This document shows, piece by piece, positions 1-64,000 of a stretch of 64,000 bases of DNA. This DNA is from Schizochytrium sp. TIO01. Its lineage: Eukaryota; Protista; Bigyra: Labyrinthulomycetes. The notes under the pieces were generated by a model. The model did no database searches, was not told the origin of the DNA, and was given only the letters and a program-made list of their open reading frames with translations. Positions within the stretch are counted from its first letter, which is position 1, and each line of letters starts with the position of its first letter. Where the stretch lies: NCBI GenBank assembly GCA_004764695.1, contig SMSO01000031.1, forward strand, positions 534,436 through 598,435. The letters are read 5' to 3'. A program made the position numbers and the translations under genes.

Positions 1-1463
1 GTCATCTCGAAATGGTACCTATGAGAGCCGTGGCTCAGTCTTTTGTTAGAAGCCAGCGCAACTAGAACTAAAATATTACATCTCTTGAAATTGTGCGCTA
101 TTTCTGCCTTTTCAATTTTACAAACCTTCATACCGCTTGGTGTGGAATAAACGTGGTTTTCACTAAACACCTTAAACATTTTGCATGTAGCATGCGCGAG
201 TCACTGCACGACCACCATCATTAATTCATGCTATCATAATTTCGCTTAATATCGTGAGCGTTGGCAATCTCATGATATAAAGTAATGCCTTCGGACTGGG
301 TAATGGCGTACTACAGCTATAGGCAACCTGGTGCACTCCCAGTACTAGTGCGATTTATGATTTAGCTTGGGCTTTTCTTTTGCCCAGGTTGGAAAACATT
401 GTTCGGTGGGTATCGATAGATACCATTTTGTACATTTAATTTTTAATTTGTTTTTAATTTTAAAATAATAACTTCCAGTTGCGAGTCAAGTTGAAAGAAA
501 AAAAATGATTGTTTATTTTTTATGTCTGGCAAGTGGGCACTGAATGAATACCTTTACCCAATGAAAAGGAAGCTTTATCCGGCGGCACAAATTGATCTAA
601 GTAGCGTGCTTCAAGTTTACACGTAACAAGTTATTCAAGGTTGCAGGCAATGCTGGTTTCTTCTTCTTTGAGCTCTGTTGCAAGCAAGCCCTTGGAGGCA
701 GAAGGAACTTGAGGACTGCCAAATTTCGTACCTGAGCACTCCTAACAAGTCAGATAGTACCTTCTACCTGCACGTGCCAGTGTCGCTTGTGAGGAGATGG
801 CAGAATAAGTAGTTCAAAATAGCCTCAGCACGTTTCCAGTCTCGATAGTTGTGCCTTCCTTTTTTGCGATTCCGTTGATCACCAAAATTGCCACAATGGT
901 CATGGAAGTTTATCTCACTCCGAGTCGGCAGAAGTATAGATGGTTCAGAAGAAGCGCCTACCTACCTAGGCATGCATTTCTTTGCGAAAGCTCGACACGG
1001 ATTTTCTGCTATGCTTTGTTCATATGAAAAGAACTTCGAGCTCGCCGCCGCCGCCGCTGCTTCGGGTTTTCGATTGGTCCTCTCGATTGCTAAACTCCGC
1101 GTCTCTTCCGAGTCCGAAATCGACTGTTGCAGAAGCATAAGTCTTTCACCCGATTGACGCTGGACAGTCTCTTTGCAAGAGTTGAGCCATTGGATCATGA
1201 ACTGGTGAGCCATTCGATGGCTCCATAGTTACGCGGAGACTTGGCTCGTTGCACGTGGGCTCTCTGGCAAAGTATCACGCTGGCTGCTCTTCCAGAGCTG
1301 CGACGGCCCAGAGGCGTTTTCGAGCTCCGGCCTGATTGCTCTAGCCGGTTTGCAGCGAGCAGGCAGACGTTGGCTTTGCTGCGCTGGACGCTCGCCAGCC
1401 AGAGCTGCCAATAGCGCGGCCTTTGCAGCAGCAGCATTCATTCCCAGTGATTTACCCTCGCGG

Positions 1464-1508
1464 CATTGATGCTTGCTCATTGATGCTTGCTCATTGATGC
1501 TTGCTCAT
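1464..1508. repeat. 14-bp tandem repeat (CATTGATGCTTGCT) x3
   Basis: Read directly from the sequence. Confidence 0.9.
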
Positions 1509-1824
1509 AGGTAGCCAATGCTTGCAAGTCTGGAGGAGTGAACACGCATGCATCATTGTGATTTGGCAACGAGTTGGTCCTTGCTGTTCGAGTTGCTGTT
1601 CGAGCAAGAGAGAGCGTGCATAAATTGATAGATAGATCAATGATTGATGGATAGATCAAAGATTGATGGATAGATAGATCACCTGCCTTCGGGTCTCCGC
1701 TAGCTACTTGACGACTGACTTTGGAGAGATTGAGATGCGACTGACTGACTCATCGATCGCCTATAATTACACTTCCTTCCTCTTCGATGAAAGACACGCA
1801 GACAAACAAGCAGCAAAGAGATCG

Positions 1825-1970
1825 CAAACAAACAAACAAACAAGCGAACGAACGAACGAACAAACAAACAAACAAACAAGCAGACAAGCAGACAAGCAGA
1901 CAAGCAAACAGACTGACTGACAGACTGACTGAGAGACTGACTGAGAGACTGACTGAGAGAGAGAGAGAGA
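1825..1970. repeat. Compound microsatellite (AAAC/GAAC/GACT/GA)
   Basis: Consecutive tetra- and dinucleotide runs; explains the low-complexity ORFs in the track. Confidence 0.9.
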
Positions 1971-3471
1971 AAGGAGCTCTCTCAGAGTCAGTTGGTGAGT
2001 GTCGGTCGTTGTGGTCTGAGTCGCACCGAGTTGGAGTTTTGCTTCACCGGCACCTTCATACGGCAGAGCATGAGCATGAAATCGCACAAAGCAGCTTTCA
2101 CAGAGAGAAGTCGAGAGTGAGTCAGATCTAAAGTTCCTCGCTCACGTGAGGAAGAGCATCACTCATTCTCTGTCTTCAGTAGTTCTGCAGAAAGAGCCGT
2201 GATCTGATCATGGGCGATAGCGCTCAATAGACGTGGATGGCACGACAGAACCATGCATGACATCATTCATGTGTCATGCATGGGATGTCATGGGATGTCT
2301 GTCATGTGCTGTCATGGCATGGCTTGACACGGACCAGGTAGCAGTGGGCAGAGCTGAGCAAAGCAGAGCAGAGCAGAGCAAAGAAGCGGGGAACAAACGA
2401 ACCAGCAGGAAGTAGAAAAGAAGCGAATGAGCAATCAAGCTAGCATTCGAAGAAAATTATGCAGGACTGGAGAGGAACCAGGAACTGGCTAGAAGTCACT
2501 AGGAGTCCCTCCTTGCCCAGCGGGCGGGTAGGCGCCGCTAGGGAAGAGCTACGAGGTGTCTAGTAGGTAGTTAGTCACTTAGTCACTTAGTCAGTCACTT
2601 AGTCAGTTAGTTAGTCAGTTAGTTAGTTAGGTAAAGGTACTCTTTTGGGCTACGAAAAGGAACAAACAAATATCTTTTCAAGGGAGAACTGCCCAACCGA
2701 CTGGCTGCTCGAGAATCAGCTGTGCCCGCCTGGCTGCCTGGCTGGCTGCCTGGCTGCCTTCAGCGGTGTCATCGGCTCGTCGTCGCCAGCATCTCCACCA
2801 GCCGTGGCTCATCGGAGCGAGCGAGCTCCCTCGAGCAGCCAGCCAGGTAGGTAGGTCCCTGCGCCGCTTGGGACGACTTGAGCCCAAAGGTCTCCAAAGC
2901 CGGACCCTCTACTGTTATGCAGGAGGGAGGTGGTAGTAGCAGCTCGCTAGCGCGAACAGTAGGAGCGGCCTCCGTAGGGGGTGCTAGGCGGCGGCTATGG
3001 TCGCCAGTGTCGAGTAAAAGTATCCTTGGACACCTCAGCTCTGTCTGAGGGAGGAGAGAACTTCCAGGACCCCTTTCGAGAGTGAGGTAGTTCCTCTTCT
3101 GTGTCTAGACAGGTCTGCGTCTGCGAGGCTTTGGGATACAGTCACCAAGAGCCTGAATCAAGTGAGGTCGCGAACCTCAGGTCGCGAACGTAGACAGGGG
3201 TGGAGGTGGCAGTAAGCAGGGGATAGTAGCTGGGATCGCCCGCCTTGTGCAGACAGTTCCTGATTGTACTGGCGAACTCGCCTCAGGGTCGAAGCCAAAG
3301 CCAAAGCCAAAGCAAAGCCAAAGCCAAAGCCGCTCGCTCTAAACAGGAACGAGGAGCCCGAGCTATCTGATCCAGTTCCACAACCGCGCGCCTGACCTCA
3401 ACGCCAGGGGAGCCCAATAAGCAGCGAGCGGTGCCAGTGCTGCCTGAGCTTGCTTCTTTTATTACCTCACC

Positions 3472-6396
3472 ATGCCTTCGCATCCCAACGAAAGTGGTGA
3501 CGACGAGGAGTCCCTCGACCCTCGGCGACTGTCTACGATTCGCCGTCAACGGTCGCGTGGACTCCGAAGCGCTGCATCGGCAATGACCTCTTCATCGAGG
3601 TTATCTGCATCGCCCTCCTCTTCGACAACGCCAGCACCCGCATCTTCCTCGAGGTCTCGCACGTCAAACCTACACCAACAGATTCTCCAGCGACAACACC
3701 AGCGAGAACTGGAGCTCCAGCGACGCCAGGAGCTTGAGGGTGATCATCAAAGTATTCGGAGAGATATTGAGGATAGGTTTTCACGTTCTGCAAATAGCTC
3801 TGCCATGCTCCGAAATGCAATCCCGTCAGCTTCGTCCAACTCTGCCAGTGCAACTATGCGAAGCGCCACTACATTACGAAGAAGCTCTTCAGATGCTATC
3901 GAGGGCTCCGACAGCTCTGCTGCGTCTCACTCGTCTCGAGATTCTGAGGAAAGCCCGCCTCCACGTCGCTCCATGCGAAGATCTGCGCGTTTACACGTTG
4001 CAGAAGCCTCCAGAACGCTCTTGCAGGTTTTGGGCCCTGTTCTGAGAGCCCAGGCATACAGAAACGAACGAGAGGCACTTCGAGGTGAGCTTGAGAGAGC
4101 CCTTGGCGTGAACTCGCATGATGACGACGACGACGATGTATTTCTTGGTCTGCATAGACCCGAGGACGACTGGGATGAAGACACACGCAAAATCATGCGA
4201 GGTTTGGACTCAGAAGTGGTGAAAGAACTCGGGAGATTTTCGCTTTCTGTCGACAACATTGGACGACTTGTCGTGGAACCTAATTTTCGCTACGAGGTGC
4301 AGCTTGCAGCAGCTAGCATAGAGCCTAGAGCTAGAGTGCTCAGACTTTCCAAGATCACAGCCGATAGCATCCCCCCATTGGTGTTACGCAACGTCGCTCT
4401 CTTCCTACGAAATTGTCCAATGCTACTTACACTACCAGACAACATGCGTATCGAAGGTAGTCTCATCATTGATCTCTGTCCGAGACTTACCTCATTAGGG
4501 AATGGTTTCGAGCTCACGTCTGGCGCCTGGTCTACAGAGGCGTTTACGCACCTCAGAAGCGAACTCCGTCACGCAAGACCGCGAGCTTCCTGGGAAAACC
4601 TCCTGTGGGCAGGTATTGACTCAGTTAAACGGGCTGAGGAGCTCTCTGATCGCAAGTGGTACGAAATCACATCAAGGCGCAGGAGCACACTCACGGATGC
4701 ACCTTTGCCCTCTGAGTTCCGCGTCAGAAAACCGGACATCATTACCCCTTCGTCAGCACTCAAAGGACTCCCTAATTCTGTTGATGGGTTTGCAGAGATT
4801 GATTGCCGTAAATGTAACTCTCTTGCAATACTTCCTGATATGCTATGTGTGGATGGAGACGCCAATTTCCAGTGGTGCTCGTCCGTTACAGAGCTGCCCG
4901 CTATTGTAGAGATTGGCGGAAATCTTGATCTCAGTTCCTGTAAAGCTCTACAGACGCTTCCCCATAATATTCATGTCGCAGGAGACCTTGTGCTTCGACA
5001 AGCAACAAGCTTGAGAGGCCTTCCCGACGTCCTCGAAGTTGGCGGAGACCTTAAATGTGGCGGCCTGCGTAGTCTTCAAACGCTTGGACAACAGCTAATT
5101 GTTCACGGGAGTCTTGACTGCAGTGCTTCACGTTCGCTCGAGTACCTTCCCGAGATCCTTATTGTGGAAAACGATCTCAATTGCTCTTCATGCATGAACC
5201 TCGTTGCGTTGCCGTCTGAACTATCAGTCGGTGGTGATGTATATCTTGAACGGTGTGAAAAAATTGATTCTCTGCCAAGCGAGATGCTTGGCTGGCCTGC
5301 ACGTGAAGATGGAGAGCCGCATGACGTATTCCTCGGCAATTCTGGTCTGAGTGTAACTTCGCTCGAATGGCTCCGTAATGTCGAAGCGCCGTTTCTACGT
5401 TTTCATGTCTCTCTCCGTGCTAACCGACGCAATGAAGAGGCTGTAGATGTACCTCCATTTCCTAATTTCACACAGGCAGTATCTTTCTGGCTTCAGTATG
5501 CTGCCACAGAGCAAGGTGACCCAATAAGTTTGGATTTCACAGCTGAAGATGTATCAAAGGCTGTCGATGACGCAAGTAAGCATGGCGTGCTGGTATTTTT
5601 GTCACGCTTGCGAGGAGCTAAAGAATTCTTACTCACGGAAATGCGACCACGTCTGGCTTGTCGTGTGTTGGAAGTCCTTGAGATCCTTGTCACTGACGAA
5701 GTAGCTCGGGAGGAAATTATTTTGCGCATGGTTGATAGTACTGATGCGTGTGATGACAAACCTATTTGGGCCTTAAATCAAATGCATCTGCAGGTGGAGA
5801 CAGCTCGAGCACGGGGGAGTGAAGCGAAGCTACGCAGCTTAGCACGACGCGTCATGAATTTGCAAGTTGTTCACGAGCACGCCATGGCAAAGTGCAACTC
5901 CCTGGGCTATGTGGACGATGTTTGTGTCTACCTACGGTTTGAAATTGCACTTATGGATGACTTAAACCTGCCGGTTTCTGCATTAGCTATGCACTTTCCC
6001 AAGTTCATGGAAATCAAAGATCGCGAGTTGGATGCAGCCCGGCAGGAAGCCCTTGCCATCACTGATGAGCAAGTGGAAGCCTTTCTCGTCACTTGGCCAG
6101 AGTGGCAACGGTTCCAGCGTGAGGAGATTGCTGCTGACATACGCTGGGATGAGCTTCCAGAGATGCGAGCTATGTCTCTTCGACGCAGTCTTCGTGACCT
6201 CTTTGGTTCAAAGGTTAAAGATCCAGTTATCTTTCGTGGCAAACAGTGGAGTATGAATGACTTGTTGCGTCATTGGGTTGCCCACGGGGTCGACTTTAAC
6301 AATGTTCCAGTTACTGCAGAAGAGATCCTCTCCGGACTTTCACGACCCAAGAATTCGCGTGTGTCGCGCAAATTCTGGTCCTTCTATATTGAATAA
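3472..6396 (+). CDS. LRR-containing NEL-type (IpaH/SspH-like) E3 ubiquitin ligase, 974 aa, with a possible C-terminal U-box-like domain
   Basis: Intronless ORF. About eight 22-aa repeats LPxxLxVxGxLxLxxCxxLxx at ~4760-5280, then an NEL-like region at ~5460-6120: FLSRL, STDACDDK (CxD, Cys760 at 5749-5751), DDVCVYLRFEIALMDDLNLP, MHF, FLVTWPEWQ. These match the IpaH motifs SCEDR, DEIEVYLAFQ..L...LQL, MRF and W.PW in order. Confidence 0.88.
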   Translation: MPSHPNESGDDEESLDPRRLSTIRRQRSRGLRSAASAMTSSSRLSASPSSSTTPAPASSSRSRTSNLHQQILQRQHQRELELQRRQELEGDHQSIRRDIEDRFSRSANSSAMLRNAIPSASSNSASATMRSATTLRRSSSDAIEGSDSSAASHSSRDSEESPPPRRSMRRSARLHVAEASRTLLQVLGPVLRAQAYRNEREALRGELERALGVNSHDDDDDDVFLGLHRPEDDWDEDTRKIMRGLDSEVVKELGRFSLSVDNIGRLVVEPNFRYEVQLAAASIEPRARVLRLSKITADSIPPLVLRNVALFLRNCPMLLTLPDNMRIEGSLIIDLCPRLTSLGNGFELTSGAWSTEAFTHLRSELRHARPRASWENLLWAGIDSVKRAEELSDRKWYEITSRRRSTLTDAPLPSEFRVRKPDIITPSSALKGLPNSVDGFAEIDCRKCNSLAILPDMLCVDGDANFQWCSSVTELPAIVEIGGNLDLSSCKALQTLPHNIHVAGDLVLRQATSLRGLPDVLEVGGDLKCGGLRSLQTLGQQLIVHGSLDCSASRSLEYLPEILIVENDLNCSSCMNLVALPSELSVGGDVYLERCEKIDSLPSEMLGWPAREDGEPHDVFLGNSGLSVTSLEWLRNVEAPFLRFHVSLRANRRNEEAVDVPPFPNFTQAVSFWLQYAATEQGDPISLDFTAEDVSKAVDDASKHGVLVFLSRLRGAKEFLLTEMRPRLACRVLEVLEILVTDEVAREEIILRMVDSTDACDDKPIWALNQMHLQVETARARGSEAKLRSLARRVMNLQVVHEHAMAKCNSLGYVDDVCVYLRFEIALMDDLNLPVSALAMHFPKFMEIKDRELDAARQEALAITDEQVEAFLVTWPEWQRFQREEIAADIRWDELPEMRAMSLRRSLRDLFGSKVKDPVIFRGKQWSMNDLLRHWVAHGVDFNNVPVTAEEILSGLSRPKNSRVSRKFWSFYIE

Positions 6397-8045
6397 TACA
6401 AGATTCCAAACCAGCTCGAAAAGGCGAATATGCAAAGTCTATGTTTTCGATCAGGCTTCTTAATTGTGTCTGGTATACGATGCCCCTAAATCTCATGGAG
6501 TAGCCATGCAAAGTGCTATCAACAGCCCGGGTGTTTTGATTTCGACTTATGTTCATTACATTCTCATGGGGGGTCAAAATTGATGTACAGAGTCTCAAAT
6601 CCAGTGTGCATCTTTTAGCATCGCCGGGAATCCTCTACCTCCTAATTTGTCTAACCCCGCGCAAAATAATTACACTAGTCCAAACATTGCACTCATAGAT
6701 GAGAGCTTCCCCAAGCGAAATTGCCACTTGGATATTTGTCCGGTGGAACGATAGTTTGAAATTGGGCTTGATATGACGTTACTGAAGGTCCATTCGTTCG
6801 TGCATTCTTTGTGACCTGAAGATCAAGCGATTCATTCGGTACAAAGGCTCTATTTATAAAAAGCAAAATGTTAGTCTGCTATAATAAGAGTCACCGTACA
6901 AACTTTCATGCGAGCTGTCACAAAGTGCCTCGAAGAGCGTAGCTTTCATATTCGTGACACTCAATGCGATTCCATCTGAAAAAGATGGAGTTTATAAGAC
7001 TTAGAGTTAATATCTTCATTATTCTCATTGAGGCTGCATCACCAGGTTCTTATGGTGTTGCCCTAGCTGATCATTAATTGTACAAACAAGGTTATTTTCT
7101 TTATTCCTCGTGAGTTTAGATAATGCGATTTCAAGGAATAGCCTCTAAGCAACTCCTATACTTCTTCTCCTCCTTACTTAGTTTCAAATTGCCTGCTACT
7201 CTGTAATTAATACCCCTGCTGCAATCTCTTTTTGATAATTATTGGAAAGTATCGCCAGACTGAGGCATGGTATAGAACGCATAAAAGAACTTATGGAACC
7301 TCCTTGCATATGTTGCACGTACTAATCAAAATACCCAGAATCAATTGACTGGTTCTCCGCGGATCTTGGCAGTTTTTACACATCATCCATTCAACCATCC
7401 ATCTATCTGATCTGTCATTGGGCTCTGGAAAAAAACAAAAACTATTAGGATATAGCAGCAGGTTCTATAGCATCATCTAGTTTACCTTCTCGGCTCCATT
7501 CATCCTTATGGAGTGACTGACAAATCACCTGCTACTAAAAAGAGCTCCTGCAAAAGCCAAGGTTTGATCTAGTTACCGAGTGAATGTGTCACCTAGTTAC
7601 TTAGCTCATTGATTTGATTCATTTCCAGGTCCAGTAGCATATGTCTATAGGTTTGACTACAAGTTGCAAATAGGACGAAGCAGCACCAACCAATCACTGG
7701 GTAAGAGAGAACGGGCACGTAAAAGAGAGTTTTAAAAGCAATAGTGAAGGGCTAAGTGTTTATAATCGTAGCCCTTTGGAACGAAAAGAACAGTCTACAC
7801 CTACCTATGTTTTCAGAAAGGTATTTTGAAGTAATAGTGGGTATAGAGAATATCATAGGGTAGAGAAGTGGTGAATCAGTGGCTTTGAATGAAATGGATA
7901 AATGAGTGGAAACGAAGTCGTGAATGTGGAGCGAGCGACTCGCAACAAACCCCGATTAACCAACCAATCGTTCAACCGACTGGGTTGATCGGTTGGTTAG
8001 ACCCACAATACCGCCAGTTTAGTTTCTGCGAGGGCAACTTTCACA

Positions 8046-9545
8046 ATGGGCAAGCGTCGGCGGCCTCAGGCGTCGGCTGTTGGCCCTCTCCGCGGAGATT
8101 CGCTCCTCGTAAACCGCATCAATGCACTTCTGGATGGAGCAGAAGTCGACTCTGAGGGCGAAGGATCTAAGCTCACCTCAGACAAGGCCTACGAACTCCT
8201 TGTACAAAAGCACAGAGAGTACGCCCGCAAGTCGGAAAAGGCTATTAAACAACTCCTCAGTTCCATCATCATCGACCGTCGTCAAGCTTCGAACTCCACG
8301 AAGTCTACCTCTGGAGATCCAAGCGGTGCCGATGCTGACGATGCCGAGGTCTCAAGCGACTCCGAAGCCGAGGCTGATGTTCCTGACATGCACAACATGC
8401 TAAACGGTGGGCTTTATGCTGCCAACCGCAAGAAGTCCCGTCTTGAAGCTGTAGCAGCTGCTGCCGATAAAAAACAACAGCAGCAGCAAACTCCAGGAAA
8501 GCGTCAACCTCTTAAAGGTCGAAGCAAGAGCAATCAACAGATGCGCTCCATGTTCAAAAACGCTGGTAACTCTGATTCGTTTGGCGTACAAGCGCAGCGA
8601 CCCGGAGTTCGTTTCAAAGATATGGGCGGTATTGATAACTGTATCAAAGACATCCGTGAACTTTGTGCATATCCTTTGGTTCATCCAGAGCTTTATGCTC
8701 ACCTCGGCGTTGAACCCCCTCGAGGCGTGCTCTTGCATGGACCTCCTGGTTCTGGTAAGACCATGCTTGCTCGTGCTATTGCGGGTGAATTAGATGTTGC
8801 CTTCTACTCAGTATCTGCCCCTGAGATTGTCAGTGGCATGAGTGGTGAGAGTGAGCAAAAATTGCGGGGCCTCTTCGAGGCGGCACGTGCTAATGCGCCT
8901 GCAATCATCTTTATCGACGAAATTGATGCTATCACTGGTAAGCGCGACTCGAGTAGCCGTGGCATGGAACGCCGCATTGTTGCCCAGTTGCTTACATGCA
9001 TGGATTCGATTGGTCACAACTCTGAAGCTGATGCAACTGAAGATGCTGAGGACAGTGCAGAAGATGACTCGAAGTCTAGTGCGGTTTTAGTTATTGGTGC
9101 TACAAACCGCCCCGACTCTCTTGATCCTGCTTTGCGTCGCGCAGGTCGCTTCGATCGAGAGATTGCCATGGGTATTCCTGATACGCCGTCACGTTGCAAA
9201 ATTCTTCAATGTCTATCTACGAAGATGAGACTTGAAGGTGATTTTGATTTTGAGGAAATTGCTCGCCTGACACCTGGTTTTGTTGGTGCTGATCTTGATG
9301 CTCTTTGCAAAGAGGCAGCCGTTATTTCCGTAAACCGTGTATTTCACTCACTCGGCGCCGATAATGACCCCGTTCGTTCTGTTGATACAATGCGGGAACC
9401 ATTTTCTCAAGAACAGCTTGATCCTGTTTTCATGAAAATGGACGATTTTTTGGAAGCTGTTGGCAAAGTCCAGCCTAGCGCGAAGCGTGAAGGTTTCGCA
9501 ACTGTACCTTCAGTAACATGGGATGATATTGGTTCTTTGGGCGAT
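8046..9545 (+). CDS. NVL: NVL/Rix7 (smallminded) double-AAA ATPase, exon 1 (N-domain + D1)
   Basis: [58 protein letters not shown]; GTAAGT donor at 9546. Confidence 0.93.
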
Positions 9546-9835
9546 GTAAGTATAATTTGGTATTTTAAGGGTGTAGAGAAAGTGTGGTTGGGTGTATACG
9601 GGCGCTATTTTCTCCTTAATTCAGTATCCACTGTGCAGTGAGGATCCAAAACAGTCGTTTGAAGTTCTGTGAAACTATTTTTACCTCCTACTCATTCTGA
9701 GCACTTTGTGGTGTACATCGAATTGAGTTGAGAGAAGTAGCGAATTCGTGTTCAAAGGTTGGGTAGTGGTTTGAGTTAACACTCAGATCGTGAACAATAT
9801 GACTAACTTCTTTAATCTATACTTATAAACAACAG
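9546..9835 (+). other. Spliceosomal intron (GT-AG, 290 nt)
   Basis: GTAAGT donor, GACTAAC branch site at 9801-9807, first downstream CAG ends at 9835; protein homology resumes immediately after. Confidence 0.85.
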
Positions 9836-10652
9836 ATTCCGGGAAGAGCTTAGCATGGCAATTACAGAGCCTATTCGTCACCCGGAGCGCTTCCGTGCTA
9901 TGGGCCTTACTGCTCCCATGGGTGTATTGTTGTATGGCCCTCCTGGTTGTGGTAAAACATTGACTGCCAAGGCTATTGCTAATAGTAGTGGCTCGAACTT
10001 CATTTCGGTGAAGGGTCCAGAACTACTCAATAAATACGTTGGTGAGTCAGAACGTGCCGTTCGCCAGGTGTTCTCTCGTGCACGCACTTCGGCTCCTTGT
10101 GTTGTATTCTTTGATGAACTCGATGCTCTGTGCCCTCGACGTGGCTCTGACGGAAGCAACGGTGTGAGTGAACGCGTTGTTAACCAATTGCTTACTGAGA
10201 TGGATGGTTTGGAGGAACGCCGTGAGGTCTTTGTTATTGCGGCTACTAACCGTCCTGATATAATTGACCCTGCAATTCTCCGTCCTGGCCGTCTCGACAA
10301 GCTTCTTTATGTCCCTCTTCCTACTCCTAAGGATCGTGTCGATATCCTCAAAACATGTGCTCGCAAGACTCCAATTGATTCTTCAGTTGATCTTGAATCA
10401 ATTGGTGTTTCGCCTCTGCTTGAGCGCTTCTCAGGTGCTGACTTGAATGCTCTTGTAAAGGAAGCTGCTATGAATGCTCTGAGGCGCATGCGTCACGAGG
10501 AAACTATCGACTCAAGCTCTGCTTGCATTGTAACTCCTCCTGATTTTGAAAAGGCTATGGGATCTATCCGGCCATCTATTTCCGAGAAGGATCAGCTTCT
10601 CTATCGGTCTATGGAAAGCTCTCCTTTGGGAGACACTGTAAACATCAAGTAA
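9836..10652 (+). CDS. NVL: NVL/Rix7 exon 2 (D2 AAA domain)
   Basis: [62 protein letters not shown]. One extra base at the exon start (see findings). Confidence 0.92.
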
Positions 10653-11756
10653 GGGTTCATGTTATTCTGGACATGTTATCCTGTCTTGATTATTATGTAG
10701 AAAAACATTGCATGTAATAATGAATATGTATGTATACCTTTTACCCTTCTTTCTGTCTGATGCCCCACATATTTCACATTACTGGTTTGAATCTGGTTTA
10801 AATGTTTGCTATCCTTGTTACCTATTACTTTTGTGTGAGAAGATTTTTCATGTGGAAGATTACTTGAGTATCGGCTGATTACTACTTCTTGGCATGAGGA
10901 TATTACAAAATGCTTGTTGCATGTTGATTAAGTTGTTTAACTTCCGTGCAATCCGTTTCACTACGAGGCATAGTATGCTGACTAGGGTGTTAGGAAGATG
11001 TTGAATGACCAGGTATTGTAGCTTTGCTTTTGCTTGAGTTTTAGCCCAAGAGAAAGGATTGATAGTAACAGCCTCTGACTTCTGAGAGTACAGTTTGTTA
11101 GTTTAAAACTTTAAAAAGGCCGTTTGATGACGGTGGCTAGGTCTGTCGTTGGCTTCGCACTACTAAAGGGCTTACAAATTAAATACAGGAGAGTAATGGT
11201 TATGTAGATTAGCGGTGGACATTGAGATGGGTTTCCCAGACCCCAAAGATCTCTCTGCAAATAGAATTTGTATCAGATCTCGCACTTATGTGGTCATCAC
11301 ATATCACCAAAGACCTTAACACATATACCTCTTTGCGGTATGATTTTCGTCATTACAAAGTGCACACGAGCAGTAAATCGAACCAGGAATCAGCTTTTCT
11401 TCCTCACTAAGCTGCATGTTCAATTGCGTTGCTCGCTGTTTCTCTTCATAGGAAAACAAACCAAGAACTAAAGAAAGATCTAACATTACACGTAAAGAAG
11501 AAGTTTTCACAAAGCCCATCCCTCCATTGCAGTCTTCAATGTTGGGGGTCCTCTTCAAGATCATCTCCGACGAGGCCATAGAACCTAGATGAACGACTTC
11601 AATATTGCTGCTGATTCATTGTAAATTCTTTCTTCTACTTTCCGTTTGTAGGAAAAAATAAAAGAAAAAGAAGAGGAAACTGTCTCTAGGCAGTGTTATA
11701 TATGTAACCCCTGAGCCCAACTTAATTTTGATGGCAGAACCAATATTTTATGAGGC

Positions 11757-34608: not shown

Positions 34609-36261
34609 AGCAAACGTGCATCGTCGCGTGATGTGGGATGTTGGATTGGTATTGTCTACTCAACAAACCGGTATTCTTTAGAGAAAAGACCAAAAAAAAA
34701 ATTATTAAAAAAACAAAAAACAAAAAACACGTTACATAAGGATGGTATACTTGCATCAAATTTTCAAGTATTTGAGAGTATTACAAATATTGAGGGTGTA
34801 TGATACATCAACAAAGTGGTTTTTCCTGTCAAAGATGTCAGTTTTATCATCTCGAAATATGAAATTCGACCCAAAGAGAATCGATGGCGACGTTCAGAGA
34901 CCAGCTTGTGAAGGGACGTTGTCATCAAAAGGAATTAATTTGTATCAGAATTCCGGCAAGTGCAAAACTGGATCTCCTCAAAGGATACGTTTGAAGATTA
35001 GAAGTGGCAAAGACTGATAGCATCCAAACAGGATACATGCCCGTATCGCCATTCTAGGGGCTAGAGATCTAATGCAATCTGGAAAATCGAAGTGGGCTTG
35101 CATACATGAGACTACAAAAGTTTTACAAGATTGCGGATTCCAAAATGAAGGAGGTTCTAGCTGGAATGAAATAATCTTTGGGTGAGTTATCTGCGATAAC
35201 ACGCATTGATTTCGATTTTTAAAGGTTTCAAGGTTTTCAAGGAAAATTAAAAGTAGATTATGAACTTGGGTGGTTTATTTCATAGTTAGGACACTGAATT
35301 AGAGAGAGATATTTTCGCAAACGTGATGGGAGCGAAGAAGATGGTAGAGACAAAAGACCATTTGCACAAAGTAACACAAATTAAGGGGCGGTGTCCCAAC
35401 AAATTCAAAGCGCGATACATTATTGTGTGAAGTAATAGCTTGATTTATGTCTCCTTCATCATGATGTTCTTTTGGGCTGTCTGCACGTTTGAGTTCTTGA
35501 TCAAAGTCCATACGTATATGTCAGGTCCACTAAAGACAGTAATAACAACAGAAAACAAAGGAAAGGAAACAGTAGCAACACATTGACGAGCATTGAGAGA
35601 ACGACGAGGTGGACTAAGTTGAAGCGTACAAACCGCAAAAGCAGCAAGCCACGAAGAGTGAAAGAGAAAAAAAAGACAGGTCAGTAACCAGTTGAGAACG
35701 AGAGTCACAGTTGGTTTGATCTGTGATATTTATGAGTGAATATCTTGACAGACAAAGACAAGATTGAAGCAGACCGGTAAGTGGCTGGACGAACATGAGG
35801 GGATTAGCGAAAGCAGGAACCTGTAGAAATATGGGTTGGACTGCGAAAAGAACAGTTTGCTCATTCGCATGCAAATATGAAACATCAATTGCGCTCTCGT
35901 GGCCTGCAGGAAGATGCAATATCCTATGTCATTCCACCAGAGGAAGGTCATAGGCCAGCTTCTTTTATAGGATTTTTTTTTTTTAAGTTTAAATCATTGC
36001 CAAATTGATGTCGCGCAACGAGTTGCGCCCGATATAATTCAAGTGCGGCCTGGTGAACCTATAATTTAAAACTCAGAGGGCTGGTTCACCTGGGCTCCTC
36101 ACGACAGGGCTGGTGATCATGTTCTGACTATCACTAGCACGTGACTTTGATGATGCGGGCATTGGCAACGCGTGACTTTTGTAACAGAGATGAAGAAAGC
36201 AGCAAACTGAAGAACGGGCAAAACCAGGGTTGGTATTAGCATACACTAACCCCCCCCCATC

Positions 36262-38112
36262 CTACACCCTGTCTACAGCAAGCTTTCGCGAGGCGCGGAG
36301 GTTCGCACTAGCCCGAGCGCTAGCTCGTACACTCCGTACGCTATTACGGCCTCGATCTAATGAGACAAGAGACTCCCCATACGCTTTCATGAGGTCTGCA
36401 TTAAAGACATCAATTCCAACTTGAAGAATTTTCTTTGCGTCCTGAGAAACCTGCTCCTGGTTTGCCTTTTCGGGATCCTTCTTCTCATAAAAGGTGAAAA
36501 GGCGTGATTCAAGCGCAGCACCTTGCTTTGAGCGTTCATGTTCTTCTGGAAGAGTGATTTCTGGCAAAGGCGGCGGAGGCGGTTCATGCGGCAAAGGTGG
36601 TTTCTTCTGGTATTTACTGGATTTATCTGGTTTCGGTGGGGGCATGTCTGGGTGCGGACCGTCACTCGAAGAGCGCATTCGGCCCAAGCTGACCGGCAAT
36701 GGTTTGGCAATATCAGGTTCCTCGGCAAAGGTTGTGTCCACGAGAGATTTCCCATACCGCTTCTTGAGCTTCTTATTAAGATGCTCCACAGAATTTTCAT
36801 AACACCAATCCACGATCTGTTGAATGTCTTCTTCAGACTTTGTCGCGCCAACGGCGCCATAAAAGAGACGGAGTCGAGCTTTTAGACCAGAAGCTTCAAG
36901 ATCATCATCATATTTGCGGCGTAGAGTTTCGTTGAGGCGGTCAATGCCGTTAACCATAGCCCAGCCAGTTACAGTATCAAGTTGATGCTCATTCTCGGGC
37001 TCGAGCTTGGAGGGGTCGAATCGCGAGTAAAAGCGCACTAGTTGCTCGCGGACATCCTGGAACTCTTGGTCTACGTCAGTGAGGTCTTCACCATAGGTGG
37101 CACGAAGTGTATCATTGAGGGCAATTTCTCCTTCTACAATAGCAAACTCGAGCACAGGGGTTACCCCCTCCTCGAGAAGGCGATTCGGGTCGTGGCGAGC
37201 GTAAAAGACCTCGACAAGTTTACGAAGGTAGTCCTGGTACGCGATGTCAGCTTCAACCTGGGCCTCGGCCTCCTCACGACTCACAGTCTCAGAGGATCCG
37301 CTGAGACGTGCAAGCGCCCGGATGCTGTTTCGGAGACTTTGCCGGAGGGTTTTAGAATTGCGTGTGCTGCCTGGGCGACTGAAAGTTGTGGAGCGGCGAA
37401 CGATGGTGTTCATGTTAACGCCATATTTTTGTTGCAGACGACGGTTGATATCGTGGATGCCGTGTTTGAGCGTGAAATCTACGACCCACTCGAGGTTCTC
37501 TGGGTCAAGTTTCTCTGGCGCATTAGCATCATAGAATGTTTTGAGCTTCCTCTCAATTTCTTCTCTGACCTTGGTACGATCCATAGCTCCAAGGCCTTCT
37601 CCGTATTTGGTAACCATCTTCTGATTCAACGTTGTGAAACCGTGCACGATGCCCCATGTCAGCACGGTGCGAATATCCTCTTCGCTCTTTGCTGGATCGT
37701 GTTTCTCATAAAACGCCTCCAGCTGTACCAAGACATCCGACTCCATCACATCTTCTACACCTTCTCCAAATTTTCTTGCCAACTTGTCTGAGAGAACATC
37801 AACACCATTGTGCATCGCCCAGTCCGTGATAGCATCAATATCTGTGGGACTGTCCAGCTTCGCCACATCGTGTTTGATGTAGAACATTTCAATTCGAGAT
37901 CTTAGAACCTGTCGCTCAGCTGCTCCAAAGGATACGTCCACATTGCTGCCTATGTACGCCCCATACCTGTCCATAAGTGCGGCGTTGAGCGCCTCAATCC
38001 CCTCGGCAAGGCCGAAGTCCACAATGGCAGCAATGCCATGCTCCAAACGTGCAGGGTCATACTTTTGAAAGAACTCGACGAGCTTTGCATGGAGGACCTC
38101 GCGCTCTGTCAT
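36262..38112 (-). CDS. Uncharacterised protein with eight ~42-aa helical repeats (LxxFYxxxDPxK...GxxxLNxxLxxKYG) and a Pro-rich linker
   Basis: Long ORF with clear internal repeats; ATG at 38112 (the track starts at a TTG at 38205). Confidence 0.88.
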   Translation of the reverse strand: MTEREVLHAKLVEFFQKYDPARLEHGIAAIVDFGLAEGIEALNAALMDRYGAYIGSNVDVSFGAAERQVLRSRIEMFYIKHDVAKLDSPTDIDAITDWAMHNGVDVLSDKLARKFGEGVEDVMESDVLVQLEAFYEKHDPAKSEEDIRTVLTWGIVHGFTTLNQKMVTKYGEGLGAMDRTKVREEIERKLKTFYDANAPEKLDPENLEWVVDFTLKHGIHDINRRLQQKYGVNMNTIVRRSTTFSRPGSTRNSKTLRQSLRNSIRALARLSGSSETVSREEAEAQVEADIAYQDYLRKLVEVFYARHDPNRLLEEGVTPVLEFAIVEGEIALNDTLRATYGEDLTDVDQEFQDVREQLVRFYSRFDPSKLEPENEHQLDTVTGWAMVNGIDRLNETLRRKYDDDLEASGLKARLRLFYGAVGATKSEEDIQQIVDWCYENSVEHLNKKLKKRYGKSLVDTTFAEEPDIAKPLPVSLGRMRSSSDGPHPDMPPPKPDKSSKYQKKPPLPHEPPPPPLPEITLPEEHERSKQGAALESRLFTFYEKKDPEKANQEQVSQDAKKILQVGIDVFNADLMKAYGESLVSLDRGRNSVRSVRASARASANLRASRKLAVDRV

Positions 38113-41100
38113 GGTAGCGACAGTTGAGCGAGCGAGCTCCTGCGAAGGTGCCTCGAACAGCGACTGCGCCGCGAGGCAAAGGAACTTGAAAAGTTTGAAG
38201 AACAAGTTTGTGAAGAAGTTTAAGAAGAAAGAGATGAATTAAAAAAAAACAAAAAAACTATGAAAAATGAAAAGAAGAACAAAAATAACAAAAATAACAA
38301 AAATAACAAAAACAGGCCGATTGAGCTATCGATTGAGCGACCGCTTGAGCGAGCGATTGAGCGATTGAGCGATTGATCAATTGATGTGTGAATGAGTGAG
38401 AAAACGAGTGCGATCGCACGATAGCAGGCACGGTGGCAATCAATACCTATCAAGGCCAGGGAACTCCAATCCTATAACTCTTTTGCTTATTTATCCTACT
38501 TCAAAATATGTGGGTACTACTTTCTTTTTTAAATAAAATAGTAGGTACTGTGATTTTAAAAAAACGCTAGGAGTACGGCTAATGGGATAGAGAATAAAAA
38601 TATCAAGTACAGCACAATAAACTCGTGTGCAGTGCTAATCAGTTACATCGCCGGGCAAAAAGGTAAGATACGATGCGTTGATTTAGAAAATCTTGCCGTA
38701 TAGTATTGGCAATTACAAATCGGACCCTGATCACTGCTTGGTGCTTACCCAAGTCGAGGTTGTGCTCCCTAAATTATTAATTAATTGAAGGATCATGTGC
38801 ACAACTTTGAAGTAATAGTATAGTCTTAGTAGAGTTAGGAGAAGAAGGTTTCTATCCTAATCACATACTAATATTATATTTATAATGGAAAAAGAAATAG
38901 GAAAAAGAAACAGAAACAAAAAAAAGAAAAAAAGAAAGAAACCAACAGGAAATCTCACTCGCTCATCACACTATGTATGATCATATCACACTCTCTAACT
39001 GGTGTTGCTAGTTAGTAAAAAGTATATATATCAAGGTAGCTTTTCTCCTCCCTGTCTTCCTCCAAGTTTCTCCATTCACTCGTTCACACGCACCCTGAAG
39101 AGGGGTTTTCTAGCCGATTCCTTAAGAGACTACTAAAAGCCCGGAGAAAGACAGACAAAAAAACAACCAAAAAACAACAACAAAAAACACAAACTTTTGG
39201 ATAGGCACCTATTACCACTATTACAGCGGTGTGCATTTCAGTAGGACGTGTGCTACGCCTAATGCTAGCAGTAGGCTGGAGGCGCTTTCCTTTGTTGAGA
39301 GATGTGATCAATTTTCACTCGCTCAGCACTCATCAAGTCATCATCTCACGCTCAAATCGCTCGATATCAGTCAGCCATTTGGTCAGCCAGTCAGTCGGTC
39401 GGTCGGTCGGTCGGTCAGTCAGTCGGCCAGCCCACTAGCTAGGTGCGGGCTTGCTTGCTTGCTTGCTAGCATGCCTTTCGATAGCCAGGTTTCCAAGACT
39501 GAGGAAGAAAGCGATCAAGAAAGAAGCGCTTTCAAGTGCCAATAAGAACGAACTTCTTCTGCACAAGCAAGCACATGAAAGAACGAAGGCTTTCAAGGCC
39601 GTAGCTTTCTCTGCGGCGTCGAGCTAAGCACTACGCACGTGCCTACTTCGGTGGATGACACCCATGCTCACGGAGGGGAAAGAGCCGTGCTCAGGAGCTC
39701 ATCGGAGAGGCGACCAAGGAGGCCACGCGATGCAGGAGCAGCGACGCACCCTATTCTAGCGCCTGCAGCGATCAACTTCTTCTCAGAACTAACTAACTAA
39801 CTAAATAAATAAATAAATAACTAACTCGTCGTGGCTCTCGCAGTTATCTCGCTAGTTACGTTCCCGCCGCTGAGTGTTTGATGGAGTGTTTCTTGGCTGC
39901 CTACTTCGCTGGGTAGGCGTGGCACAGTTCCTATCAGCCTGCACCCAAACGCGCACGCGCGCAGAAATCCTTTTTCCTTAGAATCGTAAAATTCAACTTT
40001 GAAAGGGTGCTCACTCACTAGAGGATCTCTACCGAAAACCCTATTTAGGACATTGATAAAAGAATTGCTCGGCTTTTGGTAAACTAGCTTACTATTAAAG
40101 AATTATTAAAAAAAAAAAAATAAGAATAAGAATAGGATAAGAGTAACTGTAATGATACTAGCGACCGTGGGCTGTGAGAAGGTAACTAACTATGTATGAT
40201 GTGATAGCGGCACGTGCCGTCTACAATCGCAAGTAGTTGTTCATGTGCTTTCTTAGCGGTCTTGGGCCCAGTCAGCAATGATGCAGGAGATCATTTTAGT
40301 TCGTGCATCTTCTACTCTTCGACGGCGATCATTATGAACGCTTGACTCCTAGTAAGGCACCTCACTCTGTGGAAGTACGCACCTGAGTTGTTGGCTACAA
40401 TGTGCTTCTGGCTGGTCGTCCTTTCGGGTGAATTCGCGTCAGCTAATTTTTCTTTTCTTTTTTGAAAGAAGACATGATTATTTCTCTTCTGTTGGGATAA
40501 AAGGAAACATAATCGTTAAAATCGAAAGCGAAACATGCCTCGAGTATATTAGTCTTCATTGTGCTCCTTTATATATGTAGATATATATACCAGCAAAAAA
40601 CGTAGGCACAAGTCCCTCTGTTGTTTAAAGAAAAAACTTGCATGAGCCTGGTAGTCTTAGAAAATGGCTGCGCGCACTGGGTGTGTACTTTCTTGTATTC
40701 GAGTACCATCTAATACTACATCTAGGAGGCCATTTGTCAGAATGCAAAATCATCATTGGTCTTGCATATTTCCTTTATAAAGTTAAAGTCCTTGGCCGAT
40801 GGCTTGCCAGCAGCGCAGTCAATACAGAGCAGGTGACGACAGATCCAAGCACATATGGTGCTCAGTGCAACTAGGTAGGTAGGTAGGTGCCTATAGAAAT
40901 GAGGTTTGTTTGCCATTCGCAGTCACACTTCTACGAGACAGTCTCTAGTTAAGGTTGCTGTCAAAAAGGCAATGCAGTTGCGTTTATCATACATGTACAT
41001 ACTATATATGCATAGTCTGCACATTTTTTGAACTTTGTTTTCTTTGCAGCCAGGGAATCATCCTGCTGGGGCCCAATAGACCCCCAAAAGTTGCAAAATA

Positions 41101-42054
41101 GTCGTTTACTTTTACGAGTTTTACGGAAGTAAGTAAGGTGAGACCTTACTAATTGTAATTCTCAGCTGGGTTTCCTGTACAAGACTCTATTTACTGCATA
41201 TGTCGCTAATCTAAAGGCACTGCTAGCTGGTTGCGTTGCATTCCAAAGATAGACTTTTTGTTTTGCTTTATTTTTGTGCACTTCTCATCTGAGCGAGGCA
41301 AGAAAGCAAAGCAGAGGACGTTCGTACCTCCTATCTGAAGTACTCATATGGCCAAACCCTTTTAAGTTATATTCACCCATTGCTCGAGTGTGACACCTGC
41401 CTCTTTGAACGAATCACCAAAAAGGTTTAAGCGATGGTGGTGGGGTGGATTATTCCAGAAATAGAGTTTTGCAAACTGTTCTCTTAGTACAAGGCAATAT
41501 ATCTTTAGTATACAAGTACGTTGGCGAATTGTACGTATTGAATCGTGTTATACTGTGTCCTGCTGCAATGCCACCCAAGTATCGGACCTCTATCCGTTAA
41601 CCTAGAGTGCAAGTCAACTCAATATTTAAAGCGGTACCAAACTGTAGGATGTGCCAGTCCAATTTGAATGCTTCGATACCAATATATGTAGTCTCGCAAG
41701 TTTCACCGATCAACAAAATGATAGTTTCTTGATTACGTAGGTGAAAACGGTCTGTGAAAGCTTTTCAACTTAATTTGATGAATGTGATGCGCCAATAATC
41801 GAGAGGCTACTTCAAATAAGATTTTTTTCTTGCGTGCAAATGTAAGTTTATAAGTCGCGCCATATGTAGCTATAAAATTTTATTAATATCAATAGTGCTT
41901 TGTCCAATTCATTGTATATCCACTTTCCCTACAAAGCAGTATCATTTATTCTTTATGACGAACAAAATATACCTTGGATCATGTCATCATCCCTCTTTCT
42001 CTCAAAGACTTAGGGTCCTCCGTTCGAATACACTTGAGTATCATCGTTTCGATT

Positions 42055-43332
42055 CTAGTTCAGCGTCTTCCTAGAATTACCAGAAGAGCGCATCAATTCG
42101 CGATTGTGAAACGAGTTTGCTCTGACCTGAGAGATCGGTACATCCTTTTTTAAGAATTCCAGGGCAGATTTCAAGGTGACCCCTTCACGTCGGCAGATAC
42201 AGAGATATTCAATGCGCTGGTATGTAGCTGCAGAATTCCCTCTACTGCTAGGAGGGCCGATTTCATCTAGACTAAGATTTTGAAGGAAGTCTTCCAGTCT
42301 AGCAATCCCTGATTCAGGTTCTAGATCGATATCAGCGCCATGTTCCAGAAGTAAGTGAAATAGCTCCCAGCAATCTTCTGGGTGAGGGTCCGGTTCCCAA
42401 AATAGGCAAAACATGGCAGTCCGCCCAAATGAGTCTTGTAGATTCAGATTTGCTCCATTTATGATCAAGGTCTTGGCAATTGCAGTATTATAATATACGC
42501 ATGCAACATGCAATGCGGTTATGCGTGCCAGTTTTTCAGATAGTTGGAAATTGACGTTTGCGTTACATCTGCTAATCAGAAATTCTACAACCTCATGATT
42601 ATTTTCCATGCATGCGGTGATCAGCGGTGTGTACATGTCCTTGGCATATTCTTCTGTTGCATTAGCGCTTGCTCCATAACTTGTGAGTAAACTCAGCATC
42701 CTAAGGTCGATATTCTCATATTCACAAGCTTTTTGAAGAATTCTGTATCCACTTTGTCCCTGAAGGTTATTGTTTCCGCCGCTGGTCTCCAGAAAAAGTG
42801 CTGCCATATCAATGTCGTTAGTCACAACAGCATCTATAAACACGTGTGATTTGTCAAGGTCTGCTTGGTGGGCTCCGTGCGCTAAGAGAGTGTGAATGAT
42901 GGGTTTATTTCTCTGGACATAGGCATATGCCAACGGTGTCAGACCGTACCGATCTCCCTTGTTTACGTCTGCACCCATCTCTAACAGAAGCTTTACAATA
43001 CCAAGGTCTCCACCAAGACATGCATATATTAAAGCTGTTAGAGCTTCATCATCTGTCGCATCGCAGGTCTCTATGAGAAGCCCGCGCATGTCCTCGCTCG
43101 TCAAATCCGACTTCTTCGTTATGTAGAGCTTACATATCTGAAGAAGCATGGCTACGCTACTCAAGGTGGCCTCTGTCGGCTGAAGCATAGCATGGAACTT
43201 ATGTACGAGGCGGGGCAGGTTGCCGCCTTCTATATCGCGGCTCTCTCGTAGAAACTTTAGGACTTCGCTCATGGCGAAAGCTTTCTTGTTTCGACTTTGC
43301 TCGCCAGCTCGAACACTCTGTCCTCGCTTCAT
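42055..43332 (-). CDS. Ankyrin repeat protein, 425 aa
   Basis: TALIYAC..G..IVKLLLEMGADVN, GLTPLAYA, TPLITAC, TALHVAC...LIINGANLNLQD, LLLEHGADID; about 6-7 repeats. Confidence 0.9.
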   Translation of the reverse strand: MKRGQSVRAGEQSRNKKAFAMSEVLKFLRESRDIEGGNLPRLVHKFHAMLQPTEATLSSVAMLLQICKLYITKKSDLTSEDMRGLLIETCDATDDEALTALIYACLGGDLGIVKLLLEMGADVNKGDRYGLTPLAYAYVQRNKPIIHTLLAHGAHQADLDKSHVFIDAVVTNDIDMAALFLETSGGNNNLQGQSGYRILQKACEYENIDLRMLSLLTSYGASANATEEYAKDMYTPLITACMENNHEVVEFLISRCNANVNFQLSEKLARITALHVACVYYNTAIAKTLIINGANLNLQDSFGRTAMFCLFWEPDPHPEDCWELFHLLLEHGADIDLEPESGIARLEDFLQNLSLDEIGPPSSRGNSAATYQRIEYLCICRREGVTLKSALEFLKKDVPISQVRANSFHNRELMRSSGNSRKTLN

Positions 43333-46300
43333 ACATGTGCGTATAGCAGAAGCTAGGGTCCCTTTAGCTCCTTCCTCTGTCGCATTACCTGAAGGACAGT
43401 CTCAAATCGCGTTATGGCTCTCGATCAGTGTGTTGCTCTTGCTCTCAGTCACTGTTGATCTCACTCAATCAGCGCGGAGCGCTCTCATTTAAGTTCTATA
43501 GGCCGTTTTTATTTTTGAAAAGACTCATCCGAGTCCTTACATTGAAAAACTTTCACGTAAAGCATTTGATAGGCCAATATTCAGAAAAGACTTATAATTA
43601 TGAAAAAATATAATTGGAAATTAATATAATTGAAAATTCGATTGAATTCATTGTGTTTTAATTACTTGCAAAGTCAGTCTTTGGTGAAACTAATAAGGAA
43701 AATCATCAAGTCAGAAACATATGACAAACAGTAAAGGGAGGATAAGGACGTAAACAGGCTATAGGTTATGAAAAGTTCTAGCAAAGAAGTTCGCAGTAGT
43801 TGGTATACTTCTTACCGACGTACTTAGCATGAATGGCTATTTTAAAAATATACTTAAAGATGCAGAGTTGGTCCTTTGGAATACAGAAGTTCTAGGTTGT
43901 TTTTCAGGCAAAGCTTTTAGATGCTAGGAATACGAAGCGCAATAAGGGAGACATTCTTTTGTGAAGCAAATCTGGATGAACTAATTACATAAATAAAGTC
44001 CTAAGACCACCAAGTTTTCCAACACGACTATTGCAAGGAACTTGTTATGTATGTATTGTGACAAATTTTTCAAATGAAGCTGTTTGTTACTGAGTATTTA
44101 CGAGGAGTATCCTTTCAAATGATCCAAACTATATTTCAGGAGCTATCAAGGACAAGGAACGTGTGCTTCCTTCCGATAGCGCTATCACCTATTGAGGAAT
44201 TTATTGTCTCTGCTATGAGGATACGGAGCCTGTGTTTGCTCGCCTCATCCAAATGTGTATCTATCATTTATACATATGAGCTTCAGTGTAAGTTTAGCAC
44301 TGTCAGTAAGCGATCAGAGCTTATGTTTAAACAAACACCAAAACCCAATCAGATTGGAGTTCCTAAGCTGAGCATACTTTGCAAACCAATTCACAAAAGA
44401 AAGGAAGCACTGTCCGAGTCCTCCAGAAAACTCCCGAACTCTGGCTACTGAACAAATAAGTTAAGAGCCTAAACTCAAAGAAGCTTAGGATTCAAAGATG
44501 TGGTGCTGACTATGCTGACTAGAAATTGGTGCTGCGAGGATAGTTGCTGTAATTATAATACCTAGAGGAGTTGATAGTTTTCGTAAAACCTGTAAATCAA
44601 CTCGGGAACATTCGAGAGATCCCAATCCCAATACTCCCATAGAACAGTCTTTGTAAGCCTGCGCTTGAGCTTCCTGAAGTATGGGCACTTTAAAGTTTAG
44701 AGCAGAGGCCATCCACCGAAAGCGACAAAGAAATAAATTAGAATCAGCTAAAAGGGTACATGTGAAAACCTATTTTAAAGATGTAATAGTGTAATTTTAC
44801 TTTAAATGGACAGGTGCTTCGTTTACTCTTTGGGTCCACCCCTAGAATAGTTATAAGCTGATCTGCTGCGGAGCCCAGTGTTATGTTTATTCATATTTAA
44901 TCATCCAAGAGCTTAACTAAGGCCCATGCATTTCGAGGATATAGTTTGATTTGATACAAGATTTAATCTTTAAAAATGGTTGTGAGATGCAATACTGCTG
45001 GAAGATGAATCTGGTCAGCTAGAGGTTGACAATAAAACTGCAGGCGAGAGGTTTAAGCAAGGTTCGGGCAAGGCAGAGTGATTCATGTTATAATTTGGAG
45101 ACTAAGATATAAGTGATCTGTGCTAGATGTAATTGACGAGGTTAGGTTGACTCGTCTTTGCAACCATCAATTCAGACTGCACCATGCTTCATTCAAGGGA
45201 ATGCATATGCATCCTGTTTGGTTCATGGATTCACATCCACGCAAGTCTGGTTGTCTAGTTATATTTCTATGTAGGTCCTGAATTCTTGAAGTTTGAAGTC
45301 CTACGATGGAACGCTCAGAACTCTGAAAATGTCTTTTCCACTAGTTGCTTCGGTTGTACATCTCAGCTGTGCATACAATCTCAAATTATATCCCTTAAGC
45401 AGTTTAATATTCAGTTTCCTCGATGCCTTTGAACAATAGCTTGAATGCTCTTGGTTCTGGGTACCTTGGGACCGAATACAGTTGAATGTTCCCATCTTTC
45501 ATATTCAGAATATAGTCTGAGCATAGTCAAAGTTCTCTAAGTTTATAAATTATTCCGAGCTCTGAAGGAGTGAATTTGAAAAATGATACAAAATGACATT
45601 GGAATCCCGATACAAGACTTTAGACAGATCACTGCTGAACGGTGATACTGATTAGCGTGAGGTTGACTGTAAAGATGAAGGCAAGAAGCTTGATGAAGGT
45701 TATAAGAAGATTGATTTAAGTGTTAGCGAACCGCTGTCCTGGAGAAGGGATTCCAGGGCAGATGGATTCATGTAGTAGTTAGAGATAATCGATGGGGTTA
45801 GGTTAGTTCAACCTCTCAATCATCGATTCGAGTTACACCATGCTTGGATATAGGTAATGTGTACTCACACTTCGAGTTCTTGACTCTGGCTGCCTATTCT
45901 TGCTCTATTGTAAACCTTATGTCTAATGGGGTTTTACAAAGGGACACCAAGAACTCTAGCAAGTCTTGTCCACTAGTTCCTCCGATTGGAGATCTCAGCA
46001 ATCACAGTAGACTATTACCACTCGATCACGTATTAAAGTCATATTGTTTGGGAATATACTAGGACAAAGTAGAAAAGCTTCTCTGTTGTTTTTCTAAACC
46101 AAATCTTATGTCAAGACAATTGCTTATGTTGAAATGAGCCTGCTCTTTTTCATTTGCCTACAACACGCAGGTGTTTGGAAACTGAAATAGCAATACTTAT
46201 CGACTTGTGATAGCTGATGGTTGCCAAAAGAGGCTGCCAAGAAAACGTGATAGCAAAGCTCTTTAATGCGATTGAAAAGGCTAGAAAGAGGCGAGTAGCG

Positions 46301-47049
46301 TTGTTTTATGTGTACGCTATTTGTTGGCTTTGAAATATCTGAAATTAACATCAGTTTCAAGTACGTATGAGAAGTATCTTACACTATTTAGACCACACAT
46401 ATTAAAGCCGAAAAAATATCGATAAGTTCATCACTGATCCTGAAGCATCGGTCGTAATTTCACACAATTGAAATCTGAGGAATATTCAGTAGGATGATTC
46501 ACCACGCGATTCAGATCTCAAAATCCGTCATCCATTCGAAATAAGGACTTATTCTCTAAGTACGTTTCCTTGTTCTAGGTCCTACAATAAATTGCTAAGA
46601 TTTAAGAGAAATCGTTGCTGAGATTTATCGATTTCTGTTTTTATTTTATTTGGTTTGCTTCTTTAAACTTGCTTCTCTTAAACGAGAGTTGCAAGATGTA
46701 CTGCTTGCATTATGCTCTGTGCGCATGTTCAACGAATATGAAAAACACTTAGCAAATTCAAAAGCACGCGGTCTGCAAATGCACACAATGCGCATTCTGT
46801 GAAGTAAGATATTGTCATTCAGCTATCTAGAATAAGGGGACCACAAACGGTGGGATGTTGAAAAGTATGCAAATTTTGAATATTATCTAATTGAATTGAA
46901 TATTTTATGGTGAAATGTAGCGGGCGAGAGCTACCTGGTGAACGTGAACTCCAGAAGGTTAAAGACACGAGAATTTTGAATCAGGTAGCGCTCTGAATTA
47001 CTTGCAGTGCATTCGCAGAAATCTATCATCAATGGCATAGTTTGTTTTA

Positions 47050-49824
47050 TTACACAGTGACCGAGGGCACGTCGACCTCCTCCACTTCGAGCGCGCCGCA
47101 TTCCTTTTTGAGGAATTCGTCGAGCTCGCGCATAGAGGACTCTGCGTTCTGCTTTTTCCGTGCGGCACGGTCACGATCTGCGGAGGATTTGTCAGTAGAC
47201 TTTGAGAGAGATGCCTCTCCATTGGCGTTAGAGCCGCCATGAACAGTGTCATTAGCCAGGACATTGAGAGCCGAAGGCAAATTACTAAAGGAAAAGATGG
47301 AAGCGTTGTTGTTACGCGGTGTCGGGCGCAAAAAGGATGCTGCATTGAAAAGCGAGTGTTCAGACATCTTTGTTCCGTAGAGCGAGGAACCAAAGTTGTG
47401 CGAAAGCTTATGGGTCAGTTTGGCCGTGGATAAAGACTTCCAGGACTTTGTAGCACGTAGAGTGAGATCGTCGGCGTTACCCGTAGCGATGTGCTCCAGG
47501 TCTTGTGTAAACCTTTCGAGGTCTGCGGTAGTGCTGTGGAGTTTATCTTCCTCATGCCCTGAGTTTCCAGACTCTGTGAGGGAGCTGTCCGGAGTGGTTG
47601 TCAGGGTGTTTAGGGTCAAGTTTGGTCTGCGGCTGTTGCTAGCTGATGAGTTTGTGTTGCCGGATTCATGGCGGCCAGTGGATGAAGACAGCACACCGTT
47701 GAAGTTAAAGTGCGACTGATGTCTGGGCGTATGCCTAGGGGTGAGGCGATCCGCTTCCAACAGGCTATCAAGACCAGCACGTAAGCTGAGAGTGGACATG
47801 ACCGGGTAGAGACTGCCAATGGTCTCCTCGGTAGACTTTTCCTCCTCGCGAGCTGTGCGCGGAAGGAACTCAGCATCAGGTTGAGACACGTGGCCAAGAA
47901 AGACATTCTGGTAAGCCTTGAGAAGGTTGAGCATAAAGGCAACAGTACCGTACGGGTCATGCTGGCGCTGCTCGAGCGGCTGGTCACGAGCGAATTGAAC
48001 AATTCGGCCACCAAAGCGCTCATCTTCCACGAGAAACTTGCTGAAGCCGACTTCATCCATGAGGTAGTCATCACAAGGGGCACGCCGAGCGGTATTACTT
48101 TCACGTCCTGATCGGCGACGAATGCCTGGGCCTGCACAAGGCTGTCCAAGCTTGTCAGAAGGAACGGAGAGCCAATGGCGTGCGAGGTCCAGTGCGGTCG
48201 CGCTAAAGTGCTGAAATTCACCATGATCACGAAGCGAAAGTGAAGCACGCGGTTCAGTATTCTTGGTAGAAAAGTTGATCATACGCAGGAGCTCGTAAAG
48301 ACATACCTGTCGCGGGTCTGTCATTTCGTCCAAGCTCTTGCTCGTACCTGTAGCCGCGTTCGGGCCGTTGTTGCTGCCCTTAAACGGCTCAAGTTGCGGA
48401 ATAGACTGCGACCGTGATAAATGGTTTGAGTCAAAACATGTTGCCCAGCTTTGGCCTCCCGATCGTGTGTTATGCTGATGTTGATAGCTGTTGCTCGGGC
48501 TCGCAGGCTCCAAAGACTCGCTCGAGGTTCGCTTCTTCGTAAAACCTGAACGTCCGGAAATTGTAAGCCTTTCTTGCGAGGCCAAGCGTCGTACGTACTG
48601 TTTCACTCCAGGGTACGCCTGAGGAGGAGGTGGGGCGGCGGTGGCATGCTCTGACCAGACGCTCGGCATTGCGGTATGCGGCATCGCGTGCGGGCGCGGT
48701 GCACCGGGGTGTCCCCTGGTATTGTTGCTGTTGTTGTTGTTGTTGTTGCTACTGCTGCTGCCCGAGGTGTACTCGCTGTAGTCGTCCATGGCGCTGTTAT
48801 GATGAAGCTGTTGCTGGTGCATAGTGTACTGATCGTAGTGACTGCCGGGGTACGGAGAAGGCGGTCCTGAAGAAGAGGATGCAGAGACATAGGCGTTGTG
48901 CTGCGTGGAGAGGTGGCGGTTGCCGACGGTGATCTCAGGGCCGCTCGAGTAGCAGTCGGAGGCAGGGTCGCTCGGGTACCGGCGAGCCTGAAGAGGCACG
49001 GTGCGGTGGTGCAGACTTGTGGTAGGCTGCGAAGCCGGGTGGCGCTGGAGGCGAGGCACCTCGGCCTCACGACGCTTCTTGACACGGCGCACGGGCAGCG
49101 GTGGGCTGTTCATCGGCAGGCGGGTCTGCTGTGCGTTTTGGATCTTGGTAGGCACACCATTCTCGATGCGCGGTGGCAAGACTCCATTGCGGTTGCGGCG
49201 ACGGCAGAAGAGCTTCCACTTAGGGGAGGTGACAGCTGCCAATACGCGGTAGTGCTCAGGGCGCTTTGCGGAGCCAGGGATGAGCTCAAGCACGTAGGCA
49301 CGGAAGTTGTGGTACACGTTACGCGTAAGCTTGCTGCCGAGGAAGCCGTAGTGCCATCCCTTGAGGTTGCGATTGAACTCGAAGTTGACACGTACGCTAC
49401 CGTCTGCGTCAATGCGGCGGTCCTGAAGCTCGAGACCCTCAATGTACTCCAGCAGAGGCTCGTCGGCTTGTCTAATCTTAGAGCGGACCTGCTCAATAGA
49501 AAGAACATCGCCGGGCTTGAAGCGCTCACGAGAGACACCTTTGGCTGCTGCGGCTGCTGGGCTGTTAAGCTCACAGTCAGCAATGCAAAAGTGCGCAAAG
49601 CTGTAAAGCTGCCCCTGGATAGATTGCGGCAAGTAGTAGAAGTTAATTACAATGCTGTGGCCGCAGAATCCGCGCTGGTGGCCGAGTCCCTGGCAGTGGT
49701 TGGGGAAACAACGAAGGTTTTTCTGCCCATTTGCCTTGTTGTTGCGCTGATATGCCTGAGCCCACTGGATGTTACTGTGGAACTCGAGTCTTGGCACAAG
49801 ATCACACATGTCTTTGCTATCCAT
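47050..49824 (-). CDS. 924-aa protein with a Cys/His-containing N-terminal domain and long disordered regions; putative transcription factor
   Basis: Long ORF with coding-like codon bias. N-terminal ~210 aa globular (YQRNNK..GQKNLRCFP.HC..GH..GFCG; GWHYGFLGSK; VTSPKWKLFCRRR); NLS-like RRVKKRR; poly-N, Gln/His/Ser/Pro-rich tracts. Function is inference. Confidence 0.85.
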   Translation of the reverse strand: MDSKDMCDLVPRLEFHSNIQWAQAYQRNNKANGQKNLRCFPNHCQGLGHQRGFCGHSIVINFYYLPQSIQGQLYSFAHFCIADCELNSPAAAAAKGVSRERFKPGDVLSIEQVRSKIRQADEPLLEYIEGLELQDRRIDADGSVRVNFEFNRNLKGWHYGFLGSKLTRNVYHNFRAYVLELIPGSAKRPEHYRVLAAVTSPKWKLFCRRRNRNGVLPPRIENGVPTKIQNAQQTRLPMNSPPLPVRRVKKRREAEVPRLQRHPASQPTTSLHHRTVPLQARRYPSDPASDCYSSGPEITVGNRHLSTQHNAYVSASSSSGPPSPYPGSHYDQYTMHQQQLHHNSAMDDYSEYTSGSSSSNNNNNNSNNTRGHPGAPRPHAMPHTAMPSVWSEHATAAPPPPQAYPGVKQYVRRLASQERLTISGRSGFTKKRTSSESLEPASPSNSYQHQHNTRSGGQSWATCFDSNHLSRSQSIPQLEPFKGSNNGPNAATGTSKSLDEMTDPRQVCLYELLRMINFSTKNTEPRASLSLRDHGEFQHFSATALDLARHWLSVPSDKLGQPCAGPGIRRRSGRESNTARRAPCDDYLMDEVGFSKFLVEDERFGGRIVQFARDQPLEQRQHDPYGTVAFMLNLLKAYQNVFLGHVSQPDAEFLPRTAREEEKSTEETIGSLYPVMSTLSLRAGLDSLLEADRLTPRHTPRHQSHFNFNGVLSSSTGRHESGNTNSSASNSRRPNLTLNTLTTTPDSSLTESGNSGHEEDKLHSTTADLERFTQDLEHIATGNADDLTLRATKSWKSLSTAKLTHKLSHNFGSSLYGTKMSEHSLFNAASFLRPTPRNNNASIFSFSNLPSALNVLANDTVHGGSNANGEASLSKSTDKSSADRDRAARKKQNAESSMRELDEFLKKECGALEVEEVDVPSVTV

Positions 49825-50842
49825 ACTGGGATTTGTAGATAAACTACAGCAATTATGTGTTTGATGGTGCGACTTCTTGTTGTTTGTCTTAGTCTAGATC
49901 TAATACTACAAGTAGTATCAGTAGTAGTAAGAGTGGCTCTTGTAAAGCGATGCAGGCACCTAAGGCTTGCGTGTAATTCTTTTTGACGTTGAGCCTGTAG
50001 ATGGTTTCGCTGGCTGATTAGTGCGCTAATGCACGCTGGACTGCGAGTATTTCGATGGTGCAGCTGGTCTGGCTGGTCACGAGCTCGCTTGGCCTGGTTC
50101 GGGACAGAATGTTTGCCCTGGGACTACACGTTCTCACCTGCCTATACAGCAAGCACGTAAGCACGTTAGCCTTAGCAGTGCCTTAGCTTCTGGCTACTCT
50201 ATGATAGATGATAGATGACACGAAATAAATGCGGAGGTGGGCAAACTTGCTTTCCCTTATTAGTTGCTGACTTGCTCTTCTTGCTTGTTGTAATTCACGA
50301 CGCAGATAGATAAAACACCAAACAAATAAGCAGCAGAGCAGCAGCGTGGTCGCTTGTCTTTGCTTATATATTTATGCGGGTTTGCCGATCTTTTCTATGT
50401 TGGACTTCGTCCGCTCTTGGCGAGACTCGAGTTAAAGATTTGCTGCACCTGATCGTCCGCCGCCAGCAGCTCCGGGTTTGCCGTCGGGCTCTTGCTCTTT
50501 CTTTACAGGGGACGGGCCGGCGCCGTACCCCCTTCTACGGTACTCGGTAGCGGCCCTCTAGGGGCGCCGCGGTCTTTCTTCTCTCTCGTTTCTTCGGGAC
50601 AGAGGCTGTCAATTGGGAATCGATTGAGCAATTGCAGTGACCTCGAGAGGAGCTCAGAGAGAACTAAAGCGTGGAGTCACAGACAGAGAGGGAGGGAGGG
50701 AGGGAGAGAGGGAGAGCGAAAACACGCTCTGCAAAGGGAGAGCGGAGCACAACCGAAAGGCCGATTGTTCCTTCCTTGCCTCGCTCAGACCAAGACCTTG
50801 GAAAGGCAGACTCTCTCGTTTCTGCTCCCATCTATTCTACAG

Positions 50843-50943
50843 AAAGGAAAAGAAAGAAAGAAAGAAAAGAAGAAAAGAAAGAAAAGAAAGAAAAGAAGAA
50901 AAGAAAAGAAAGAAAAGAAGAAAAGAAAAGAAAAGAAAAGAAA
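50843..50943. repeat. Purine-rich (AAAAG/AAAG)n tract
   Basis: Read directly. Confidence 0.9.
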
Positions 50944-51612
50944 TTGTTGTTCTATCTCTCCTCGTCTCTGCGCCCTCGCGTCTTCAGAGGGGTCTCTCTC
51001 GCGCGCCCTGTCCATCCCTCTGGAGATTCTTCTGCCTGCTGCGAATGACTGACTTCTGAAGTCCTCTCGGTGATACCAGAGAGGGCGTATGTGCTCGAGC
51101 GAGTGGCTGTCAGCAGCGGCTCGGAGGAGAACCGAGACCGGGGCAGAACAAGCACGAGACCAGGACAGAAACCAATGACGAGAAGAGAAGAGAAGAAGAG
51201 ATTGCTCCTGCTCGCTTAGTTTGAAAGACAGCAGTTAATTCTTTTCGATTCTTTTCAATTCTTTCCAATTCAATCAAAGAGAACTAACTTGCTACTCAGC
51301 ACCAATGTCTGTTTACTTTGATGAATCAACGCAGTGCAACAACAGAAAGAGGAAAAAAGAAACGAAAGAAAATGAAAGAAAAGAAAATAAGCCATTCTTC
51401 CCTTTTCTCAAATCAATTGTGAAGGAGTCTGAAAGACCCGAGCCGGCCAAACAGACAGACATACTTACATACATACAGACACAAACACAGAGACACACGA
51501 CTGCATCCAGGAAAAAAGAAAAGAAAAAAGAAAAGTTAAAAGTTAATAGTTAAAAGTTAAAAGTAATTTTTTAAAAGAAAAAAAGAAAAAAGAAAAAAGA
51601 AAAAAGAAAAAA

Positions 51613-51748
51613 GAAACAGTGGCTTGGTAGGTTTACTTTTAGAAACGTTTAAGGATAGAGAAAAGAAAAGAAAAGAAAAAAGAAAAAAGAAACAGTGGCT
51701 TAGTAGGTTTACTTTTAGAAACGTTTAAGGATAGAGAAAAGAAAAGAA
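51613..51748. repeat. Tandem duplication, period ~76 bp
   Basis: GAAACAGTGGCTT(G/A)GTAGGTTTACTTTTAGAAACGTTTAAGGATAGAGAAAAG at 51613 and 51689, with one mismatch in the unique part. Confidence 0.9.
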
Positions 51749-52615
51749 AGAAAAAACAGAGAAAGGACGGCGAAAGGAGGGGAGAGAAGGACACAAGCGC
51801 GCAAACAAATCTTTGGCGGGCGGATAGACGGCTAGACCCGGAGGGACGCGCTGGGCTCGCGCTCGAGTCACTCATTCGGCTGAGCTGAGCCATTCTGGAG
51901 CTGAGCTGACTAGCACGGGCTTGATGGCTCGCTGTGCTGGAGGCTACTCCGATGGTACAGCTTACTTAGGCCGAGCCAAACGCGGCGACTTGAAAGACGC
52001 TCGCCTACTCACTTGGGGCACGTAATCAATCAATCCTCAGCGCTCGATTCACTCACTATATTGAGAAACTGGTTTTAAATAAAAACTAATTGAAAGCAAT
52101 ATGAGCCAATGAAGTACCTACTTATTTTCGTATTCATTTTCATGCTTATTTTTCTGATGAAAAGGGAGAAGGGAAGATGAAGGGGGAGAGGAACATTTCT
52201 TCTCAGTTTGAGAAGCTTTTCGCCGTCTTCTTCGCACTGGAAACAAAGGCGAAGGTTTTAAATCGATTTTTATATTCCAGTAGATGGAAAACATGGGTAC
52301 AAAGAAACAATTATTTTCAAAAGTGAAGATAAAAACCTGACCCTTCGTGTCTCTTTCTAGTTTTTTTTTTTTTTTTCTTTTCTTTTAAATAATTAAATTA
52401 TAAATAAACAATAAATGGGATAAATTTGAGCTGCGAATGAAAGAAATCCTAAAAGGTCTGATGAATGAATACAAAAGAACCAGGGATCGTACGGCTGGCA
52501 ATCTTTAGTCGAGAGACTCCCTTTTCTTTCAACACTTGTGGCTCGCAGGCGCTCAGAGGAAGAAGCAAAGGCGATTGTGGAGGGGGAGCCACAAGCATTT
52601 AATAAAGAAGACGTT

Positions 52616-52653
<38 letters not shown>

Positions 52654-52654
52654 G
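52616..52654. repeat. (TTG)13 microsatellite
   Basis: Read directly. Confidence 0.9.
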
Positions 52655-54495
52655 CAAGTAATCGTGCGCAATTAAAAAATGAATAAAAATAATAACATTC
52701 TTTATCAAAACAGGAGATAGCAATTTAGTGGAAGACGGAGGAAGACGGAAATGAGAGGTTTGCTTCTGATAGCAAAACCGGAAGAAATAAAGTCTCTGGT
52801 TTGTTGCAAGTATCTACCGTGAAAATGGTTGGCTCAGTCAGCTGTCTTTCAATATTCGACATATGTGTAGCAGAAAATCTTATCAAGACGTAAAAGCGCA
52901 AAACTGTACTCACGAAAACTAAATCCAACCCATAAGAATTTCTCAGCTGTGATCCCAAATAAAATTAGGAACCTACTAGTTTTACTAATTTGTATTCCTT
53001 TAATCGACTTTTCTCATTTGGGAAGAAGGACATTCCTTCGTCATTATAAAATTAAAATTAAAATTAAAAACAAAATATATATATAAGTATAGTTGCGGAA
53101 AAGGTAAGGTTATGGACTCAGGAAAATCAGTCGAAAGACCCTCCTTGGCCGACTTGAAACTAATCTCTTCTCATAGAGAGAGTTGCCGTCGCTAATGAAA
53201 TATTTTGGAATAGGATATTCAGACCAATCCTGAGGCTAATTATTGGCGACATCTTGGAGGAACTTGAAGGTATGAACTCTGCAATTATGCTGTCTCAATC
53301 ACCTTTCCTTTCTCCACGTTTGGTTCTCCTTTCTAAGGTGACCTCACTTTTTTTTTTTTTCTTCCTATCGTGATGTATACTACCATACTGTTGCATCAAC
53401 GACATATCATTTGTAGCTGTCATTGAGTCATGTTTCTATCATAGTCAATTACGGAAGTTGATCAACTGCTTGAACTCTCAATGAAATGTTAACAGTAAAT
53501 TAGTGATTTTATCAAAGAAGAACGCAGCACGTACACATTGTCTTATACGGTGGCTATGCGTTCTAGCACTTGCAGGAACGCGCGGCCTTTTTAACTAGTC
53601 TTTTTTATTTTTAGCCGTGCTTTTAAAGGTCTCAATTGAATCCTTTAATGATACAGTGAGCGTATCGGCTTATTGCGTCTTAGTTCATATTTACTTTTTG
53701 CCCGTAAGCAGATTAAAATCAGTCCTTTATTCGCACCTTCCTCAACCCTTGCAATTCTGCCATTATGGTTTCCCAATGTACCTTATTAGTCAACTCTGCT
53801 CTTTCGTTCGTTTTGTATTCTTTTTGTTCTCTTTGTTTCTTTATTTCTTTATTTTTCTGATTTTTGTTATTTCATAGTTGGCTGGAGCTAGGTACTTTGT
53901 TATACCATAATCATCATTACCAGTTATTTATTCTATGTTTCTTTACACTAGGTAGTACTAATTTTAATGATAATTCGCCATCATTACTATGGTAGTTTTT
54001 TACCACGTGTTCTATTCGCGTTCTAGTTCTGTTCTCTGGATCACATTACTTGGGCTTCAACCCGGAGTTCTCAAGCGCAGGTTCTTCTGGTTCTACTACC
54101 CCTTCGCATCGCAGTCCTCCTGCTGAAGGTCGCGGCCCTGACCCGCTCGGTGCTAGCGTTCGGAGGAGGGCGCCACCAGTCCTCCAGGCGATTCAGGTCC
54201 ACTGATTTTTTGCGCAGGCTATTGCTTTCTGTGAGACTTCCTCCGCATGTCGAGCGTCCGCCAGCTCTTCAAAGCACAGGCCCTTGGTAAAGCATGGCTT
54301 CCTTGAGCAGGTCGCTTCTCACAAGCGTCTGCAGTGGTCGAGGGCCTGTGGGTTATTGGCTCTTCGTCACCTGGCAGCTGACAAAGCAAGTCCTAGTGCC
54401 AGCTGAGCTTGCCCGTCCGACAGACAGTTCGATAGTTGGTTGGCAACGAAGCGCAAAGAAAGTTGGGACAGGAAGCCAAAAAGGAAAAAAATAAA

Positions 54496-54540
54496 GCCAA
54501 GCCAAGCCAAGCCAAGCCAAGCCAAGCCAAGCCAAGCCAA
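54496..54540. repeat. (GCCAA)9 microsatellite
   Basis: Read directly. Confidence 0.95.
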
Positions 54541-57493
54541 TGAGAAAGTTCAAGCTGAGCTTTATGACAGGGACAACATAGCGTGAAATTCTCACTCCGA
54601 AGGGCTAGCGAGATGTTCTCTGTCTAAATCTCCGTCGTTGGTGATGATTCTTCACTGCCTATAGTTGACTAGGAGGGAACGACGCGCATCTTTCGTAGTT
54701 TAGTTTCTCGTATATTCAATCAATGCATATCTTACACCGGCTATGAGTATCTGAGTAAATAGGGCCAATGGTACGATCGACTGGCCTACGGCAAGCGACA
54801 GGAAGAGATGGCTGCGAGGTTCCGATGGATGACCTTGAGTAGAGGATTACTGTCACTAGACGAATTGGAAAGAGATGAGACCAGTGCTCGAGGTTTCCTT
54901 CCTGAGATAATTTATCCATGCAAAGTTCGGTTAGTCTAAATTTCTCTGTATTTTTAAAATTTTATATTTATCCGGGTAACTTTTGTCTGCATTTCGTCCC
55001 TTTGGTTGTCACCTCAGTAGCTCACTCCTTCCTCTGGATTTCCTAGGTATACCATGAGATGAAACTTCTTGGATGATGGTTCTCGACCACCGGCAGCTCG
55101 TTTTTCATTTTCAAATGAGATTAAAAGCAATGTCTGGCGTTGTCATAAGTTAGTATTGCCTGGGGCAACTATTTAGAACACAAACATGATTCCTTCGTAC
55201 TTATGTATGTATTTGTATCGAGAATTTTGCTATTCAATTGCAGCGATTCAATCGGAGAACTCGAGATAGCAGATAGAGTGCGTTTCTTATACTCTTACAA
55301 AACTCTTTGCTTAAAAGAAAATATGTCAGGAGAGAGCTTGCGATTGCATCATATAGGACATCCGATCATTGGGTCCGCAGATGTGTGTGTAGAATTATCA
55401 TATTAGTTTAGCCGAGCAGCAATTGATAGAACATCCGCGGTTCCTGCAGGTAAATACGCAAACTAAATAATTCGTAGCTTCGGAGTGGCAGCCTCAGTGA
55501 GAAAGAGTATGCAATCTTTGTAGACGACAGAAGCGAGAAATAGCTTTGATGATAAGGGTTAATTTACCTGGAAAAGTCATTTTGTTTGTAAGACTTTGCT
55601 AGCTACAGAAAGATAGAATTCAGACACGACTACTGGGCTATATAGATTTTGAGAGGCATCATCCATCACTGCCCGAAGCCTTTTCCAAAGAAAGATCACG
55701 ATTCCGGCCGGGACATTCCTCCGATCCAGCTAACAATCTCCTCGCTTATTGCCTTGAAAGCAGTTCTGTAGACACAGCGGTCACGCGCTGGTTGTACCTT
55801 CGGACTCGGTGAGTAGAGCATACATTGTGCTGCTAGAACACCAAAAATGTGCGCAGGTAGGTCAATTTACCTCAAGTCTCTGGCATTGTATGCCAGTCAA
55901 ACTTCCCCTCCCCCCATCAAAAAGTCGCGTAAACCAGCTGATTTTTTCCATCATTCCTCTGTTCTGATGATATCTGGTATCATCCCAAAGTCCCATTTGG
56001 AGTATTTTGATGGATGGGGGTTCAATCTACTCAGCGAAGCGGGTGTTGAACTGCCGGAGCGTTTGAGCCCCATCTTGCTTTTAAATATATCTTTTGACTA
56101 TTCACTTTTTTTCCTCATTTCGACGAAATCATGCAATTTGGGTTCTCCAAAACGCGGAATTACCTTTTTCTTTATTTAGCAAGATGGCCTGGGTTGCCAA
56201 AGTCTCTGACTGTAGAACGTGCAGGAAATGGTCATTTTTTTCAAAGTAACCAACAATCATCATCATCAGCTCTTGCTCAATCTCTGAGGTTTTATCCTTA
56301 GTTTCGATAGCGCTTATTCTCAAATTTTCCGTGGGCTCCGTTCATGCAATTATTCGCTGTAACTAAATCTTATTGGTTCATTTTGATTTTAATCTTATTG
56401 TTTTTAAAATCATACTTGATAATAAGATTAAAATCATACTTTTACTTAAAACACTTCCTTTTAAAACAGCGCATCATTTTTTAAAAAATTGTAAATAAAT
56501 CTTTGCTGTCTTCGCTGTGACTGAATACTTTAAATATATTTAATAGTAACACTCCTAGAAGCAACACAATAAAAAATACCTTATTTGAGAGACAGCCGAA
56601 ACAGAACATTTCAAAGGAAATATATGTGCGATTTCAATAGGCTAACGATCGATCGATTTAAATTGCCCGCCTCCATCTATCGGACGACTCAGTTGCACTG
56701 CTTTGTTCTTCCTTATACTTTCTTTGCTCACATTCACAACGAAACCCCTCCAAAATGATTTCCTACCTACCTACTGCTTACATATTTCTTTTTCCCTCTA
56801 TTTTCTTATTTAAAAAACAATTATTAAAAATGAGACACGAATAAGATAATTTTAACTTTGAAGTTTATTAAATAGGCTCAGAATGTTTTTGAATTAAAAA
56901 AGAAGTGTTGAAAATGAAGAAACAGAAAGAGAGAGAGAGAGAGAGAGAGAGAAAGAAAGATAGATAGAGTAAACACCAATGTAATTCTTTATTGCTAACT
57001 AAAGAAATAAATAGGAAGCTCTTCTTCGAAGTGACAGACTCAAGCTGTTTAAAAGGGGGCGACAAAGGTATTATACTCATGTTTATGGTTCTCTCTTTCA
57101 TACCGTCTCTCTTTCACCTTGATCTTATCAGTAGTGTTTTTTGTTTGTTTCCCTGAAAAGAACCATTCTATCATTCTCAGTCATTCTCCAAATCGAAAAA
57201 AGAAACAAGAAAGTAAAATACAAAAGATAATGAAAACAAGTAGTCCTAGAGCACAGCTAGGGTCTCTCTAGGCAGATTGATTCATTAGCCGGAATGCGTC
57301 CATCGATGATCCATGTTACTTACTCACTCGAGAGTCCAGATCGCTGCCTGCCTGCTTGCTGCAAAAGGTCGCAGTGCCTCGGGATTCGAGTTTTCGACCC
57401 CTCTGTCACGCTGTCCCGCTTAGTCTGACTGAGCTCAGGTTACATCTGCAAGTCGTCGCGACGCCCATTGAACAGCTTTGCACAGAGAGCTAA

Positions 57494-57533
57494 CTATTTA
57501 TTCATAGCTATTTATTCATAGCTATTTATTCAT
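57494..57533. repeat. 14-bp tandem repeat (CTATTTATTCATAG) ~x3
   Basis: Read directly. Confidence 0.85.
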
Positions 57534-60182
57534 GCGCGGGTGTTTCTTTATAGAAGTCTATTGCATTCACTGTCTCGCGAAGGGCTTATTAACTGTACCA
57601 CACGAGTGCGCGATTGCAGTTTAATCCGGCAAAAGCCTGAAGAGACTTGTATATTACGAGTCCATCTGCGGTCCATACGCGGCGTGGAAGGTGCGGTCCC
57701 AGGCACACAAAACTACGGCGCTATGGGAGATTACGGTGCGGCGTGTGCTTGTTTGAGGCGTCTCTCAGGTTCGAACAACATTTCCGAATCCTCACTTTCC
57801 GATGTCTTATCAGCAGTGCGGTAGCACTCTTAGGATTTTACGCCAGGTAGAAGCCAGGTAGAAGTAGAATACAGAAGAAGATTGATTCCTTCGGATATGA
57901 ACAGCCGATTATCGAGCGCCCTTCAACTGCACTGCGTTCTAAATTGTATTTAGTAGTAGGAGCTGGTTTGACTACAGGATCGGGTCTCCTCAGCAGCAAT
58001 GTATAACACTGCGGACTTGTAGGCATTCGTGAGTTAATGCAGAAGAGAAAAAGAAAAAGGCAGTACAGACGCCCAACCATAGACATTTACTACACCTTTC
58101 AGGCTCTTGGCAATGTACGAGTCGAACTCGAGGAGGTCTCAAGGACCTTCAATCTATAAAAACACGTTTTGCGCGAATCTCTTGCATCACGTGCACAAGT
58201 CTAGAGCAATAAACGAAGAAGCCAAGGGCGACGGATTTGGAATTAGACTTCGCCAGAATCTTGAAAATCTTGACCACATCTTTCAAATTGCTTTCTAGCC
58301 CATCGAGAAAAGGGATCGCGGAAGTCCACGTGTAGAGATCACGACATGTTTATGTTGGTTTTGCCCGGGAATGTGACAATACCAGCAGCCTCCGAGTCGA
58401 CTCTACTCAATTACTACATTCTTTTCATATTCAACTTGAACTATTTTGTACTAGACCGAAAAAATCAACAATACTTAACATTCGCCTCGAATAATGAGTA
58501 TCCATGTCTCAAGATCTTCGTTGGCTTTGGTTTGTTTGTATCAATTTCGCGCCCGTGCCGTTCCCCTTTCTTGTTTGCACAATTAAGTTGAGTCTTCTAC
58601 ATTCATCGCAACCTGCTGGTCTTTCAGAAGTTTGGTCGCTCTCTCCTTTTTGTGTGTATTTCGCCCCTTTCAGAGAGAGGCTTCAAGCACAAAGCCGGAT
58701 TCGGGTTGCTCCCCGTCTCTCTGTTGGCTTTCATTCGTGCCGCTCAGTTCGAGACGTTCGCTCAATTTTGCAGAACCAGCTGTAATCGCATTGTCAACTT
58801 GTAATCACAAAAGCGAACGTAGGGCTGGCGCGCCTCCAGATTCTCTCGCTGTCTCGTAAAACCGATGTGAGCCTCTCCAGACATACGCGCCTTCGCCGTT
58901 CTTCAGGCTTCCATCTGGCCAGGGTACAGCACTCCCGCCTCAACAGGCACGTGGCGATTCTCCTGTAGCGTCGCGCTCTGCGTAAGGCAGTCCGAATCAC
59001 CCCGAATCACCATGTGCTGCACGCATCTTGAAGGTATCTTCTTCTGCACACGTCGCCGCTTCGTGGCAAGCAGCCAGCCTCTCCTCGCCACCTCGGCGGT
59101 TCGCAGAGTGCCTGTCTTTGATTTCGCCTCTTTTCTCGTCTCGATCCCCATTCTCCATCTCGCGCAGAGTTAGTAACTCGCGTTCTTGGAAAAAAGCAAA
59201 ACCAAAAGCCACAAATCAAAACAAGAACCAAAAAGAAACGGAAGTCCAAACTGCAGAATTTCATAAGGCCATTGCATTTCACGACACGAATCGCAACGCA
59301 ACGCGAGCGAGTGGAAAAGGACAGCGGTAGTCAGCCATTCATTCGCGCGAGGAGCAGCACCTCCTCTTCCTGGCGCCCTGCGAGCCGTAACACCGCCATG
59401 TGTATGTATGTATGTATGTATGAGTATGTAAGTATGTAAGGATGTAAGTATGTAAGGATGTAAGGATGTATGTATCTCTCCCTCTTCTTTGTTGATTGAC
59501 ACGTGTGTTTGGACGAATCCACGAATGAACAAATGAATGAGAACGAACGAACGAACAAACAAACAAACAAACAAACAAATGAATGTATTTCCCACCTCTT
59601 CTTCTTCTTTTTAATTAAACTAAAATTAAAATTATATTGACCCGAAAATCAAATTTTCAAAGAAGTAGAAAATTCATTGACAGTTGGAAAGAAGAAACTC
59701 AACTTGAAGAAACAGCGTACTTATCCATCCATCTATCCATTCACTATGTATCTGCCACACTACTCAGTTGCGCATTCCTCGTTGGGCACTCTTTTGCTCC
59801 AACGCTCCTCCAACAGACAGTTCAAGTCCACTGGGAGCTTGGTCGCCTTCTCCTCAGGATGAACGAACGAATGAAGATGATCAACCAGGCTCGGGCTCGA
59901 GCGAGCGAGCGAGCCGCAGTCAAAGCCAAACCACTGCGCACGAAACCCGCCTTCAACATGCATTCCGCCAACAGCGCCTGCGACTGCGATCGCCTCGGAG
60001 CTGCGGAGCGTGTGCTGACAGAGCAGAAACACTACATACACATACATGCAGATATACATACATATTCATACATATTCATACATTTACATACATACATACA
60101 TAGAGTGAGTGAGTGAGTGAGTGATTGACTGAGTGAGTGCGCGGTGTGAGGATTGAAGGGTACGACAACACCCTTATTAACT

Positions 60183-60233
60183 TTTCGCAGCGCATTTCGC
60201 AGCGCATTTCGCAGCGCATTTCGCAGCGCATTT
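60183..60233. repeat. 12-bp tandem repeat (TTTCGCAGCGCA) x4
   Basis: Read directly. Confidence 0.9.
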
Positions 60234-62588
60234 TGCAATACTGGCAGGTAGGTACGCAGTTCTTCCCTCGAGCAAACTTGTTGGGCGAGTGGTTTGAGGG
60301 ATGTATCTTCACGAGCGATTATTTTGGCTTGAGTTATTAGGTTAACGTATTGGCTCTGTGCTTGAGGGGGGTAGGTAGGTACTAGGAAGGTAGATCCTTA
60401 GTCTCTCTTCTGCATTTTTAATGCAATTAACTTAAAGTTGTCTAAACTAATTATTTTGATTTGTTTATATAATTAATTGAGAAAGACTGCCAATTCAACT
60501 GATGAGTTCCTTGCTGGCGTCGCTGCTATTTCCAGGGCGACGATTGGGCTTGCGGGTGCAAAGGTTCGTAAACCTCACGCTGCACTCGGAAGTATACTTT
60601 GTGGGCGCGAGGCTTGAGTGAGATGAGGTGAATCGCGAGATAACGGAGGCCAGTACAGATCCTCGAAATCGCGCTGTCTATACACATTTCAAGAATCCGC
60701 GCTCGGAATTATCAGCGACTTTAAGCCGAAAGCGCACAATTTAAGGAGAGGTGTTTCTGACATCAAATCAATAGGAGGTCTTTACTTATTACCTTTTCCC
60801 AAACAAAGTCCAGATAATAGCTTCTTTCAAAGTATGATCCTGGGGTGGCATGACTCATGCAGCTTTAGCTCACAGACAACCGTTGACGCGAGCGTGGGAG
60901 TACCTCTCGCTCGCTCGCAAATGTATCCGTCACTCGCTCATCCGATCCGCTCCTCGCTAACGTATAAGTTTGGTCAACGATGTGCAAATGCGAACTAAGA
61001 ATAAAGGCCCATCGCTGCGAAACTTGCAATCCCCCTTTATAAACAGAATGTGCCCAAACGTGAGGAAGATCGCCGATTTGTCATCGCATTGCCTACTACA
61101 AAGATCTTTAACAAGCGAGGCCTCATTCCCTGTCCTCAGAGGGCCTTGAATCGTTCTTGTTTAAACTCTTCCTTTGAAAAGTTGAACAATGCATTACCAT
61201 ATTCATCATCACGAAATCTCCGTTCACCACGGTACAAACAAGCTTCTGCTTACAGCGGAGACTGCCCTCTGCATGAATGCATCGAGCGAGCGAGCTCTGA
61301 AGGTAGCAAGGCAGTGGAGGTGAAGGGGAGGGCCCGAAAGTCGATGGCGTGTATTGAGCGGGGACATAGAGGCCGAGCACGTTGCATGTAGAATGGAGCC
61401 TCCAAAGCAGTCTGCCACACTGGACTTCTACTTCGAAAAGCTTTCATTTGGATGCGAATGAGTGAGGGAAATTTAGAGGGAAAGCTTGACCTGAAGAAGC
61501 CAGAGAAACGAGATCCTTTCTCTTTAAAGTTCTCTTTTCCTGAGCATGTCTTTCACATGTTCTGTTCGAGGAATTATTTAAATGTTTCTTTCTTTTTCTT
61601 TTCTTTTTTCTTTGTCCGAATACATTAATAAGGAACATATTCAAGTTGGTTTTTCAAATATTTTTTATTTTATTTTATTTTTTATTTTTAAATGTAAGAC
61701 AGTGAGACCTCCAAGAATGAAAATGAGCCACTAGATCACTATCTTCAATCTTTTCTTTACATCGGCTGTATAAGTTCGTAAAGAGATTGAGAAAGCCTTG
61801 AGCGTGAATAATCTAATTACAAAATGATTCAAGGGCATACTTGCTTTCCTTTCTTTTCTTGCTTTTCTTTTCAAAACCTTTTCAATCTTACCATTTTTAG
61901 TCATGTTACAAAGCAAAGAAGAATAGAAGTGAGAAACAACATACCTACTGTCTTTCGTTCATTCAGAGCTGCTCAAACTCTTTTTGGTGCTTCGCGCTGC
62001 TCCTAGAGTACTGAGGAAAGTGCGGTATGCATGCAATATGCAGCCAAGCGGCCTCTACCCTTCCTGCGCACGTTTTGCCTCACTGAAAAGGTCCGACTCC
62101 CACAGCCCATGAGCGCCTGCCTGATAACAATGATATCAATTATCGACCAATCGATCAATCAATTAGGTAGAGTCCAAAGAACCACTAAGCCATAAGTTGC
62201 CAAGTTTATTCAGAAATGAAAGACCGCTGAGAGGGGACACTACCAAGTGGTGTATACACCTTGCAGTAATAGGGTCAATCGAAAGTATTGAGAGTAGATC
62301 GTCTATCAGAATGTGCTAGGTCAAGGCGGCTGACTTCTGAAAGACACCGCACGTAAGATACATCCATTACTTAGCAACAGGACGAGTAATTTACAATGGT
62401 GCCTACAATTGTGCCTACGTGCTCAAGTGGTTTCCGATTCCTATAGTGGAGAGATGATCATATCGATGTTGATGGAGATCGCGCTTGAACGCCCAACCTA
62501 AGAAACCAATCTTTTATGGCGTTGTACCTATCGATGCAACCGAAAAAGATCCATATATATATATAACCCACATAAGAATAAGCATGTG

Positions 62589-62707
<119 letters not shown>

Positions 62708-64000
62708 GGATTGTCCGACTTTGGCCATTTCTGGTTATTTGCTTCAAAAGCAGATTGCGACCCATGGCGCCAAGTGCAATCATAAATCTGGGCTGGTTGA
62801 AGCGACTCCATTGAGAGCATGCGGCGACCCGAGTTTTCTGCGGCCGCTTCGTTGATTCTTACTTCTTATTTGCTGCTCCAAAGAAGACAGCGGCACTTTC
62901 ATATGCATTCGGTGTTTCTTTTTGCTTGTATGTTTTCTTTAATTATTTAAAAACAATTATTAATAATATTAATAATAATAATAAACAAGGAGGTAGAAAG
63001 GCGACTCAAAGTCTTTGAGCTTCGTTTCTTTATTTTTGGGGGGAAAAAAATCATCATCGAAGGACGGTGGTTTTTCATTTTTTTGGTTTGTTTTTTGTTT
63101 TTTTAAGTAAAAAGGAGACGAATAAGAGTGAGGAGCAATTGAAATCCACATTACGCTACAGTTTATGGTAGCAGTGAGTGTATTGAGCCAATCTGAGGAG
63201 ACGAGTCTTTCACGCTCTTCACATGCTTGCGCTCTTTGCGATGGATCTTCGCGAGGAAGTTTGTTAGTTCGTTATGGCTGTAACGTGAGGGATTGAACGT
63301 TGACTTCCTCCACTCCGAAACCAGGTGAAAGGGCAGTTGGCCGGAGCCTCACTCGATTGCAAGGATCTACAGCCCACGTCGTGGCCAGGAGAGATATCTT
63401 AGATGTATATCCATCCACCCATCTATACCTTCCCTGCACATTGTAAAACGAGCACAAGCTGGCCAGGATCAAGAATCATCGACCATCTTCAGTCATCGAG
63501 CCGAGTCGAAGCAGTAGCAAGAGGAAGTTTGTATATTGAAGAGGCGGCCTCTGAGAGTAGCTGGCTTAGCGTATTCTGCCAGAAAGAAGTGGCACTTCTG
63601 CGCTCTGTAGCTTGAATGATCTTGAGCGATCTTGAATTCCTATTCCCAAAATCATGCCAATGCAAGCAGATACTCCATTTCAACTTCGTGGCACGAGCTC
63701 GTGCTGACGAAAGCAGATACTTGCTCCACATTAAGTGCCTGGCCCAACTGATAATCGCCACCCGTCAGACAAATGGGCCCATGCGGGTGCCGTCTTGGCA
63801 GGCTGATTATTATGTAAGATAGCTTTTGGTTGAGCAAACTTCATGCATAATATCAATTTCGGGTTGGGGGTCAATAAGCAAATGGGAATGGTGCTACAAT
63901 CCTGCTCAACGTTGGGCCTTGTGCTCGCAAAGTGCTCCATTCGCTACTGCTTCATCCTTAGGTCCATCATCAAGTCCTGAAGTGAAAGCGACGAAAGGCA

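Follow-up and report, generated by a model that had tools for sequence, protein, structure and literature searches.

The labyrinthulomycete Schizochytrium sp. TIO01 carries, almost certainly as a real gene of its own, an open reading frame (ORF) for a protein that joins leucine-rich repeats (LRRs) to a NEL-type ubiquitin ligase domain and a tail predicted to fold as a U-box. We consider it probable that the product is a Cys-relay ligase, kept by purifying selection, whose family descends from a single transfer and whose U-box tail recruits charged E2. On balance we also favour, by a small margin, a broader reading: a native labyrinthulomycete 'U-box-Cys relay' class of E3, derived from LRR-NEL-U-box effectors, present in at least eight copies per genome and rewired with Arm, SPRY and SAM modules. 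The gene lies in a stretch of 64,000 nucleotides, the window, with these features:

3472..6396, + strand: intronless ORF, ATG to stop, for a predicted LRR-NEL-U-box-like E3 ligase of 974 amino acids (aa)
3472..4011, + strand: low-complexity, Ser/Arg-rich N-terminus (25% S, 16% R), aa 1-180
4357..4506, + strand: roughly two LRR-like repeats ahead of the main array, aa ~296-345, from the repeat pattern in the sequence; conserved in Hondaea
4765..5307, + strand: main array of LRRs, aa 432-612, with 8-9 repeats of 21 aa each, from the 21-residue period and structure search
5452..6126, + strand: NEL catalytic subdomain, aa ~661-885, from Pfam PF14496, a family profile and Foldseek
5749..5757, + strand: catalytic CxD, Cys760 and Asp762, aligned with C337 and D339 of IpaH9.8
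5914..5916, + strand: Asp815, aligned with Asp397 of IpaH9.8
6127..6366, + strand: predicted U-box-fold domain, aa ~886-965, from AF2, Foldseek, VIA and hhalign
8046..10652, + strand: neighbouring gene, separate from the enzyme and given as context, for an NVL/Rix7-like AAA ATPase; it has a single GT-AG intron at 9546-9835

To our knowledge, NEL-type ligases have been described so far only as weapons that bacteria inject. A conserved and expanded eukaryotic clade overturns this bacteria-only view, and the conversion of an effector into host machinery is an unusual direction of transfer. We found no paper on a NEL ligase encoded in a eukaryotic chromosome or on a NEL protein with a U-box tail. 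PMC7145615, in its account of Klebsormidium NLRs, lists 'NEL' but equates it with a hit to the LRR superfamily (ODAL); since the passages on this offer no catalytic evidence, we do not regard them as an earlier description of a NEL in a eukaryote. The term NEL is absent from the four supplementary files of PMC12221091.

Does the gene truly belong to the eukaryotic chromosome? The original prediction placed it there, next to a spliced NVL gene, and both points hold. The NVL intron (GT at 9546, AG at 9834-9835) is borne out by a spliced joint that three of the four sequencing runs contain and the DNA run lacks. An intronless gene for a domain described as bacterial only might suggest bacterial contamination or a chimeric join, a reading whose probability we regard as negligible. 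It is refuted by a contig of 7,053 bases from run X4, which comes from another allele set and joins the NEL ORF to NVL, gapless over 3340-9545 with 21 differing letters. In Hondaea, the records of the NEL and NVL orthologues each name a contig of the same length, 265,701 bases. The GC3 of the NEL ORF is host-like (0.46, against 0.39-0.62 for 11 other ORFs in the window), the neighbouring genes are mostly long intronless ORFs as well, and a scan of GTDB genomes with protist-type patterns gave four matches of which none was confirmed. At least half of the words of 3000-8500 are present in 20 runs of 12 studies. Run X19 lacks cover at 7180-7947 and contigs end near 7101-7106; we set these breaks aside because the DNA run breaks there too.

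The gene is under purifying selection. Among strains, 15 of 18 differences are synonymous where 24% would be expected (p 2e-7), including all 11 in aa 291-974. Together with the linked orthologue and a family expanded with eukaryotic domains, this upholds the earlier suggestion of a domesticated effector. The frame is intronless as first described, with no splice joint in its interior in any of the four runs. That runs X4, X17 and X19 are RNA is a guess made by the tool, no run being on record as RNA, and transcription of the ORF itself is only hinted at.

The NEL core is recognizable by sequence and by structure. Pfam NEL PF14496 matches aa 704-887 at E 1.4e-21 (77.3 bits against a cut-off of 24), phmmer finds 11 chains of IpaH, SlrP and SspH1 in the PDB (E 4.5e-7 to 3.2e-6), and the family profile matches IpaH at E 3e-36. 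The AF2 model (pLDDT 88) has the all-helical NEL fold; its best matches are SspH1, SlrP, IpaH3 and SspH2, and Foldseek places such proteins at ranks 1-8, with E values against SspH1, SlrP and IpaH down to 3e-13. The motifs occur in the order originally given, with the Cys760 codon at 5749-5751 within ACDD. All three residues aligned with C337, D339 and D397 of IpaH9.8 are intact; the last lies 60 residues past the cysteine in the IpaH9.8 chain, and its role is treated in PMC9320238, section 3.3. The Cys and Asp of the CxD are each found in 81 of 81 rows of the protist-side clade and in 70 of 70 on the bacterial side, so that the catalytic cysteine is invariant across all 151. At the Asp815 position the protist-side clade has D in 79 of 81 rows and E in 2. 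We hold it highly probable that the window protein is an active, Cys-dependent E3.

It was expected to be a straightforward IpaH-like enzyme. The NEL core and the CxD agree with that picture; the other part needs amending, because a predicted U-box fold stands in for the E2-binding thumb. In SspH1 the E2~Ub-binding thumb comprises residues 623-697, following the passages of PMC12506513 and PMC12584752 that define it (the residue numbers being from the former). The structural alignment with SspH1 stops at SspH1 residue 628, which is window aa 888, and neither hhalign nor the AF2 model reveals the helical thumb of classic NELs in the window protein. The tail region of the model (pLDDT 82) instead has the hairpin-helix fold of a U-box, a zinc-free RING-like domain, and aa 899-962 resemble U-box ligases in Foldseek and VIA, whose best matches are U-box or RING proteins. 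The top 44 VIA rows are all titled as U-box, RING, E3-ligase or spliceosome entries; the best Z is 6.3 (AvrPtoB, rmsd 3.2, 78 aligned), under the tool's own confidence level of 8. For the same tail Foldseek gives nothing at E<=0.001 (E>=0.3), and Pfam nothing at E<=1, U-box PF04564 included. The original prediction had overlooked this domain in the C-terminal ~80 aa.

Support for homology of the window tail to U-boxes is transitive, through the tails of bacterial relatives. By hhalign the protist tails match the bacterial tails at 95% (E 3.5e-8) and five classic thumbs at 0.1%; the bacterial tails in turn match the Prp19 U-box at E 9e-6 and LubX at E 3e-4. Against PF04564, 2 of 16 bacterial tails match, at E>=0.01, and 40 bacterial-side proteins show no Pfam U-box at E<=0.01. 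Past the WxxW motif the tail measures 82-101 aa in both protist and bacterial types. We think it somewhat more likely than not that this tail serves as an E2 dock.

Might the tail instead be a degenerate remnant, or a surface for dimerization or ubiquitin binding, on an active NEL ligase whose core docks E2~Ub? The fold scores are modest, and the protist U-box is degenerate: it has lost the first Cys, which 69 of 70 bacterial rows have, and 78 of 81 protist-side rows lack the loop-2 Pro. Yet the tail is retained in 78 of 81 protist-side rows (69 of 70 on the bacterial side) with conserved G912, P918, W935, G939 and D941. The hydrophobic residue 910 and the H/R at 934 align with positions of the Prp19 U-box that we take to be E2 contacts, and there is no classic thumb, the place where E2~Ub is known to dock. 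We judge this reading unlikely. A second alternative, that the chain holds two ligases and the U-box activates E2~Ub in RING style, independently of Cys760 or beside it, draws on the near-canonical U-boxes of the bacterial relatives, which have the loop-2 Pro in 39 of 70 rows and, in 16 of those 39, an Arg three residues on. The invariance of the cysteine speaks against it, as does the protist clade, where the Pro is lost and Asn usually fills the equivalent position (59 of 81). Such a pattern would suit a dock better than an allosteric activator, and we rate the two-ligase alternative very unlikely.

Ahead of the NEL core, aa 430-659 fold as LRRs in the AF2 model (VIA Z 16-20). The main array matches 8z5u at Z 19.9 and the LRRs of IpaH and SspH1 at Z 16-17; Pfam models recognize no LRR here despite the plain 21-residue period. 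The array is predicted to be a substrate-binding and autoinhibitory module. An insert of ~85 aa follows the upstream LRR-like repeats. The Ser/Arg-rich aa 1-180, likely disordered, are missing from the gene model of the Hondaea orthologue.

Over aa 186-974 that orthologue, GBG27871.1, shares 69% identity with the window protein. The clade around them has expanded and shuffled its domains; it counts 81 protist-side representatives, with at least 8 proteins in Hondaea and other named members in Mucochytrium and Thraustochytrium sp. LLF1b; MMETSP transcripts match five family members. Paralogues are fused to Arm, SPRY and SAM modules. C-terminal fusions to tubulin, LSm1, PDCD5-like, PCI and kinase sequences occur once each, are probably merged gene models and were not counted. 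Among eukaryotes, every named member is a labyrinthulomycete except for two labelled Durusdinium trenchii, which would point either to a second lineage or to contamination. Descent from effectors, combined with an LRR family that is large and diverse, resembles an arms-race repertoire, and the protein could accordingly be exported against prey, hosts or intracellular bacteria or viruses rather than serve as a housekeeping E3. This we hold to be extremely unlikely. The N-terminus has no visible hydrophobic signal stretch, and the window copy does not appear to evolve rapidly, since identity to the 1:1 Hondaea orthologue is 82% across NEL and U-box and aa 291-974 show no amino-acid change among strains. 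The site of action is likely the protist's own cell interior, where the protein may have a role in defence.

The LRR-NEL-U-box layout also occurs in T3SS-bearing Chlamydiae (Rhabdochlamydiaceae), in Endozoicomonas and in other bacteria, under the database label 'NEL-type E3 ligase domain-containing'. HrcV of the T3SS scored above the cut-off in all three carriers tested. The U-box-type bacteria and the protist clade form one branch against the classic NELs (IpaH/SspH) with support 99/99, the labels 'protist' and 'bacterial' being inferred for most tree rows. Support for the protist clade is 88/85 with the long row P0121 and 98/94 without it. A likeness to Endozoicomonas had been proposed. It holds for the architecture and for the LRRs, which are ~41% identical to those of Endozoicomonas, the best matches among the fetched loci. 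As donor, Endozoicomonas is unsupported, because in the mixture-model tree the protist clade adjoins a different bacterial group (86/85, unstarred) and because the AU test (p 0.16) does not reject a protist clade sister to all bacteria of the U-box type, so that nesting within bacteria is not significant. None of 25 viral contigs matched, and at the sensitivity of that scan nothing points to a viral vector; a plasmid scan gave four weak classic-NEL matches (~26%).

A transfer from bacteria to protist is highly probable. The protist family was likely inherited from a single ancient event. Its likely source is a T3SS-bearing bacterium with a protein of the LRR-NEL-U-box subfamily, whose carriers include Chlamydiae and Endozoicomonas. 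The reverse or a shared origin, in which the NEL-U-box type was born in eukaryotes and passed to host-associated bacteria, seems to us quite improbable. It would suit a fold that is mainly eukaryotic, and the tree test does not reject a monophyletic bacterial U-box type; against it, the classic NEL outgroup is wholly bacterial, the bacterial U-boxes are more canonical, and the named eukaryotic members are labyrinthulomycete only, with the D. trenchii exception.

How would such an enzyme work? A U-box-shaped tail at the thumb position makes a hybrid relay likely. E2~Ub would be bound by the U-box-like domain (aa 886-965), to judge by where that domain sits, its predicted fold and the lack of a thumb. 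Ubiquitin would then pass to Cys760 as a thioester, and Asp762 and Asp815 would aid transfer to a substrate lysine, if the chemistry follows that of IpaH. Substrate choice, and probably autoinhibition, would fall to the 21-aa LRRs; in paralogues the Arm, SPRY or SAM modules could be alternative front ends. A U-box in place of the thumb offers a natural experiment on the handover of E2~Ub to the NEL cysteine, a step not captured structurally so far according to the passages of PMC12506513 that address it. The findings also point to an unrecognized effector subfamily in environmental Chlamydiae and in Endozoicomonas. Because thraustochytrids are amenable to culture and transformation, the claim lends itself to direct testing. 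If true, a bacterial weapon became a class of the host ubiquitin system, converging on RBR/RCR logic.

In the eukaryotic RBR and RING-Cys-relay (RCR) ligases, E2~Ub docks on a RING-like fold, and ubiquitin goes to a cysteine elsewhere. The logic proposed here is alike, by analogy only, there being no homology of the catalytic domains. Both classes are named in a passage of PMC13720258. The U-box ligases Prp19, UBE4B, CHIP, LubX, AvrPtoB and NleG share a predicted fold likeness with window aa 899-962; they have no catalytic Cys relay, whereas the window domain has neither a Pfam U-box match nor the loop-2 Pro. Shigella IpaH, Salmonella SspH1, SspH2 and SlrP and rhizobial NopM, like the window protein, have LRRs followed by a helical NEL subdomain. 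IpaH, SspH and SlrP are its best sequence and structure matches and share with it the CxD and the Asp equivalent to D397. Unlike them, it is encoded in a eukaryotic chromosome rather than a T3SS-bearing bacterium, and it has a predicted U-box fold where they carry the helical E2~Ub thumb. Its LRRs, of 21 aa, are of another type than those of IpaH and SspH, it has CxDKP where classic NELs have CxDR[VI], and it stays under the NCBIfam equivalog cut-offs (28/1113, 29/550 and 17/1243 bits). The LRR-NEL-U-box proteins of Chlamydiae, Endozoicomonas and other bacteria have the layout of the window protein, LRRs of its type (identity up to 42%), a homologous tail (hhalign 95%) and a place on the same 99/99 branch; one of them, P0019, is ~29% identical over NEL-U-box. 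They differ in residing in T3SS-bearing genomes and in having a U-box closer to the canonical form.

The gene considered here encodes LRRs, a NEL domain (the catalytic domain of bacterial type III effector ubiquitin ligases such as Shigella IpaH and Salmonella SspH and SlrP) and a U-box-like tail.

3472-6396, forward strand: NEL open reading frame, ATG to stop, 974 amino acids
5749-5751, forward strand: codon of Cys760, within that frame

The original prediction read LRRs followed by a NEL domain with an intact CxD motif, and this reading holds. Residues 704-887 match the Pfam NEL profile at E 1.4e-21, well over the cut-off. C760, D762 and D815 align with C337, D339 and D397 of IpaH9.8, named as catalytic residues in a passage of PMC9320238. 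Matches to IpaH9.8, IpaH1.4, SlrP, IpaH3 and SspH1 are returned by phmmer, and a 15-row family profile reaches IpaH, SlrP and SspH1 entries at E 3e-36 to 1e-26. Structure agrees: for an AF2 model of residues 430-974 (19-row alignment, pLDDT 88, pTM 0.54), Foldseek ranks SspH1, SlrP, IpaH3 and SspH2 highest. The model opens with an LRR block of ~190 residues and 21-residue period that Pfam LRR models do not detect and that scores VIA Z 19.9 to 8z5u and 16-17 to IpaH/SspH1 LRRs. Chain 0 of 8z5u, itself an LRR protein, belongs to the structure of a polar flagellar motor, so this repeat type is in use outside effectors too.

Could such a gene be contamination? The prediction had argued against a bacterial contaminant contig, and sequencing runs bear this out. 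Twenty runs from 12 studies contain half or more of the words sampled from 3000-8500. Four runs (X1, a DNA run, and X4, X17 and X19) were aligned to 3340-11000. One 7,053-base X4 contig spans 3340-9545 gap-free with 21 letters differing, and joins the NEL gene to exon 1 of the neighbouring AAA ATPase gene NVL in an allele set other than the window's. GC3 of the NEL gene is host-like. Fifteen of the 18 differences within the reading frame are synonymous (expected 24%, p 2e-7), as are all 11 in residues 291-974. The NEL gene is host DNA under selection. NVL is spliced, as predicted: its joint appears in X4, X17 and X19 and is absent from X1, and none of the four runs has a joint inside the NEL frame. 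The whole frame lies in a single contig each in X17 and X19, which gives only a hint of transcription because the RNA nature of these two runs is presumed. At 9837 the window has one base more than the X1 and X4 contigs (site 9836-9838), a shift that leaves the two NVL exons in different frames; the joints in X4, X17 and X19 are also compatible with the form lacking this base, which is probably an assembly error.

The gene is no stray; it belongs to a family. The closest named relative, Hondaea fermentalgiana GBG27871.1, matches at 69% over residues 186-974 and has the same C-terminal end. Its record and that of the Hondaea NVL orthologue (83%) both give a 265,701-base contig, which indicates that the NEL-NVL linkage is conserved; the host is thus likely a thraustochytrid. 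Of the 2,232 representatives that a family profile matched at E<=0.001, the top 150 were considered. A tree of 151 domains (164 proteins less six of short cover and seven near-identical copies) separates 81 rows including the window protein, the protist clade, from 70 others with FastTree support 100. By name, the 81-row side includes eight Hondaea proteins together with Mucochytrium quahogii and Thraustochytrium sp. LLF1b. MMETSP transcriptomes are the source of five family members, and the metagenome loci L001 and L002 carry others; judged by eye, L001 neighbours resemble eukaryotic glucosyltransferase and Spo11/Top6A genes. The Cys and the Asp at +2 are invariant in 81/81 protist-clade rows, 79 of which have D at the D815 site. 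N-terminal partner domains, for which the main scan covered 40 of the 81 rows, each recur across independent assemblies: Arm (P0015, P0018, P0034, P0035, P0077), SPRY, sometimes alongside a second LRR type (P0011, P0020, P0029, P0031, P0039, P0047, P0057, P0063, P0071) and SAM (P0007, P0053). Two members, on contigs of ~11 kb, are labelled Durusdinium trenchii, and three more share their accession series. These five (P0034, P0069, P0011, P0081, P0121; contigs 10-28 kb) may stem from labyrinthulomycete DNA contaminating that assembly. In the tree, thraustochytrid sequences surround four of them, and P0121 lies at the clade base.

What the prediction overlooked is the C-terminal tail. Its NEL core stands, but classic NELs end in a helical E2~Ub-binding thumb, residues 623-697 of SspH1 according to PMC12506513 and PMC12584752. 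Tails after the shared WxxW motif are of similar length in classic and window-type proteins (82-101 residues), their sequences are unrelated (hhalign 0.1%), and structural alignment to SspH1 ends at its residue 628, residue 888 of the window protein. Modelled alone (28 rows, pLDDT 82), the window tail has U-box/RING entries at the top of Foldseek (Prp19, LubX, UBE4B; none at E<=0.001) and of VIA (AvrPtoB, Z 6.3, rmsd 3.2, 78 aligned; UBE4B, Z 4.5), modest scores for a predicted fold. The link is firmer by way of the bacterial relatives, whose tails match that of the window protein (hhalign 95%, E 3.5e-8). Searched against the PDB with a 16-row profile, these bacterial tails find U-box-type entries only (10/10; Prp19 E 9e-6). 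On these models, a predicted U-box-fold tail stands where the lost thumb would be. It is retained in 78/81 protist-clade rows and 69/70 others. The protist-clade tail is degenerate, with the first Cys and loop-2 Pro gone and hydrophobic 910, W935, G939 and D941 retained; the losses speak for, and the retention against, the rival reading of the tail as a remnant.

The evidence shows architecture, catalytic residues, thumb loss, conservation and selection; the likely mechanism is as follows. The U-box-like tail would dock E2~Ub, ubiquitin would be handed on to Cys760, Asp762 and Asp815 would help transfer to a lysine, and the LRR would pick and gate the substrate. RBR/RCR ligases dock E2~Ub without activating it for direct transfer; by analogy, a tail that has lost the loop-2 Pro motif would fit such a role. 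One rival scheme credits the protein with dual RING-plus-Cys activity, and another makes it an exported effector.

Where did this type arise? A GTDB scan with the bacterial-side alignment gave 68 loci, with LRR-NEL-U-box genes in Rhabdochlamydiaceae, other Chlamydiae, Endozoicomonas (many copies, one MAG) and a gammaproteobacterium; one bacterial-side representative is Ca. Rhabdochlamydia. T3SS HrcV is above cut-off in 3/3 carriers tested versus 0/14 controls. In the Endozoicomonas sp. MAG CBDAPN01 the genes occupy 15 loci (L018-L036), several two-copy; this large, partly tandem expansion may be an effector family, so far undescribed, of symbionts of marine animals. The L035 gene, recorded as Salinisphaera sp. 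G21_0, nests among Endozoicomonas sequences, by mislabelling or transfer. L006 and L012, with several Chlamydia-type genes, come from a MAG titled uncultured Verrucomicrobiae, possibly a mislabelled chlamydia. P0155, on the bacterial side, has an AAA ATPase domain (E 5e-17) where LRRs are expected, then NEL-U-box.

The predicted likeness to Endozoicomonas survives in the repeats: within the fetched loci, which are a biased sample, Endozoicomonas LRRs are the best match for the window LRR block (~41%), and no Shigella locus matches it at E<=1e-3. The rooted tree (47 rows, LG+C20, 10 classic NELs as outgroup) places neither Endozoicomonas nor Chlamydiae beside the protist clade. There the protist clade (88/85; 98/94 without the long row P0121) neighbours a 12-row bacterial group (86/85), and protist and bacterial U-box types unite at 99/99. 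A 73-row LG+G4 tree leaves the neighbour node unsettled, and an AU test does not reject the protist clade as sister to all U-box-type bacteria (p 0.16); a single origin is therefore consistent with the data. We infer transfer from bacteria to protists, rather than the reverse, because the outgroup is bacterial, the bacterial U-box is more canonical and the eukaryotic range is narrow.

Other genes share the window. An intronless lipase-like tandem pair (17578-19308 and 21284-22648, reverse strand; Pfam Lip_C PF24708) is possibly of bacterial type likewise. The frame at 26845-28548 (forward), whose N-terminus is weakly TMEM175-like and which contains two RGS stretches, perhaps encodes a membrane RGS protein. 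A RING plus zf-Di19 E3 ligase gene, RNF114/138-like, lies 5 kb off the NEL gene (11757-12545, reverse). The reverse-strand frames 47050-49824 (924 residues, GC-rich, GC3 0.62) and 36262-38112 (616 residues) have no significant Pfam match.

How does the window protein compare with known ligases? A part of PMC9320238 calls NELs exclusive to bacteria, and the members listed in sections of PMC13720258, PMC12591485 and PMC11354881 are bacterial only. Neither thraustochytrid NELs nor NEL-U-box proteins turned up in the literature searched, which excluded subscription papers and bioRxiv supplements. UniRef automatically labels a Mucochytrium protein 'NEL domain-containing', and Hondaea copies carry wrong labels (RPP5, importin alpha and so on). 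By its sequence, the window protein is a member of the PF14496 catalytic family and is predicted to work like a NEL ligase. It stands outside the IpaH/SspH/SlrP family because it lacks the thumb, falls below the cut-offs and is eukaryotic.
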